Below the pieces are notes generated by a model that saw nothing but the letters and a program-made list of their open reading frames with translations, was not told the DNA's origin and searched no databases. A program made the translations under genes and the position numbers. Below are positions 1 to 64,000 of a stretch of 64,000 bases of DNA, one piece after another. The DNA is from a virus. Numbering within the stretch: the first letter of the stretch is position 1; every line of letters begins with the position of its first letter. The stretch covers positions 1-64,000 of the IMG/VR virus record IMGVR_UViG_3300016466_000841, one strand, 5' to 3'.

Positions 1-1685
1 TCCACGTTAGCACTTGTACCTGTGACGTTGCCGGTGATGGTGATGTTGCCGACAAAGTTACCAGCAGTGATATTTCCAGTGGTTGTTATAGTGTTTGATC
101 CAAACGACGACAATAGTGTGACTACATCACTGTCGCTGTAACTGGCTGGCAAGCCCGTGAGTTGGCTTCCGTCTCCGATGAACGAAGTGGCTGAAACATT
201 GCCAGTGGCCGTGATGTCACCACCTGAGATGTTGCCTTCGCCACTGATGCCCACAGAGTTGGTGATACTGAATCCACTGATAGTTGGAGCAGGGCTCGCA
301 CCGGTGGTCGCCAATCCCGAAGTAACAACAAGATATCCATTTGAAGGCAAGGTCAGGTTGCCATCCGTCCCAAAAGTCCAAGTTTTGGGAGAGTCGCTGC
401 CGCTTGACACAATGTTCAGGTTATTTCGAGCAGTCAATGTGCTGTTGTCGTTATCTTCTTCTATTTGGAAATAAGCAGGGTCGTCACCTAATTCAAAATA
501 TACACTACCGTTGGTACCAATCCTTATGCCCTTGCTGGAGTTGAATTCAGTGTCATAACTCTTTAGTATGATTGTGTCATTGTTGCTACGGATAACACCT
601 TCGCCCGGTAAAGTTAAAACACCATCATCGCCAAACTGCCATTGATATGGAGTTTCACCTTCGGTATCGGTGTAGATATTGACCACACCTGCGGCTTCGA
701 CATTGAAGTTAGCCATACTGCCAATTTCTACATTATTTTCATCCACCCGGATCGTACCACCGTTTGATAATGTTAGATTACCATCTGGGCCAAACACCCA
801 AGATTTACTTCCAGCAGCAAGAACATTGTTGTTAAATGACTGTGATGATGTAAAAAAGTTGGCGCCGGCAAGAAGATAGTTTCCAGTACCGCCGGAACCT
901 GGATTTGGAACGCCACCGCCAATGGTTACAGTCCATCCCTCTGGCGGTAATCCAGCACCGTATATGGTCATGCCGTCAGTGATAGTGCCTGCGACGATTT
1001 CAGTTACTGTTAGTGTAGCACCAGGGCCGTCGTTAAATCCGTTATGGATATATCCTATGAATTCGACTTCGTAATTGCTTACAGGGTCTGCGTTAGTTAC
1101 AACAGCAAATCCATGTCCACTACGCACGACCAGTCCGGGTTCGCTCTCTCCTATCCTAGCATTACTGGATCCCGGAAATGTTAGATCACCGCTATTATCA
1201 AATGTCCAATCTAATGTTATGTTAGGATCACCGATATTGGTTGTTCTAATTCTAACATTGCCAGAAGTGTCACTAACTCTAACATTCGTAAGTTCACCAC
1301 CTAAATATAAGTCTGCTGTGCTGGCATCTTGTGTACCACCTGCTCGCAAGTGTATGTGTCCAGGCTCGCCACCTGTGGGATCTACTACGATATATTGATT
1401 GCTACCTTGATCAAACAGCGTAGCATCCGGTATTAACTTGATCGTGTCTGAGCCACTACCGTCGCCTGCGTCAGCATTTGAACCAAATAAGATACCTGGT
1501 CCGAGAACCTTGCTCTTTATATGTGTTCTTACTCCATCGTGTATGGCCAATACCAGTTTGTCTGTTGGACCGTTGTCATCTACATAAAAAGCAGTCTCGC
1601 CAAAGGGGCGAATTTCGCTGTCGTTAGTACTGTTAGCACCATTGCCGTCTATTTTACTGGTTACAATTCTTCTAATAGTTGTCAT
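1..1685 (-). CDS. Tail fibre / virion fibre-like protein, partial (runs off left edge)
   Basis: ATG at 1685 reads MTTIRRIVTSKIDGNGANST...; Gly/Asn/Thr-rich with repeated W(T/V/Q)FxxxGxL(T)FP and GNITAGN motifs typical of phage fibres. Absent from the ORF track, consistent with no stop inside the window. Confidence 0.7.
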   Translation of the reverse strand, partial: MTTIRRIVTSKIDGNGANSTNDSEIRPFGETAFYVDDNGPTDKLVLAIHDGVRTHIKSKVLGPGILFGSNADAGDGSGSDTIKLIPDATLFDQGSNQYIVVDPTGGEPGHIHLRAGGTQDASTADLYLGGELTNVRVSDTSGNVRIRTTNIGDPNITLDWTFDNSGDLTFPGSSNARIGESEPGLVVRSGHGFAVVTNADPVSNYEVEFIGYIHNGFNDGPGATLTVTEIVAGTITDGMTIYGAGLPPEGWTVTIGGGVPNPGSGGTGNYLLAGANFFTSSQSFNNNVLAAGSKSWVFGPDGNLTLSNGGTIRVDENNVEIGSMANFNVEAAGVVNIYTDTEGETPYQWQFGDDGVLTLPGEGVIRSNNDTIILKSYDTEFNSSKGIRIGTNGSVYFELGDDPAYFQIEEDNDNSTLTARNNLNIVSSGSDSPKTWTFGTDGNLTLPSNGYLVVTSGLATTGASPAPTISGFSITNSVGISGEGNISGGDITATGNVSATSFIGDGSQLTGLPASYSDSDVVTLLSSFGSNTITTTGNITAGNFVGNITITGNVTGTSANV

Positions 1686-1700
1686 TTTTATCGCTCTTGA

Positions 1701-3956
1701 TTAATCGTATAGTTCCGAACCGTAGAACACTTTTGCGGTCCAATGTATTTTCAGTGTTTTGCTTTCGCCGTCTATACGACGATAACGGATCTGACCTTCT
1801 GAAGTGACTAACCACAGGTCATCGTTTTCACCGTCTGAACTACCGCTCTGTACTTCTTGATGACTGATGTGTTCTTCGCCATCGTCATCTACGATGTGTA
1901 TAGAGCCAATGATAGTCGATTCACCAGTGTAGGCGTGATAGTCTATAACAGCACCACGGAAGTTGGCTGAGCCACCAGGTAAATCGGCCTTGTCCCACCA
2001 TACAACAGGTTCGGCACCTGAGGTTATTCTAATATAGACGTTGTCGCCCTGTGTCTGCGGAACATAACTATTGTTGTTATTATAGTAGAACCAGTACTCT
2101 TCTGCTTGGATACTGCTCAACCACGCAGGCTGGAATGTCACATTGTCAAAGGATATAGATATTTCACTACCACCATTATCCCATATTGGCTGTAGTATAG
2201 CGTCTAATTCTTCGGTTCTTTCTACAAAAATTTCGTAGTTTGTAGTAGTAGTTCTAGCACTGACGCCTGTATAGTTGTTGGTAACTCGAGAAGTTACTGA
2301 CACTTCCTTGTATCCGTGTGCTTCCTCTATTCTACGATCACCTACCGCAGTAGATTTTACACGACCTAGTCCTTCTGCGGATTTTAGTACTGTGCCATCT
2401 GCGAATTTTACACCTTCATTGAGTTTGGTTAGGTCTAGTTCCTTGCGGCTGTAACTAAATCCACCGCCCTGGCCACCCTGTGTCCAAGAAAACCATTGTA
2501 CCGCATAGTACTTGCCGGTTTCTGGCACATGCATCACTGCTTTGCTACCAGGAACACGATTGCCCAACCCACCGTTGTAGGCATCGTAGAAAGCAGAGTA
2601 AGTTCTTGTTTCAACATCTGACAAGTCATTCCATCCGTCCGTGTTCCACAATGTGCCAGCTGGACTGACTTCTTCGTTGTAGCCTTCTTCTCTATAGGGG
2701 TTATAGATACTGTTATCGCTGCCTCTGGTAATTCCAATGCCGCCGCCCTCTCCGTCATCTTCAACGATAACATCAACTTCTTCGCCGCCGTCTGTCTTGC
2801 GGAAATAGTTGGGATCTGTTACTTCTGTTCTAGTATAGGCAAAGCCACCTACGTTGTTCTGACCCCAGTTGGTAAAATCAAACTTGTAATAACGGTCGTT
2901 GACTGTGTCGTGCATGACCAGTTCAGAATCAACGATGTTTTCTCCTATAGAATTGTCCAGTGCTCGACGCAGAGTAGTATAACTTCTTAATCCTAACTGT
3001 AGTAGATCGCCCCAACCTTCGCTGTTCCACTCTGTGCCTAAAGGACTCAGATGTGTGTTGTTGTCATATTCGGGCTCTAAAGCAGGATTAAACAATGCTC
3101 CTTGGTTGTCTCTAGTCAGTGTCAGATCGTTGTCTATAGTGTCAAACACCGAAGGCTTGTAATCTAAGGTATTGACTTCGGTATAGGTTCCTGGGGTATT
3201 ACTACCAGCACCGACGTATGCTGCCAGTGTCAGTATCTCTCCTGCTTCTCCCACAGTACCTACTTCAAATGTAATATTGTCGGCGGTCCCAGTACCGCCG
3301 ATGGTGTAGTATAAGATGTCGTAGTTCTGTCCTACAGCATAGCCAGTACCGGGATTGTTTATAGTAACTGAATCTATTACTGGGCCGTCACCTATGACTA
3401 CATCGAAACTGGCACCCGAACCTGCGGGCTCTGCCACTACAGTAACGGGCTCGCCTAACTCTGCTGGTAGTGCGATAAACGGTGTGTTGGTTACTTCCAG
3501 GTATGGTTGAACGGGTCTGTCGCTTAACAATAGACCGTTATTGTCTGTTAAATCGCTGACGTCTATCGGAACCACTGGCAAATCAGCGAGGTCGGTGTAG
3601 CTACCAGTGGTAGCTACTTCAGCGAGGTCGGCCGAGTTGGCTTTAGCAGCCAATGTATCTATTAGCCCCGTGATGGTGTCATCGGCACTGCCCAAGGCTG
3701 CTGCCAATTCGGCCAAGGTGTCCAGAGCCTCCGGAGCAGCACCCACAAGATTTTCAATTGTTGCTGCAACGCTGGCAGCAACAGCCTCATTGGTGCCAAC
3801 AACTATACTGCCGCCGGGTGTTACGCCATCGTGTACACGGATGGTTCTGAGTTCTGTGTCAATGGTAATTTCGCCCAATGGTCCAGTATAGGCCATGCTC
3901 TGAGCGGTGTTGCCACGCTTTAATAATACTTTTTTGATTTCTATGCTCTGTGTCAT
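1701..3956 (-). CDS. Tail fibre / adhesin with Mtd-like N-terminal domain
   Basis: N-terminal LKRGNT...GEITIDTELRTIRVHDGVTPGG (Mtd_N-like), APEALDTLAELAAALG fibre motif, internal duplicated domain. Confidence 0.75.
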   Translation of the reverse strand: MTQSIEIKKVLLKRGNTAQSMAYTGPLGEITIDTELRTIRVHDGVTPGGSIVVGTNEAVAASVAATIENLVGAAPEALDTLAELAAALGSADDTITGLIDTLAAKANSADLAEVATTGSYTDLADLPVVPIDVSDLTDNNGLLLSDRPVQPYLEVTNTPFIALPAELGEPVTVVAEPAGSGASFDVVIGDGPVIDSVTINNPGTGYAVGQNYDILYYTIGGTGTADNITFEVGTVGEAGEILTLAAYVGAGSNTPGTYTEVNTLDYKPSVFDTIDNDLTLTRDNQGALFNPALEPEYDNNTHLSPLGTEWNSEGWGDLLQLGLRSYTTLRRALDNSIGENIVDSELVMHDTVNDRYYKFDFTNWGQNNVGGFAYTRTEVTDPNYFRKTDGGEEVDVIVEDDGEGGGIGITRGSDNSIYNPYREEGYNEEVSPAGTLWNTDGWNDLSDVETRTYSAFYDAYNGGLGNRVPGSKAVMHVPETGKYYAVQWFSWTQGGQGGGFSYSRKELDLTKLNEGVKFADGTVLKSAEGLGRVKSTAVGDRRIEEAHGYKEVSVTSRVTNNYTGVSARTTTTNYEIFVERTEELDAILQPIWDNGGSEISISFDNVTFQPAWLSSIQAEEYWFYYNNNNSYVPQTQGDNVYIRITSGAEPVVWWDKADLPGGSANFRGAVIDYHAYTGESTIIGSIHIVDDDGEEHISHQEVQSGSSDGENDDLWLVTSEGQIRYRRIDGESKTLKIHWTAKVFYGSELYD

Positions 3957-4450
3957 TCTAGTGTTCCTGCATCTAATATACTGTCGTCTACACTGGGAGC
4001 AGGTTGGCTAACAGCATAGTAGGCTTCACGAACTTCCAATGCAACCGGAGCACCAAAATTGTCATCTATGTACATGGGTTGCTCGGTATTATCTGATGTT
4101 TTAATGGCCTTGAATGTGATGTGATAAAAACGCTGGTCCAGGGCTAAACTAGTGGTTCGATCAATTACGAAACTGCCTAGGCCGCGACTGGCATTGCTCA
4201 TGGTCACAGCGAAACTCTCTACTGTGACACGGTTTGCGGGATCTTGTATATCGGCTTGGACTGCATAGCCAGTGACGTCAAAGGGACGCTGTTCTTGGTT
4301 TTTGATGGAAACTTGAATGGGATTATCTACACCTTGGTAGATGGTCACGGGTCTTGAGTACACTCTTCTGCTCCTTGGGCCATTAGAGGAGCTGTCCAAA
4401 AATTGGACCTCCAATTTGTTAGCATATAAATAAGTCTGGATGCGCTGCAT
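3953..4450 (-). CDS. Hypothetical virion/baseplate-associated protein
   Basis: Likely start MQRIQTYLY at 4450 just after a TAAATA motif; beta-rich; overlaps the fibre gene start. Confidence 0.55.
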   Translation of the reverse strand: MQRIQTYLYANKLEVQFLDSSSNGPRSRRVYSRPVTIYQGVDNPIQVSIKNQEQRPFDVTGYAVQADIQDPANRVTVESFAVTMSNASRGLGSFVIDRTTSLALDQRFYHITFKAIKTSDNTEQPMYIDDNFGAPVALEVREAYYAVSQPAPSVDDSILDAGTLE

Positions 4451-4472
4451 TATTTGATATTTATCGGAAACC

Positions 4473-4853
4473 GTGGAAGACTTCAACGACCTCAAACGCT
4501 TATTGCAACATTACCCATTCTTGAGTTACCTCGTCTACGGCGGTAATGAATACATCGGCATCATACAAAACTGCGACGAGCAGATCACTACCATGTACGA
4601 TTTTGGCCTGCTCAAGGACCTTGAGCAAAAGAAAAGATTCTTAGAGTTAGGAGATCAGTGGTGGTGGGAAAGCAACAGGATCATCCCCATCAATGTGTTC
4701 CTAAAGCAGGACTGGGGAGTGTTTAAATTCTGCAACAGGACCATGAACAGCAAAGATGTTGAGATAAAAATGGGTCCTCAACTAAATCTCAAAGAGATCG
4801 GTGCCAAACGCAGCAAACGGCGATCGATTACTCTGGTACGCAAGATCAGCTAA
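4473..4853 (+). CDS. Hypothetical phage protein
   Basis: 126-aa ORF filling the gap between minus-strand genes; natural composition. Confidence 0.6.
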
Positions 4854-5248
4854 CCGGCCAGATAATCCAAAGCGTTCTTCAATCGCTGTGGATCATCATT
4901 GAAATTACCTAATCCCAGATTGCATTTGTGGCAAATCCATCCGCGGAACTTTCCAGTGGCATGATCGTGATCCGCGCACCATCCTTTACGTCGCAGGCTG
5001 TGTCCTTGTATCGCTACAGCATCTCTCTGACAAATTGGGCACCGATGATTGTCTGGTGGGGGTGTATTTTCACGTTTGAGTTTTTTGACCAAAGCCGCTT
5101 GTTTTTTTGCACAGGACTTGCACTCGTAACGTAGATACCTAGCACCGCCATCCCGACCAAACTTGTCAACAGGCAAACTCTGTTGACATATTCCGCAGGT
5201 TTTATACTGAGTAGACGAGTCAACCATAGCCTTGGCTGACGCTTTCAC
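4850..5248 (-). CDS. Recombination endonuclease VII family protein
   Basis: CPIC...[22 protein letters not shown] EndoVII motif plus N-terminal CxxC zinc motifs. Confidence 0.85.
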
Positions 5249-5819
5249 AGATCAAGTTCATGTGTACTGCCACGAGATTGGCATAGGCCACAGCATGGCT
5301 TTTCTTGAAATAATAGCTGTCGTCTTCGGGACGTTGCCAGACTGTCTTGGCGACCTCGGCCCAGGATTTTCCTATCAAATGCCGTTTGGCTGGTCGTATC
5401 ACTGATAGGAACATGGCCATACGGGGGATACTGTCCACAGGTTCCGGCATGCGCATCAGGGTATCATGATGGTTTCCAATGTGTATGACTAGGCTACAAA
5501 ATGCCGGATCTCGTAGTAGATCCCACAAAGGCTCCGTGGCCATCAAATCTCGAAGATGCTGTTCGTTGCGCACACTCTGATACACTCCTACATTCAAGAA
5601 ATCCAGTTTAATGTATCCGCGCCGTTCGGCCTCCTCGTGATCAATGGCCGATTGGCCAGTAAAGGGATCGATGGGAATATCTGTGGCATAGATGCCAGTG
5701 TTGTGACGCACCAATCTACCGTCCCGATCTATGCTGGCCGGATGATACTTTATCAATGATAAAGCACGTTCTCGATCACCAAAATCAATGTCGATGTCGC
5801 TGCCGAATCGTGTGGTCAT
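5220..5819 (-). CDS. Truncated DNA polymerase III alpha (DnaE/family C)-like protein
   Basis: SDIDIDF, HNTG, KLDFL, IRP and FKKSHAVAY motifs of the DnaE core in about 199 aa; start MTTRFG. Confidence 0.8.
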
Positions 5820-5934
5820 GGTGTCCCCATCAATTTGACTGCCCCATTGTAGGCATCGCTGGGCACCAACACTGGCAAAAGAGCTATGACAATGATTGCC
5901 GCTGTTACCAGCAATAACCAAAAATATTTCATGA

Positions 5935-6636
5935 CTATAATCCCGCTTCTCCGATTATTGTTTTGATCCATTCCACATCGGCGAGATAATCACGGAACTT
6001 CTGTTGCCAAAAGTCAGGATCAATCCATGGCATCACTATCGAGACTTGTTCCTCGTTGAGCCGACCAAGGAACTCCACCCCTGTGTCACAATTGAATACA
6101 ACCCAAGGGCTAACACGACCGGTGCTGATATGATAACAAACAGTATTAGGGCCAGCAAATTTAAAATAATCTCTAAGACCCCCACGTAGGTCGGGATTTT
6201 CGTCGACGTATTTTTGCATCTCCTGTAGCGATCGCTCCAACGCATCTTGTACATTTTCCTTTTTGATATATTGATGCAACCATTCTAGATATATATCTTC
6301 GCGACACCAGTGATCGATCTTCTTGTTATTTTTGAGCAACCAATCCGAAAAACTAGAGTAGTTTACACAACGTATGGCCTGACAGTGTCGGCCAAATTTC
6401 ACAAAAGCATTGTAGAAACTGCTGTCAACAAAATCCTCGTAGGTTTTGAGTTTGGCCGAGCCCTGCGTGATTTCGTAGAATCTCAGATAAGTCCGAAAGC
6501 CCATCTGCACACCCGTTTCCTTTTCCTGTTGCCAACGGCGCTTGGCTTCACAGAGATGCGCTGCCAGAGTGCTTTCTCGACGAAATTCTTTTTTACAATA
6601 ACGACAAGTGTAGTTTTCTGTTTCCATTAAGGCCAA
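5935..6636 (-). CDS. C2H2-type zinc-finger phage protein
   Basis: YTCRYCKKEFRRESTLAAHLC at the N-terminus; in the replication cluster. Confidence 0.65.
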   Translation of the reverse strand: MALMETENYTCRYCKKEFRRESTLAAHLCEAKRRWQQEKETGVQMGFRTYLRFYEITQGSAKLKTYEDFVDSSFYNAFVKFGRHCQAIRCVNYSSFSDWLLKNNKKIDHWCREDIYLEWLHQYIKKENVQDALERSLQEMQKYVDENPDLRGGLRDYFKFAGPNTVCYHISTGRVSPWVVFNCDTGVEFLGRLNEEQVSIVMPWIDPDFWQQKFRDYLADVEWIKTIIGEAGL

Positions 6637-6643
6637 AATTCTG

Positions 6644-7111
6644 TTACTTGAAAAATTCCTTTATGCTCTTGTCGTCCCAACCATGACTGCGAGCAAGCTC
6701 CTTGACATCGTCGTCATTGTTGATCTTAGACATCAAAGATATTTCTTCTTCGTTGAGCTCGGGCATGAGTTTTCTCAGCAACTTAGAAGATTTGCTTTGA
6801 CTTTCTTTTTTCTTGGGAGATATCCAATGATGAGATTGTACTCCCATGCCAGGACTTACGGTGGTCGATAACAACCACTGCAATTTTTTATGCTGCGACG
6901 TTGAAATATCAAAGAATCCCTTGTTGAGTCGTTCGTTGGCGCTCATGAGATAATAACTTTGTAATACAGCATCTCCGCTCACACACGAACTCCAGCGTAT
7001 CATGAGATAGGGTGCAAACTTCTTTTTCTCTTCTTCGGTCATGGCATCGTAGTAGTCGCGATCTTTGCGATCCAGCGCCGACATTTCATTTTTTATGTTC
7101 AATCGGTCCAT
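6644..7111 (-). CDS. Clamp loader small subunit (T4 gp62-like)
   Basis: FAPYLMIRW...ANERLN...HKKLQWLL...HHWI pattern; replication context. Confidence 0.7.
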   Translation of the reverse strand: MDRLNIKNEMSALDRKDRDYYDAMTEEEKKKFAPYLMIRWSSCVSGDAVLQSYYLMSANERLNKGFFDISTSQHKKLQWLLSTTVSPGMGVQSHHWISPKKKESQSKSSKLLRKLMPELNEEEISLMSKINNDDDVKELARSHGWDDKSIKEFFK

Positions 7112-7358
7112 TTTCTTTGCTCAGTTCATAGATGATTATAGCACGTTCCAGGGCTTCCTGTAAAGAGGGATTGGATTTTGCCGCTTCGCGTATATCGTGC
7201 CAAAGTTGGTTTTCTCGTATAGCGTCCACTCTGCTCTTGGCTTTGGTACTCTGTCCTACCAACCAACGTTCCTGTTCGCCTGTGTATCTGGCATAGACCG
7301 TCTCACCATTGTCGGGACTTTCGTAGATGATTTCAGCGCCAGGTCTTAGTTTGCCCAT
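7086..7358 (-). CDS. Hypothetical protein
   Basis: MGKLRPGAEIIYESPDNGETVYAR; overlaps both neighbours. Confidence 0.6.
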   Translation of the reverse strand: MGKLRPGAEIIYESPDNGETVYARYTGEQERWLVGQSTKAKSRVDAIRENQLWHDIREAAKSNPSLQEALERAIIIYELSKENGPIEHKK

Positions 7359-7887
7359 TGTCAAGTACCTGTTGTGCGGATTGAGTGATATAGTATCTTC
7401 CTGTGTGGCGATCTTGGAACCCTTCAATCACAGATCGGTGCAATGGCAGACACTCGAGGTCATAGCACTCAGAGGATTCAATCACGCAATTGTTGTTGAA
7501 GGTACTAGCAAAATAAATCTGCGGTACAGGAATGCACTGCAAACAATCATGCACAAACTGATGATGCAGATGTCCGTAGTCGCCGTCGCGATTGTGTGTG
7601 ACTATGAGATCAAACTCTCTGGCCCAATCTTGTAGCTCTTGTCTGGCTTCATTGATATCAAAACTAATTGACTGAGTTTCTAGATCTCGATAGTCGTCAA
7701 CGAATCCACAGAAGTGTGTGGGTATCGAATACTGCGTCCAGAATCGTTTCATTTCTCGAGCTCGGGAATCTTGATCTTGGTAAGTGAGATACACAATGCT
7801 CCACTGAAACTTTGGGTACTTGCGCATCAATGGCCAGGCAAAAATCACACAGTCATCGGGATGAGCCACTATCACTCCGGCACGCAT
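7333..7887 (-). CDS. PIG-L / LmbE-family deacetylase
   Basis: VAHPDD and THNRDGDYGHLHH motifs. Confidence 0.8.
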   Translation of the reverse strand: MRAGVIVAHPDDCVIFAWPLMRKYPKFQWSIVYLTYQDQDSRAREMKRFWTQYSIPTHFCGFVDDYRDLETQSISFDINEARQELQDWAREFDLIVTHNRDGDYGHLHHQFVHDCLQCIPVPQIYFASTFNNNCVIESSECYDLECLPLHRSVIEGFQDRHTGRYYITQSAQQVLDNGQTKTWR

Positions 7888-8391
7888 TTACCAAACCTTG
7901 CTGTAGTTGATCACTTCGTTTTGCCGACCTATGTCTTTGACAAAAAACGCACACAACGGTTGTTCGACATCGGATTCTAAGGGAATGGCCAGCAATTGTC
8001 CGGCTTTGAGTTTTGGAAAGTACCATTTGACATCAGGGTAGATATCGATGATCTCCACCGGATGGAACTCGGGCCTAAAACTCGATATGGGATTGAATGT
8101 AAAAACATTAAATCCTCGATCATTGATTGATGTCAATGGCACCACTTCTAGATCACCGAGATCGGGTTCTCCGATCAGAATTTGCCAATCTACCGGCATC
8201 TTGATCACATGTTCCCCGATACGCAATACCAAGGCCGGACTGTTAAAGCTTTCAAGAAAGATCAACGGTATGTAAAAGTAGTCGGGATCTTTGGGATCGC
8301 TGTTGTCTAACACACAAAATCTCAGATCCTCAACCTCGTCGGGAATCTCATTCATCTCAAAACTGCGATTTTCTAAGGTCAATATTCTCAT
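7888..8391 (-). CDS. Hypothetical phage protein (possible degenerate Hint fold)
   Basis: 167-aa beta-rich ORF, translationally coupled to neighbours. Confidence 0.65.
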   Translation of the reverse strand: MRILTLENRSFEMNEIPDEVEDLRFCVLDNSDPKDPDYFYIPLIFLESFNSPALVLRIGEHVIKMPVDWQILIGEPDLGDLEVVPLTSINDRGFNVFTFNPISSFRPEFHPVEIIDIYPDVKWYFPKLKAGQLLAIPLESDVEQPLCAFFVKDIGRQNEVINYSKVW

Positions 8392-9203
8392 GGTTGTATT
8401 CCAAATCTTTCTGTTATTATTTTGTAGTAAACATCTGCGAGGTATTCTTGGCTACGTGGGTCACCATGATAGCCGGGATCTTCGCCGGAGAACGGCCACT
8501 CGTTAGTAGCATAGGCCGGTGTCTCTTTGTAGTCCAAGGTCATGTAGTGATCGGGCAATACCGATGGGAAGGCAGCTCGCACAGTGTCGCTGGTCCAGAT
8601 ATTGCAAGCGATGTGCAAAAAAGGCACTCCAGAATAGAACAGTTGCATGATACCATCCCGGATGATCCATTCATCTTGTTGGCGTTTCCACTCGCTGTCA
8701 TAGAGATGATTGATCCAAGTCTTGACAGCTTTTTGTGTGTCGCGATCTATCTTGGAACTGCGATAAGGGTGATCATAGTTCTCGGCCAAGCTGAATATGG
8801 TTTCGCAGATCATGGTGTAAGGATTGTTACCATAGTTGACATTGTTGATGCCCACGGATCGATCATAGCCGTTGAGATGTGCTGTTTGTAGATGCTGTTG
8901 CAGATCGCTGTTCCATCCTTTCCAATCGTTGTCACGAAAATCGTAAGGAGCGGATCGAGCAGGAATTTCTGTCCTGTCGTGGAAGGTAGGTGCGATGATC
9001 GCGAAGTCCGGTCTCTGCCTCAACACTTCGTCGATCTGTATCCGTATGCCTCCGTTGCTACATCCTTGCCGGGCCAGGATCTCCACGTCCCAACCCAGCT
9101 TCTTGGCCAGCACTTCCCCATAAGAAGTACCCTTTAATTCAGGAAATCTGGCACTTGCGGGTGCGCTAAAACTGCAACCACACACTATGAGTTTCTTTTT
9201 CAA
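8388..9203 (-). CDS. SGNH/GDSL hydrolase-like protein
   Basis: GCSFS, GCSN and C-terminal DPGYH blocks. Confidence 0.65.
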   Translation of the reverse strand: MKKKLIVCGCSFSAPASARFPELKGTSYGEVLAKKLGWDVEILARQGCSNGGIRIQIDEVLRQRPDFAIIAPTFHDRTEIPARSAPYDFRDNDWKGWNSDLQQHLQTAHLNGYDRSVGINNVNYGNNPYTMICETIFSLAENYDHPYRSSKIDRDTQKAVKTWINHLYDSEWKRQQDEWIIRDGIMQLFYSGVPFLHIACNIWTSDTVRAAFPSVLPDHYMTLDYKETPAYATNEWPFSGEDPGYHGDPRSQEYLADVYYKIITERFGIQP

Positions 9204-9204
9204 T

Positions 9205-10665
9205 TTAATATTTCCAATCTGCTTTTTCTATGGTGAAAGGATAGTTGGCTTCACGATAGAATTGTTTTCTTTTTGTGAGATGGCGTTTGGCAAATTTGCA
9301 GGTAGAAGTTATGTCCCATATCTGCACAAAATCTTTGTCTTCGGCTTTACGGATTCCGCGGCCGATGCTTTGTATTACTCGAACAAAACTCTTGCCAGGC
9401 TCAACCAGAACCAAGTTGAAAATCCTAGGTATATTGATACCAACAGCGGCAACGCCATAAGTGGCCACAATGATTTTACCATCGCTGACAGCAACTTCAT
9501 CATATTCTTCCTTTCGGTCTTTGGCCTTAGTAGCACCACTGACAAACACAGCCGAGTCCCCCAACCGTGCTACCAACTCTTTTCCACTGGCAATTCTATC
9601 CACCAGTACCAGAGTATTACCAGATTCGTTCACAGATGCGATCAATCGACTAATATAATCTAATCGCTCAGGTGTTTCTACCAGATATTTGAGCTCGCTT
9701 TGATAATTGTTATACTCAACATGATCGGCCAGCTGTATTATATTTACATGACAGTTGGCCAGGTGGCCGGCTTCCTGTAGTTCGCTGGCACTGAGCTTTC
9801 CTACCACATTGCCAAGGCTGCAGAAGATGCTGATCTTTTCATAGTCCTCTTTGGGAATAGTTCCAGTGAGTCCCCAACGTATGGGAATATGACTCATGAT
9901 ACCTGTCAGCAAGGTTTTGAGTGCATCGGCCTTGGCCATATGCACTTCGTCAACGATGATGCAGGCTACTCCTTCAATAAACTCGCCAATAGTACAATCT
10001 GCTACACCGTTCTTGGTATTCTTGAGCAGCACATTCAAGCTCTGCCAAGTACAGATTGTATGCTGATAACCCCACTCTTTCCTATCGCCAAAATACACAC
10101 CCACATCGAGTCCAAGGTTCTTGTAATCGTCTTCGGTCTGCGTGACCAAACTTTTATTAGGGACGATCACGATGCTACGGCCCAGGTGTTCGACGCTTTT
10201 ACTGAGCGCCGCTGTCATGATAGTCTTACCGGCACCAGTGGCTACTTCTTGCACACTTTGAGGATTACTCAAGAAATTGTTGATGATCTCAACCTGATAG
10301 TCACGCAACATGATGGATTCTCCGGCGCGGGGGTGACCCGTGGGCCATTTGATGTCCTCAAAAGTGCTTTCGTGTATCTGCTGGAAATCAAAGTTAGTGG
10401 AGTACTCTCGCATGTCCTCGACTTCGATATCGTATCCGGCTTCTTCTAGTACTGGAATAATCTCAGGCAAGAGATTGATATAGGTACTACCACCCAATTG
10501 GAAAAATGCCACACGTCCGTCCCAGCGGCCCAGTCTCACCGCCGGCAAGTATCTCGCACCGGGAATTTCAAACTTGAATCGGTCAACGAGACGCTTCCGC
10601 ATCGTAAGGTCAAGACCTTCGATCTTGACATTGACTTCGTCGCGTATGTAGAGTTTAGCCTGCAT
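9205..10665 (-). CDS. uvsW: UvsW-like SF2 DNA helicase
   Basis: LRDYQ, ATGAGKT, DEVH, LTGT, QSIGRGIR motifs; WDG N-terminal motif. Confidence 0.9.
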   Translation of the reverse strand: MQAKLYIRDEVNVKIEGLDLTMRKRLVDRFKFEIPGARYLPAVRLGRWDGRVAFFQLGGSTYINLLPEIIPVLEEAGYDIEVEDMREYSTNFDFQQIHESTFEDIKWPTGHPRAGESIMLRDYQVEIINNFLSNPQSVQEVATGAGKTIMTAALSKSVEHLGRSIVIVPNKSLVTQTEDDYKNLGLDVGVYFGDRKEWGYQHTICTWQSLNVLLKNTKNGVADCTIGEFIEGVACIIVDEVHMAKADALKTLLTGIMSHIPIRWGLTGTIPKEDYEKISIFCSLGNVVGKLSASELQEAGHLANCHVNIIQLADHVEYNNYQSELKYLVETPERLDYISRLIASVNESGNTLVLVDRIASGKELVARLGDSAVFVSGATKAKDRKEEYDEVAVSDGKIIVATYGVAAVGINIPRIFNLVLVEPGKSFVRVIQSIGRGIRKAEDKDFVQIWDITSTCKFAKRHLTKRKQFYREANYPFTIEKADWKY

Positions 10666-11854
10666 GATTTCCTTGTTTAGATGTCATCCTTTTGACTTGC
10701 TGTGGATTTTTATTATTGTACACACCTACAGAAACATAAACAACCTTTTCAGCACATTGCGCCATCATTTGCCGATCACCTCCCACTATCATTCCCGATG
10801 TGCTTATCATTAGAGGAATCCTAGCAAGATGTCTGTGCGTGAGAGGACGTATTGTGTGTATCAATCGAGCACGAGCATTGATGTATTTCTTGTCTCTATC
10901 ACTTTTTATCTGGAATATTTCTGATTCGTCAAAACACTGTTTGGCGGCATTCAACCATCGCTGAGAAAGATCTGATTCGTAGATCACCAATGGAAATCGA
11001 CCGGTCAATGTAGCATACCGTTTGATCATTTCTAGAGATTCTGCAAAGTCGTGATTTTCACAGATGATTGATCGTTCCGATAAAAGATCTTTGACATCAA
11101 CTCCATATTGCGATTCGAGGTACCGTTGCAGATTTTGATCTATGCTATAGCCCAAAGTGGATGATAAGTCGCATAATGCCGTTAAATTATCAAAACAGAT
11201 TTCTCCCACCATGGCGTTGATATATTCAAGCATCGTAGCTGGCGCATTATTTATTTTCAACTGTCCTTGTTCCAGTGTCAGTTCAATGGAAAAGCCTTGC
11301 TGTTCCACTTGATTTATTTCCCGCATCAGTGATCGTGCCTGCTCATTGATGTCAAAATTATTTTTTTCAGCCCAGGCGGTGGCCCAATTAAGGTTATACT
11401 CCGTCAATGCCAGGCACCATTTCTTGATATCTTTGTTCCAATGACAGTGTCCGTGGCTGTCTTTGGCGAACTCTCTCAGCTGATCAATCAATGATTGATC
11501 ATAGGGAAACGCCAGCAATATCTCGTTGCCATCAATCACAAGTTCTTTGGTTCGATCAATGACACGGAATGGTATTCTAAATTTAGGTTCAATGACAGGA
11601 GACACATCAATACCAAGAGCCTGTAATTGCCGGCGGTACTTGAGTACCAGTCTGGCGGCCAATGCACCTTGTGCGGCCGTGAGTGCCTGATTCTGACTGG
11701 CTGTTTCACTCATTGAATTCAGTACTGATACATCATATCTGGCAAGACTAATTATGGGATCAAACCAACCCAACCCTGCCGGTTTCAGTGACGCAGGATC
11801 TCGCAGTCCCGCGATCACTTCAAGATAATCTTCAACATGGTCATATTTGTACAT
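10655..11854 (-). CDS. Hypothetical phage protein
   Basis: About 399-aa ORF; likely start MYKYDH after a TTGACT...TACACT promoter-like sequence. Confidence 0.65.
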   Translation of the reverse strand: MYKYDHVEDYLEVIAGLRDPASLKPAGLGWFDPIISLARYDVSVLNSMSETASQNQALTAAQGALAARLVLKYRRQLQALGIDVSPVIEPKFRIPFRVIDRTKELVIDGNEILLAFPYDQSLIDQLREFAKDSHGHCHWNKDIKKWCLALTEYNLNWATAWAEKNNFDINEQARSLMREINQVEQQGFSIELTLEQGQLKINNAPATMLEYINAMVGEICFDNLTALCDLSSTLGYSIDQNLQRYLESQYGVDVKDLLSERSIICENHDFAESLEMIKRYATLTGRFPLVIYESDLSQRWLNAAKQCFDESEIFQIKSDRDKKYINARARLIHTIRPLTHRHLARIPLMISTSGMIVGGDRQMMAQCAEKVVYVSVGVYNNKNPQQVKRMTSKQGNHAG

Positions 11855-11891
11855 GCTGTAAGTGTACGCTAACCGCGAGCAAAAAGTCAAT

Positions 11892-11922
11892 AAAAAAACC
11901 CCGGACTGTTACCAATCCGGGG
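11892..11922 (-). terminator. Intrinsic terminator after the AAA ATPase
   Basis: CCCCGGA-loop-TCCGGGG followed by a T run on the minus strand. Confidence 0.7.
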
Positions 11923-11977
11923 CAAAAACAGGTCTGTGGCTAGGAGCTAGACAAGGGTGCCACGACCCGTGGTCGGC

Positions 11978-13027
11978 TTACGCCGATTTCATGCAAGTCA
12001 CTGTTGCCATCGCTTTCCATTTCAATGGAAAGGATTTACGCAAATCAGCGATTTTGATAGCCATACGCAAACTCATTTCGCGCATCTTGTTTTTGTTTTC
12101 TTCCAAAAATGCAATAATCTCGTCTTGCACCGCTGGTTCAAAATCATACTCTTCAAACAATTGACCGTCACCAGCGATCTGTTTGATACGGAGCACTTTG
12201 TCACGCATGGTGTCCAGAGTCAGGTCCAGATAGTGACAACGGCTTTGGAGTGCGTCCAAGTGATCGCGGAGCTTCTGCGATTTCATCTGATCAAACTTCA
12301 AGTTGGTGATAAAGATCACTGAGCCTTTGAACTCGAAACTGTCAGGCACGCCTTCACGACGTAGCATGTGGCTATCACTGAGCCAGGAAATCTTGCGCTT
12401 CTTGCCGGAGTCCAAGGCACCCTTGAGCAGGTTCAATGAAGTGTCGTCAAGTAGCACAGAGTCACAGTCGTCAAACACCAGGACGCAATTGGGGTCGGAA
12501 TACTTGTACAGGGTGCAGTACAGGCCCAGGGCAGAAGTGCTGCCTTTGACCACTTCGGCACGGAGACGCTTGCCAGCCACCTGATCAAACAGGCAAGCCT
12601 TTTCCACGATACGCTCGACACCAAACGATTTACCGACTCCGGGAGGGCCCGACACGATCATGGCACGGATCTCGCCGTTGGTGGCGGCAGTGGCCATTTC
12701 GTCCAGGATCTCAAAACGCTCGCGGATACGAGCCATGATTTCTTCGTCGGTTTCGGCGCTCTTGGCTTCGCCTTTGACATCGGCTACGAGCTCATGCCCG
12801 GCGTTGACAAATTCAGACTCCGACACAAATTCATATGATGTCATGCCATCGACTTTCACGCGGATTTCTTCGGGGAAGCCAGGAAACTGGCCGCTGTTTT
12901 TTACAGTCACATACCCGCCTTTGGCAGTCATCTTGAACTGCTCAACGAGCTGGAACACTTGGCCCGACACGTCATGAGTACGATAAGCGCCGGACTTGAT
13001 ACGAACGAAAGAATTTTGCTTGGACAT
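11978..13027 (-). CDS. AAA+ ATPase (early gene)
   Basis: Walker A GPPGVGKS, Walker B VLVFDDCD, sensor FITN, SRC. Confidence 0.85.
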   Translation of the reverse strand: MSKQNSFVRIKSGAYRTHDVSGQVFQLVEQFKMTAKGGYVTVKNSGQFPGFPEEIRVKVDGMTSYEFVSESEFVNAGHELVADVKGEAKSAETDEEIMARIRERFEILDEMATAATNGEIRAMIVSGPPGVGKSFGVERIVEKACLFDQVAGKRLRAEVVKGSTSALGLYCTLYKYSDPNCVLVFDDCDSVLLDDTSLNLLKGALDSGKKRKISWLSDSHMLRREGVPDSFEFKGSVIFITNLKFDQMKSQKLRDHLDALQSRCHYLDLTLDTMRDKVLRIKQIAGDGQLFEEYDFEPAVQDEIIAFLEENKNKMREMSLRMAIKIADLRKSFPLKWKAMATVTCMKSA

Positions 13028-13059
13028 GGTCTAGTTCCTTTTTTAGTTTCTATACAAAT

Positions 13060-13090
13060 ATTGTAACAAAATGGGAATTAATGGTCAACC
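13060..13090 (-). promoter_or_regulatory. Early sigma70-type promoter
   Basis: GGTTGACC-17nt-TACAAT; member of a repeated family. Confidence 0.75.
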
Positions 13091-13165
13091 ACCCCAAAAT
13101 CCCGATTTTGTGGTGTTGCACAAAAACAACACCCTAAAACCCTTTGTTTTTATTATATGTATATT

Positions 13166-13606
13166 TTACGAAATCGGGAAATATTGGTCAACCTCCTTGA
13201 CTTGTACATAAGCTTCCATCAATTGCTTCTGCGGGACGTGGTGCTGAGTGTATCCTTTAGTGACCATGAAATAGTAAGAGGCCGACGGTAAAGCGGGTAC
13301 TTGATTTCCGGAATTCATTTGATAAGTGATGGCCCGCACAATTTGGCCTCGATGCTCAACATCTACCTCAAATCGAGTGTAGTAATAGGGATACCCTTCC
13401 AAGATATCCAGGGCCGCCAAACAATCATCAGTGATCTCCCACAACACCCCGTCAGTGACGGCGGTGTCATCGTTGATGATATCGGCATGGCGATTAAAGG
13501 CAAACCGGTAGCCAGGAAGGCGGGCTCGACCGAGCGTACGAGCATCAGGGCATCGATGTGCCATTTCTCCTAGATTGGTGTTCATTCCATATGCGAAATA
13601 TTTCAT
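13166..13606 (-). CDS. Gamma-glutamylcyclotransferase-like protein
   Basis: MKYFAYGMNTN...LDILEGYPYYY motifs. Confidence 0.85.
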   Translation of the reverse strand: MKYFAYGMNTNLGEMAHRCPDARTLGRARLPGYRFAFNRHADIINDDTAVTDGVLWEITDDCLAALDILEGYPYYYTRFEVDVEHRGQIVRAITYQMNSGNQVPALPSASYYFMVTKGYTQHHVPQKQLMEAYVQVKEVDQYFPIS

Positions 13607-14241
13607 TTTCCTTGAGTCACCTTGTGTGGTTCTAATCCTGTTTCTTCTACGCCGTCCTCGTACCAACGAGTAACCTCGTCGAGATTCTCGTCTTCCCACT
13701 CGGCCATATTTTCCGAAATACAGTAATAATCATCGAGCTCGTCGCCAATAAGGTCTCGGACGGTCTTTGAATCAGATCCAGAATATTCGTGGCACTCGTC
13801 GTCGCCGTTGTCCCAGCGTCCCACAAAGGCCATGCCGGATTCGTGATAATAGGCAAGGACTTCAAAATCCAATGACAAGAGTTTTTCATAGGCAGCAACA
13901 GGTGGTGCCCAGGCCGATTCAAATCCAATATGCAATTCATGAGCATCAATTCTCTCACAGTGAGCATTATCACCGCCTACGTCCCATTTGGTTCCCCACT
14001 CATTGACACAGAAATCATACCAGTTACCGTAACCGTGTCGATCGAGATTTTCGGCTGTTTGCCGTTCTAGCTCTTTTTGTTCTTCACCGTTGCCCAGCAC
14101 CCCGGCTGTGATTTTGAGATCCTTGGGTATAGGAACAAACTCATTGAGAAGTTCGCCGCGGCGGAATGCTGATTCGGCACGATCAATCATGGTAGGATCG
14201 GTGTGCCTTAGAGTCACGGTATTGTCGCACCAATTAGGCAT
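13603..14241 (-). CDS. DUF1281-like ferredoxin-fold phage protein
   Basis: MPNWCDN, WYDFCVNEWGTKWD, FESAWAPP motifs. Confidence 0.75.
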   Translation of the reverse strand: MPNWCDNTVTLRHTDPTMIDRAESAFRRGELLNEFVPIPKDLKITAGVLGNGEEQKELERQTAENLDRHGYGNWYDFCVNEWGTKWDVGGDNAHCERIDAHELHIGFESAWAPPVAAYEKLLSLDFEVLAYYHESGMAFVGRWDNGDDECHEYSGSDSKTVRDLIGDELDDYYCISENMAEWEDENLDEVTRWYEDGVEETGLEPHKVTQGK

Positions 14242-14274
14242 GCTATCTCCAAATATCTAAAAATGTTAAAAAAA

Positions 14275-14512
14275 CTGCTCTGACGGCTTCCGGCTGATCC
14301 GCCCACTGCGTCCTGGTTATGAGATCCCGCACCCCATCAGGGCATCACCCACTCAGCAGGAACATCTAAGGCAGTGAAGCGCACGCTCCTCGCAAGGCCC
14401 GTTGTCGCATTGCCAGCGCCAGTTTGGTTGGACTGGAACCACCCGTGGCTGTCACACCACTTCTCATCGTCTGGGTCGGACTATCCGGTGACGCCGGAAC
14501 GTTCTGCGGCAA
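14275..14512 (-). ncRNA. Candidate structured ncRNA(s)
   Basis: GC-rich intergenic stretch with no credible ORF and several hairpins; flanked by AT-rich sequence. Confidence 0.5.
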
Positions 14513-14614
14513 GAGACAATGAAATTTACTGCAATCTCTCCCAAATAAAATTGGCCGTTCCTAAAACAAAACACATCAAGGCTATCCAAAACAACAGTTC
14601 TTCGACAAAGAGTC

Positions 14615-14767
14615 TCATTGTGGAACCTCCTGTTCCTGAAGGCGCAGATACTCGGCGTTGAGTTCAGCGATGCGCCGTTCGTTGCGGGCGTTAGTTTCGA
14701 GATCCAGTTCGCCGCGCACTTCCGACAGCAGGATCAGTTCTTCTATCACATCATTCATGGTTCTCAT
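14615..14767 (-). CDS. Small hypothetical protein
   Basis: MRTMNDVIEEL..., AAGGA SD upstream. Confidence 0.5.
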   Translation of the reverse strand: MRTMNDVIEELILLSEVRGELDLETNARNERRIAELNAEYLRLQEQEVPQ

Positions 14768-14784
14768 TGCAGGTCCTTTCAGGA

Positions 14785-14997
14785 TCAAGATTTGGTGATA
14801 CGGACATTGGGCACCAGGAACACTAAGAGGATGGCCATGGCCAACCAGGTGTACCAATTCAACACTATGTCAAGCATCGGGAACAGGGTGTTCAGGCTCC
14901 AGATCACCAGCACTGGTGTTATGGCTATGGCAAATATGGCCAATGATACGATCAGCAACACTATCACCCACTCGTCGGATTTGCGTAGGAATTTCAT
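14785..14997 (-). CDS. Small membrane protein
   Basis: Two hydrophobic segments; AGGAG SD. Confidence 0.6.
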   Translation of the reverse strand: MKFLRKSDEWVIVLLIVSLAIFAIAITPVLVIWSLNTLFPMLDIVLNWYTWLAMAILLVFLVPNVRITKS

Positions 14998-15221
14998 GCT
15001 GTCTCCTCTACATTCACTATGTCTTGCGTGACCTGTTCTTGTTGGAAGGCCGCTTCATTGAACAGGTTCGAAGTTTCGACCAAGGCCTCTTGTTCGCTTT
15101 CGGCTCGGACCTCGAAATAATACACAACAGTCCTGGCCACGGTGTAGATGCTCATTGACGGCTCCAATCTGAGTGTGGTGGGAGATCGTACTCTTCGTCG
15201 GCCGGTGCCGGATTCTTGATG

Positions 15222-15623
15222 TTAGATTGATCCATGGATTTTCAGTCCTCTAAAAATCTTGTTCCAGGCTTCGTCCATGCACATCTTGGCTCGCACCAAG
15301 TCATCCTGGGCCAGCATCTCCTGTGCATCACTGAGATAGGAGTAGGCTTCGCCTTCGGGGTCACCAAAGAAGCCACGCTCTTCGCCGGTGTAGAATCGCT
15401 GGATGGTGACTTTCACGCGATTCAGGGTCTGGCGGGCATCTTCTAGCTCGCCACGATTGGCTTCGCCCCAGGCCGACATGATCATGTCTGTCACGATCCG
15501 CTTGGGGCTCTTGAATCGGAGATAACTGTCTACCGCCGCATCTACATCTTCGCGTAGAGCGCCAAACATGCGGACCTGGGCTCGCTGGCGCGAATCCATC
15601 TCGTCATATGTCATTGTGGTCAT
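15222..15623 (-). CDS. Hypothetical early protein with internal repeat
   Basis: AGGAG SD, start MTTMTYDE, directly after an early promoter. Confidence 0.6.
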   Translation of the reverse strand: MTTMTYDEMDSRQRAQVRMFGALREDVDAAVDSYLRFKSPKRIVTDMIMSAWGEANRGELEDARQTLNRVKVTIQRFYTGEERGFFGDPEGEAYSYLSDAQEMLAQDDLVRAKMCMDEAWNKIFRGLKIHGSI

Positions 15624-15653
15624 TTCTGCTCCTAATTTCTTACTGTATGTGTT

Positions 15654-15716
15654 ATTATACTCGAAATTGGAATTTCTGGTCAACCGCGCACAATCGCTAG
15701 GTTAGCAAGCACTAAC
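15654..15716 (-). promoter_or_regulatory. Early promoter with upstream palindrome
   Basis: GGTTGACC-18nt-TATAAT, preceded by GTTAGTGCTTGCTAAC. Confidence 0.75.
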
Positions 15717-15772
15717 CTAGGTCCACCATTCTCACTTGGGCATCATATTTGTGACAAAACTCTTGTGTTTCT

Positions 15773-16696
15773 TTATCCATTATCACACCCCGAATACTTC
15801 AACTCAAACAAGAGATATTTTTGTTCGTCTACTACGGTATAGTAGGGGCTGGGGCCATCCTGTCCCATGGACACATCCAGGCCCCACTGTTCTCTCATCC
15901 ACCGTTCGAACGCCCGCAGTTCATCACTGAAGTCCTTGATGCCGTTGACCCGACAAGGTGGGCGGCTGCTACGGAAGTCTGCGTTGGCCTGGGCCATCTG
16001 ACGCCAGTATCGGTATTTTTTCTTTTTGAGTTCTGGGGGATACTGCTCCACCACATGTTCGAAAAAGGTGCTCATGACCACCTCAGGGCGAACATCACGG
16101 CCGCGTACTCATCAGCGAAATGATATCGATAAGCACCAAATCGTTCACGGCCTGCCCAGAAGCAACACCATGTACCATGCAGATTGTCCATGGCCGCCCA
16201 CCTTGCACCAAAATGCTCACGGCACCAGGCTTCGGCATCATGATGCCGAGACTTGTGTATGATCACTTCATGGGGGAACCGATGGTGTCTCATGACCACC
16301 TCAGGGCGAATGACATAGCATCTCGTTCGCGGGCGAACCAGATCACTCGCCAGATGTGTCGATCAATGTCCACCCCGGCGGCATCATAGTCCATGTCGTG
16401 GACATGCTGTTGCAGCCACACACGCAGATCCTGCCATTGGCTCGATCCTTGCCATCGCACACGCACCGGGATGTTGCACCAATCTCGCTTGCTCATGACC
16501 ACCTCAACAAAAACAGACTCAATGTGACATCATCCATGTCCACGGTCATGCCTTGCCGCACAGCCGCATGCTCGCGGCACCACTGATCCAGGGCCTGTTC
16601 ATGTTCGGCCCAAAATCCAATATCTCGCAGGATCAGGGTGCGACCATAGCCGCCACGGAAGTGGCCCACGATGAATCTACCGGGTGCGTTGGTCAT
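15773..16696 (-). CDS. Tandem array of four small paralogous ORFs ending FxL(R/K)(W/Y)S
   Basis: ORFs 16493-16696, 16290-16502, 16072-16299 and 15773-16081, joined by the repeated junction TGAGGTGGTCATGAG. Confidence 0.7.
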
Positions 16697-17371
16697 CCAC
16701 GCATCAAGGTCTGCACGATGCGCTGGGCCTCCATCTTTTTGATCTGATCTTCCAGATATCGTATCTCACGCTCGCGATGAGCACGCGGCACTTCCATGAG
16801 CAGGCGTTTGACCATGCTGGACCACCAGCCCGCTTCGTAGGCATAGTTGGTGTTGCCGTTGATCTGGCAGGCTCGGCTGAAGGCGTCCACGGTGTCTGAT
16901 ACGGTGTCTTTTTCCCGGTGCCAGCGATCCCAGTCGTGTACTTTCATTCTGTGATCCTTACAGGTTTGCAGTCCAGTTTCACCAAGGATTGATTGGCTGT
17001 TTTAAGCAGGCGCAAGAGGTCAGTCTGGCACTCACCGGCGGTGGCATAATAGCCCACGGTTTGGGAACCAGCGGGTCCACCCACTTCTGGGGTGCTCACA
17101 GCAGTGGCCACCAGCGCAAATATCACAACAGGTCCTGTCATTCTAGCAAGGTCCTTTCTTGTATGGCCCAGTAATTCTCGACGGCCCGGCGTGCATGGTC
17201 GTGCCCGATGAACTGGCCCAGATAGTGCTCATCTGAATGACCTCGTATGATCTTAGCCAACCAGATCTTGGTGTGTGCCATCTTGTGTATCTGGGCCACG
17301 ATGAGGCCATCTTCTTGATTGTAGAAATAATAGGTATCATGATCCGCATCCATCCACAGTCGTGGCGTCAT
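16693..17371 (-). CDS. Three small hypothetical early proteins (16693-16947, 16944-17141, 17138-17371)
   Basis: Chain of ORFs with overlapping ATGA start/stops. Confidence 0.6.
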
Positions 17372-17547
17372 TCTAGAGTGTCCTCGACATAGCCGTTTAC
17401 CCGGGCAAATTCAGACACTTCCTGTTCGCTCATCCATGTGAGAGCATCACGGGCTATGGTCTCCCAAGAGAGCACCCCTTGTTCGGCCAGATCTAGCACT
17501 TCTGTGGTCACAGGGCGACTTTGTTTATGGCTGAAGGCTATCATGAT

Positions 17548-17772
17548 CTAGCCCCAGTCTTTCTTGTCACCAAACCGCTCATTGTCTTCGTAGCCGGCCA
17601 TGTAGGCTTCCCACTCTGGAGAGCCGGGTTGGACCTCGACTTCCTCGCTCTGGTAAGTGTCGCCGACGAAGTAGTGCGGGCGAGCGGCACGATGGTAGTA
17701 AGAATCGGCCGATCCACGGTCGTAGGCTCCACCATGCCGGGTGTCGTATTCAGTTTCCTGGGCTACAGTCAT
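17548..17772 (-). CDS. Small hypothetical phage protein
   Basis: RHGGAYDRGSADSYYHR...YMAGY...DKKDWG; AGGAG SD; promoter TAGACC-17-TACAAT upstream. Confidence 0.7.
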   Translation of the reverse strand: MTVAQETEYDTRHGGAYDRGSADSYYHRAARPHYFVGDTYQSEEVEVQPGSPEWEAYMAGYEDNERFGDKKDWG

Positions 17773-17798
17773 TTTGGGCTCCTTGTATCATTGTTCCA

Positions 17799-18674
17799 CT
17801 ATTGTAGCAGGTCGGGATTTTCTGGTCTATCAACTTCGAACAAAATCAGCTGATCCTTTTTAAATGGCGTGATCCATTCCGTTATAACCGAGATCCGTCG
17901 TATCCGGTGCCCTTCTATGAGACCGCCCACGGCCAGGAACGGGCCGCCGCTGGGATCCACGAAACCCAGATCAGTCATGTCCACGTCCGACACACCTTCA
18001 TGTCCACCGAACCGCCAATACCGGAGATCACCCCGGATGGTGTACACGCCGGCACTGATCTCTTCGAACCGATATTCCACACCGTGGCGGTTTTTCATCG
18101 CTCGATCCACCACGATATGATCGTGGGACCAAAGATCGCTAGAACAGCACCGACATACATGATCAGTTCTTGTGAGATATACATCGTTCCACTCCAAAAT
18201 GTTCAAAGATATTTAATGCTTCGTTGAGGGCGACTTGACGAGCACACTCCTCAACGATCAACTCTGCAAATACTTCGAGTGATACATTTGGATCACCACA
18301 CCATCCTTCTCCCCCTCCCCATCTAGTCTTTTTCCATCCGGCGGTTTCAGCGAGTTCTCGGATTCTCTCGTTCATGCTGTCTACAATTCTATCACGTGAG
18401 TGGGATACCGGATCTCACCGTCGAACAGAAGTTGATCCCGCTCGAAATCGGTCTGAAAATCGTCCTCAACCAACTCCCAGTCCAGGATGTATTCTTCGTT
18501 CATAGGACCGGCATACTCGATCCGATCACGCACCTTTTCGACTAGAACACCGGGTGCGGTCTTGAGTGGGTCTACGCCAAGGATGTAGTATTCGTCGCCG
18601 CCCTTGAACTTCCAGTAAGGATCGGACTCGGTGCCGTAGTTTTCGCGGTATTGTGTGGTGATCAAGATCTTCAT
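17799..18674 (-). CDS. Three small hypothetical early proteins (17799-18206, 18163-18375, 18381-18674)
   Basis: Includes MNERIRELA...FAELIVEEC...EHFGVE and MKILITTQYRENYG...YWKFKGG types. Confidence 0.6.
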
Positions 18675-18703
18675 GTCTGCTCCTGTTCTTTCACTGTACC
18701 CTT

Positions 18704-18735
18704 ATTATAGCCGAAACGGGGTTTTTTGGTCAACC
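18704..18735 (-). promoter_or_regulatory. Early promoter
   Basis: GGTTGACC-18nt-TATAAT. Confidence 0.75.
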
Positions 18736-18754
18736 AGCCGAGTCCGTCACGATG

Positions 18755-19450
18755 TCATGCCCTCACGTCGATTCGTTGTCCGAGGTCTAGGTTCAGTTCA
18801 CGGGCCCGTTGGATCCGATCTGCGTGTTCTGAAGCCAGGGCCTGCCTGGTCGCATCTAACCTCTGATCGCGATATCGATCCTGCAAGAGATCCAGATGGG
18901 CTACATGGAGTTCTCGGTACCGTTGACTGTAATCTGAAGAAACTGGGTCCGTCATGATATCACGCTCTCAATCTGTCAAATATCTGTCGCTGGAGTCGAT
19001 CCACTTCCTCGTTGTCTACATAGAAATCCGTGCGTGGATCCCAGTACCGACCCTCCCGGGCATCATAGTACAGCACCGCGCCCGAGGGGTAGTGGAACGG
19101 TCCCTCCAGGCCCTCACGCGGACCGTATCGGGTGTCCCGCTGGAATACTGTATAGGCCATGCTCAGGAACTCCAAAAAGTTTCGCTTCGGGGCGAGGCGT
19201 AGTAGGGTGTGTCGTAGCGTTCTTGAAACGCCTCACCAGTCAAGACATTGTGTCGGGTGACCCAGGTTTCAAAAAACTCTAGGCGGAACTTGTCTTGGGG
19301 ATACAGTCTGGATCGCAAATCCTTGATCTCATCCATCATCGCGTTACCTGAATAATTGGGGTAGTCATACTTGCCTACCAACTTCTCGCCGGATTTGGTA
19401 CGAGCGTCTTTTTTGTAGACTTCCAGGGTGTAACCATATTTGGACATCAT
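18755..19450 (-). CDS. Three small hypothetical early proteins (18755-18955, 18960-19175, 19163-19450)
   Basis: GLEGPF...LYYDAREGRYWDP and DTPYYASPRSETFWS type small phage proteins. Confidence 0.6.
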
Positions 19451-19479
19451 CTCGCTCCACTTGTTTACTGTATGTCTAC

Positions 19480-19543
19480 ATTGTAGCGAAATGGGAATTT
19501 TAGGTCAACCGCTTAACAAACCGCCGAGTTAGCAAGCACTGAC
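19480..19543 (-). promoter_or_regulatory. Early promoter with upstream palindrome
   Basis: GGTTGACC-17nt-TACAAT, preceded by GTCAGTGCTTGCTAAC. Confidence 0.75.
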
Positions 19544-19921
19544 TTATCTTTGGAACATCCATATAGATTTTTGTATCTGTGCTTCTTTGTCTCGTCGCCG
19601 CTGTTCGACTTGTTGGCGATAGCGGAATTCCCTGCGCAGCCACCACCGGAATTTCCGAAAATATTCTCGTTCATTGAGACGCGGCTCGCCAGACCAATCC
19701 CGTTCGTCACAGTTGTCTAACCAAAGCTGATGCACCCAAGCACGGAATGGTAACCAGGGCTTGGGCATGATTTACTCTTGACCTCTGGGATCTAGATACT
19801 GCTTGAGTGCTCGCATGGCTTTGCGAGCTGTGTCGAACACGAATTCCTGATCTTCGTCTTCGGTATGTATTACCAAGATGAAGCCATTGGCGGCTCGTCG
19901 GATTTCGATACTTTCAAACAT
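19544..19921 (-). CDS. Two small hypothetical proteins (19544-19768; 19772-19921)
   Basis: The second, MFESIEIRRAANGFILVI... (49 aa), has a GAGGT SD and is below the ORF-track cutoff. Confidence 0.55.
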
Positions 19922-19990
19922 CTTTGATTACCTCACATTGATTGAAGATACTCGTATATTAACAAATAAAAACTTTATTGTCAACCGCTG

Positions 19991-21172
19991 TTATTCTAAA
20001 AAATATGGGGGTGAGATCATGCCTTTGAGCCCTTCCTCGATGTTGCTGGTGTTGCGATGCCAGTAAGGATCAAGACTGGCAAGATGCTGTGTGAGCCGCT
20101 GGAAAGGTTGATCAAAAATTATGTCCTTTCTCCAATATTCGTCTCGCAGGCTACGGAGCACGCTCATGGGCTTGCCTAGGCTGAAAGTATAGGGATTGAA
20201 CCCAGGATAGATCAACCAGTTGAGTATTTCTCGATAGCTGAGTCCATCGGATGTGCCGGGACGAGTAAAGTCCTGCTCGATCATGGGAATACGTATTTTT
20301 TTTGAATCGTCCCGTATATCGCGATTTACGTCTATCAGCTCTTTGTTCTTTTTCAAAAATCGCATGAGCACATGTCCTTGCTTGCATATCATATCGCAGG
20401 CATCCGGACTCCAGTAAAACAGTTCGTCGTATTCCCAGGGTCGATCCATGATCTGTGTGCGTATACTAGGGCCATTGTCGATCATGTCAATGAATCTCAG
20501 GCAATATCTTCCATCCTCGATGTACACTCTGGGCTTCTCGATACCGTAAACGAATGCATGTTTCAGTCCTTTGTTGATTAACTCAAGGTAGTCGGGATCT
20601 GTCTCCCGGATATATCCTACTGCCAAGTGAGTGATGCCATAGTTAGAATTGGTCCAATAGGCAAGGTTGTTTTCCAATTTCGGGTCTAATAGTATCTTAT
20701 AAACGATTTCACTGAGATCTATTATTTTGTGTTTGAATTTTATTCCGCGGGCATGTAGTTCTTTGATCTTAGGGTAACTTACCTGATATTGCTCGGCATG
20801 AAAAAAATTATTTTTTCTAGGATCAATCGAATGGAAATTGTAGGTCACTATTTCGTCAATTGGTATCCCGTTGTTGACAAACGTATCAACTATGTTGCCC
20901 GAGTCCGCGCCACCACTATAAAAAATCGACACATAGTCGTATTTTTTTCTTATTTCTCGGGCACGATGGGCATAGAGCTCTTCCAAGGTCTCTATGGGTT
21001 CCACTCGCCAATCGTAGGACCCAAACACTGTGTCGTTGAAATTCCAGTGTGGATGTATACCTGTGCGGGCATGTGCTTCAATGGCTTCGACTTTGCTGTA
21101 GGTCTTGAAATCGCCCACAGTATAGTACCCAAGGTGGTCTCGCGAATTGTCCAAGATGTGATTCTCTAACAT
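19991..21172 (-). CDS. PP-loop (adenine nucleotide alpha hydrolase-like) protein, paralogue 1
   Basis: IFYSGGADS PP-loop. Confidence 0.75.
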   Translation of the reverse strand: MLENHILDNSRDHLGYYTVGDFKTYSKVEAIEAHARTGIHPHWNFNDTVFGSYDWRVEPIETLEELYAHRAREIRKKYDYVSIFYSGGADSGNIVDTFVNNGIPIDEIVTYNFHSIDPRKNNFFHAEQYQVSYPKIKELHARGIKFKHKIIDLSEIVYKILLDPKLENNLAYWTNSNYGITHLAVGYIRETDPDYLELINKGLKHAFVYGIEKPRVYIEDGRYCLRFIDMIDNGPSIRTQIMDRPWEYDELFYWSPDACDMICKQGHVLMRFLKKNKELIDVNRDIRDDSKKIRIPMIEQDFTRPGTSDGLSYREILNWLIYPGFNPYTFSLGKPMSVLRSLRDEYWRKDIIFDQPFQRLTQHLASLDPYWHRNTSNIEEGLKGMISPPYFLE

Positions 21173-22341
21173 TCAATTCTATGGCTGGTGTAAAATGTTT
21201 TTAATCCGTCGCACGGCTGTTTGACATCTCTGAGCCAATGCAAAGGCACACCACGATAGTGTTGCGCTAAAAAATCGTGTTGCACCCGAAATAAGTTATC
21301 TTTGGTCCAAGATTCATCACGCTGGCTGTATACTGTAAACAGACCGGGCTTGCCAACAGTGAACATATCAAATTGAAAATTTGGATATACCAACCAATTT
21401 ACTATGTTTACATATTTGAGGCCGGTGGTAATTCCTTTGGACTTGAAAAAAGCCAACAGATCCGGTTCAACTACGGGATCATCCGATGTGATACGTTCTA
21501 GTTTCAAGGAAGGAAATTTTTCAACAAACTTACGCACTGTATGTATCTGCTTACAAATTAAATCACAACAGCTCGGATCCCAGTAAAATAATTCATCATG
21601 CTCCCAGGGCCTATTTTCAATCTGAGTTCGTGTTCCCATTGCCGCACTAATATAATCTGCGAATTGTACTACCAGTCGATTATAACGATCTCGTTTCAGT
21701 CGAGGCTTATCGGCTCCCCACACAAAAACTAATTTTTTTCCTTGTTCTATTAGATCCAAATAATCTCGTGTGCGTTCTCTGATGAATGTTTTAGCCAGAT
21801 GCATCGTAGATGAATGACTGTTTCCATAGTAAGCTCTTTTAAGGTTCCATGAGGAATCAGTCAGGATATCGTGTGCGATCTCAGAGAGGTCAATGGCACG
21901 ATGAAGAAAATCTATTCCTTTTTCCTTGAGTGATCGTATTTTAGGGAAACTTACCTTTGTTTGCTCGGCATGGAAATAAGTGTCGGGCCTCGAGTCAAGC
22001 CCGAAATAGTTCATCGTGGCCAATTCGTCGAAAGGTATGTTGTTTTCTACAAAGGTATCAACGATATTTTCAGAATCTATACCGCCACTGTAAAAAATAA
22101 CCACATGATCGTATTTTTCACGTATTTCTCTGGCACGGCGAGCGTAGAGTTCTTTTAAAGTTTCAACAGGCTCAACCGTCCAGTTGTAACTAGAATACTC
22201 CAGATCATTGAAGTGCCATCTTGGAAGTTTTTTTAGTTGATCAGCCAGCTCAATGGCTTCCATCTTGCTGTAGGTTTTGAAATCGCCCACAGTATAATAT
22301 CCAAATTTGTCTTTGTTGTTATCTAAAAAAAAAGATGTCAT
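21166..22341 (-). CDS. PP-loop protein, paralogue 2
   Basis: IFYSGGIDS; colinear with paralogue 1. Confidence 0.75.
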   Translation of the reverse strand: MTSFFLDNNKDKFGYYTVGDFKTYSKMEAIELADQLKKLPRWHFNDLEYSSYNWTVEPVETLKELYARRAREIREKYDHVVIFYSGGIDSENIVDTFVENNIPFDELATMNYFGLDSRPDTYFHAEQTKVSFPKIRSLKEKGIDFLHRAIDLSEIAHDILTDSSWNLKRAYYGNSHSSTMHLAKTFIRERTRDYLDLIEQGKKLVFVWGADKPRLKRDRYNRLVVQFADYISAAMGTRTQIENRPWEHDELFYWDPSCCDLICKQIHTVRKFVEKFPSLKLERITSDDPVVEPDLLAFFKSKGITTGLKYVNIVNWLVYPNFQFDMFTVGKPGLFTVYSQRDESWTKDNLFRVQHDFLAQHYRGVPLHWLRDVKQPCDGLKTFYTSHRIEC

Positions 22342-22373
22342 TGGATTTGAAAAGTTTTGATTTAAAAAATGTT

Positions 22374-22449
22374 TGGTGCCCCCACCATGATTCGAACACG
22401 GGACCTACTGATTACAAATCAGTTGCTCTACCAGCTGAGCTATAAGGGC
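22374..22449 (-). tRNA. tRNA-Thr(UGU)
   Basis: Cloverleaf, anticodon TGT, encoded CCA. Confidence 0.9.
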
Positions 22450-22461
22450 ATGTATTGATGC

Positions 22462-22638
22462 TTAACCTAAACCTGCGCCGTCACCGACATCACGGAGTTC
22501 GTTTTCGATATCAATATCATCGTCTTGAGATGTCGATGTATCTATAGACTTTTTTGGTCCAAAAATTCGATCAAAGTTTTCGGCGAACTCTTCTTGGCTA
22601 ACGGAAAACGGTCTCGGGGTGGATCCTTTACCGGACAT
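22462..22638 (-). CDS. Small hypothetical protein
   Basis: MSGKGSTPRPFSVSQEEFAENFDRIFG; AAGGAG SD. Confidence 0.6.
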   Translation of the reverse strand: MSGKGSTPRPFSVSQEEFAENFDRIFGPKKSIDTSTSQDDDIDIENELRDVGDGAGLG

Positions 22639-22653
22639 AATTAATTTATCTCC

Positions 22654-23226
22654 TTAGTCAAACCAGATGTTGTTATTTACACTCACTTGAAAACTCACAC
22701 GCACAGTTTCGATGTCTTGTACACCGTGTAACACCATGGCATTGAGAATCACCCAGCGACCAGTGGGGAATTGCACACGTTCCAACACACGCAGTCGACT
22801 GAAGTCGTTGCATACTGCCTGGCGTTTGGTGCGTACAATAGGCTCACCTTCTTCTTCGTAAAAGTATGTGGCGGTATTGGCTCCACCTGGCTCGATCAAG
22901 TATAGCATAGTAAAATCTCTTGTCAAGTCCGTGTGTGGGCCTTGATGTCGTCCCAGCCGTCCATTGGTGAAACTCACACCACAGTCAAATCCTTCGGGAT
23001 GGATATTTTCATGCACCCAATCATAAAACTCTTGATTGATATCCAAACGAGTTTGGTAAGTGACCGGTTCTTCTCGGCCGTCAATGATGAGCTTGCGGCT
23101 CTTGTACCAGTCGTCAAGATTGTCTTCGGGTCGATCGGTATCAACAAACTGTTTAAGGTCTAAGGCCGCATCAACGAAGTGTTGTGGCACCGGGGGAAGA
23201 TTTTTTAGCACTACATAGGTAAACAT
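22654..23226 (-). CDS. 2OG-Fe(II) oxygenase-like protein
   Basis: PHTD...LHGV...R double-stranded beta-helix motif. Confidence 0.7.
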   Translation of the reverse strand: MFTYVVLKNLPPVPQHFVDAALDLKQFVDTDRPEDNLDDWYKSRKLIIDGREEPVTYQTRLDINQEFYDWVHENIHPEGFDCGVSFTNGRLGRHQGPHTDLTRDFTMLYLIEPGGANTATYFYEEEGEPIVRTKRQAVCNDFSRLRVLERVQFPTGRWVILNAMVLHGVQDIETVRVSFQVSVNNNIWFD

Positions 23227-23242
23227 TTTAAAATCCTTCGAT

Positions 23243-23836
23243 CTAGTCAAACCAAACATTGTCAGCGATGCTGACTTGAAAACTTGTTCTTATAGTTTCG
23301 ATGTTTTCTACTCCATGCAGGATCATAACATTGAGAATGACCCATTTAGCGATGGGAAATTGTGCTCTTTCTATCAATTGCAGCCTGCTATAGTCATTGC
23401 AGACTGCTTGTCTGTCAGACCTTACTATTGGGTGCCCATTTTCTTTGTAGAAACAGGTGGCGGTATCGGGGCCTCCGGAATCTAGTAGATATATCAATGC
23501 AAAATTTCTTTTTAAATCAGTATGGGGGCCTTGATGACGGCCAAGGCGGCCATCGGTGAGGCTTACTCCGCAAGATCGTCCTTGGGGATGAATATTTTTA
23601 TGTACCCAATTGTCAAATTCTTGCCCAATATCTTTGCGTCTTTGATATGTGGTAGGTTCTTCCTTTCCGTCAATCAATAATTTTCGATTTTTGTACCAAT
23701 CGTCGTCGGAGGTCTTTTCAGATTTCCAGCCTAGGTCGAGCTCTTCGAGGTCTATGGATTTCCTTAGGTCGTAGGCGATGTCAACAAAATGCTGCGGCAC
23801 AGGAGGAAGATTTTTGAGCACCAAATAAGTAAACAT
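23243..23836 (-). CDS. 2OG-Fe(II) oxygenase-like protein (tandem duplicate)
   Basis: Highly similar to 22654-23226 over its whole length. Confidence 0.7.
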   Translation of the reverse strand: MFTYLVLKNLPPVPQHFVDIAYDLRKSIDLEELDLGWKSEKTSDDDWYKNRKLLIDGKEEPTTYQRRKDIGQEFDNWVHKNIHPQGRSCGVSLTDGRLGRHQGPHTDLKRNFALIYLLDSGGPDTATCFYKENGHPIVRSDRQAVCNDYSRLQLIERAQFPIAKWVILNVMILHGVENIETIRTSFQVSIADNVWFD

Positions 23837-23848
23837 TCACGCATCCTT

Positions 23849-24130
23849 TTAAAACCAGGCCATGGCCCGGCTGAATCCTAGTATATTAGCAGCTACAAAG
23901 TAACCTGTCAACAGCATGGGCCAGGCCAAGCGGCGGCGATAATAAGCGATAACAGCGGCCACCGACCCAACAAAAAATCCCGGATATACCAAACGCATGT
24001 CGGGGCTGGCTGCGCTCCATGCCAGGCTCATACTGGCAGCAACGGTGAATACAAAACTGATGATTTCAAGGTAAAAAGCTGTCTTATCACTGTGATAGCT
24101 TTGTTTCCAAAAATTTAATATGGTCTGCAA
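23849..24130 (-). CDS. Small membrane protein
   Basis: Three hydrophobic helices. Confidence 0.6.
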   Translation of the reverse strand: MQTILNFWKQSYHSDKTAFYLEIISFVFTVAASMSLAWSAASPDMRLVYPGFFVGSVAAVIAYYRRRLAWPMLLTGYFVAANILGFSRAMAWF

Positions 24131-24198
24131 AAGGAATTTCCGATATTGTGTGCCGTGTTTTTGACAAAGTCAATAAATACAGAAAATGGATTGAAAAC

Positions 24199-24366
24199 AT
24201 GGACTATAACATCTACATCAACAATCAGCTCTATAAAACAGTTTCTGGCGGTAATGGTTACAACTATGTTGAAATCATACAGGATATACAACGTGCTCGA
24301 GATGCCGGTGAACTGAGTTTATTTAACTTGGATTCTGGGTTGGCTGTTCGAGTCGAGCAACAATAA
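24199..24366 (+). CDS. Small hypothetical protein
   Basis: MDYNIYINNQ..., TAAATA upstream. Confidence 0.5.
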   Translation: MDYNIYINNQLYKTVSGGNGYNYVEIIQDIQRARDAGELSLFNLDSGLAVRVEQQ

Positions 24367-24470
24367 CTCGCTCTCAGTATTTAGTCCAACAATTGGGTTG
24401 AGTTTATTTGACCCACCATCAATGACAATTAAATAATAGTATCAAATTGTTATTCTACGATCAAAACACC

Positions 24471-25061
24471 ATGAACAAAAACTTTACCTACAGGCTCATG
24501 CCTGAACTTCCGGCTCCGCCACAGAGTCTCATTGACCTAGTGGATTTTGGTTTCCGCCCTGAATCCAATAATACATCCACCATGGGAACTCGAGAGCTCA
24601 AGGATTGGAAAGGCTACAATGGTCCTGCGCTAAGAAACATGCGCAGGATCGAAGAACCCTTCCAATCTGCTTTTGATACGTGGATCAAGGAAAACATAAC
24701 CAAGAACTATCAGAACTCCAGTCTCATGTATTGCCACGGTGGCGGCTTTGCTGCCGGAGCTACCAGCACCGGAGCACACACAGATTTCACCAGAGACTAT
24801 GTGCTCATGTACAATCTTGACACCGGTGGCGACGATGCCGAGCTGTTTTTTTGGAAAGAAAAAGGTCATGATCTAATCCGTCCTCGCGCAACACAATGCG
24901 GAGATTATCAATCCCTGGAAATGGTCGATAGCGTCCCGGGTCCTGCCAATGTCTGGTATCTCACCAATACCAGGATCCTGCACAGCACCGAAAATGTCAC
25001 TGGTGTGAGATTGAATCTGCAGATCAGCTTCGACAATGAAGTTCCGACAGAACTGCTATGA
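24471..25061 (+). CDS. 2OG-Fe(II) oxygenase-like protein
   Basis: AHTDFTRDY...LHSTENV..VR; homologous to the 22.6-23.8 kb pair. Confidence 0.7.
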   Translation: MNKNFTYRLMPELPAPPQSLIDLVDFGFRPESNNTSTMGTRELKDWKGYNGPALRNMRRIEEPFQSAFDTWIKENITKNYQNSSLMYCHGGGFAAGATSTGAHTDFTRDYVLMYNLDTGGDDAELFFWKEKGHDLIRPRATQCGDYQSLEMVDSVPGPANVWYLTNTRILHSTENVTGVRLNLQISFDNEVPTELL

Positions 25062-25606
25062 AGATAGCGATAACCGGTTCTACCTGGGGTATCGGAGAAT
25101 CCATTAGAAAAAAATTTCAAGCTCACGGACACGAAGTCATTGATTTCAGCCGTAGCCAAGGCTGGGACATCGCGGACCCTGCCATACAAGATCGCATAGT
25201 TCAGGCGATCGAAGACTGTGATGTCTTTGTCAACAATGCACACGCAGGTTTCGCGCAGGTCGATTTACTTTTCAAAGCACAGGAAAGTTGGCGCGGCAAA
25301 AAGAAAACCATAGTCAACATTGGCAGTTCTATCACCATGCGATGGGACACCCGCAATCGCGATCCCAGATACCGTAACGAAAAATTGGCACTGGATGATG
25401 CCTGTGAGTTTCTTTGGAATCGCGATGCTTGGCCGCAGATCATGTTGTTCAAACCCTGTGCCGCAGATACTGCCAGGATGGCACATTGGTCAGGAGAAAA
25501 AGTGTCTCCGGAAGAATTTGCCGAGTTTCTTTACCTTTGCTTGAGCCAAAAAAAATTCAGGGTCCAGCAGGTAGGCATTGCCATTAATCCCGCTGACCCT
25601 GAATAG
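25058..25606 (+). CDS. Short-chain dehydrogenase/reductase
   Basis: TGSTWGIG, VNNA, NIGS, YRNEK. Confidence 0.8.
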   Translation: MKIAITGSTWGIGESIRKKFQAHGHEVIDFSRSQGWDIADPAIQDRIVQAIEDCDVFVNNAHAGFAQVDLLFKAQESWRGKKKTIVNIGSSITMRWDTRNRDPRYRNEKLALDDACEFLWNRDAWPQIMLFKPCAADTARMAHWSGEKVSPEEFAEFLYLCLSQKKFRVQQVGIAINPADPE

Positions 25607-25612
25607 ATCTGT

Positions 25613-25771
25613 TTAACTTGGTACCAGTCGTGGCAAGTAAGGCACCGACCTAGGACCGTATAATTCCTGCAATCTACGACGTGCCTCTTGGGCCGAGTCG
25701 GCACCGATTCGAACTTTTATCTCTTCGGTGCCAGGTCCTGGTTGCCTCACAGTGGCTTCCCATAATTTCAT
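25613..25771 (-). CDS. Small hypothetical protein
   Basis: MKLWEATVRQ...AQEARRRLQELYG; AAGGA SD. Confidence 0.5.
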   Translation of the reverse strand: MKLWEATVRQPGPGTEEIKVRIGADSAQEARRRLQELYGPRSVPYLPRLVPS

Positions 25772-25782
25772 AATTATTTCCT

Positions 25783-26397
25783 TTAATCCACTATGGGACC
25801 GTTTCCGTTACGGAACCCAACGACACCACCCTCCTCTTGGATCCTCTTTATGACATCTTCAAATAGGATGGGAGCGAAGTCGGGTGTTTGCTCCACGCAC
25901 ACACAGTGATATCTCGGGTCAATCTCTGTGCTAGAATACAACACTTCGCCGGTTCTAGCGTCAACACCTCTCGCCTTCATAACTCTGTTGGCATGTAAGT
26001 GCCCATGGATGTTCACACCAAAACGACCAAGGCTGGCTTCATGTACAGGGATGTGACTTAAGATCATTCCGTTCATGACATGGTAAGCACGTAACTCTCT
26101 GAAGTACTGCCGGTACTCATCGTCACGGAAGATGTCATGATTACCGCGGATGAGAACTTTGTCACCGTTGAGGCGGCTGAGCGTTTGCAATGCTCGTCTA
26201 TTGATAACAACATCGCCTAGGTGATAGACTTTGTCGTTGGGCTTCACACGGGCGTTCCATGCGGCAATCATGGCTTCGTCCATCTCTGCAGGATCATCCC
26301 AGGGACGCAGTTTGGTCACACCATCATTGCGGGTAAAGCGACACACGCCTGCGTGACCAAAGTGCGTGTCACTGACTAAAAATACCGCCGGCATCAT
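25783..26397 (-). CDS. Calcineurin-like metallophosphoesterase
   Basis: SDTHFGH, HLGD, GNHD, HGHLH. Confidence 0.9.
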   Translation of the reverse strand: MMPAVFLVSDTHFGHAGVCRFTRNDGVTKLRPWDDPAEMDEAMIAAWNARVKPNDKVYHLGDVVINRRALQTLSRLNGDKVLIRGNHDIFRDDEYRQYFRELRAYHVMNGMILSHIPVHEASLGRFGVNIHGHLHANRVMKARGVDARTGEVLYSSTEIDPRYHCVCVEQTPDFAPILFEDVIKRIQEEGGVVGFRNGNGPIVD

Positions 26398-26408
26398 CGC
26401 CTCCTTTC

Positions 26409-26936
26409 TTAAACGTCTTGGTTGTTATTAAAACGATATTTGCGTCTTGCATCAGCAAGTGTAAACACCTTTTCGTTGTCGTTGGTCCAGTCTTCGTCGA
26501 CAGGAGACCCGTTGATCGTGTGAGGCTCCTGTTCGTCATAGGTCCAACCTAAGGCCTTCATCATACGATGTTTGACTACTAGATTAGGGCTACGAAAAAC
26601 TTCAGTATCATTGAACCCCATCATGACACCTACTTCGCAGACTGCCCCAGATCGGCAGATACCAGCATGACAATGTACCACAACGTGCATACGCTTTTCC
26701 AGTGCATGTTGTAATAGTTGCACCAGTTGATCAGCTTGTGCCTGAGTACAGGCAAACTCATGATCGTGTTCTTCAATATCAAGAAACTCAAATTGATGAA
26801 CTTCCTTAAATTGTTTCAAGGGAGCAGGGAACTCGTATGCTGGATCTACAATTTGGATCAGCATACTGTTTTCTCCTGCATCGAAGTGACGAGCACTTTT
26901 GATATCGATGATCGATACATTTTGTATCCAAGGCAT
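26409..26936 (-). CDS. Cys-based protein tyrosine / dual-specificity phosphatase-like protein
   Basis: VHCHAGICRS (CX5R). Confidence 0.85.
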   Translation of the reverse strand: MPWIQNVSIIDIKSARHFDAGENSMLIQIVDPAYEFPAPLKQFKEVHQFEFLDIEEHDHEFACTQAQADQLVQLLQHALEKRMHVVVHCHAGICRSGAVCEVGVMMGFNDTEVFRSPNLVVKHRMMKALGWTYDEQEPHTINGSPVDEDWTNDNEKVFTLADARRKYRFNNNQDV

Positions 26937-26954
26937 AGGTTACTCCTAAAAATT

Positions 26955-27030
26955 TGGTAGCGGGGGCAGGATTCGAACCTGCGATTCTCGGCTTATGAGA
27001 CCAAGCGGATAACCACTTCCATACCCCGCG
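26955..27030 (-). tRNA. tRNA-fMet(CAU), initiator-like
   Basis: CGCGGGG 5' end, 1:72 mismatch, anticodon CAT. Confidence 0.85.
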
Positions 27031-27101
27031 TCTCGGGTTCGTCGCTAAATAATTTTATATTATATTTCCTAAGTTGTAATCCAGTCAACCATACAAATTC
27101 A

Positions 27102-28268
27102 ATGAATAAAATATTAAACCCAAAAAAAGATCGTTTTGGTTTTTATCTTGTCAACGGCTTTAAAACCTACAGCAAGGTCGAGGCTCTCGAAATAGCGACA
27201 GCGACCAATCATCCAGTAAAATGGATTTTCAATGACCTAGAATTTTCATCTCACGATTGGACCAAAGAACCAACCGAATCTCTGCCGGAATTGTATGCCG
27301 CGAGAGCTCGGCAGATTAGAGAATCCTATGACCACGTCGTGATATTCTATAGTGGCGGAGCCGATTCAGGCAATGTAGTCAACAGTTTTGTAGACAACGG
27401 AGTTCCATTTGAAGAAATAGCCACTTACAACTATTGGAAGGCCGATCCAAGAAAAGATACATACTTCCACGGCGAACAAACAAAAGTCAGCTATCCCCGT
27501 ATCAAAGAACTGCAGGACCGTGGTATTAAATTTTTACATAGACCCATCGATCTTTCTGACATAGCCTATGACATCTTCACGGATGATTACTGGTCGACCA
27601 ATCGGGCTTATTATGCCAATGGCCATTGGGGAATGACTCATCTAGCAAAAAGTTATATCAGAGAACGAGTCGACGATTATAAAAAAATAATTGAAAGCGG
27701 AAAAAAATTGGTATTTGTTTGGGGCAGCGAGAAACCCAGGATAACCTATAAACAATCCACAGACCAGTATTTTTTTAGATTTGTCGACAACATCGACAAC
27801 GGAATAAGCACTCGACAATTGCTACTATCTCGGGAAGAGGAACATGACGAATTGTTTTACTATAATCCCAATTGCGCCAAGCTACTTTGCAAACAAGGAC
27901 ACACGATCATGAATTTTTTTCGACAACACAAACAAATGGAAGTAGAGCAATTATACACAGAAACAAAATTACCCGACATAAACTTCATGTTCGACAATTC
28001 TGTCACCGACGATGGTCTCTTCTATAGAAATTTATTGAATTGGTTAATATATCCTAAATTTGATTTCCAGATGTTTACCTTGGGAAAACCATGGAGTGCA
28101 GTCTACAGCCCCAGAGATGAAGTTTGGAGCAAAGACATAGTTTTTTCTTCCCAGATCAACAACCTAGCAGGACATCTTTCAAGTCTTGATAAAAAATGGT
28201 GGAGAGATCCCAACGATATCAACAAAGGGTTAACACACATCATGTCGCGACCATATGCTTTGTGCTGA
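27102..28268 (+). CDS. PP-loop protein, paralogue 3
   Basis: IFYSGGADS; opposite strand to the tRNAs; TAAATA upstream. Confidence 0.75.
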   Translation: MNKILNPKKDRFGFYLVNGFKTYSKVEALEIATATNHPVKWIFNDLEFSSHDWTKEPTESLPELYAARARQIRESYDHVVIFYSGGADSGNVVNSFVDNGVPFEEIATYNYWKADPRKDTYFHGEQTKVSYPRIKELQDRGIKFLHRPIDLSDIAYDIFTDDYWSTNRAYYANGHWGMTHLAKSYIRERVDDYKKIIESGKKLVFVWGSEKPRITYKQSTDQYFFRFVDNIDNGISTRQLLLSREEEHDELFYYNPNCAKLLCKQGHTIMNFFRQHKQMEVEQLYTETKLPDINFMFDNSVTDDGLFYRNLLNWLIYPKFDFQMFTLGKPWSAVYSPRDEVWSKDIVFSSQINNLAGHLSSLDKKWWRDPNDINKGLTHIMSRPYALC

Positions 28269-28270
28269 TA

Positions 28271-28467
28271 TGAGTTAGAGTCAAAGGCACCGTCCTGTGT
28301 TTAAAAGGGTTCACTCATCGTCGTCCCTTCCCCACGAACATACTCATCCTGTAGCCAGCAGGCACGCCCGGATAATGGGTGTAGCGGCCCGGGGTGGATC
28401 TCTCCCCTAACGGTTGGGGTATGGCTGGCTAAGCCGTTCTTTCGCTCACGCCTTTGACTCTAACCCA
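28271..28467 (-). ncRNA. Candidate ~200-nt structured ncRNA
   Basis: Terminal inverted repeat GTTAGAGTCAAAGGC/GCCTTTGACTCTAAC and internal TAGCCAGC/GCTGGCTA helix. Confidence 0.6.
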
Positions 28468-28471
28468 CGAT

Positions 28472-28556
28472 TGGTGCGACTGGCCAGAATCGAACTGGCA
28501 CGCCCGAAAGCGAGAGATTTTAAGTCTCTTGTGTCTACCGATTTCACCACAGTCGC
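28472..28556 (-). tRNA. tRNA-Leu(UAA)
   Basis: Class II cloverleaf, anticodon TAA. Confidence 0.9.
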
Positions 28557-28557
28557 T

Positions 28558-28640
28558 TGGTGCCCCAGGAGAGACTCGAACTCTCACGCACTAGGCACCG
28601 GTTCCTAAGACCGGCGTGTCTACCATTCCACCACCAGGGC
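28558..28640 (-). tRNA. tRNA-Leu(UAG)
   Basis: Anticodon TAG. Confidence 0.9.
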
Positions 28641-28842
28641 ACGGTGTATTCTCTGATTATACAGCAAAGAAAAAAAGAAAACAATCAAATTGGATGGGAA
28701 AATACTAAAATAACCAATCACAGGATTTGCTGAAAGTGATCATGTAATAGCATCCAAGAAATTCTCCGGTATAATAAAGCACGACCATCAGCAACGCCAT
28801 CGCTGCTATTATGAATTTTTCTTGCATGACATTTTCCTTGAT

Positions 28843-28921
28843 TGGTGCCGACTCCTGGAATCGAACCAGGTTCCCGGGCTCTTCAGACCCGTGCTGAAAT
28901 GACCACACTAGCTCAGTCGGC
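28843..28921 (-). tRNA. tRNA-Phe(GAA)
   Basis: Anticodon GAA. Confidence 0.85.
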
Positions 28922-28932
28922 AAATTATTTTT

Positions 28933-29009
28933 TGGGGTGAAGGACGAGAGTTGAACTCGCTCTACCTGTTTCACAGACAAGTGTGCTGAACCGTTACACT
29001 ACCAACACC
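28933..29009 (-). tRNA. tRNA-His(GUG)
   Basis: Anticodon GTG, G-1:C73; two mismatches in the acceptor stem. Confidence 0.8.
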
Positions 29010-29024
29010 ATGGGAATCTTCTGT

Positions 29025-29099
29025 TGGCCTCGCTGCCCAGAATCGAACTGAGATCTTGACCTTAGGAGTGTCGTGTTCTATCCGTTGAACTACAGCGAG
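29025..29099 (-). tRNA. tRNA-Arg(CCU)
   Basis: Anticodon CCT; imperfect anticodon stem. Confidence 0.75.
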
Positions 29100-29100
29100 A

Positions 29101-29340
29101 TCAAGCCCAAGTCATCACAAACAATAATCTATCTTGATCCCATCTAAATCCCACGCCGATTCGGTGGGTGTAACCAGAGTCTGCCCATGCCCAATGGCTG
29201 AAGTGTGGCCCGACATTGAGCAACAGCCAATGCTCTATCGTCTCCACTCCTTGTACCCAATCGAGCTGATCTCGATCAGTCATGGGCCAAGGTACCGAAG
29301 CCAAATGATCAAACCCAGAATGTTCGACCAACATGCGCAT
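29101..29340 (-). CDS. Small protein related to the FxLRWS family
   Basis: Ends FRWDQDRLLFVMTWA; TAAATA 5 nt before the ATG. Confidence 0.55.
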   Translation of the reverse strand: MRMLVEHSGFDHLASVPWPMTDRDQLDWVQGVETIEHWLLLNVGPHFSHWAWADSGYTHRIGVGFRWDQDRLLFVMTWA

Positions 29341-29352
29341 GCAAATATTTAT

Positions 29353-29429
29353 TGGTCCGAGTGGAGAGATTCGAACTCCCGACCCTCTGCTCCCAAAGCA
29401 GATGCGCTACCAGACTGCGCTACACTCGG
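29353..29429 (-). tRNA. tRNA-Pro(UGG)
   Basis: Anticodon TGG. Confidence 0.9.
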
Positions 29430-29435
29430 ATGGGT

Positions 29436-29509
29436 TGGTGCCCCGGCGGTGAATCGAACACCGGACTCATGCTTACAAGGCAAGTGTTATACCACTTAAC
29501 TAACAGGGC
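29436..29509 (-). tRNA. tRNA-Thr(UGU), second divergent copy
   Basis: Anticodon TGT. Confidence 0.8.
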
Positions 29510-29561
29510 CGGACCATATAGAAACACACTCATTGACGTTGATCTCAAATGTGTTTTTATA

Positions 29562-29636
29562 TGGTAGGGGCGGGGAATTTCGAAATCCCGACTCTCTGGT
29601 TAAAAGCCAGATACTCTGCCTCTGAGTTACGCCCCC
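29562..29636 (-). tRNA. tRNA-Lys(UUU)
   Basis: Anticodon TTT. Confidence 0.85.
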
Positions 29637-29691
29637 AGAAATTTACCACTCTTGTCACTGGACATGACAGTCTCTCCTTTGAAAAAATGTA

Positions 29692-29767
29692 TGGCTGGGG
29701 ATGATGGACTCGAACCACCGAATGCCGGAATCAAAATCCGGTGCCTTACCAACTTGGCGAATCCCCA
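29692..29767 (-). tRNA. tRNA-Gln(UUG)
   Basis: Anticodon TTG, U1:A72. Confidence 0.9.
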
Positions 29768-29772
29768 ATGTA

Positions 29773-29848
29773 TGGTGGAGCCGACAGGGATCGAACCTGC
29801 GACATTCTGCTTGCAAAGCAGACGCTCTCCCAACTGAGCTACGGCCCC
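29773..29848 (-). tRNA. tRNA-Ala(UGC)
   Basis: Anticodon TGC, G3:U70. Confidence 0.95.
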
Positions 29849-29861
29849 ATATTTTAGAACA

Positions 29862-29936
29862 TGGCCCGACCGGAGGGAATCGAACCCCCATTATGGGCTT
29901 AGAAGACCCTTGTATTATCCATTATACGACGGTCAG
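29862..29936 (-). tRNA. tRNA-Arg(UCU)
   Basis: Anticodon TCT. Confidence 0.85.
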
Positions 29937-29942
29937 ATTGTT

Positions 29943-30017
29943 TGGTGCGGGATCACGGTTTCGAACCGCGGACCCTCTGAATGTAAATCAGATGCTCTAC
30001 CCCTGAGCTAATCCCGC
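29943..30017 (-). tRNA. tRNA-Val(UAC)
   Basis: Anticodon TAC. Confidence 0.9.
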
Positions 30018-30032
30018 TTTATATTTTTATTC

Positions 30033-30107
30033 TGGAGCGGGTAGTCGGATTCGAACCGACGGCATTTTCCTTGGCAAGGAAACATTCTACCCCTGAATTA
30101 TACCCGC
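30033..30107 (-). tRNA. tRNA-Gly(GCC)
   Basis: Anticodon GCC, U73. Confidence 0.9.
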
Positions 30108-30113
30108 ATCGTA

Positions 30114-30344
30114 CTATTTGACTTTATTGAGATACTCTCGACCATAACGGCCTTCCTGCAATTCCAACAATGCTGTTACCACAGGCAATGCATGACTGGT
30201 CAGCTGGCTTTCTTTGTGATGACGAGAGATTTCTCTGGCTCTCGCTGATGCCATAAGGATCATGTCATATTTGTTGCCGGCATTTTCTGAGCAACGTTGT
30301 ATGTCAAGCAATGGTGTGCGACTGGGTATGAGTTTGTTAGACAT
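30114..30344 (-). CDS. RNA polymerase omega subunit-like protein
   Basis: NKYDMILMASARAREI...PVVTALLELQEG matches the RpoZ core pattern. Confidence 0.7.
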   Translation of the reverse strand: MSNKLIPSRTPLLDIQRCSENAGNKYDMILMASARAREISRHHKESQLTSHALPVVTALLELQEGRYGREYLNKVK

Positions 30345-30361
30345 GTTGTTTCCTTTGTGTG

Positions 30362-30925
30362 TTATTTTAAAATGAATCCGATTCTGTCACCGCATCTGCT
30401 TTCGTAAAAATTTTCTTTCCAGACTGGCACAATCTCTTCACTGTCATGGTTGCTAAAATCATCATTGTAACGCAGGTGTGCTTCGATTACTTTGTCGCCG
30501 ATCACTTCTACATTAAACCACTCATATCTGTCGGCCACTTGTTGCAGGCTGGGTGGAAGATCAAATGTGTCTGAGATTTTTTTCCATCTAGAAAATCGAT
30601 CTAATCTTTCGGGATCGTCCCGGAACCCTTCTGCTGCCAAGGTCTGTTTGCCATAATTATAATCAAAGGTCATGTGCCTACCAAAAAACAGTTCGCACCA
30701 AAAAAATCCATCTGGCACTTGGCTTTCATGATCTATGTAGACTACACCAGCACCGCGGCTCATCATCCTGAAGTTCACACAAGGTCTCACGATGTATCGT
30801 CCAGGTCGGGGCGGTACAGTTCCTGCGGGGCCGCAATCGTAACCCAGGCTCTTGGACAGTATGAATTTGTCATAGATCCAAAGATCTCTTGGCTGGATAA
30901 AGTCTAAAACATCAATGTCGTCCAT
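30362..30925 (-). CDS. Hypothetical phage protein (ATP-grasp-like)
   Basis: YIVRPCVN...NVEVIGDKVIEAHLRYN. Confidence 0.55.
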   Translation of the reverse strand: MDDIDVLDFIQPRDLWIYDKFILSKSLGYDCGPAGTVPPRPGRYIVRPCVNFRMMSRGAGVVYIDHESQVPDGFFWCELFFGRHMTFDYNYGKQTLAAEGFRDDPERLDRFSRWKKISDTFDLPPSLQQVADRYEWFNVEVIGDKVIEAHLRYNDDFSNHDSEEIVPVWKENFYESRCGDRIGFILK

Positions 30926-30938
30926 GCATGCCTCAATT

Positions 30939-31012
30939 TGGAGCGGCGAGCGGGAATCGAACCCGCGCGATCAGCTTGGAAGGCTGAAGTTCTACCATTA
31001 AACTACCGCCGC
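30939..31012 (-). tRNA. tRNA-Gly(UCC)
   Basis: Anticodon TCC. Confidence 0.9.
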
Positions 31013-31014
31013 AT

Positions 31015-31593
31015 TTATTTGAATCTTGGTCCTGCTACCCACCCCACCAAACTCATTCGCTGACCCGACGTCACTGGTGTGACTTCGTGCAACACCCAGC
31101 TGGGAAAAAATATCAATTTTCCTCTTTCTTTTGGCGCTACGGTTGGCTGTTCTCCAAAATAAAGTTTCAAGTCACCGCCCTCATAGTCGTTGGGATTTGA
31201 TAATTGTAAAACAAAACTCAATTTTCTGCAACCACCTATTCGCTCACCTATGTCGAGATGTGGACCATACTTTCCATTCGCTTGCCCAAAATACTGAGTA
31301 AATTGTAAATCTTCGATGTGAGTGAGGTCATAATGGAAATATTTGTCATTTACTGTTTTGATGTTCCAGGTCAAGGTGTTGTAGATCCAAGAACAGTCTG
31401 GGTCAGTGGACTTTAACCACGCGATATTACTGAGCCTATGACCTGGCGAGGCTGCGATCGCCTCGCCAGGTATGCCTGGCATTGACCGCCCTAGGTCAAT
31501 GATTTTATCAAGTTCGTCGTTGGAAAACATGTCGGCTCTCCAAGTCCAGAACTTGTTGTCGGGTGGCGGATCTAACAGCCAGGTCATTGTCAA
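31015..31593 (-). CDS. 2OG-Fe(II) oxygenase (PKHD / prolyl hydroxylase-like)
   Basis: HLD, RKLS, YEGGDL, FPSWVLHEVTPVTSGQRMSLVGW. Confidence 0.9.
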   Translation of the reverse strand: MTMTWLLDPPPDNKFWTWRADMFSNDELDKIIDLGRSMPGIPGEAIAASPGHRLSNIAWLKSTDPDCSWIYNTLTWNIKTVNDKYFHYDLTHIEDLQFTQYFGQANGKYGPHLDIGERIGGCRKLSFVLQLSNPNDYEGGDLKLYFGEQPTVAPKERGKLIFFPSWVLHEVTPVTSGQRMSLVGWVAGPRFK

Positions 31594-32060
31594 GCCACTC
31601 GTGTGATACTCTTTAGACGATCGGCAGCATAACTGGCCGCGAAGGCTCTAGGCTTGACCATGGGTATCACATTGCATGTTCCACGTATGTAACCAATAGC
31701 TTGACCAATCACACAACTCGATCCGTGCATTTCGTCGGGGTTGATGTCAAGATGCACTTCCACTTCACGATCTTCCAATGCCGGGGCAAGCCGTTGGAAC
31801 ATTTCTGATACACGGTACACTTCGTTCATGAGCCGCATGCTGGGACGATCGGCTTTTTGATCGTAGTCTCTTTCTCTGGAAACTTCTCCAAAAATCTTGC
31901 AACCGTGGCGCCCGCCGATGTGCACCACTATGGCCACTGTGTATTCGGCCCACCATACTTTGTCAGACTTGTAGCGTTCTGAGTCAGCGCCGAGATAGAC
32001 ACGAGTACCTGGAGGTTGAGCTTGTATGAATCCTACCACTTGATCGATGTCAATTTTCAT
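31590..32060 (-). CDS. RNase H-like YkuK/DUF458 family protein
   Basis: YLGADS, RLMNEV, EVHLDIN, AASYAAD. Confidence 0.8.
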   Translation of the reverse strand: MKIDIDQVVGFIQAQPPGTRVYLGADSERYKSDKVWWAEYTVAIVVHIGGRHGCKIFGEVSRERDYDQKADRPSMRLMNEVYRVSEMFQRLAPALEDREVEVHLDINPDEMHGSSCVIGQAIGYIRGTCNVIPMVKPRAFAASYAADRLKSITRVA

Positions 32061-32091
32061 GATATCCCTTTGCTGTATTTACATTGACTCT

Positions 32092-32168
32092 TGGCCGGTC
32101 CGGCAGGATTCGAACCCACGACCTCCTGTTTCGAAGACAGGCACTCTGTCCAACTGAGTTACGGACCG
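32092..32168 (-). tRNA. tRNA-Arg(UCG)
   Basis: Anticodon TCG. Confidence 0.85.
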
Positions 32169-32172
32169 CCGA

Positions 32173-32264
32173 TGGTGGAGAATGTGGGATTCGAACCCAC
32201 GGTACTGGTTACCCAATACGACGGGTTAGCAACCCGCTGCCTTCAGCCTCTCAGCCAACTCTCC
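32173..32264 (-). tRNA. tRNA-Ser(GCU)
   Basis: Anticodon GCT, long variable arm. Confidence 0.9.
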
Positions 32265-32280
32265 AATTTGAAAAATATGA

Positions 32281-32355
32281 TGGTACACCGTAGGGGAATC
32301 GAACCCCTCTTACCTGCGTGAAAGGCGGGTGTCCTAACCGATAGACGAACGGTGC
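32281..32355 (-). tRNA. tRNA-Glu(UUC)
   Basis: Anticodon TTC. Confidence 0.9.
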
Positions 32356-32396
32356 CTAGTACTTTAGTACAACTAGATTCGGTAAATAGCTAAACA

Positions 32397-32999
32397 ATGC
32401 AGTTACAATTTAATAAAATACGCGATTTTGTTTATTCTGTCAACCTCGATGTGCAGGTCGACCATGCCACTGTTTCAACAGCCCTAGAAAAAGAAACTTG
32501 GATTCCAGATCGGGCGGCCTACGGACAGGCCGATTTCGCGAGCCGATACTATCTTGAATGGAATAAAATTTCTGGTCCTGTGCTACGAGATCTGCAAGGT
32601 TGGGCCTGCTCGGACTCGTTCCGTAGGAGCGTGATCGATCAGCTCTACAGCGAACCTACTTTTGCCGAGTACTGGAGCATTGATCCCGAAACCATGTTTG
32701 GCATCACGTCAAGCTCGGGTCAATTCCTCAAAGATTTACCGGGATTCGGAGCCGGAATACACCTTGATAATCGATTACAAGTCGCCTCGGGCATGATCTA
32801 TTTCATCAATGGCGACGACGAAAATCAAAGCACGGTTTTTTATCGCGACCAAAACAAACGCTCACCGGCAAGGATACCCACCGGTCATGGTCGAGGTTGG
32901 ATCGCTGCCAACATGCACGACAGCTGGCACGATGGATGGAATCACAGTGATCAACCGCGCTACAGCATGATCTTAAGCATTGGTCTCAGGATCAATTAA
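32397..32999 (+). CDS. 2OG-Fe(II) oxygenase-like protein
   Basis: IHLDNR...SWHDG...PRY; antisense within the tRNA array; TAAATA 8 nt before the ATG. Confidence 0.7.
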   Translation: MQLQFNKIRDFVYSVNLDVQVDHATVSTALEKETWIPDRAAYGQADFASRYYLEWNKISGPVLRDLQGWACSDSFRRSVIDQLYSEPTFAEYWSIDPETMFGITSSSGQFLKDLPGFGAGIHLDNRLQVASGMIYFINGDDENQSTVFYRDQNKRSPARIPTGHGRGWIAANMHDSWHDGWNHSDQPRYSMILSIGLRIN

Positions 33000-33002
33000 A
33001 TC

Positions 33003-33079
33003 TGGCTACGGCGGAGGGATTCGAACCCCCAACATACAGTTTTGGAGACTGTCGTTCTGCCAGTTGGAACTACGCCGTA
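33003..33079 (-). tRNA. tRNA-Trp(CCA)
   Basis: Anticodon CCA. Confidence 0.9.
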
Positions 33080-33086
33080 ATGTCAT

Positions 33087-33174
33087 TGGAGGAAGAGGTG
33101 GGATTCGAACCCACGGACCCTTGCGAGCCGCTGGTTTTCAAGACCAGAGCCATAGACCACTCGACCACTCTTCC
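33087..33174 (-). tRNA. tRNA-Ser(UGA)
   Basis: Anticodon TGA, long variable arm. Confidence 0.9.
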
Positions 33175-33179
33175 ATTAT

Positions 33180-33284
33180 TGGTGCCATGCTCTGCTTCGA
33201 AACAGAGCTCTCGTTGCAGTTTGAGAGGCTTCGTGGCTAGCATCGAGAGGCCGTCCTGCCACAGCGTAAGGCGACGCTGTGCAT
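33180..33284 (-). ncRNA. tRNA-like small RNA (T-arm and ACCA, no normal D-arm or anticodon)
   Basis: 3' end CTCTGTTTCGAAGCAGAGCATGGCACCA, located between two tRNAs. Confidence 0.5.
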
Positions 33285-33286
33285 CT

Positions 33287-33367
33287 TGGTGCCCCTAATC
33301 GGATTCGAACCGATAGTTATGACACTCCTTTTGAGAGAGCCGCCTTTACCAATTTGGCCATAGGGGC
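33287..33367 (-). tRNA. tRNA-Leu(CAA)
   Basis: Anticodon CAA, short variable arm. Confidence 0.85.
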
Positions 33368-33369
33368 AT

Positions 33370-33446
33370 TGGTGGTGATGGAGGGATTCGAGCCCCCGAT
33401 CTTCCGCGTATGAAGCGGCTGCATTCACCAGCTATGCTACATCACC
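33370..33446 (-). tRNA. tRNA-Met(CAU), elongator (Ile2 not excluded)
   Basis: Anticodon CAT, paired 1:72. Confidence 0.8.
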
Positions 33447-33512
33447 TTATTGTGCATTGTCTTTGATCCATTGCCAACGTTCTTGTTGAGTCATGGTCGT
33501 TCTCCTTGTTTA

Positions 33513-33589
33513 TGGTGCCTGTTCGTGGGTTCGAACCACGGACCCCCGCGTTATCAACACGGTGCTCTGACCTGCTGAGCTAAACAGGC
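33513..33589 (-). tRNA. tRNA-Ile(GAU)
   Basis: Anticodon GAT. Confidence 0.9.
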
Positions 33590-33591
33590 AT

Positions 33592-33686
33592 TGGTACTCC
33601 CACTCAGATTCGAACTGAGATCATCCCCTCATCTAGAGGCATCGCCGGAGTATAAGGCCGGAGCTTTACCATTAAGCTATGGGAGC
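33592..33686 (-). tRNA. tRNA with UAU anticodon (nominally Ile) and long variable arm
   Basis: 95 nt; loop CT-TAT-AC; variable-arm hairpin CCTC-TAGAT-GAGG. Confidence 0.8.
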
Positions 33687-33690
33687 AAAT

Positions 33691-33768
33691 TGGAAGTGAG
33701 AGTGGGATTCGAACCCACGGTTGTGCTGCTTTGCAGGCAGTTGCCTTGGACCGCTCGGCCATCTCACT
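33691..33768 (-). tRNA. tRNA-Cys(GCA)
   Basis: Anticodon GCA, U73. Confidence 0.85.
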
Positions 33769-33773
33769 GTGTT

Positions 33774-33849
33774 TGGCTGTCCAGGCTGGGCTCGAACCAG
33801 CGACAGGGTGATTAACAGTCACCTACTCTACCTACTGAGCTACTGGACA
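33774..33849 (-). tRNA. tRNA-Asn(GUU)
   Basis: Anticodon GTT. Confidence 0.9.
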
Positions 33850-33857
33850 ATGAAACT

Positions 33858-33932
33858 TGGCGGTCCCAAGGGGAATCGAACCCCTCCATCCGCCGTGACA
33901 GGGCGGTGTACTAACCGATATACTATGGGACC
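33858..33932 (-). tRNA. tRNA-Asp(GUC)
   Basis: Anticodon GTC. Confidence 0.9.
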
Positions 33933-33940
33933 AAAACTGG

Positions 33941-34330
33941 CTAATTCAAAAGATATTCGTTATATTTCTCCCCACCAATATTGATTTGTCCTTTTGTGGT
34001 CAATACATTATGGGGTATCAGTGCTTGTTTTCCTGTGACAAGATGATGTAAAAAAATCAAATCCCAATTTTGTTGTTGGATAGTCTTGGATGGTTTATTG
34101 AAAGACATGTTTCCGCCCTTGACGTCGGCATTGAACATCATTATTCCACTTTCTTTGAGTTGGTGCGATGTCTTGACTTGGACTTTTTTGAGAATTCCGT
34201 CCATTTCCACAATCAAATCCCAATCAGCACTATCTGTCAAAGGAAGTGCTACATCATAACCTTTTGAAGTGAAATAGGCAATCGCTTGTCCTAATCCAGC
34301 ATCACCTTGCTTTTTACTATTTTTGAACAT
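33941..34330 (-). CDS. PD-(D/E)XK endonuclease (homing-type, free-standing)
   Basis: KQGDAG...GYDVALP...DLIV...KVQVKT motif; AT-rich insert between tRNA-Tyr and tRNA-Asp. Confidence 0.8.
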   Translation of the reverse strand: MFKNSKKQGDAGLGQAIAYFTSKGYDVALPLTDSADWDLIVEMDGILKKVQVKTSHQLKESGIMMFNADVKGGNMSFNKPSKTIQQQNWDLIFLHHLVTGKQALIPHNVLTTKGQINIGGEKYNEYLLN

Positions 34331-34375
34331 ATCAGTCTCCTTTGTTTTATTTAGCGGACTGATAGTCTGTTATAT

Positions 34376-34462
34376 TGGTGGGTGCCCACGGATTCGAACC
34401 GCGAAGGCCAAAGACAAGAGATTTACAGTCTCCCCCCGATACCGTTACGGGACTAGACACCC
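34376..34462 (-). tRNA. tRNA-Tyr(GUA)
   Basis: Anticodon GTA, variable arm. Confidence 0.85.
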
Positions 34463-34467
34463 AAAAA

Positions 34468-34672
34468 TGGCGGTTCTTGTGGACTTTCACCACACTCTTG
34501 CAGTCTGAGAGCTTTACCAGTGTCCCGTATCGTCACCGGTCAGGGCTATTGTCGGGGGTTGCATGACGACCTAGTCTAGACATTGCGTGTGACTAGCACG
34601 CCTGTTTCCATCCTGTCCATCACTACCTGGCAGGGAACTGAGAGCTCAGAAGGAGTACCTTACCGGAGAACC
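34468..34672 (-). ncRNA. ~205-nt RNA with tmRNA-like architecture
   Basis: Acceptor GGTTCT/AGAACC-GCCA, T-like arm TGTGG-TGAAAGT-CCACA, long interrupted helix, internal pseudoknot. Confidence 0.6.
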
Positions 34673-34922
34673 ATATTGAAACACACTGATTGAACCATTA
34701 CCTCTTTCGAGTCCGTCCTTACCGTCGGGCGTTAAACAATGTGCTTCAATATGGCACCACAGAACACAGTCTATACGAAATGTGTTTTGTGGTCAACCAT
34801 AGACAGGATCGTGTCCTGCCCCGGAGTCTTACTGGTGCCGTTTCCGCCAGCACTGTCATGTATCCGGTCCGCCCGTTCGTCTTTTTATTCTACGCTGACT
34901 TGGCCCTCGTTGCCTGGCGTAT

Positions 34923-34957
34923 AAAACAAAAAACCCTGGTATCTTTCGATCCAGGGT
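34923..34957 (-). terminator. Intrinsic terminator (attenuator) upstream of the tRNA array
   Basis: ACCCTGG-ATC-GAAA-GAT-A-CCAGGGT-TTTTTGTTTT. Confidence 0.85.
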
Positions 34958-35000
34958 CCCGGTAGTTTGAACTGATTACAACTCGATCTACTCGGACCCT
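34953..35000 (-). promoter_or_regulatory. Antiterminator hairpin overlapping the leader stop codon and terminator 5' arm
   Basis: AGGGTCCGAGTAG pairs with CTACCGGGACCCT (11 of 13 positions), capped by GAGTTG-TAAT-CAGTTC. Confidence 0.7.
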
Positions 35001-35116
35001 CCATGATCACTATTCTCAATGGCACGGGTATATCCAAAAGAGGGCCATAGTGTTAGGCCGCCCTGTGCTGGACATGCATGCATCTTCGATATGAGTGATA
35101 AGTGTTGAGTCATCAT
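34988..35116 (-). CDS. Putative 42-aa leader peptide of the tRNA operon
   Basis: MMTQHLSLISKMHACPAQGGLTLWPSFGYTRAIENSDHGGSE*; ATG 7 nt after the -10 box. Confidence 0.65.
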   Translation of the reverse strand: MMTQHLSLISKMHACPAQGGLTLWPSFGYTRAIENSDHGGSE

Positions 35117-35123
35117 AGTATCT

Positions 35124-35152
35124 ATTGTATGAGTTTATTTATACCTTGTCAA
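35124..35152 (-). promoter_or_regulatory. Composite promoter of the tRNA operon
   Basis: TTGACA-17nt-TACAAT with T4-type late element TATAAATA inside the spacer (35136-35143). Confidence 0.85.
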
Positions 35153-35162
35153 CGGCTTTTGG

Positions 35163-35190
35163 AAAAAACCCTACCAAAAGTAGGGTTTTT
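35163..35190 (-). terminator. Intrinsic terminator after ahpF
   Basis: AAAAACCCTAC-loop-GTAGGGTTTTT; separates ahpF from the tRNA promoter. Confidence 0.8.
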
Positions 35191-35193
35191 GGT

Positions 35194-36705
35194 TTAATTG
35201 CGTATGATGTAGTCAAATGCTCCTAGTGCGGCAGTGGCACCCGATCCCATGGAGATGATGATCTGCTTGTAAGGCACATTGGTGCAGTCGCCGGCAGCGA
35301 ACACACCCGGCATGGTGGTGGCACCATGACCATCCACGATGATCTCGCCGTAGCGTGTGCGGTCCACTGCACCCTCCAGCCAGTCAGTGTTGGGCACCAG
35401 GCCGATCTGGATGAAAACACCTTCCAAGGCCAGATGCTGGTTGATGCCAGTATCTCGCTCAGTATAAGTGATGCCCGTGACCTTTTCTACTCCGGTTATC
35501 TCTGTGACCTGCACATTGGTATAGACGGTGACATTGGACAGACTTTTAAGACGATTCTGCAACACTTGGTCGGCTTTGAGTTTGGGCATGAACTCAAACA
35601 CAGTGACATGCCCAACGATACCAGCGAGATCGATGGCTGCTTCCACGCCCGAGTTACCACCACCGATCACTGCCACATGTTTTCCTTTAAACAAAGGACC
35701 GTCACAGTGTGGGCAGTAAGCGACACCGCGGTTCTTGAACTCTTCTTCGCCAGGCACGCCGAGATTGCGCCATCTAGCACCTGTGGCAATGATCACTGTC
35801 TTAGACTTGAGGGTGGCACCTGACTCCAGTTCTACTTTGATCTGACCGTTTTTCTCGATGCGAGCAGCTCGTTGCAGGTTGAAGATGTCTACAGGGTACT
35901 CCTTGACATGTTCTTCGAGACTGGCAACGAGTTTTGGCCCTTCGGTGTATTTCGTGCCGATTAGATTCTCAATGCCCATGGTGTCCATGACCTGTCCGCC
36001 AAAGCGTTCAGCAACGATGGCAGTGCGGATGCCTTTGCGAGCAGCATACACAGCGGCCGCGGCACCAGCGGGTCCGCCACCCACCACCAAGACATCATAC
36101 TCGCGGCCATCGATGTCTGAGACATCTGCGGCACTGCCCAACCGGGCCAAGATCTCTTCTACGGTCATGCGGCCTGACCCAAAGGCGTCACCGTTGAGCC
36201 ATACACTGGGAACTGCCATGATGTTGCGATTGGTGGCTTCTTCTTGGAAAGCCGCACCGTCGATCATCACATGGGTGATGTTGGGATTCAACACTGCCAT
36301 GGTGTTGAGTGCTTGTACCACATCAGGGCAGTTATGACAAGTGAGACTGATGTAAGTTTCAAAACGATATTCGCCGCGCAGAGCCTTGATCTGCTCAATG
36401 ATCCGGTCGTCGATCTTGGGTTTCCTGCCACTGACCTGTAGCAAAGCCAATACAAGACTAGTGAACTCGTGTCCAGTGGGCACACCTGCGAAAGTGATCC
36501 TGTCTCCTACACGGAAACTGGGAGTGCGTGGCAGTTGCCCGGGCTCGATGGTGATGAGGTCTGTCATGCCAGCAATCTCATGCAAGAGATCCAACATGGC
36601 TTGGCTGGTCTCGTCTACACCTGCTCGCACGGTGATGGCAACAGGTCCTTCCAGTAGTCGTAGATACTGCTCAAGTTGTTGTTTTATTGATTGTTCTAAC
36701 GGCAT
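35194..36705 (-). CDS. ahpF: Alkyl hydroperoxide reductase subunit F
   Basis: [39 protein letters not shown]. Confidence 0.95.
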
Positions 36706-36708
36706 TGA

Positions 36709-37329
36709 TTACGCTCTTCCTGATGCTAACACAATGTGACAGATATGCTCTAGTCTTTCTATATGTTCAAACGCACGCCAAGGTGTAGTGTCCACGGCTA
36801 CTACACCGTGTCCTTTGATACCCACAATATCGTAGTCAATATTACCTTCTCTGTCTAATTTTAAAGCACGATGACATTCATCAGCCAATTCCTGACTTAT
36901 AGGAGGTACATCTCCTACATTGGGCGCCACTCGAGTGTATCTACTGAGTTCAGGAAAGTCTTGAACCAAATCCTGTAGCACTATTCCTCGATGCATGGCA
37001 GCCACGGTATAGGTAGGATGGAAATGCATGACTACTCGAATATCGTTTCGATGCTGCCCCATTTCTCGTTGTAGACCAAAATGCAGTGGCAACTCACCAC
37101 TGGGACGAAGATTGCCACTGAGATCATCCTGTTCTATCGCTTCGGCATGATCCCCCACGATACGCATTTTTTTAAACATATCGTACTGCATTTTCTGTTT
37201 GCGGACACCGCTAGGCGTGATGTAAAAATGATCACGATCGTGATAGCGTATGCTGACATTGCCGTCACGACTGGTAATCCAGTTACGCCGATAGGCCTCT
37301 ACCATGGTATCGCATATGGTTTCTAGCAT
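36709..37329 (-). CDS. Class II aldolase/adducin family protein
   Basis: DGNVSIR, ITPSG, PSGELPLH, HFHP, KGHGVV. Confidence 0.85.
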   Translation of the reverse strand: MLETICDTMVEAYRRNWITSRDGNVSIRYHDRDHFYITPSGVRKQKMQYDMFKKMRIVGDHAEAIEQDDLSGNLRPSGELPLHFGLQREMGQHRNDIRVVMHFHPTYTVAAMHRGIVLQDLVQDFPELSRYTRVAPNVGDVPPISQELADECHRALKLDREGNIDYDIVGIKGHGVVAVDTTPWRAFEHIERLEHICHIVLASGRA

Positions 37330-37332
37330 GGC

Positions 37333-37896
37333 TTAGATTTTGCCTACGAGGTCCAAGCTGGGGGTCAGAGTGGCAGCGCCTTCTTTCCACTTGGCCGGGC
37401 ACACTTGACCAGGATTGGCGGCTGTGTACTGTGCGGCCTTGAGCTTGCGCAGGGTTTCGCTGACGTCACGGGCGATCTCGTTGCTGTGTACTTCAGCAGT
37501 TTTCACGATGCCTTCGGGATTGATCACGAATGTACCACGCAGGGCCAGGCCTTCTTCTTCAATGTGTACACCAAAGCCACGGCTCAAGGTGTGTGTGGGA
37601 TCGCCCACCAGGGGAAAGCGAGCCTTGCCCACAGCAGGGCTTGTTTCATGCCAAACCTTGTGGCTGAAGTGTGTGTCTGTTGTGACGATGTAAACTTCGG
37701 CGCCCATCTTTTCGAACTGGGCATAGTTGTCAGCGGCATCTTCGATCTCTGTGGGGCAGTTGAAGGTAAAGGCCGCGGGCATGAAAATGAACACATTCCA
37801 CTTACCTTTGATGCTTTCATTGCTGACTTCTACGAACTTTCCGTTGTGGTAGGCTTGTGTTTTGAACTCGGGTACTGCTTGATTAATGATACTCAT
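37333..37896 (-). CDS. ahpC: Alkyl hydroperoxide reductase subunit C (peroxiredoxin)
   Basis: FTFNCPTE, VCPAKW, LDLVGKI. Confidence 0.95.
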   Translation of the reverse strand: MSIINQAVPEFKTQAYHNGKFVEVSNESIKGKWNVFIFMPAAFTFNCPTEIEDAADNYAQFEKMGAEVYIVTTDTHFSHKVWHETSPAVGKARFPLVGDPTHTLSRGFGVHIEEEGLALRGTFVINPEGIVKTAEVHSNEIARDVSETLRKLKAAQYTAANPGQVCPAKWKEGAATLTPSLDLVGKI

Positions 37897-37986
37897 TGTT
37901 AAGTTTTCCTTTTTGTTGAGATAATGAAATCATCATCGATTCAAGATCGATGGACGATTTTTATTGCACTGCATGAATTGTACAGA

Positions 37987-38062
37987 TATTTATAATAGAA
38001 ATCAACTATTTTTTAGTGATTTTTCATTGTATTTTTCTATGGGATTCATAGGCACAACAAAT
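37987..38062 (-). promoter_or_regulatory. OxyR-type binding site and promoter upstream of ahpC
   Basis: ATTG-N7-CTAT-N7-ATAG-N7-AAAT (38026-38062), ATAG-N7-CTAT (37995-38009), TATAAATA (37987-37994). Confidence 0.65.
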
Positions 38063-38134
38063 GATCAACGACTAGCATCGTGACAATCCAACCGGTGGGA
38101 ACCTACAATGTTCGCTATGTTTCGTCCGGATGTT

Positions 38135-38407
38135 TTAATTAAATATCGATGACCAAATTTTTAATTTATCAATTTTTTTCTGCTTGGCTCGTAATAGCAT
38201 GTCATTGTCAATGACCCCACGAGAGACCAATATGTCGATCATGGCCAACACGTCTCCGATTTCTTGCTCAAGCATTTCTTTGTGCTCAATACCGGTCTTG
38301 TGATGCTGAGAACTCAATCCAAATCTTCGGCACTTGCTGATCTCGACGATAACTTCGGCACACTCTTCCTGGAGTATGTCGAGTATTTCTTGCGTCTTAT
38401 CGTCCAT
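38135..38407 (-). CDS. MazG-like nucleotide pyrophosphohydrolase
   Basis: EECAEV...EQEIGDV. Confidence 0.75.
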   Translation of the reverse strand: MDDKTQEILDILQEECAEVIVEISKCRRFGLSSQHHKTGIEHKEMLEQEIGDVLAMIDILVSRGVIDNDMLLRAKQKKIDKLKIWSSIFN

Positions 38408-39155
38408 GGATGATATGTCGTACTGAGTCCCAAAATGCCATTTTATCGTCGATTGATTTATGTGCGGCGTCTTGTGCTTCTTGATATTTGGCAGTATCGC
38501 CGTTGCAGAAGATCTCTACCAGTTCCATAGATGCTGGCCCGTGATCATCGGTGTCGACCTCGATGTGTCGGCGCAACCATGCGTAAAACTTGGGGGCTTC
38601 TTGCTCAGTGATACCCAACTGTTTGACCATGTTCATGTACATGCCCGGAATCACTGTTTCTCGACCGAACGCGAATGCGGCCGCGGCCACATGTGGTTTT
38701 CCAGATCCAATGAATCCAAAAGTGCTTTGCATGAATTCGCGGCTGGCGGCTGGTACCACGCTCATGGCTTCAAACAATCCCACATCAGGTATGCGACGGA
38801 CGAACTCTAGAGCACCGGTGGGATCGGCTCCTACTTCTTGCATGGCTTCGAGATAAAGATCAAAATGGCTGACATATCGACCGTCGAAGCTGTCGCTTTC
38901 TTCTGCTACCATGATAGAGTTAATTAATCTCGCGGCGCCATTGCGAGTGTGTTGTGTAGGAATCCAAGGCACTGTGCTGGGTGCGATATAGCTTTGTAGG
39001 CATTTAACCAAGCTCATAAAATCCCAAACACAATAGACATGGTGCTCCATGAAAGTGGCCAACTGAGTTTTATCCGTCATGACATCTGTGGTCAACAAGG
39101 GATGATTCTCTAGTCGACTCTGGTGCTCGCGGATCGCGGTTAAATCAACAGCCAT
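38397..39155 (-). CDS. DUF3050 family (heme-oxygenase-like fold) protein
   Basis: FMEHHVYCVWDFMSL, EESD, SHFDLYL, FGRE, RHIEVD..HGP. Confidence 0.8.
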   Translation of the reverse strand: MAVDLTAIREHQSRLENHPLLTTDVMTDKTQLATFMEHHVYCVWDFMSLVKCLQSYIAPSTVPWIPTQHTRNGAARLINSIMVAEESDSFDGRYVSHFDLYLEAMQEVGADPTGALEFVRRIPDVGLFEAMSVVPAASREFMQSTFGFIGSGKPHVAAAAFAFGRETVIPGMYMNMVKQLGITEQEAPKFYAWLRRHIEVDTDDHGPASMELVEIFCNGDTAKYQEAQDAAHKSIDDKMAFWDSVRHIIHGR

Positions 39156-39158
39156 GAT

Positions 39159-39332
39159 TTAGTCCTGGTTGTCTTCGCTGGATTTGCGCTCTCGTCTGGG
39201 CTGGATAGCAGCGGCCAGCTCACCTTCAATAAAGGCTCTTTTGATAGCGGATTTGTTGGGATGATTCCACAGTCCTGCCATCAGAGTCTTGACTGCGCGG
39301 GACATCTTGTAATTTTTTGTAGGGGTTAGCAT
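39159..39332 (-). CDS. Small hypothetical protein
   Basis: MLTPTKNYKMSRAVKTLMA...; AAGGA SD. Confidence 0.5.
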   Translation of the reverse strand: MLTPTKNYKMSRAVKTLMAGLWNHPNKSAIKRAFIEGELAAAIQPRRERKSSEDNQD

Positions 39333-39363
39333 GTGTCGATTCCTTTGATAGTAGATAAAAAAC

Positions 39364-39879
39364 TTAACGCATAAAACCAGAAAAATTCACCGTACACAAA
39401 TCTCGGAGTCCACCGTTGACTGTGACGTGCGGTACCTGGTCATCCCAGATCATTCCTTCACCGATTTCCCACCCGGCGCTGGCATAAAGAACACCGTCGA
39501 CTGCATACTGGGTCATTTGTCCCATGTCAAATGGAGTAGCATAAACTACCGCTCGAACCATAGTTCCTGTTTCATTAGGAAATTCTGTGCGCAATTTATG
39601 GAAGGTATCGCTGTGCGTGGGAATCACAGACCCTGGGGGGATCACTATGCTGGATATGGTCTTGACGTCGAATCCCAGCTCTTGGCTGATTTCGTCAAGA
39701 TCAAATTCTTGTACATTCCACCACAGTTGATGTATGCGTGTGTTTTCCAAACAATAACTGGCAGGAAAGTCTCTGCCATCTTGATAGATCTTGGTACCAA
39801 TGGAGCTGACTTCATTGGTGCGATGGTCGGCTTCGGCAAATCTTGATAGGTCAAAATTTACCTTTATATTTTTTAACAT
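39364..39879 (-). CDS. 2OG-Fe(II)/cupin oxygenase-like protein
   Basis: PPGSVIPTHSD...VPHVTVN..R. Confidence 0.7.
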   Translation of the reverse strand: MLKNIKVNFDLSRFAEADHRTNEVSSIGTKIYQDGRDFPASYCLENTRIHQLWWNVQEFDLDEISQELGFDVKTISSIVIPPGSVIPTHSDTFHKLRTEFPNETGTMVRAVVYATPFDMGQMTQYAVDGVLYASAGWEIGEGMIWDDQVPHVTVNGGLRDLCTVNFSGFMR

Positions 39880-39880
39880 T

Positions 39881-40120
39881 TCAGTGTTTTCCTAATAGCT
39901 TGAGATTCAATACAAAGTTTTCTACAGTGAGTTTGACGATCATTGACATCAGAACTGTGTCTCGGTCTTGGTAGTTGACATTTTCAAAAATTTCAACAAG
40001 ATTCAGTGCTATCAAACGATAGGCTTCGTTTTCGTTGATGGCCAGCATGCCCCAATCTATGGGATCTTCTGTTTCAACTTCGCGTGCGATTTCGATCAGT
40101 TGATCGACAGAGACCTTCAT
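39881..40120 (-). CDS. Hypothetical protein
   Basis: 79-aa ORF within the operon. Confidence 0.6.
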   Translation of the reverse strand: MKVSVDQLIEIAREVETEDPIDWGMLAINENEAYRLIALNLVEIFENVNYQDRDTVLMSMIVKLTVENFVLNLKLLGKH

Positions 40121-41245
40121 CTATCGTCGCTCGCGACCAATTCCCTTGTCTGACGTTTTAGTAGATTTTGTTTTAGGTGTTATGTCTACACGTTTACCAG
40201 TGACCACCGACGGGGCTGCCACAGGTTTTGTAGGTGCTGCTGTTCCGGGTTCGGAACTCCCGCCGCCTTGGGGTAAAAGACTGACCTTAGGCATGGCTTC
40301 GGATTCTGGTGCATAGATATATGTGGTGTCAACTTTGATCAGTCCTTTCATGCTAGAATAATCACGGAAGTACTGAGCTGATTCACTGCGAACATCCATT
40401 AATAGTATACCATCAAAATTTGAATAGGCCTTGTAGTTTTCATATCCAACATTGAGTATAGCTTCACGTATATCATCGGCTGATCCGGAAATCAGCGCCT
40501 GCTGGTATTCGGTGTTGTCGGTGTGATTAAAAAGACCGTCAGCGATGTCTTTGGCAGTTGTTTTTAATAGCTTGGCGTCAATCAATGGACGTATGTTGTT
40601 GACCCATATAGCTGGACTAAGACGAGCAGGTACAGGACCTTCGGGTTTTTTGCCGGTACTTTTAGTGATGGCATCTACGATGGCTTTTTCTATGCCGGTC
40701 ATGTTCATGGTAGCCTTGCGAGCATTGATCCACCGACCGCCCGACGAAACAGTAGTCTTGACTTCGACTGCTTGATCGCCTACTTGTATGTCTCCACCGC
40801 CAGATGCTCGACCGCTCCAGGCGATGTCGGGACTCAAAACTGCCAGTGCCACTTCTCCGGGGCCAACACCTTGACTCACCAACGAAGTTGATAGAGACTT
40901 GAATAAAGCTACATTAAATCCCGGGCCAACAATGTCGGCAAAACTGTGTCCGTTGCCATCTAGGAGTTTAGCGGTATCAACGATACCCTTGGGATAATCC
41001 TCAAGGAACTTGTTTTTTTCCTCAATGGGCGCCTTGATTTTGATCACAATTTCAGCGATCTTTTCTAAAAATCTCTTGGCATCGGCATCTTTGCTGATGA
41101 CAGCTTCGATGCGGTCTTCAATGTTACCGGCTTTAAGGGTATCAATTACTTTTTGCAATAAACGCTCGTCGTCGGTGGAACGCACCGCGGCAACCGCCTG
41201 TGATTTAAGATCGGGGTCTTCGAAGATTTTTAATAGTTCGCGCAT
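40121..41245 (-). CDS. Late protein with PD-(D/E)XK-like motif
   Basis: VGPGEVAL...GDIQVGDQAVEVK; start MRELL after TAAATA. Confidence 0.6.
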   Translation of the reverse strand: MRELLKIFEDPDLKSQAVAAVRSTDDERLLQKVIDTLKAGNIEDRIEAVISKDADAKRFLEKIAEIVIKIKAPIEEKNKFLEDYPKGIVDTAKLLDGNGHSFADIVGPGFNVALFKSLSTSLVSQGVGPGEVALAVLSPDIAWSGRASGGGDIQVGDQAVEVKTTVSSGGRWINARKATMNMTGIEKAIVDAITKSTGKKPEGPVPARLSPAIWVNNIRPLIDAKLLKTTAKDIADGLFNHTDNTEYQQALISGSADDIREAILNVGYENYKAYSNFDGILLMDVRSESAQYFRDYSSMKGLIKVDTTYIYAPESEAMPKVSLLPQGGGSSEPGTAAPTKPVAAPSVVTGKRVDITPKTKSTKTSDKGIGRERR

Positions 41246-41255
41246 GATAGTGTAT

Positions 41256-42023
41256 TTATTCCCAACGCTGGATATCGCTTTCCTCACAGGAATCCCCGTA
41301 TTGTATCTCTACGATCTTACATGGTGTAGTGGACATATTCACCAATCTATGCCATTCTCCGCGGGGAACATGATGAGATTGATGTTGTTTTAAAACACGC
41401 GGTGGGATCACATATCCATCGGGCAGTCTTGCTTCGATCACTACTTCGCCTTCGGCAACATGCCAATATTCGGCACGATGTTGATGTCGTTGCAGGCTGA
41501 TGGATTGTCCGGGTTCTATGGTCAATTCCTTAACTCGAGTCCCCGGAACTTCGTGTAGTACACGATAGTATCCCCAAGGTCGACGAGTCATTGGAGCTTT
41601 CCAATCTTCTAACAACCAAGAACTGGAATTCTTTTTATCATTGCCGCCTACCCCAAACACAAAACTCAGTTGTGGATCTTGCACGTCCATTTCCAATATA
41701 TTATCAGCGGTTCTATCGCCACCATTGGCAAATATTATTTGAGCGTTAGAATAAATTGCTCTAACTTTTCTAATAGCATCTTTAGCACCACCGTCGGAAT
41801 CATCGAAATTTATTACTCGATCAACATCATGTAAGTTTGATACAATAATTGCTCGTTCTTCCCAGGACATAAATTCTTGCCCTTTCTTTCGACGTAGCCA
41901 TTCGTCGGAATTAATCCCAACAATTAGTGCATCACCTAGTTCACGTGCTGCTTTAAAATAGGCTATATGCCCAGAGTGTACCGGATCAAACCCGCCAGTG
42001 GCCAATACTATTTTTTTCGTCAT
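41256..42023 (-). CDS. Cytidylyltransferase-like domain fused to a mannose-6-phosphate isomerase-type cupin
   Basis: TGGFDPVHSGH, ANGGDR; RPWGYY, SLQRHQHRAEYW, WHRL, EIQYG. Confidence 0.85.
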   Translation of the reverse strand: MTKKIVLATGGFDPVHSGHIAYFKAARELGDALIVGINSDEWLRRKKGQEFMSWEERAIIVSNLHDVDRVINFDDSDGGAKDAIRKVRAIYSNAQIIFANGGDRTADNILEMDVQDPQLSFVFGVGGNDKKNSSSWLLEDWKAPMTRRPWGYYRVLHEVPGTRVKELTIEPGQSISLQRHQHRAEYWHVAEGEVVIEARLPDGYVIPPRVLKQHQSHHVPRGEWHRLVNMSTTPCKIVEIQYGDSCEESDIQRWE

Positions 42024-42763
42024 CGGTATTGGTAAAAGTCTTTGTCGAGCCAAGGGTATATAAGATCTTCCTGCCTTAGATATCCATAGGTATTAATCGA
42101 AGTCTCTGCGCTGGGATGTAACATACCTTCTTCTGCTAAATCGTAGAGAGTGGTGGTCCTATGATCAAATGGTTCTCGGGTCTTGTACACCGCCGCATAA
42201 ATCCATCCATTGGATCTATAAAAATAAGCGTCATTGCAGTCAAATCCCGATACAGCCAACATATGTACCAATCCAACTATATTGTAATTGAAAAAACAAT
42301 GACTGTAAGATCTATTCACTATCCTGTTATAAACGGTACCTGAGTACTCGGGCACAGATAACACCAACATCCCGTTGTCGTTCATTTGGCGATTCCAGGT
42401 AGACAGCGTACGAATGGGAGTCATGGCATATTGGAAACTGTCGTGGCTCCAGAGAAGATCGATTTTAACAGGTGCTATCGCTTCTTCAAAATCTTTTTCG
42501 AGTACAACGATGTTACTTGTAGACGCAACACGTTCGTCTAACTTTGACGTATCTCGATCTACAGCAAAAACACGGTAGTTCCTGGGGTCCGGAGGGTCGT
42601 CACGTGTCTCAAGTGTGGCCCACCAAAGAGCATCAAGGCCAGCGCCACAGCCCATGTCGCAGACTGTTTCTATGCTGTCAAGAAAAGTGTCGTAGCCTTT
42701 GATCAGCTCTAACACATAGAGGCTGTGTTCGTGGCTTTTATGACTGCTAGTGAATGGTTCCAT
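42020..42763 (-). CDS. Class I SAM-dependent methyltransferase
   Basis: VCDMGCGAG motif. Confidence 0.8.
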   Translation of the reverse strand: MEPFTSSHKSHEHSLYVLELIKGYDTFLDSIETVCDMGCGAGLDALWWATLETRDDPPDPRNYRVFAVDRDTSKLDERVASTSNIVVLEKDFEEAIAPVKIDLLWSHDSFQYAMTPIRTLSTWNRQMNDNGMLVLSVPEYSGTVYNRIVNRSYSHCFFNYNIVGLVHMLAVSGFDCNDAYFYRSNGWIYAAVYKTREPFDHRTTTLYDLAEEGMLHPSAETSINTYGYLRQEDLIYPWLDKDFYQYR

Positions 42764-43019
42764 GATGTAGTGTTTCTATAACAATTTTCTTCTTGTATTT
42801 TTCTAATCTTATTTCAAATTGATAACAAGTTTCTGCTAGGTCAGTTGATGGCTCTTTATCAAAAGAATACCGACGGAGAAGTACCGCCCAATCTTCAATC
42901 TGTTCTCGCAACACTTCGAGGTCCACTGCCGAATCAAGGGTCGTACGAGGGCGGCAAAACTTCACTGTTTCCCACTCATTGAGTAAAGCCTGGCTCCAAG
43001 ACACAAAGTCAGGAATCAT
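42747..43019 (-). CDS. Hypothetical protein
   Basis: ATGA-coupled ORF after uvsY. Confidence 0.5.
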   Translation of the reverse strand: MIPDFVSWSQALLNEWETVKFCRPRTTLDSAVDLEVLREQIEDWAVLLRRYSFDKEPSTDLAETCYQFEIRLEKYKKKIVIETLHHGTIH

Positions 43020-43468
43020 ACAGTGACATCCTCCATGCCGGCCGTGCGCAATCTCACGATATGTCCCAGCATCCACTGTTTGTTTTCCAGGCCTTTCATC
43101 ATGCCTAACCACTTGTTCCGTAGCAAAGCCACTTCATTGATGATGGTTTCAAAGTCAATGACTTCATCTTCTCCGTCGACATATTTTTCTGCATCTCTGC
43201 TGGTTAATGCTCGGGCGTAGCTCTCGAGATACTTTTGGAAATGACGACGACGGATCTTCCTTAATTGTATATTTAAGAATTCTAAAACTGCTTCAATTTC
43301 CTGCAGTTGATTAAAACGGTGCTCGGTGATGCCCGGCATTTCTTTGAGATTTTTTTCTACCAACCCGCCAATCCTAGCATCACCTTTGGCCAATTGGAGT
43401 TCTCCTTCATAATATGATATGAAGTCGGGTATGTTGCCTAGATCTGCGACTATTTTGTTATACCACAT
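43016..43468 (-). CDS. uvsY: Recombination mediator UvsY-like protein
   Basis: Helical 150 aa with AEKYVDGE motif; close to uvsX and gp32. Confidence 0.7.
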   Translation of the reverse strand: MWYNKIVADLGNIPDFISYYEGELQLAKGDARIGGLVEKNLKEMPGITEHRFNQLQEIEAVLEFLNIQLRKIRRRHFQKYLESYARALTSRDAEKYVDGEDEVIDFETIINEVALLRNKWLGMMKGLENKQWMLGHIVRLRTAGMEDVTV

Positions 43469-44743
43469 TTATATATCCAAATAAGAAAACAGTGCTCGCC
43501 AATTGGTGCCACGTCGTCGATCTATTTCATCAAGATAGATCTTCATCTTGTCTATCTCTTTGCGATCGGGTGCCGTGGCATCTAATCTCGCTTTCATGCC
43601 TTCCATGCGCTGCCGAGCTTCTCGTTGTTCGAATGTGTCTGCGGGCATGGCTGCAAAAATCTTCTCCCAATCCGCTTGCCAAAATTCTCCACCAAAGATT
43701 TCAGGATGCAAATAACTGTATCCTGTGGCATATTGAAAATAATGACCGATATGCCTAGAGTCATTATTGCTGTAAAAAGTGATTTTGTCAATGAGATCTG
43801 GCATCGTTCTCATGGTCAAAGGAGTCACTGTTTGATTGACATTGAGCGTGATCCATTCCTGTTCTGCCGCCCAGGCAAAGTTTCGTTCAAATAATTCTAG
43901 ATCCAATCCCGATCGTGTATATTCAATTTCTGGTCCCCAGGCGTCAATGCTGGCGGTAAAATCAAACCTGTGTATCTTATCCTCGCGACAGAGACGCTCG
44001 ATGCTGCCAATGTGTTTTTGAAAAGCCTTTTCTGGTATACTGAAATTGGAAAAAATACCCAGCTCGAGCTCGGGATTGGGATTTCGATCAAATATATCAA
44101 CCACACGCTCAACAAGATCATGTTGTATCAACGTCTCTCCGCCCAGCAAGTGGAGGCGTCTCAGCTCTCTGCCATTCTTTTCCAACCAACTATAAAATCG
44201 ATCAAGATATTCCTCGTCCAATGGATTCTTGTCAACCTTAGCCGGAATCCAAACACCGTTGCGATAGAATTTTCCAAATTTAATGTTTTCCTGCTCGATC
44301 TTGCTACTGAGATTGGCGTTGCAATACACACAGGAAAGGTTGCAGGTATTCTTGGCAAATATTTCCACGATACGCGGAGTCACTCGTACCGCCATTGGAT
44401 CATGATCCAGCTCAGGCGGGGTAAGACCGGGAATCTCTAGGTTGTGTTGTCGATCACTCCAACCACCGGCCTGCTCGGTGTCACGACAGTATTCACAACC
44501 ATGGCCAGGCCATTCGCCACGCAACATGGCTTCGCGATCTCTGATCTTTTCTGGGAGATTGTGAAAATCATCGAATTGATCTAGTGCCATAGGCCATGGC
44601 TGCACACGGTGGCAAGAAGACGAAGCACCTTGGTTTAACCAGATAGTGCTCCACGTCCATTTGCTTTGACATGCTGTTGCTGTTTCAATCGGAAAGAAGT
44701 CTCGATCCGTGAAGATTTTAATGGGCTTGTTGATCGCCATCAA
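43469..44743 (-). CDS. Radical SAM protein with twitch/SPASM-like domain
   Basis: CNLSCVYC, GGE, N-terminal C..W...SCH...CEYC. Confidence 0.85.
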   Translation of the reverse strand: MMAINKPIKIFTDRDFFPIETATACQSKWTWSTIWLNQGASSSCHRVQPWPMALDQFDDFHNLPEKIRDREAMLRGEWPGHGCEYCRDTEQAGGWSDRQHNLEIPGLTPPELDHDPMAVRVTPRIVEIFAKNTCNLSCVYCNANLSSKIEQENIKFGKFYRNGVWIPAKVDKNPLDEEYLDRFYSWLEKNGRELRRLHLLGGETLIQHDLVERVVDIFDRNPNPELELGIFSNFSIPEKAFQKHIGSIERLCREDKIHRFDFTASIDAWGPEIEYTRSGLDLELFERNFAWAAEQEWITLNVNQTVTPLTMRTMPDLIDKITFYSNNDSRHIGHYFQYATGYSYLHPEIFGGEFWQADWEKIFAAMPADTFEQREARQRMEGMKARLDATAPDRKEIDKMKIYLDEIDRRRGTNWRALFSYLDI

Positions 44744-44976
44744 TCCTCATCGTAATCGTAGTCTTCTTCGTCCTCTTCTTCATCTTCGTATTCGCCACCG
44801 TATTCTTTCATAGCTCGCTCAAGATACGAATCAACTCCGCTGAACTCTTTAAGCTCTGAGTCGCTGAGAAAATCTACCAACACACTGACTATACTGTCGG
44901 CGGCCGCTTGTCGCTCTTTGGAAGGAACATATTCCTTCATGATAGAATACAATTCTGCGAGTGCATCTGTGCTCAT
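44740..44976 (-). CDS. Small acidic hypothetical protein
   Basis: Directly after uvsX; acidic tail. Confidence 0.65.
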   Translation of the reverse strand: MSTDALAELYSIMKEYVPSKERQAAADSIVSVLVDFLSDSELKEFSGVDSYLERAMKEYGGEYEDEEEDEEDYDYDED

Positions 44977-46059
44977 TTATACTTCCTCTAGTTGAGCAGA
45001 TTCGTTGGGTGATTCAACGGGATCGGATTCACCTCGATGTGGATTGGCCGAGAAGTCAGTCATAACTCGATCAAGGATTCCTTCGTCGTTGCGTTCCCAG
45101 GCTTTGCGGAACTCTTTGATCTCCTCACCGTCTGCTGTGACATATTTAAGCCTGTTGCCGTCTTTTTGCAACAAACCTTTGACCTCAAACAAGTCAACAC
45201 AACCGCTGTAAGGGTTCATGCCTGTTTCATAAGGAATCTTTACTTGCACACTCTCAAAGGGTTTTGCATAGCGTGTTTTCATGATCTTACAAGCGGCACG
45301 GATACCTTTGACTTCACTGATCTTGTTGCCGTCTTCGTCCTCTTTGAGCTTGAGCTTGCGCATGGCTACCACGATAGAACTGGCGTAGATAAAGCCCTGA
45401 CCACCGGAGATCTTGTCATCGGGGTCAAACATGTCTTGGCTGGCATAGGTATGGTTTGTACAAACCAAACCAAGGTTTAAACTGCCAAACATGTTCACGC
45501 AGTTACGGACCAGAGCTGTCAACGATTTGGCTTTGCGACCCAGGTCTCCCTTCATGTCTCCGCTTTCAAATTGGTTGACGTCGGTGGGTGTCAGCATCAT
45601 GCCCAGACTGTCGAGTACAAACATGACTTTGGGACGTTGATCCTCGGGCAAGGTTTTGTACTCTTTGACGAACTCTGAGATCATTTTGGCCACATCATCA
45701 ATCATGGCCATGTTTAGTTTCAGCAATTTGTCCTCGCTGGTGTCTACACCAAGTGCGTGTAGCCATGCCTCGTCGAGTGCGTTCTCTGTGTCGATCAGGA
45801 TCACATAGATGCCTTGTTGTTGTGCGTGTCGTACCAGGTTGCCGGAACAGATAAATGATTTACCTGCGCCCGATTCACCGGCGAACACAGTGACTTTACC
45901 CAGGGGTACTCCGCGATGGAAATCGCCAGAGATGAGATAGTTGAGAGCATAATTACCGGTGCTGATCCAATCAGTGGGGTCATTGAAACCCACCGAGATG
46001 CCGTCGATGCTCTTAGTGATAGATTTACGGAATTTGCTTACGTCAAATGGTTTGCCCAT
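44977..46059 (-). CDS. uvsX: RecA-like recombinase UvsX
   Basis: GESGAGKS, IDTENA, LDSLG, TNHTY, SGG. Confidence 0.9.
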   Translation of the reverse strand: MGKPFDVSKFRKSITKSIDGISVGFNDPTDWISTGNYALNYLISGDFHRGVPLGKVTVFAGESGAGKSFICSGNLVRHAQQQGIYVILIDTENALDEAWLHALGVDTSEDKLLKLNMAMIDDVAKMISEFVKEYKTLPEDQRPKVMFVLDSLGMMLTPTDVNQFESGDMKGDLGRKAKSLTALVRNCVNMFGSLNLGLVCTNHTYASQDMFDPDDKISGGQGFIYASSIVVAMRKLKLKEDEDGNKISEVKGIRAACKIMKTRYAKPFESVQVKIPYETGMNPYSGCVDLFEVKGLLQKDGNRLKYVTADGEEIKEFRKAWERNDEGILDRVMTDFSANPHRGESDPVESPNESAQLEEV

Positions 46060-46114
46060 AATTGATCCTCATTGATAGAAACGGGTGGGAAGGATCCCAC
46101 CCGGTGTGCTCTTG

Positions 46115-47116
46115 TTATTGCTTTTGACGATTACGGATCATCGCGAGGATGTCTTCGGCTCGTTGGCCACCTGCGGGTTTAGCGGCTGCTACCGGAGCAG
46201 TCGCGGCAGGAGCATCATCCTCGTCGGCGTCAAACGGAGCCGATTGAACAGGGGCCGGTGCGGCTTGTGCCACAGGCTTGGCAGCAGGAGCATCGTCGTC
46301 GGCGGTGGTCGCAGCGGTATTACCACCGGTGAAGCCAGCAGGCTTGTAGTACGCACCCCACTTGTCGGGATCATAGGCCTGACCATCTACAGAAGCCTCA
46401 AACATTTCTTTCATGACCTTGAGCTCGGTGTCATTGGGACGTTTGGGCAAGAAGTCTTGGAGGTCATAGAGGCCGTACTGCTCGATGGCTGCACGCTCTA
46501 CTTCGGTCAAGGCTGACTCTTTGCGAGCATATTTGGATGTCGAGTAGTCAGCATAACCACCTTTGCTGGTCTTGGTGATCAAGAAGTCCAGGCCACGCTC
46601 AAAGTCGGTGGGCAGTTCTTCCATCTCGGGATCCATGAGTGCGGCCTTGACGATGTTGAAGATCTGTGGGCTGATCACAAAACGACGGATGGGATTCTCG
46701 GGCACTTTGTCGTCGCCGAGAGTGCTCTCGCGCACAAAGCCCTGGAACAAGTAGCTTTTCTTTTTCCAATATTTGCGACCCATTTCTTCGAGACTGGCGT
46801 CTTTGAACCAAGTACGCACTTCAGCCAGGATTGGACAGGCATTGGGTTCCCACATCTCGATACAAGGAACTTGTACTACCACGGGTTTGGAATCGGCTTG
46901 ACCCTTGATGCCGGCAAATGGCAGTCGGATCATCGCACGTTCTACCCAAAAGAACGAGTTCTTGGTGTTGGCGTCGGGAAGGAAACGAATTCGGGAAGTT
47001 GAGCCCTCTGGGATGTTCCAGTGAGCAAAAATGGCGTTGTCGCCAGTTGAGTTACCGCCTTGACGGCTTTCTTGAGCTTGCAGTTTTGCACGGATTTCGG
47101 CCAATGTAGTTGCCAT
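46115..47116 (-). CDS. Single-stranded DNA binding protein (gp32-like)
   Basis: IRFLPD, CPIL, DFLITK, ADYSTS, acidic Ala-rich tail. Confidence 0.85.
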   Translation of the reverse strand: MATTLAEIRAKLQAQESRQGGNSTGDNAIFAHWNIPEGSTSRIRFLPDANTKNSFFWVERAMIRLPFAGIKGQADSKPVVVQVPCIEMWEPNACPILAEVRTWFKDASLEEMGRKYWKKKSYLFQGFVRESTLGDDKVPENPIRRFVISPQIFNIVKAALMDPEMEELPTDFERGLDFLITKTSKGGYADYSTSKYARKESALTEVERAAIEQYGLYDLQDFLPKRPNDTELKVMKEMFEASVDGQAYDPDKWGAYYKPAGFTGGNTAATTADDDAPAAKPVAQAAPAPVQSAPFDADEDDAPAATAPVAAAKPAGGQRAEDILAMIRNRQKQ

Positions 47117-47226
47117 GATGTTTTCTCCTAAAAGTTAAATGTGCCATGATGTTACATGAGATTGTCTCAGTTGCACATACATTAGTATATGCTAGTCTAT
47201 TTATCAAAGTCAAGAGAAAACTGATA

Positions 47227-48636
47227 TTATTTTTGGATGCCAGATAACCATCTTAACATAGCCAGATCTGGATCTTCGGAAATGGATTCTTGCGCCGCTG
47301 TTGATGGTTGCGTTGCAGGAGTAGGTTGCTGTACTGGCATCTGCACAGGTTGAGATTCGGGTTGTTTAACTTCTATACCTAATTCTTCTAAGCGAGCGAT
47401 GACATCTGGATCTTCCCAGATATTGGCTTCAGGGTCTCGGTCAGCCAGGTCACCTAGAATATCAAATAACTGATCATCCCCAACGAGATCCCGTAACACA
47501 GAAGTGGCCTCTGCATCAACTCCAACTTTGAGTGGCTTGCTCATGAGGTCTTCTAGCTCTCTGAGTTTGTCATCACTGTCAGGCAATGCCCATGTTCCTT
47601 CGGCGATTCCGTTGGCCCATGATTCGAATTCCTGTCCCATGGCAGTGTGTTGACTGTCAAGATATTGGCTATATGCCCGGCGCACATAAGGCAATGCTTC
47701 CTCTAATCGTTCGTCAAAAATCCTACGTGTAAGGCGATCTTTGATCTCATCTTCACCGATACCGCCAACACTGCTGTCGCTGCTGAGTCCCGAACCGGTC
47801 CAATAGAATCCGTAGCCGCGTGGGCCGCGCATACTCTTGAGACTCTTGCGGACATTCTGATAACGGCGCCGAGCTGCTTCGATCATCACAGGAGTGACAT
47901 CATCTTCGAACACTCGGTTGCGTGTGGCAGAAACGAATGTGCGTAGAGCAGCCATTTCTCTCACTAAATCGACGATATGTTCGGCACGCTCATCGAACAT
48001 GGTACCACCCTGGGCGATATGTTGCCCAATGGCGCGAGCACCTGTGAGGTTGGTAAAAGGTAGTTTAAATCTTTCGCCTTGAGGAGTTTCAACAAAAATA
48101 CTTTCAATGTTGCGTGTACGACAACCGCGCTTTTCTTCATCAATGGTCGTTGCATGTCTTACGATCAATCTTGTTTCTCCAACTCGATCGTAACTACTGC
48201 GGCGAGTGCCATACATAGAGCTTTCACCAATGGCGATTTCATCAGCTTTGTAACTGGAATCTGATTTGCTCTGTTGCCGCAGATCATTGATATTGAGAGT
48301 TTGCCGAGAAATATCTCTGGTATCAAAGTTCATCATATTTCGTTTTGCGAACAATCGTATACCTTTAAGGAAATCAAACCATTCATCAAGCTGTGGCTGA
48401 GTTAGGTTTTCTGTTATGTTCTTACTGTAGTAAACTTTAACTGAATTTTCATCGATTAGACTCACAGTCACATTGCCTAGACTTTGTCCGTCTTGGGCCG
48501 AATAGTCAAAATTGATAAATCTGGCTTTTTCTGGATCCTGAGTGGCCTTGGCGTTTTCGTCACCGATACTGACTTTTTCAAATCTTGAACGTATTTTTTC
48601 AAACAATGATTCGGCAATTTTATCTAGTTCGCGCAT
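47227..48636 (-). CDS. Late hypothetical protein (probably virion)
   Basis: TAAATA before the start; next to the terminase. Confidence 0.65.
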   Translation of the reverse strand: MRELDKIAESLFEKIRSRFEKVSIGDENAKATQDPEKARFINFDYSAQDGQSLGNVTVSLIDENSVKVYYSKNITENLTQPQLDEWFDFLKGIRLFAKRNMMNFDTRDISRQTLNINDLRQQSKSDSSYKADEIAIGESSMYGTRRSSYDRVGETRLIVRHATTIDEEKRGCRTRNIESIFVETPQGERFKLPFTNLTGARAIGQHIAQGGTMFDERAEHIVDLVREMAALRTFVSATRNRVFEDDVTPVMIEAARRRYQNVRKSLKSMRGPRGYGFYWTGSGLSSDSSVGGIGEDEIKDRLTRRIFDERLEEALPYVRRAYSQYLDSQHTAMGQEFESWANGIAEGTWALPDSDDKLRELEDLMSKPLKVGVDAEATSVLRDLVGDDQLFDILGDLADRDPEANIWEDPDVIARLEELGIEVKQPESQPVQMPVQQPTPATQPSTAAQESISEDPDLAMLRWLSGIQK

Positions 48637-48646
48637 GATAGTGTAT

Positions 48647-50215
48647 TTATGTGATCATAATAAAAGGCATAGGCTCGATGTAATCGTCGAGGCTGTCACG
48701 CATTTTTTCATCTAGATTGGCATCAAATCCCTGCAATAACTGTACCATCCGTAATGCCAAAATCAAGCTCATAACTAGATCATCAGTTTCTCCGGGTTTG
48801 GCGGCAAAGCTCATACCATGTGCTACAAAAACTTTGAGTTCAGACACGAGATTTTTGCTGTTCACTGTCAATCGTTTGCTTTCAATTAATGTTTTGAGTT
48901 TAGCACACGCAGTGAGTTTGGGCTTGTGCGTGGTGTTGAATCCTTTGCGGAAACGCCGCACATTGCCGGCACGAACTGGTTCGCTGAGGAATGTGCCACG
49001 TATATTTTCCTCGCCTACTTCAGCGATGCTGACTAACCCTGCCTCGCCTAGCGTATTATTTTCCAAACTGTAATAGATGTCGTTTTCGCTGCCAACTATA
49101 CCATATATGTAATCTGCGATTTCTCTAACTATGGCGATTTGACGTTGTATCACAGTTCTGTTGTGTTTCCACTCGGCCACCTGTATCATTGAAGGTATTT
49201 CTAGTACCTGAATGGCAGCGTTATCTCCGCCGGTGCCCAAACTGGGATCCAAAGCAATCACATATTGTTGTCCGGGTTCGGGCCTTTTATACCAACGTAC
49301 TTGCCCTTGTTTTTCTATGGGATCTTGGCCACCAAGGTCCATGAGATGCACGGATGCGATCAGAGTTTCATCATAGATAACCGGTTCACATTCGTGTTCT
49401 CGACGGAATCTTTCTTCACCGATGCTGGCACGCTCTTGATTGGCCCAGGTGTCATCTCGATCGGGGTGTCGGCTCCATTTGGCTATGTAACCTTTAAACC
49501 CATTTTCTCCCAATGGTTGTTCGTTGCCAAAATCATCGAGCGTGCGATTGGCGCCTCGCCACAACAACCAAAACTGATCTTCGTCGCTGTTGGGGGTGGA
49601 TGTTATAATGGCCTTACCACCGGTGGCCAAGGTAGGAGATATCGAAGTCCAAAACTCTTTGGCGATAGAGTTGCGCACAAATGCAAACTCGTCGCAATAT
49701 AAAAGTGTTATCGACATACCACGTCCTGTTGTTTCTGTGGTAGTAGCTGATACTATGCGACTGCCATTTTCAAAATCTATGCTGCCTTTGTTATAACTTA
49801 CTACGCCTGCACGTATGTGGTTGGGGCACAACTCATAAGCATATCTTATACGTTGCATGATCTCTTGCGCACCTGTGTATTTGTGTGCAGCGATTAGGAT
49901 CGTAGAGTCAGGCTTGAACATAGCAAACCAAAGAAGATAGCCGGCTGCTGTTGTTGTCTTGCCCATTTGTCGACCCAACAAATTAATGCTGAAGCGATAG
50001 TTGTGATAGATGTCAATAAGTTCGTGCTGATAGTCGTAGGGATCGTACAGTAACCGACCTTTGGTCGGGTGTTGTATGTAAAAATAATTGGCTAGAAAAT
50101 ATTCCGGGCCGGTCACAGGATCAGCACATCGAGCGAACTCAACGATCTGTTCATTGGTATAGATTTCTTTTCGATGAGCAGGTTTGACCAGCACACCTTC
50201 TAGACTTTTGGCCAT
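48647..50215 (-). CDS. Terminase large subunit (gp17-like)
   Basis: GRQMGKT, LYCDEFAF, ITSTPN, FRREHEC, LDPSLG, DDLVMS. Confidence 0.95.
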   Translation of the reverse strand: MAKSLEGVLVKPAHRKEIYTNEQIVEFARCADPVTGPEYFLANYFYIQHPTKGRLLYDPYDYQHELIDIYHNYRFSINLLGRQMGKTTTAAGYLLWFAMFKPDSTILIAAHKYTGAQEIMQRIRYAYELCPNHIRAGVVSYNKGSIDFENGSRIVSATTTETTGRGMSITLLYCDEFAFVRNSIAKEFWTSISPTLATGGKAIITSTPNSDEDQFWLLWRGANRTLDDFGNEQPLGENGFKGYIAKWSRHPDRDDTWANQERASIGEERFRREHECEPVIYDETLIASVHLMDLGGQDPIEKQGQVRWYKRPEPGQQYVIALDPSLGTGGDNAAIQVLEIPSMIQVAEWKHNRTVIQRQIAIVREIADYIYGIVGSENDIYYSLENNTLGEAGLVSIAEVGEENIRGTFLSEPVRAGNVRRFRKGFNTTHKPKLTACAKLKTLIESKRLTVNSKNLVSELKVFVAHGMSFAAKPGETDDLVMSLILALRMVQLLQGFDANLDEKMRDSLDDYIEPMPFIMIT

Positions 50216-50230
50216 GCTAGTATTTAAGGA

Positions 50231-50449
50231 TTATTTTTTACCGAAGGGATTTTCGCCTGTGAGCTTGGGCCGAGCAAACCATAGCCTAAACCATTCATCG
50301 GTTCCTGGTTGGATTTTGTGTTTTTTTATGTGCTGGGCTTTTTCTGCGGCTGTATGGGTGATATTAGAAGTTTTAGTATGATCAACAGTGTCTTTGGGAT
50401 ACACACCTTGACCAACTCCAGCAAGCTGCTTGAGTTCTTCCAATGTCAT
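50231..50449 (-). CDS. Small hypothetical protein
   Basis: IQPGTDEWFRLWF motif. Confidence 0.6.
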   Translation of the reverse strand: MTLEELKQLAGVGQGVYPKDTVDHTKTSNITHTAAEKAQHIKKHKIQPGTDEWFRLWFARPKLTGENPFGKK

Positions 50450-52389
50450 ACGCGAGACTTTTTATTCTTTTTTGATTCAGCTCGGATACCACCGGCCTGC
50501 ATCCACATAGTTTTTAAAGCACGTTTCATCGCAGGAGCACCAATCGACCCCCCTGCTGCGGCAAACGCTTCAAAATCAGACTGTAGTTTTGCTGCAAAAT
50601 CATTAACGCTTGCCGGTTTAACCGGCTCGGCTGATGTTCCGCTTGCTGTTGTATTATTTTGATCGGTCGCTGCAGATTGGGCTCCGCTAGGTTGTTGGAC
50701 CGATTGTGTATTTTGATCTGGGACGGTGTCTTGACCGGTGAGACCTTTTTTAAGTCCAGTCCAGAACCCTCCCTGAGTTGCTGTTGGCTGTGCAGTTGAC
50801 TGCGTAGCGGGAGATGACACTGCCGCGGGCTGACTGGGCTGCACCGGTGCAGTGGCGGCTGCAGGATTAGTTGCAGCCATGGTTCCTGCTACTGCTGCGG
50901 CTGCTGCCTTTCCAGCAGGACTTGCTTGTGGTTGTTTTACTGGAAGGTTGGGTGCAGGTAACTTCATTGATGCGTATGACGATTTAATGACTTCGTCATC
51001 GACCCCGGCACTTTGGAGGATCTGCGCGATTTTTTCGCTGTCTGTTGGAGATCCTGCTTTTTTCCAGGCGGCACCTAATTTGCTGTTTGTGACTTTGTTT
51101 GTTAAATTTTTGCCGACTTCTGCGGCTTTGGCTCCAACTGCTTGAGCCCCTTGTTTAATAGCACCTCCAACTGCGGCTGCACCTTTTTTAAGTGCATCCA
51201 TTGGACCTTCATTGACAGCAAGATCAAACAATGTGTTGATACCGTGTTCATTGAGATGAACACCACCGCGTGTTCTTCCCAGCGATTCATTTAGTACCCA
51301 AGCACGGACAGTTGTGTCACGGTCAATGTATTCGTTAATGGCTTTGCCTGTGCGGATCACGCTCTGTGTCTGAGGTGTAGGTTGTTGAGCAGGTTGGCTA
51401 CCTGTGGCAGCAGCAACGGCACCTTGACTGGCTGCTTGTAGGCCTTGTTTGGCACCTTGTATAACGTTATAAAGGCTGTCGTTGTCTTTGGCCAATGCGC
51501 CAAGATCCACCAACATTTGCTTGTAATCATTTGTGTTTATTTCCGCAGATAATTTTGCCAACTTATCAAATGCCTGCACAGCCTGATCGCCACCTTTGCT
51601 GATAGTATCCATCAGGAAGTTGATAGTACGAGCGTCATCGGGCAATACCTGCACATCGATACCTCGGATGTTCTTGGTCCATTCCCATCCAGGACCACTC
51701 ATGGTCTTAGTCGCGTCAAAACTAACATCTGCGAATTTATCTCTCATGATCACTTCTGCACGTAGGCCGCCAAGCCAATTGCCCAGCATTTCAAACGCTT
51801 TACCTGCAATGAAACCGAAGGCCGCAGTCTTCATACCCTTACCAACAGCCGTTGATAATTTTTCGCCTTTGATCAATTCTGCCGCGCCGCGCAAGATCTG
51901 ACCAGCGATGGCGCCGCCTGCGGGGCCGCCTGCGAGAGAAGCAATAGCAGTCAACACACCAATGATGGCTGCTGACTTACCTGGATTTTCTTTCATCCAG
52001 GTTCCCATGGCTGTGAGATTTTGATCTAAATCGGGAAACTTCTGACCAATTGCGGTTTTGAGTTGTTCAAACTTCTGATCAGCAGCTTGTACCGGAGTGG
52101 TGTCCTGCAACCATTTGCCGACATTGTTGATGACTTGGTTTACTTGTCCCGGAATGTCAACTGCTTTACCAACCAATGTCCTATTGTTACCGGCGGCCAC
52201 AGCACCTTTTTCAACTGCGGCAAATAATTGGTTGATTTGATCGGCAGTCAGCTCTGCTTCTGACAGAGCGACCAAGGGCGATAATGTTTTATATATGCCC
52301 TCGACGATGTATCGCTGAGGGGCAGTTAGCCCCTGACAAGATTCCGCTAGAATAGATTTACCATTCAGCGATACTTCTAACACTTTCAT
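50446..52389 (-). CDS. Ala/Gln-rich probable internal virion protein
   Basis: Long ORF in the morphogenesis cluster with low-complexity linkers. Confidence 0.6.
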   Translation of the reverse strand: MKVLEVSLNGKSILAESCQGLTAPQRYIVEGIYKTLSPLVALSEAELTADQINQLFAAVEKGAVAAGNNRTLVGKAVDIPGQVNQVINNVGKWLQDTTPVQAADQKFEQLKTAIGQKFPDLDQNLTAMGTWMKENPGKSAAIIGVLTAIASLAGGPAGGAIAGQILRGAAELIKGEKLSTAVGKGMKTAAFGFIAGKAFEMLGNWLGGLRAEVIMRDKFADVSFDATKTMSGPGWEWTKNIRGIDVQVLPDDARTINFLMDTISKGGDQAVQAFDKLAKLSAEINTNDYKQMLVDLGALAKDNDSLYNVIQGAKQGLQAASQGAVAAATGSQPAQQPTPQTQSVIRTGKAINEYIDRDTTVRAWVLNESLGRTRGGVHLNEHGINTLFDLAVNEGPMDALKKGAAAVGGAIKQGAQAVGAKAAEVGKNLTNKVTNSKLGAAWKKAGSPTDSEKIAQILQSAGVDDEVIKSSYASMKLPAPNLPVKQPQASPAGKAAAAAVAGTMAATNPAAATAPVQPSQPAAVSSPATQSTAQPTATQGGFWTGLKKGLTGQDTVPDQNTQSVQQPSGAQSAATDQNNTTASGTSAEPVKPASVNDFAAKLQSDFEAFAAAGGSIGAPAMKRALKTMWMQAGGIRAESKKNKKSRV

Positions 52390-54389
52390 TTCGAGACCTT
52401 GATGCTTTCGTATTCTTTCATGAGGCGACGACCCAAGTTTGCAATAGGGTCGTTGTCTTCAAACTGAGTTGTACGCATGGCATTGTCACCGTGCCAGTTT
52501 GGGTTAGCACCTTTGCTCTTGTGTAGATCGTTGCCCGACGGAACAGCGGCATCAATTCCTGCGGTTTCCTCGTTGGGAGTATTAGCGTATTCGGGATCGC
52601 GCTCTTCTTCAACTTCCTCTTCGGCCATTGGGCGACCAGCAACAATGACCCCAGCTGAGCCATTTTTTTCGGCAGAAACCTCGCCCATGAGTCCGCTGAG
52701 CTTGAGTATCTGGGCCAACGCCACAGCAGAATCGCCTTGAGCCGTCACTGTGATCGACTTGTTGTCGTCGGCTGAATTATAGTTTGTAGACACATTGATC
52801 TCGGGTTTTTCAGCCGATCCGGTCTGTGTCATTGGGCTCATGGTGCCGCAGCTTTCCTTGAGACCGGCCAAGCGTGATAGTTCGTTCAAATCCATGTCTG
52901 TTTCCTGTGCAATAATTTCTTGTGTTTCATCAAGTCCCAGTTCAGCGACTAGACGTTCTGTGATCCACTCAAAAGGATCGCCGGTGCGTGCTTTAGCAAC
53001 ACCATAGGGCATCTCACCCGAGCTCATGTAGTAATCAAACAAAGCATCATAGAGATTGTCTTCAAGCTCTTCTCCTTGTTCAAAGGCCTTGACTTCGGCA
53101 GGAAAACGATCCAGGATGTGTTTTAATGTGTTGCCGTCTTCGTCGATGAGTCTTGCTTCACTCATGTTTAGCAATTTGCTTTTGCCAGTGAACTTGGCGC
53201 CGGTGGCTCTCTTGCTGCCTTTGGGACGACCACGTCCGCGCTTCTCGCCAGGAGCAGCAGGTTTTGCTTTACGACCAGGTTTGAGATTGCCCCATTCATC
53301 GTAGGCATCATCATCTTCCTCTTCACGGTCGCCACGATAACCGTATTTCTTGTGTATATTGCGATCGCTTTCGGGATCATGCGGCATTGTGGCACCACCC
53401 TTGGCGATGGCTTTTAGTAAATTGGTATCCAGTGCTTCTTTGACTTTGTAGGTTTTGCCGTCTACTTCGAATTCTTCGGCGCCTGCGGCTTTGGCTTTGG
53501 CCAACGCACCCGAAAACTCATTGCCTTCGCCAACGTCATCTTCTGCTACACCTTGCTTGATAGCATATCGCAGTTCGTCCATGGCTTCTTCACGACTGTC
53601 ATAACCACCGAGATCTAGTCCCGAAGCATAATGTTTCATGTAATACATGCCTGCACCGGGGCTTGATTCACGATCGATACCTATTTCGCCCACGGGTTTA
53701 CCGTTTTTCTTGACGATCTTGCGCTGCTGGTCAGCGTGACCTTCCGCCACATCTTGCTGGCGTTGATCTAGATACCGCTGGCGTTCGGCTGCGATCTTCT
53801 TGGCAATGGCCTGTTGTTCTGCAGGCGTGACTCTAAAATGTTCTACTGCTCCGTCTCTCTGCACTTTTGCCAAGATTTCTTCGAAGCTGGGACTATCGGG
53901 ATTGGGATTGTCCTCATCACTTGAGAAATTGAAAACTAAAGGATTACCGTCAACGGCAAACACATAACGCTCTTCTCCGATGTCGTGATCCGTACCTCGG
54001 AATTTTACTCTTTGAACTTCGTTCTGTTCCTCATTGATCTCTTCACATTGGCAAGGCTCGCTGTCGCACTTGGGACAAACTTCGCCTTCGGACATGGTTT
54101 TGGCAGCAAGCTTGGCCTTGTCAACTGCCCGACGCTCAAGGCGATCCAGTGTTTCGTGATCTGTGGCCAACCACTTGCGCTCACGCTGGCGATCTGGATC
54201 ATTGATGCCGCGAGACTCCTTGTCACTCTCAGCACTTTCCTTGAATTCTTGGAATTTGGCCTCCAATCGAGCAGCGATGCCTTCCTTGATGCTGCCTTTG
54301 GCCTGCACTGGCTCGCGGGTTTCTTGTACTTCTTCTTGCTTGGACTCTAAGCTGTTAAGAGTAGAGAGGATGGAATAGATCGTTGTCAC
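52386..54389 (-). CDS. Acidic modular head/prohead-associated protein
   Basis: Repeated VAE/GVAE/LKE motifs, AT-hook-like KRGRGRPK. Confidence 0.55.
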   Translation of the reverse strand: MTTIYSILSTLNSLESKQEEVQETREPVQAKGSIKEGIAARLEAKFQEFKESAESDKESRGINDPDRQRERKWLATDHETLDRLERRAVDKAKLAAKTMSEGEVCPKCDSEPCQCEEINEEQNEVQRVKFRGTDHDIGEERYVFAVDGNPLVFNFSSDEDNPNPDSPSFEEILAKVQRDGAVEHFRVTPAEQQAIAKKIAAERQRYLDQRQQDVAEGHADQQRKIVKKNGKPVGEIGIDRESSPGAGMYYMKHYASGLDLGGYDSREEAMDELRYAIKQGVAEDDVGEGNEFSGALAKAKAAGAEEFEVDGKTYKVKEALDTNLLKAIAKGGATMPHDPESDRNIHKKYGYRGDREEEDDDAYDEWGNLKPGRKAKPAAPGEKRGRGRPKGSKRATGAKFTGKSKLLNMSEARLIDEDGNTLKHILDRFPAEVKAFEQGEELEDNLYDALFDYYMSSGEMPYGVAKARTGDPFEWITERLVAELGLDETQEIIAQETDMDLNELSRLAGLKESCGTMSPMTQTGSAEKPEINVSTNYNSADDNKSITVTAQGDSAVALAQILKLSGLMGEVSAEKNGSAGVIVAGRPMAEEEVEEERDPEYANTPNEETAGIDAAVPSGNDLHKSKGANPNWHGDNAMRTTQFEDNDPIANLGRRLMKEYESIKVSK

Positions 54390-54400
54390 TTTATTTGTCC

Positions 54401-54982
54401 TTATCTTGCGGCGCTCTTGGGCTCGGGTTTAGAGATTTTAGTTGATCCCACTGGGCTTTTTGTGCCCTGGGGAAGTTCGTTGGTTGTTTTACCGTCGGCT
54501 TTTTCGGTGCCGGCAACTTCGTGCTTGGTCGTTTCAAGTTCTTTGAGGAACGATGTCAAGCGTTTCTCGCCTACTAGATCTTGTCCCGACTCTGCGGTGA
54601 GTTCGGTTTGTTCAAGAACCGATCCTTTGGATTCTTCAGCGATGTTGAGTTCTTCTTGCTCCATCTGAGCTTGTGTGTACACACAGACCTTGTCACCGGG
54701 TATCTGAGCACGCTGTATGATCAGCTGACGTATTTGCTCAGTGATGGTGGGATAACGAACTGCTACATCGAATTGATAACACTCGCAAGGCCCAGCTTTA
54801 GGGAAGTCACGATGTTCTTGTATAGGTAGCCGCTTGACTTTTCCCACGGTCTCAACTTCATAGGCATTCAGGGCGTTTTTGATAGACTCCATGATTTCGC
54901 CTTTGGGATCAATACCGGCCAATTTGACTCGGAATTCAAAGAGCTTACCTGCTTCGTAAAAATATGTTTGGAATTTTTTCAT
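54401..54982 (-). CDS. Late hypothetical protein
   Basis: TAAATA upstream. Confidence 0.6.
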   Translation of the reverse strand: MKKFQTYFYEAGKLFEFRVKLAGIDPKGEIMESIKNALNAYEVETVGKVKRLPIQEHRDFPKAGPCECYQFDVAVRYPTITEQIRQLIIQRAQIPGDKVCVYTQAQMEQEELNIAEESKGSVLEQTELTAESGQDLVGEKRLTSFLKELETTKHEVAGTEKADGKTTNELPQGTKSPVGSTKISKPEPKSAAR

Positions 54983-55003
54983 ATCCGTTCCTGTTCAGTG
55001 TAT

Positions 55004-55513
55004 TTATGCTGGTTTGTCTTTTTGATCCCGCGCAGATTCCAACACCTGCCGGAGTATTTCATTGCGATCCAACACTATTCCGTGTCCTTGTATAGGTTCA
55101 TCTTCGGGACGATCTTTATTAATGGTATGATCTAATCGGGCTTTACTGAGTTGCAGTTGTATCATCTTCAGCTTCTTGTCCATCTTGGCTGTTTTAGCTG
55201 TTATAGCATGTCCCAACAAGGTAGAGGCGGTCTGCAGGATCACTCCCGAATATCTGGGTTCCACATTCATTCCCAAATCCATGAGATCCTTGAATTTTTC
55301 TTCGGCTAAATCGGCAAGGTCGTCCATTTCTTTGTCGGCAGCCTCAAGTTCACGTACCATAGGCAGAGCCGCGTCAATCTTGTCAATGGCATCATCGACC
55401 TGCCGTATGATTTCTTGCTTTTCTTGTACCAACAACGACTCATTCCCGGACGACTCCTGTGCGACGTCTTCGATGGGCGCGAGATTTAATAATTCTTCTA
55501 ATTTTTTAGTCAT
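55004..55513 (-). CDS. Helical protein, possibly terminase small subunit-like
   Basis: Coiled-coil; start MTKKLEELL 4 nt after TAAATA. Confidence 0.45.
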   Translation of the reverse strand: MTKKLEELLNLAPIEDVAQESSGNESLLVQEKQEIIRQVDDAIDKIDAALPMVRELEAADKEMDDLADLAEEKFKDLMDLGMNVEPRYSGVILQTASTLLGHAITAKTAKMDKKLKMIQLQLSKARLDHTINKDRPEDEPIQGHGIVLDRNEILRQVLESARDQKDKPA

Positions 55514-55550
55514 ATCGTATTTACTCCGCCAAAACACGCGACAATAAAAG

Positions 55551-55579
55551 AAAAAGCTCCTATTAATAGGAGCTTTTTT
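55551..55579 (-). terminator. Intrinsic terminator
   Basis: AAAAGCTCCTAT-TA-ATAGGAGCTTTT. Confidence 0.8.
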
Positions 55580-55603
55580 CGATCTAGTATGATCTATCTG
55601 ATA

Positions 55604-56551
55604 TTAGCTGTTACGGATAGCAGATACCAGGCCAGCTGTGAAGTAGTCTTCGTATTTGACGTAGACTTCTTTGGTGGCTTCTTGGAACTTGGCTTTCTCT
55701 TCAGCTGTCAGTGTGACAACCTCGATACCGTCCTTGGCAGCACGCTGTTGTGTGGCAGCTACGTCAGCGATGGAAATCTCACGCTCGTGGCGGGCAGCAA
55801 CAATAGCGGCATCAGCAACGACCTTCTGCAGGTCTTCGCTGAGGCTGTTCCAGAACTGCTCACCAACCAGGATCGATGTCAGGAACAAGCTGTGCTCGGT
55901 GTGGTTGATGACCTTAGAAACAGCGTTCTGTCCCAAGGCATAAACACGGGGGTATGTGCTTTCGCCGATTGCGACATCGGCTTGAGCAAGACCTTCTGTG
56001 AGTTCTTCTAGTTCCATGGGAACTACGTCAGCACCGACAGCTTTGAATGTGTCAATGGCAACAGGGGAGAAGCTTGTGCGGACTTTCATGCCACGCAGAT
56101 CTTCAATCTTAGACACTGTTTCGTTACCGGGGATGATACGGAAACCACCCGAGTATGTGAAGGCCAGGCCTTTGATCTTCTTTTCTGCGCTGAGACTGTT
56201 CAGCAAGTTCTTGCCAACTTCACCTTCGAACACGCGGCTGGCGTGATCGTGGCTTTGGAACAGAAAGGGCAAGTCCAAGGCATAGAAGTCTTTGTTGACT
56301 TTGCCCAGTGTGATTGTGTATGTCTGGCTCATTTCGATAGCGCCGCTGTCCAGCAGGTCGACTAGGTCGTGCTTGCTAACAGCTTTACCACCGTTGTACT
56401 TGTCAGCGTACTCAGACAGTGTTAATACTTCGATGTCCAGTGCACCTGCGGCTTTTGCTTCGACTTCAGCGGCAAAAACTTTAGCGGCACGGATAAAGAG
56501 TTCGATAGGCTCGTGCGCAAGAACCCAACGAATTTTCTTAGCTTGTGACAT
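55604..56551 (-). CDS. TRAP transporter substrate-binding protein (DctP-like), no signal peptide
   Basis: LDLPFLF, GFR, DLRGMKVR, TEHS, FWNSLSEDLQ. Confidence 0.85.
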   Translation of the reverse strand: MSQAKKIRWVLAHEPIELFIRAAKVFAAEVEAKAAGALDIEVLTLSEYADKYNGGKAVSKHDLVDLLDSGAIEMSQTYTITLGKVNKDFYALDLPFLFQSHDHASRVFEGEVGKNLLNSLSAEKKIKGLAFTYSGGFRIIPGNETVSKIEDLRGMKVRTSFSPVAIDTFKAVGADVVPMELEELTEGLAQADVAIGESTYPRVYALGQNAVSKVINHTEHSLFLTSILVGEQFWNSLSEDLQKVVADAAIVAARHEREISIADVAATQQRAAKDGIEVVTLTAEEKAKFQEATKEVYVKYEDYFTAGLVSAIRNS

Positions 56552-56672
56552 TTAGGAGTCTCCTTAAACTTGAGTTGTATATACTATATTTATCCGGATT
56601 GAGAAGGATTTGGGTAAGATGGCGTGAAACACAAAGGTTTTATCGCGGGATTCTTATCCCGAACTTCACCTA

Positions 56673-57107
56673 TTATTTACCTTTTCCTTGGTGGAAAATC
56701 TGATCTTCGGTCACTATGCGGAAATTTAATCCCTGCCCTTTGCACCAGGCTCGTGCCGCTTCCCATTTAGCCATATTCAGCACCACGAATGCTTGATCAC
56801 GGGTGCTTTTTGCCGATTCCATAGTGGTTTCCTTCTTGGGCTTGACTTCAATCACATCGCCTTGCTGGTTGCCATTTTTGTCCACATAGATAATCAAGAA
56901 GTCGGGCACATAGATGGTGTTTTTACCAGTGAGAGGATTGCGATAGTTGATATGCACTGCTTCGCTGGCCCATTTAAGTATGTTGGGATTATTGTCGCAG
57001 AACTGCATGAATACAAATTCCCAGGCACTGCGATATGTGGGAGATTTCTTACCTATATACTTGTCGGGATTTTTGATTTGAAACTTGCCTTGCGCATACT
57101 TGCTCAT
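56673..57107 (-). CDS. Head completion nuclease (T4 gp4 / TnsA-like)
   Basis: YRSAWE, WASE, YVPDF, IEVKP, KWEAA, VTE. Confidence 0.85.
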   Translation of the reverse strand: MSKYAQGKFQIKNPDKYIGKKSPTYRSAWEFVFMQFCDNNPNILKWASEAVHINYRNPLTGKNTIYVPDFLIIYVDKNGNQQGDVIEVKPKKETTMESAKSTRDQAFVVLNMAKWEAARAWCKGQGLNFRIVTEDQIFHQGKGK

Positions 57108-57475
57108 GGTAAAATAGTTCTTTGTACATATTTGTTTCGCACAGGCTGATTGTTGATCCCCAAATAACTTGTTCCAACTCTATTGAGATTTAAAAACATG
57201 CAAAGATAAGCATTTAGCTTGTTTTTTTCCATGTTTGCAAATTCATTCAATATTTCCATTGGATCTGTGCCCTGAGCTTGACTGGTATAAACCACCGCAC
57301 TGGCCAATGCGACCGCGCTTTCTCTGTTGTCAGCTATACGTTCAAAAAAGGCTATCAATGCGTCATTGACATTACCAGCAACATCAAGAGTTGATGTAAA
57401 GTAATTGTTGAAATAATCAGACAGCGGAGTGTCTTTTCTTTCAAAATTAGTGACTGTTGTTCGTAATCTAGCCAT
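57104..57475 (-). CDS. Hypothetical protein
   Basis: 123-aa ORF in the tail cluster. Confidence 0.6.
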   Translation of the reverse strand: MARLRTTVTNFERKDTPLSDYFNNYFTSTLDVAGNVNDALIAFFERIADNRESAVALASAVVYTSQAQGTDPMEILNEFANMEKNKLNAYLCMFLNLNRVGTSYLGINNQPVRNKYVQRTILP

Positions 57476-57481
57476 GATCGA

Positions 57482-58612
57482 TTAAAAAGTATCGTTGATT
57501 TCCGGAAAGCTGGTATTTTGAGTGCTCGGGGGGTTCTGGGCACCGGTATCACTAACCGACTCTCCGTTGCTTCGTACCGCCCGGCCGCCGCCGATGCCAA
57601 TGGTAGCCAATCCCGATGTGACTTTGTTTGAGATATTTGACACGCTGGGAACGTTGATTTTTGACAGCGGATTGTTTCCTCTCAATATGTCCATGCCTAT
57701 GCTCTTTAGTTCAGCACCGGCAATGGCTTTGAGATTGGACCCCCTGAAGTTTTGTCCGGCTCTAGCACCTTTGAGAGCAGCAGATAAAAAGTTACCGTCA
57801 GCCAGATCTGTTGTTATTTCGTCAATGGAATTCAACAGTCCGCCGGGACCAAGTATGCTCCGAGTGCCGCCGCCTGCTGGGGTAAGAGGGCTCGGTCGAT
57901 GATCGTAATGAAGATCTGCAAACCCGGTCACAGTATTCTTGCTGACCCATCCGTGAGAGTATTTCACTGTTTCAAATTGAACTGTCATTTCGTGAACCAT
58001 GGTGGCATTTTCGCCATTGACATGGTCTCCGTGCCTGAATGAAGTAATAATAGGATTGATTAAGGTGTACTCGCTGAATCTTTTTTGATGCAGGCTGTAG
58101 ATCCTAACTGCTTTCAAAAACTGCTGTGTACCAGGTTGACTGCCGGGATATCCTCGAGGGCTATAACCCCAATCTTGTGCTTGTCTCTCACTGTATTTGT
58201 GGGCGGCAGTGTAGACACTGGGCTGATAGTCGCTGTCGCGATAATAGTAACTGTAGTAGTCGTACCAGAATTCTCTAACGATGTCAGCTGAATCATCATG
58301 GAAAGTGATCGAGACTGGATCGTATTTGATTTTGCTTTGTACTACGTTGACACGATTGTAGGCATTGAGATTTTTGGTATCTACGGTAAACTTGGGCAAC
58401 GATGCGGATTTGACCACCATACCCAATTCAAGCATCTTGTCTCGCGGTACGTTACTGATCTCAGCATTTATGTCTAAGGCCACATGGAATAGAAATCCGT
58501 ATTTTGGACTTAGTCGATAGTTGTCATCGATGAAGATGCGAGAAGCATGGGCGTAGTCTTTGATGCTGTCGCCAGTGCTTAACTCTTTGAGAAATTGGTT
58601 TATGCTTGGCAC
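57482..58612 (-). CDS. Tail tube-fold baseplate / tube initiator-like protein
   Basis: VKSASLPKF...YN...YDPVSITFHDD tube-fold motifs. Confidence 0.65.
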   Translation of the reverse strand: MPSINQFLKELSTGDSIKDYAHASRIFIDDNYRLSPKYGFLFHVALDINAEISNVPRDKMLELGMVVKSASLPKFTVDTKNLNAYNRVNVVQSKIKYDPVSITFHDDSADIVREFWYDYYSYYYRDSDYQPSVYTAAHKYSERQAQDWGYSPRGYPGSQPGTQQFLKAVRIYSLHQKRFSEYTLINPIITSFRHGDHVNGENATMVHEMTVQFETVKYSHGWVSKNTVTGFADLHYDHRPSPLTPAGGGTRSILGPGGLLNSIDEITTDLADGNFLSAALKGARAGQNFRGSNLKAIAGAELKSIGMDILRGNNPLSKINVPSVSNISNKVTSGLATIGIGGGRAVRSNGESVSDTGAQNPPSTQNTSFPEINDTF

Positions 58613-58643
58613 AAATGTTTCCAGTGTTTGAAATATTTATCAT

Positions 58644-58672
58644 AAAAAAAGCCCGGAATTTCCGAGCTTTTT
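58644..58672 (-). terminator. Intrinsic terminator after the tail tube gene
   Basis: AAAGCTCGG-loop-CCGGGCTTTTTTT. Confidence 0.7.
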
Positions 58673-58715
58673 GTACACCACTTGCTACTCTTGTAATTAA
58701 ATCGTTTCTTCTGGA

Positions 58716-59333
58716 TTATCCAGTTATGGTAGAGCCAATGGTTCTTGCCACCGCAGAGCCAACACCAGTTCCGATCGGACTCTGGATGGCATTGTCAAAG
58801 CGTATAGTCAAACCAATGGTCACGGGGTCATTGGTTCCATAGTTCATGTCGCCATAGTCAACTTGGCTGATCTGGCAGCCATACATCTCCCATGTTTCCA
58901 ACACTGTTGGTTCGTTGGCTCCGTTACCGCCATCCAGCACTTCGTAGCGAAGTATGAACTTGTAGTCAATGCCTGAAGCTGCTGAACTTTGCTCCATGAA
59001 ATCAAACTGTTTCTGGATCTGCTCACCAACCAGTTTGGCCACATTGCCAGCGGCGTCATCGCGCAGATTTACAGTTGTTTCTGCCCACTCGGGTTTGCCT
59101 TGCAGATAGACTTTGCTGTTATAAACATCGATGGTAATGGGGTTAAAGTTAACGCTGGGTCTCTTGATGTCAATGACCTGCTTGGTCAACTCAACTTTGG
59201 GTTGGCTAACACCAAATCCGTCAAAGCTGGCACGGAATCGGAATTTTAACTTTGGCATCAACAGACCTTGTGCGCTGGCACTTTGGTCTGTGGCTAAAGG
59301 TACTGTAAATTTTGTCAACGATGATACTGACAT
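58716..59333 (-). CDS. Tail tube protein (gp19-like)
   Basis: KFRFR, GKPEW, LRDD, LDGG, ETWEMYGC, IRFDNA; follows the sheath gene. Confidence 0.85.
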   Translation of the reverse strand: MSVSSLTKFTVPLATDQSASAQGLLMPKLKFRFRASFDGFGVSQPKVELTKQVIDIKRPSVNFNPITIDVYNSKVYLQGKPEWAETTVNLRDDAAGNVAKLVGEQIQKQFDFMEQSSAASGIDYKFILRYEVLDGGNGANEPTVLETWEMYGCQISQVDYGDMNYGTNDPVTIGLTIRFDNAIQSPIGTGVGSAVARTIGSTITG

Positions 59334-59411
59334 TTATATTCTCCTGTTACAGATATTTATCTGTGTCGTGGCAACAAACGGAGGGCCCAAACCCTCCGTT
59401 ATATACCTATA

Positions 59412-62400
59412 TTACCCGCCCAACTTGGCGATATCGCCGGGATTCTTCAAGCGGATGGGGATGTAGATGAACTCTACAGCCTTCATGGGCTCAATGGCGA
59501 TGTCAACATACAGCTCGTTGCGTGTGATACGCTCGGGTGTGTTATTTGTTGAGTCACACACCACCAGGTAATCGTAGATACCACGCTTGGCTACTAGATC
59601 GTTCATGGCGCCTTCGATGATGCTCTTGATCTGGTCACGAGTGATCTTGTCGTTGGGTTCAAACAAGAATCCGTTGCCCACATTGGCCAATATAGTACGG
59701 ATGTAGTTAACCAAACGTGCCACATTGATACGATCCATGGAACTTGCGGTCGGGTTGCGTGTTTTCTGTCCCCAAGCAACCAATCCCACACCGGGTAGGA
59801 TAGTCAATGGGTTGACACGATTCTCGTAGAGCGCATCACGCATGCCTTGATTGATACCTGAGCGAACAAAACCGCCCGAAATAGGATTGATATATCCGAT
59901 GTCTGTGGCATTATCAATCAATCCGCGACGTGTTCCAGCAGGGGCAAACCATGGGAACGAAACATTGTCATTGCGGATGAATGTACGCAACATCATATGA
60001 CTGGCCGGAACCACGATGGTGTTTCCTTGTACATCGTTGGTGAGTCCCGAAGGATAGAAAACACCAAGATACGGATCAGCTGTAGACAGGCCATCACCGT
60101 TGGTATTATTACTCCAGTTTGCCACATCAATGGAATTTGTTGGCAGATACATGGGTGTGTCACCAATAACGAAGGCTGTGTTTCTGCGATCGTTGTTGAG
60201 CGCCACCATATTGGTGATCAGCTCAGGGAACCCAGGAGCTGCAATCAGGTTAAAGAAAAACTGATCTTCGCGTACCTGTGTGTTTCCGTCTAATGCGCTG
60301 CGCATGGCTTTGACCACCATGTTTCGCTGGGCATTGATTCCCATAAACGGTGCTCCAGAATCTTTGAGTCCGCTGACAGAAACCCAGGCAGCTGGCTCAT
60401 CAGGAAGATCCGAAGGATCAACTTCAGGGAAACTGTCCTCGTTGAAATAATCGCCAACGTATTTCTTGACATTAAATCCCGAACGACGTGTGTTAAACAA
60501 CAGAGTTCCTCTGGGGAATAAACGAGGATTTGGTGCATCCGGATCCAGGTAATCTGACGTCAGAAGACTTATTGTGCGTGGAAGATCTTCGCCAATTATG
60601 TCTGTAGTTCCATCTGCATCCCACCGCGCATCGGCAAAGATAATTCCGTTTTGGCTGATTCTATCAGTGTTATCAATAGAAGTCCATTGTCCTAGCGTGT
60701 TATAACGATACAGTTTAGGAAAATTTTCAAGATCTGATGTATCTAACCATAAATCACCAGCCGAAAGTGGTGTTATACCATCATTTTGGAATCGTGGCTT
60801 AGAAGGAGTGATGATCGGTCCTAAAGGGTCCGTCAATGTGAGGTTATAACCGCGGGCATCTGTGGCGACATTACGGTAACCTCTCCAGGCTGTTCCGGTG
60901 TTGATCAGGATGTCAACCTGGGTGGGATCACTGAAATACCATAATGTTCCATCGGCAGGTGCTTTATAAGGAGGTGTAAAGCTGTTTTCAACTAAAAATC
61001 CTGTCTCATTGATACCTACGTAATTACTGATCATTATTTCTGTGCCTAGACCAGTACCACTACCATTGTCACGAGTATTTGCTATCGTATATCCAGCACT
61101 AGTGAGAGGAGTCCCAATAGTGTTGCTCAAATAAATGACTCCGCCTTGAGAATGGATGATAACAGGACGTCCGTCGCTTAATACGCGAGCAATCACTTCA
61201 GGAATGTTTGCCGCTGTGATTGCTGTCACAAACTTAACAACATAATCTTCTATGCTTGTTCCGTTGGGTACAACCACGGTTGTATCATTCAGACCAGCGG
61301 TTCCCGACTCGGACGATCTGATACGCAGAGTACCACCAGTAAATCCCGTGGCAGTTCTTGTGACTTGGGATTGGCCGCTTCTTGTGCTAACAAAAAACGA
61401 AATAGTGGCTCCAGTTTCAGGAATAATATCATTGGTTAGATACTGAGCATACATCGACCCTTGTGCAATTCCGAATCCGCCAGCAATAGGATCAGTACCA
61501 AACAGAAAATCCTCTTCGTTATTGTAGACCGGTACAGCATTTACCGTCCACGACGACGACTCAGCTGCAAATCTCCTGATCACAAAATTCATACCGTTAC
61601 CAACAGCCGATGTCTTAAAATACACGCTTCCTGTTGGACGAGGATCAGTGTCTCCCCACCGAGGCACATCTACGTAAGAACCATAGTGTACCTGAGGAGG
61701 ATAATAAGTACCGGCGATCAATCCCAGGTCAGCAAGAGCTGTACCCGATCCATTGGCTATCAGGAGTTCTCCATCAATGTCTGCGCCATTGCTCTTGGCA
61801 TTGTCTGTGACAAAAATTGCTAATTGACCATTGCTGCTGGATGCACGCACGCCAAAAGTATTTTCTTCGTAGAACACAGCATTGATGTCTGCTATCACTT
61901 GCTCAAGTGTACCACTGCCGGTGAACGTGATTGTCTGACCATTAATAGATATACTGTCGCCGGCAGTCACAGTCGGAGAAGTCTCTGTTCCAGTGACCGC
62001 GGGCCAAGTACGATATTGCCAATTTGGTTGCCCAACCCAGCGCCATGCATTTGATGAGTCTTTGACATAGATACGAGCAATTGTATCTCGTATTACTACT
62101 GCATAAGAACCAACTCGTCCAATTGAAGTTTTAGGTATATATCGTCCAAAACTAAAAACGGTATCGTCTTCGTTGGTTATTATTATTGGTTGTTTTTCGG
62201 TGAATACTTTGCGCTCATTGTTCCACTCGTAGATTCCCCACGATGTCTCAGCTAGATCCAGCCAGAATGTTCCTTCGTCGGGATCGCCAATTGGGCGTAC
62301 CGATGTGGGCTCAAGTTCGTCGAGATTGATGTCTGCGCGGATGGCATACAAACGATTGGCTGTGGCCAAAGTGCTGTAAGCTGCCATCAAGCCGTATTCA

Positions 62401-62663
62401 TTGAGTGGGCTACCGTGTATGGGGGTGCCCGATACGCTTTGTTTAAATGTGGGATAACCCAAAGCCGAAACCAACTCACGCTGGCTGGTAAACACTTGCA
62501 GTCTTCCGGCATTGGCTTTTGAGGTGCCAGTGGAATAACTACCATTGGCTGTTTTGTCTTGTGCTGTGGCCAACAATACTAGAGGTGTTGAGCCCACTGC
62601 TCCCGGTACATATTGACTCTCATCTGTGACCGAAAGTTGTAATCCTGGTGATATCAGTGCCAT
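59412..62663 (-). CDS. Tail sheath protein (gp18-like) with large insertion domains
   Basis: MALISPG, PWFAPAG.RRG, RVNP, GQKT, DRINVARL, FEPND, CDSTNNTP, EFIYIP. Confidence 0.95.
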   Translation of the reverse strand: MALISPGLQLSVTDESQYVPGAVGSTPLVLLATAQDKTANGSYSTGTSKANAGRLQVFTSQRELVSALGYPTFKQSVSGTPIHGSPLNEYGLMAAYSTLATANRLYAIRADINLDELEPTSVRPIGDPDEGTFWLDLAETSWGIYEWNNERKVFTEKQPIIITNEDDTVFSFGRYIPKTSIGRVGSYAVVIRDTIARIYVKDSSNAWRWVGQPNWQYRTWPAVTGTETSPTVTAGDSISINGQTITFTGSGTLEQVIADINAVFYEENTFGVRASSSNGQLAIFVTDNAKSNGADIDGELLIANGSGTALADLGLIAGTYYPPQVHYGSYVDVPRWGDTDPRPTGSVYFKTSAVGNGMNFVIRRFAAESSSWTVNAVPVYNNEEDFLFGTDPIAGGFGIAQGSMYAQYLTNDIIPETGATISFFVSTRSGQSQVTRTATGFTGGTLRIRSSESGTAGLNDTTVVVPNGTSIEDYVVKFVTAITAANIPEVIARVLSDGRPVIIHSQGGVIYLSNTIGTPLTSAGYTIANTRDNGSGTGLGTEIMISNYVGINETGFLVENSFTPPYKAPADGTLWYFSDPTQVDILINTGTAWRGYRNVATDARGYNLTLTDPLGPIITPSKPRFQNDGITPLSAGDLWLDTSDLENFPKLYRYNTLGQWTSIDNTDRISQNGIIFADARWDADGTTDIIGEDLPRTISLLTSDYLDPDAPNPRLFPRGTLLFNTRRSGFNVKKYVGDYFNEDSFPEVDPSDLPDEPAAWVSVSGLKDSGAPFMGINAQRNMVVKAMRSALDGNTQVREDQFFFNLIAAPGFPELITNMVALNNDRRNTAFVIGDTPMYLPTNSIDVANWSNNTNGDGLSTADPYLGVFYPSGLTNDVQGNTIVVPASHMMLRTFIRNDNVSFPWFAPAGTRRGLIDNATDIGYINPISGGFVRSGINQGMRDALYENRVNPLTILPGVGLVAWGQKTRNPTASSMDRINVARLVNYIRTILANVGNGFLFEPNDKITRDQIKSIIEGAMNDLVAKRGIYDYLVVCDSTNNTPERITRNELYVDIAIEPMKAVEFIYIPIRLKNPGDIAKLGG

Positions 62664-62766
62664 GTTATTTTTCCTTTATATAACAAGTTATGAATATTTA
62701 TTGAAAGCGACCAAAATAATGGGCTTTACACTGCCCTTAATTAAGGTATGTGGATTAAATACTTGT

Positions 62767-63117
62767 ATGAAAAACAGGAAATTATGCCCGATCTGCAACG
62801 AAAGACCAGTGGCCATCAACTGTCACGTCAAGGATCGAGTCTACTACCGATCTTTCTGTGATGCTTGTATCAGGAAGAAAAAATCCTTGCGGCCAAAGCC
62901 ACCTCTGTGGTTCAAACAAGGATATAGAAAAAAAGACAGATGTGATCGCTGCGGGTTTAAATCTGTGTCACAGCGACAGCTATTTGTGTTTCACGTCGAC
63001 GGTAATCTCAAAAATGCCGATTGGAACAATTTAAAAACAGTGTGTGCCAACTGCCAGATTGACCTGTTCCACAACGGATCTAAATGGTCTATGTCCCCGG
63101 TTGTACCAGGGTTTTGA
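62767..63117 (+). CDS. HNH-like zinc-binding protein
   Basis: CDRCGF...HVDGN..N....NLKTVCANC; TAAATA 5 nt before the ATG. Confidence 0.75.
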   Translation: MKNRKLCPICNERPVAINCHVKDRVYYRSFCDACIRKKKSLRPKPPLWFKQGYRKKDRCDRCGFKSVSQRQLFVFHVDGNLKNADWNNLKTVCANCQIDLFHNGSKWSMSPVVPGF

Positions 63118-63739
63118 CGATCTGATATAGGTCTTCGATGCTGCTGTTGTTGTCAACGACGTGATCAAACTCGGTACCGATCCATGCCCATTCAGATGCA
63201 TGCACTGAAGGATACTTTTGTGCCATGAGCTCGTTGGCATCTTCCAGCAACCATTGGCTGTCTTCATCGGTGGTATTTTCAGTGAGTGCGCAATTGTACC
63301 AGTCTGGGAGCTCACCGCGTTGTACCCAAACAACTTTACCCCCCGCATCACGGATGGCTGCGATCTCGTTGGGAAAACGGCAATCTGAGATCACTATGTT
63401 GTCGTTGCTGTTGCGTAGTTTGTTTTCTAGACTAGCGATCCAGATGTCATCGTGGAAAGCTTTGCGGCAGACTTCAGTGCCCCAATATTGCAGGACCCAG
63501 CGAGGAGTAAGAGTGGGCATCGCCAAGCGTTCTGCCCACCACGGATCTACCTGCTCTCGCCACTCACGAGCTTGGCGAGTGCGGCCTTCGAGCAGATCTC
63601 GATCCCAACCAAACACCGCTGCCACTGCATCTTTGAGTGTGCCGGCAAAGCTTTCTCGACGGAATTCGTGGAAGTTGACGAGATAATCCGCAACTGTGTC
63701 TTTGCCTGATCCAATAAAACCGCAAATGCCAATGATCAT
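63089..63739 (-). CDS. Deoxynucleoside monophosphate kinase (T4 gp1-like)
   Basis: GFIGSGKDT, TPRWVLQYWGTE, SDCRFPNE, HASE. Confidence 0.9.
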   Translation of the reverse strand: MIIGICGFIGSGKDTVADYLVNFHEFRRESFAGTLKDAVAAVFGWDRDLLEGRTRQAREWREQVDPWWAERLAMPTLTPRWVLQYWGTEVCRKAFHDDIWIASLENKLRNSNDNIVISDCRFPNEIAAIRDAGGKVVWVQRGELPDWYNCALTENTTDEDSQWLLEDANELMAQKYPSVHASEWAWIGTEFDHVVDNNSSIEDLYQIVKTLVQPGT

Positions 63740-63788
63740 GATAGTGTATTCTCCTTGACTAGAGTTTACACTATATTATCATTGATGT

Positions 63789-64000
63789 CTATCGGAAACG
63801 GTTGAGTTTGTTGATCAAACGACTGGCTGTGTTGATTTTTTTGGTACGCTGTGCTCTGCGAGCCTGTGGTTTCTCAGTGCGAGCCCGGGTAGTCTTCATA
63901 CGCTCGCGTTTGGCCACATCGATCTGATCGCTGCAATCCGAAACCTTTGGCACCACACGACCTTTTCTGGGCCCTGATGTACAGCGCCATTTCATTACGG
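63789..64000 (-). CDS. Hypothetical protein, C-terminal part (likely starts beyond the right edge)
   Basis: KWRCTSGPRKGRVV...C basic protein. Confidence 0.55.
   Translation of the reverse strand, partial: VMKWRCTSGPRKGRVVPKVSDCSDQIDVAKRERMKTTRARTEKPQARRAQRTKKINTASRLINKLNRFR

Follow-up and report, generated by a model that had tools for sequence, protein, structure and literature searches.

Organization of the locus

The window analyzed here is a 64,000-nt stretch of DNA from an uncultured giant lake phage, and the element described below heads the tRNA gene array of this phage on the minus strand. Upstream of the element lies an ahpF-like gene (36705-35194), which matched Pyr_redox_2 (9.4e-51) and Thioredoxin_3. 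The terminator hairpin of this gene (35164..35190, minus strand; 11-bp stem in the terminator scan) isolates the element from upstream transcription.

The sigma-70-type promoter TTGACA-17-TACAAT occupies 35124..35152 on the minus strand, with the -35 box at 35152-35147 and the -10 box at 35129-35124. This promoter had been named in the original prediction; within 28000-36000 it is the top promoter-like site, matching at 11 of 12 positions. Its 17-nt spacer holds a ATAAATAAA motif, which is T4-late-like (TATAAATA) and might act late as an additional promoter, from which the 5' end would be longer. ATGATG starts 7 nt past the -10 box, and the transcript start is predicted at, or a few nucleotides from, AUGAUG. 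With this predicted start site, the 7-nt spacing would give a leaderless mRNA.

The leader ORF (34988..35116, minus strand) consists of 42 codons and a TAG stop. It is followed by an intrinsic terminator (34923..34957, minus strand), which comprises a hairpin (34957-34933) and a T run. Re-reading of the sequence confirmed the anatomy as originally described, that is, the promoter, the ATG, the 42-codon ORF, the pairing of the stop region and the terminator. No further copy of the element is present among the 77,975 bases of the record.

No Shine-Dalgarno sequence was found before the leader ORF. This means that translation of the leader would have to be leaderless, or to begin from a very short leader, in whichever host the phage infects. 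There are precedents for such an arrangement: a leaderless sensory sORF is described for the polycysteine sORFs of mycobacteria (10.1101/834739), and a leaderless leader ORF for rnTrpL of Sinorhizobium meliloti (PMC6614838). As in these two systems, the ORF would be at the 5' end of the transcript and its translation would decide the fate of the downstream genes (10.1101/834739; PMC6614838). Searches of Pfam and PHROG gave no match for the leader peptide or for ORF2, the ORF that adjoins the element in most relatives. No homologue of the leader peptide was called among 5.8 billion clusters, of which near lengths only were considered.

Copies of the element in related phages

Pattern searches of related uncultured phage contigs gave 41 distinct copies. 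L036 and L041, with less than 150 nt after the ATG, were left out of the counts; L046 and L050 were also left out, as they share a 20-mer match but have no -35 box, no terminator and unrelated surroundings. L040 was included in the ORF and amino-acid counts and excluded from the structure counts, its T run being missed by the terminator pattern. TTGAC was found at the -35 position in 40 of 40 distinct upstream sequences, and it was not part of the patterns that retrieved the copies. The ATG lies at the same 7-nt spacing in all 40.

An ORF of 36-43 codons from this ATG is kept in 41 of 41 copies, three of which were retrieved by an anchor without the start codon. When stops were counted in 19 copies, none was in frame, versus 62 and 70 in the other two frames. 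The probability of an open frame estimated by shuffling was 0.115-0.17 per copy, and log10 P, when summed for 12 representatives of the lineages, was -10.0. Judged by these values, the leader ORF is under selection. The dN/dS ratios of close pairs ranged from 0.05 to 1.17 and were mostly 0.4-0.9; the peptide sequence is weakly constrained, as expected of a leader.

Maintenance of the ORF in every copy might also be explained by a functional protein of 36-43 aa, expressed from a promoter of its own and followed by an ordinary terminator that leaks in part; the tRNAs would then come from constitutive read-through or from promoters elsewhere. Recurring positions in the peptide, namely a central YW/LW and a C-terminal GGSE, are consistent with such a protein, as are the low dN/dS of some close pairs (0.05 and 0.18) and the promoter-like motifs within the arrays of relatives. 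However, the dN/dS values are for the most part well above these two, rare residues are placed differently between lineages, and the conserved ends of the ORF coincide with RNA helices. The ORF has neither a Shine-Dalgarno sequence nor a Pfam or PHROG match nor a called homologue, and a covarying antiterminator that overlaps the terminator would be unexpected at the end of a plain gene. We therefore regard a functional protein as unlikely.

Among cultured phages, no match to 33900-35250 was obtained by blastn in 50,697 phage records. Judged by the tail sheath, the closest cultured relatives are those of the Pseudomonas PA5oct group, at about 40% identity. The 330 nt before the first PA5oct tRNA contain tandem AT-rich promoter-like repeats without such an ORF and terminator; this is one distant relative and no guide to generality.

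RNA helices and the terminator

Segment 1, the 5' strand of the helix P0 (CUAU..GACUC; 35107..35118, minus strand), contains the start codon. In nascent-RNA folds, its partner is GGGUC..GUAG from the ORF end, P0 acting as an anti-antiterminator (1:2). At least six pairs of P0 are formed in 32 of 40 copies. The body of the ORF forms P1 (35000..35104, minus strand), a long imperfect hairpin in the MFE structure. Though the sequences cannot be aligned, a long hairpin comparable to P1 is present in every copy.

Segment 2 contains the last codons and the stop codon (AGGGUCCGAG+UAG, or AGGGTCCGAGTAG in DNA; 34988..35000, minus strand) and is the 5' arm of the antiterminator helix H2. The 3' arm is segment 3 (CUACCGGGACCCU, or CTACCGGGACCCT in DNA; 34953..34965, minus strand). 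The pairing proposed for the stop region is indeed possible at 11 of 13 positions between AGGGTCCGAGTAG (35000-34988) and CTACCGGGACCCT (34965-34953). The ACCCU of segment 3 doubles as the start of the 5' arm of the terminator. When the 3' arm of the terminator was removed, at least 4 nt of its 5' arm paired with the stop-codon region in 37 of 40 copies. In all 40 copies, 24-33 nt separate the stop codon from the terminator arm downstream of it.

The terminator reads, as had been predicted, ACCCTGGATC-GAAA-GAT(A)CCAGGGT followed by TTTTTTGTTTT, or ACCCUGGAUC-GAAA-GAU(A)CCAGGGU followed by UUUUUUGUUUU in RNA. Its hairpin is present in the MFE structure (ViennaRNA), and the energy of the isolated hairpin is -15.0 kcal/mol. 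The simple terminator scan did not list the 34957-34933 hairpin, because its stem is bulged and its outer loop is larger than 8 nt. A GC-rich hairpin with a U run was detected by script in 40 of 41 copies, and by eye in the 41st (L040). The 203-nt RNA as a whole folds with a z value of -3.25, and none of 200 shuffles folded as well.

Covariation of the helices was measured in an alignment-free manner, in which the duplex energies of cognate arms were compared with those of permuted arms. The values for H2 were -19.95 (cognate) versus -15.96 (permuted), and those for the terminator were -11.6 versus -9.45; in both cases 0 of 20000 permutations were as good. For P0, the values were -7.95 versus -7.27, and 67 of 20000 permutations were as good. 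By this measure all three helices co-vary, the support for P0 appearing weaker than that for H2 and the terminator. In related phages, a conserved short ORF with a drifting peptide, a conserved stop position and covarying hairpins, for which the original prediction had proposed to look, were all found.

Consensus folding with RNAalifold on MAFFT alignments recovered the terminator alone (10 pairs, of which three showed compensatory changes); for the truncated set, it recovered nothing. It fails beyond the terminator because the lineages are too diverged to be aligned without structure. An alignment from the covariance model R1 was discarded for pair counts, as it contained reverse-strand matches of a palindrome-like helix and forced distant rows. 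A search with the leader and riboswitch families of Rfam at gathering score over the whole window gave only tRNA matches, and at E up to 10 over 33850-35500 nothing relevant for the element was found, Trp_leader, His_leader, Leu_leader, Thr_leader and T-box included.

Amino-acid composition of the leader

The leader had been described as sampling most of the code rather than one amino acid, and this view is borne out by the relatives: 19 or 20 kinds of amino acid occur in 35 of 41 leaders, versus about 16-17 in null models. All 20 kinds are present in 18 leaders, 19 in 17, 18 in two, and 15-16 in four. The lineage of L016b, L037, L038 and L045 has 15-16 kinds only, and its antiterminator is shifted upstream. 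No run of codons for one amino acid was found in the leader.

From an iid phage composition, 15.8-16.5 kinds are expected and the probability of 20 kinds is 0.1-0.7%; in windows of real phage proteins this probability is 0.4-1%. When structure-preserving shuffles were made for 16 representatives and the results combined by Fisher's method, p was 5e-9. At least 19 kinds are found in seven of nine conservative clusters. The adjoining ORF2, with 51-59 aa in this comparison, has 14-19 kinds and never reaches 20.

Residues that occur once in a leader seem to be protected. Among 16 disjoint pairs, 12.5% of the singleton residues were changed versus 20.3% of the multi-copy residues (Fisher p = 0.004). 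In addition, the amino acid of a changed singleton turns up elsewhere in the partner leader in 25 of 33 cases. For example, the sole Cys is at position 17 in L051 and L025 and at position 33 in L056. Val is missing from 12 of 41 leaders including the present one, whose close relatives L055 and L002 carry Val at the position of Ala17.

At the codon level, a recount gave the same tally as before for the present copy: 34 distinct codons and 19 kinds of amino acid, with Val absent. It is true that the five Ser codons and the three Thr codons all differ, but this carries no weight, as synonymous diversity given the peptide is at the chance level. It is also true that leader codons each match an anticodon of the array, but this is trivial, since the array covers all 20 amino acids. 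The number of distinct codons exceeds the codon-usage null in 11 of 19 copies, but is at chance once the peptide is given. By these comparisons the diversity signal is at the amino-acid level, not at the codon level, and codon diversity was dropped as separate evidence. The codons GGG, TCA, TCC and CTA are enriched in the leaders, but they are located in conserved helix sequence.

The tRNA array and the region past the terminator

Of the 29 minus-strand tRNAs originally counted, 28 were found by ARAGORN, none of them for Tyr, and the 29th was found below threshold in Rfam. The latter is tRNA-Tyr(GUA), the first of the array (34380..34462, minus strand). Its anticodon loop is CUGUAAA, and it scored 31.2 bits against the tRNA-Sec model; in relatives, ARAGORN calls the homologues tRNA-Tyr. 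The array is on the same strand as the element, as had been stated, but does not follow the terminator directly: the first tRNA is 460 nt past it. The main array, which begins past a PD-(D/E)XK ORF, contains 26 further tRNA genes by ARAGORN with interspersed small ORFs (28472..33932, minus strand).

The region between the terminator and tRNA-Tyr (34463..34922, minus strand) corresponds to a conserved structured non-coding RNA with long inverted repeats (CCAUAUUGAAGCACA / UGUGUUUCAAUAUGG). This RNA should be made on read-through only. Over 185 nt, L002 shares 78% identity with a part of this RNA, and a compensatory change is seen in the stem of the repeat. No Rfam match was found for it.

Across the copies, tRNAs on the same strand lie within 1.3 kb in 17 of the 18 copies that have at least 1300 nt downstream, and no tRNA is on the opposite strand. 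In L018, no tRNA was found within 1.5 kb. In 23 of 32 copies, the T run is separated by 9-21 nt from the start of ORF2 (51-66 aa), which has a Shine-Dalgarno sequence of its own. This gap has no room for a promoter, so that expression of ORF2 needs read-through. On the array strand, the strict motif TTGAC-N17-19-TAnAAT does not occur in the 6 kb after the element; in the arrays of relatives (73.5 kb), 16 strict promoter-like motifs were found.

The strong promoter and the terminator might instead delimit a stand-alone trans-acting small RNA of about 195 nt, with the ORF incidental or the RNA dual in function. The very stable fold is in line with this, and attenuator RNAs can also act in trans, as described for rnTrpL (PMC6614838). 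On the other hand, a small RNA leaves the amino-acid completeness and the absence of in-frame stops (0 versus 62 and 70) unexplained, the coding-frame constraint being strong. It also does not account for the 23 of 32 copies in which ORF2 has no room for its own promoter, and no Rfam family was matched. We consider this explanation very unlikely.

RNA-library data included five runs with small shares (0.05-0.16), and the contigs from four of them were of relatives only. In the metatranscriptomic library X4, a 151-nt contig on 34891-35027 spans the terminator, although such contigs show no strand, ends or level and may come from DNA carry-over. Further X4 contigs, for which DNA carry-over is likewise possible, lie on tRNA-Tyr and on the spacer RNA.

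Proposed attenuation mechanism

The short translated leader ORFs of trpL, hisL, leuL, thrL and pheL and of the multivalent ilv leaders are accompanied by the helices 1:2, 2:3 and 3:4, of which 3:4 is the terminator. A ribosome at the end of the ORF masks segment 2. Transcription is terminated when the leader is untranslated or smoothly translated, whereas stalling leads to read-through.

The original prediction assigned the present element to this trp/his type, and the assignment is supported by the open ORF in 41 of 41 copies, the covariation of the helices and the linkage to tRNAs in 17 of 18 copies. The decisive evidence that the element goes beyond chance is comparative. In our judgment, the element is probably, with some reservation, a ribosome-mediated attenuator of the trp/his type, which gates the phage tRNA array and has a leader with all or nearly all of the 20 amino acids. 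We infer the start site, translation of the leader and a response to tRNA supply.

According to this model, host RNA polymerase would start at the sigma-70 promoter, at or near AUGAUG. If no ribosome is present, segment 1 would pair with segment 2 and leave segment 3 free, so that the terminator (3:4) would form and transcription would end. A ribosome that proceeds smoothly to the stop codon would cover segment 2, and the terminator would form in this case too. Where a shortage of some aminoacyl-tRNA holds up a ribosome, at whatever point in the ORF, 1:2 would be broken and segment 2 would stay free. Free segment 2 would then pair with segment 3 to form the antiterminator, and the polymerase would continue through the structured RNA into the tRNA genes, and in most relatives through the ORF of 51-66 aa as well. 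This would constitute a feedback in which tRNAs are made when decoding of any amino acid slows, and candidate triggers would be decay of host tRNAs, tRNA-cleaving defences and starvation.

Folding calculations with a ribosome on the leader agree with this model in part. When a ribosome footprint covered at least the last seven P-site positions, the terminator was the MFE structure in 37 of 40 copies. For the present copy at equilibrium, the terminator state was favoured by 9.4 kcal/mol in the free RNA; with a ribosome stalled on the leader this preference averaged 6.3 kcal/mol, and the antiterminator was the MFE structure at just 6 of 43 footprint positions. Stalling narrowed the difference between terminator and antiterminator in just 26 of 40 copies. 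The equilibrium folding gives no clean switch, and the picture from the footprint models is mixed.

The weak dependence of the equilibrium models on ribosome position would also fit a real switch with another input, namely whether translation initiates at all (as in host shut-off or limited ribosome availability), or a protein of the phage or the host, polymerase speed or temperature, the amino-acid make-up being secondary. P0 hides the start codon, so that initiation could be the regulated step, and the absence of Val from 12 of 41 leaders points in the same direction. However, such an input does not explain the 19-20 kinds in 35 of 41 leaders or the protected and relocating singletons. It also leaves unexplained the constant length of 36-43 codons with the stop in the H2 arm. 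We regard such an input as rather unlikely.

A ribosome-mediated attenuator with this leader might act as a universal sensor of decoding capacity: the leaderless peptide would test the supplies of all 20 aminoacyl-tRNAs, and the near-complete tRNA set would be turned on only when one of them fails. We give this stronger proposal about an even chance. On the evidence of the sequences, any slowing of ribosomes probably leads the phage to make tRNAs of its own.

Comparison with known regulatory systems

The element resembles the leaders of amino-acid operons in its short ORF, its three alternative helices and the position of the ORF end at segment 2. A classical attenuator controls a biosynthetic operon and reports on a single amino acid. 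In contrast, the leaders found here have each of the 20 amino acids about once, without a run of a single residue, and the element is phage-borne and would regulate tRNAs, not biosynthetic enzymes. Other differences are the lack of a Shine-Dalgarno sequence, the length of 36-43 codons and the location of segment 1, including the start codon, at the extreme 5' end.

T-boxes are untranslated and bind one uncharged tRNA directly. The element is similar to them as a cis antiterminator/terminator switch that would report tRNA charging, but it has a conserved ORF and no T-box match. In pyrBI, the leader peptide has 44 codons and the ribosome itself overlaps the terminator. The long leader ORF and the dependence on how tightly the ribosome trails the polymerase are common to pyrBI and the element, whereas in the latter the terminator arm lies 24-33 nt past the stop and the antiterminator is a helix of its own. 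In a literature search, with supplementary files outside its scope, neither a leader with all amino acids nor an attenuator before phage tRNA genes was found described.

Transfer RNAs are recognised as common targets of bacterial immunity, and phage tRNAs as counter-measures (PMC12409363). If the proposal is correct, the element would be an inducible counter to tRNA-cleaving immunity or to tRNA loss in infection, and the feedback would be self-limiting once phage tRNAs restore decoding. It would give an old mechanism a new logic of sensing, that of a general decoding gauge, and would be the first regulator to be described for a phage tRNA array, bearing on why and when phages express tRNAs. 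Depletion of Val-tRNA should then induce the elements of L055 and L002, which have Val at the Ala17 site, and not the present copy. A further use of the element could be as a compact translation-stress reporter.

Structure of the element

The promoter of the element, TTGACA-17-TACAAT (35152-35124, minus strand), matches at 11 of 12 positions and is the best promoter-like site within 28000-36000. ATGATG lies 7 nt after the -10, and the 42-codon leader ORF ends with TAG at 34990-34988 on the same strand. The 42-residue peptide of the original prediction was confirmed from the sequence, together with its 34 distinct codons, its five Ser and three Thr codons, and its 19 kinds of amino acid with Val as the missing one. 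The pairing of AGGGTCCGAGTAG with CTACCGGGACCCT was likewise found, at 11/13 positions.

After the ORF, a hairpin region precedes a GC-rich stem with a GAAA loop followed by TTTTTTGTTTT (34957-34923, minus strand). This terminator hairpin is formed by ViennaRNA at -15.0 kcal/mol; a simple terminator scan missed it because the stem is bulged. The 203-nt transcript, whose start site is a predicted one, folds at -64.7 kcal/mol (z = -3.25; 0/200 shuffles as good), with the ORF body in one long hairpin, followed by a small hairpin and the terminator.

In most copies of the element, a ATAAATAAA motif lies within the promoter spacer, at offsets differing by a few nt (TATAAATA in the window, 35130-35146, minus strand). 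It resembles the T4 late-promoter motif and may represent a second, overlapping promoter; a second start site of this kind would count against the attenuation model.

Copies in related phages

Related loci in uncultured phage contigs were reached via the AhpF-like protein encoded upstream, which gave L002 (a close copy, 89% identity) and L007 (a diverged copy). A 20-mer over the -10 and the start gave 15 stretches in IMG/VR, a pattern at the ORF end, blind to promoter and start codon, gave nine stretches with three new distinct copies, and a slightly degenerate 20-mer gave 35 stretches of metagenome contigs. From the pool of 45 distinct sequences, two were too short and two (L046 and L050) were dropped as chance matches having neither a -35 nor a terminator, leaving 41 bona fide copies. 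TTGAC at the -35 was absent from every search pattern and is present in 40/40 distinct upstream sequences.

Four loci, L016 (161-344, minus strand), L037, L038, and L045, carry a second lineage of the element, in L016 alongside a normal copy. It lacks ATAAATAAA, and the antiterminator partner lies approximately 25-35 nt before the stop. This lineage may be degenerate, or may be wired in another way.

Maintenance and composition of the leader ORF

An ORF of 36-43 codons, starting from an ATG 7 nt past the -10, is present in 41/41 copies, and it is also open in the three copies retrieved without reference to the start. The 19 copies from viral contigs have no stop in this frame, while the two alternative frames contain 62 and 70. 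Shuffling of the variable core kept the frame open in 11.5-17% of trials for each copy; over 12 lineage representatives, which are not fully independent, log10 P sums to -10.0. The length varies by whole codons, and the stop is mostly TAG within a conserved helix arm. The peptide sequence itself is weakly constrained: dN/dS values of close pairs were 0.05-1.17, mostly 0.4-0.9. The ORF is left uncalled by gene callers, and its peptide has no homologue of near length in a collection of 5.8 billion protein clusters and no Pfam or PHROG match.

All 20 kinds of amino acid are found in 18 of the 41 leaders, 19 kinds in 17, 18 kinds in two, and 15-16 kinds in four, which are those of the second lineage. 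Random peptides of 36-42 residues with the phage composition contain 15.8-16.5 kinds, reaching 20 in 0.1-0.7% and at least 19 in 2-6% of cases, and among 38- or 42-residue windows taken from proteins of the phage itself, 0.4-1% contain all 20. Nucleotide shuffles of each leader conditioned on an open frame gave a mean of 16-17 kinds, as did shuffles that left the predicted pairing intact (p = 5e-9 by Fisher's method over 16 representatives). At least 19 kinds occur in 7/9 clusters, even with deliberately lumping single-linkage clustering at 70% identity. The small ORF that follows the terminator in relatives (ORF2) is longer, at 51-59 residues in this comparison, and contains 14-19 kinds, never 20.

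Residues present only once in a leader were changed in 33/264 cases versus 157/774 for the others (Fisher p = 0.004, 16 disjoint pairs), and for 25 of these 33 the amino acid was found elsewhere in the partner. Rare residues are placed differently between lineages: the sole Cys is at position 17 in L025 and L051 and at 33 in L056, and L017 has its sole Tyr at position 8, L024 at position 33. Selection acts on the composition of the leader and not on its sequence, as expected of a test peptide. It should be mentioned that Val is missing in the window leader and in 11 other copies of the 41, which counts against attenuation by all amino acids.

The original prediction also drew on codon-level diversity and on codons matching anticodons of the array. 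The number of distinct synonymous codons is at the chance level once the peptide is given and adds nothing as evidence; the anticodon match is trivial for an array that covers all 20 amino acids. Among the features anticipated in relatives, the ORF, the divergent peptide, the stop placement, and covarying helices were found; codon diversity beyond that set by the peptide was not.

Antiterminator and terminator

Structures were compared in 40 copies. With the 3' arm of the terminator removed, 4 nt or more of the 5' arm paired with the last codons and stop in 37/40 copies; the three exceptions belong to the second lineage, where the partner is further upstream. The stop codon is 24-33 nt upstream of the terminator arm in 40/40 copies. 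Nascent RNA that reaches the stop codon folds with its 5' end (CUAU..GACUC, start codon included) paired to the end of the ORF (GGGUC..GUAG); this helix, P0, has at least six pairs in 32/40 copies. The terminator is formed in the full-length minimum free energy (MFE) structure of 33/40. The element thus has the same 1:2, 2:3, and 3:4 helix layout as the trp leader.

The lineages were too diverged for MAFFT-based consensus folding, and therefore covariation was tested without alignment, by comparing each copy's own arms with arms swapped among 24 representatives. The cognate energy was -19.95 versus -15.96 kcal/mol permuted for the antiterminator (H2) and -11.6 versus -9.45 kcal/mol for the terminator, with 0/20000 permutations as good in either case. 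The corresponding values for P0 were -7.95 and -7.27 kcal/mol, with 67/20000 as good. Compensation can also be read directly: GGGUCC/GGACCC in the window is GGGUCU/AGACCC in L031 and L015, GGGGUUCUG/CAGAGCCCC in L017, and GGGGUCUUGGAUA/UAUCCAAGGCCUC in L022.

Equilibrium models with a 30-nt ribosome footprint gave mixed results. The terminator is the MFE structure with at least the last seven P-site positions covered in 37/40 copies, and in 38/40 there is some earlier position at which the antiterminator is favoured, but in the window copy this holds at only 6/43 positions. The forced-state difference in the window copy favours the terminator: it is +9.4 kcal/mol for RNA free of ribosomes and +6.3 kcal/mol when a ribosome is stalled. 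Attenuators are kinetic devices, and this equilibrium difference is therefore neither for nor against attenuation.

The tRNA array and its upstream region

The original prediction placed 29 tRNAs for all 20 amino acids downstream on the same strand. This number holds once a tRNA-Tyr(GUA) with a long variable arm (34462-34380, minus strand) is counted, which ARAGORN misses and Rfam scores below threshold (31 bits with the tRNA-Sec model); its homologues in relatives are called Tyr. The strand was correct, but the array does not directly adjoin the terminator: approximately 460 nt of non-coding sequence intervenes. A PD-(D/E)XK endonuclease ORF (33941-34330, minus strand; PF11645, 2.8e-15) lies between tRNA-Tyr and tRNA-Asp, which are just 9 nt apart in L002; it resembles a mobile insertion of the homing type within the array. 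The main array follows from 33932 onward on the minus strand. A tRNA-Ile(UAU) of 91-95 nt with a long variable arm (33592-33686, minus strand) is kept in L002, L007, L017, L021, L023, and L024.

A conserved, structured-looking RNA occupies the interval from the terminator to the first tRNA (34463-34922, minus strand, in the window; 7982-8527 in L002; 12903-13183 in L007). It contains a hairpin GUGC..GAAACGAGG..GCAC and, after that, AAACGGGCGGAC...GUAAGACUCC. Further on there are one or two long inverted repeats (CCAUAUUGAAGCACA/UGUGUUUCAAUAUGG), in which L002 shows a compensatory change. The window region had no Rfam match. This RNA would be made solely on read-through.

The window copy has no ORF2, and the structured RNA comes straight after the terminator. 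In 23/32 copies, an ORF2 of 51-66 residues with its own Shine-Dalgarno sequence begins 9-21 nt past the T run (7789-7965 in L002; 1227-1400, minus strand, in L017; 1059-1217 in L029; and 20 other loci). The family shares a ..QL..LI..K.ERA.. motif and has no Pfam or PHROG match. Since there is no room for a promoter between the T run and ORF2, it can be expressed by read-through only.

Of the 18 copies whose downstream sequence reaches 1300 nt or more, 17 have same-strand tRNA genes starting within 1.3 kb, L018 being the sole exception. Up to 25 such tRNAs are found in the 6 kb after the element in these 18 copies, and none on the opposite strand. No strict TTGAC-N17-19-TAnAAT motif occurs in the 6 kb after the window element. 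The relatives contain 16 in 73.5 kb, far above chance; therefore, some arrays do have internal promoters. Such a motif at 27059-27088 (minus strand), without a leader ORF, is just upstream of a lone tRNA-Met (27030-26955), which suggests that this gene has a simple promoter of its own.

Proposed mechanism

The element is probably a ribosome-mediated attenuator with an all-amino-acid leader, placed before a tRNA array. Its anatomy, conservation, covariation, ORF maintenance, composition, and tRNA linkage were all observed. Any slow decoding step along the leader would favour the antiterminator, and the switch is expected to respond accordingly. The absence of a Shine-Dalgarno sequence before the leader ORF counts against attenuation; translation would have to be leaderless. 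Leaderless sensory ORFs have precedents (10.1101/834739; PMC6614838), which may not apply to the host of this phage.

At the gathering score, Rfam matched nothing but tRNAs, and a cut-off relaxed to E = 10 brought no relevant match; judged by these searches, the element is not a known RNA. No similar DNA was found in any cultured phage searched, and the 330 nt before the first tRNA of PA5oct, from the nearest cultured group, contain no comparable element. The literature searched gave neither an all-amino-acid leader nor an attenuator before phage tRNA genes. The machinery is that of a classical attenuator; novelty lies in the sensing logic and in the genes under control.

The phage and the genes upstream

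The viral record, part of which is the window, has 77,975 bases and an estimated completeness of 22%; it is a fragment of a giant phage. Its tail sheath shares approximately 40% identity with the tail sheath of the PA5oct group of Pseudomonas jumbo phages. Upstream of the element is an ahpC/class II aldolase/ahpF-like block (35194-37896, minus strand), whose last gene stops at 35194, with a terminator hairpin just beyond it (35190-35164, minus strand). The AhpF-like protein is 74-92% identical across 12 related viral contigs (L002-L013), and the peroxide-defence module is therefore a stable part of this phage group. ARAGORN found no tmRNA in the window. Permuted (two-piece) tmRNAs are located near the ahpF or tRNA regions in L004, L005, L006, L010, L011, L024, and L029, with tags such as ANDSQFALAA or ANDEQFALAA in relatives.
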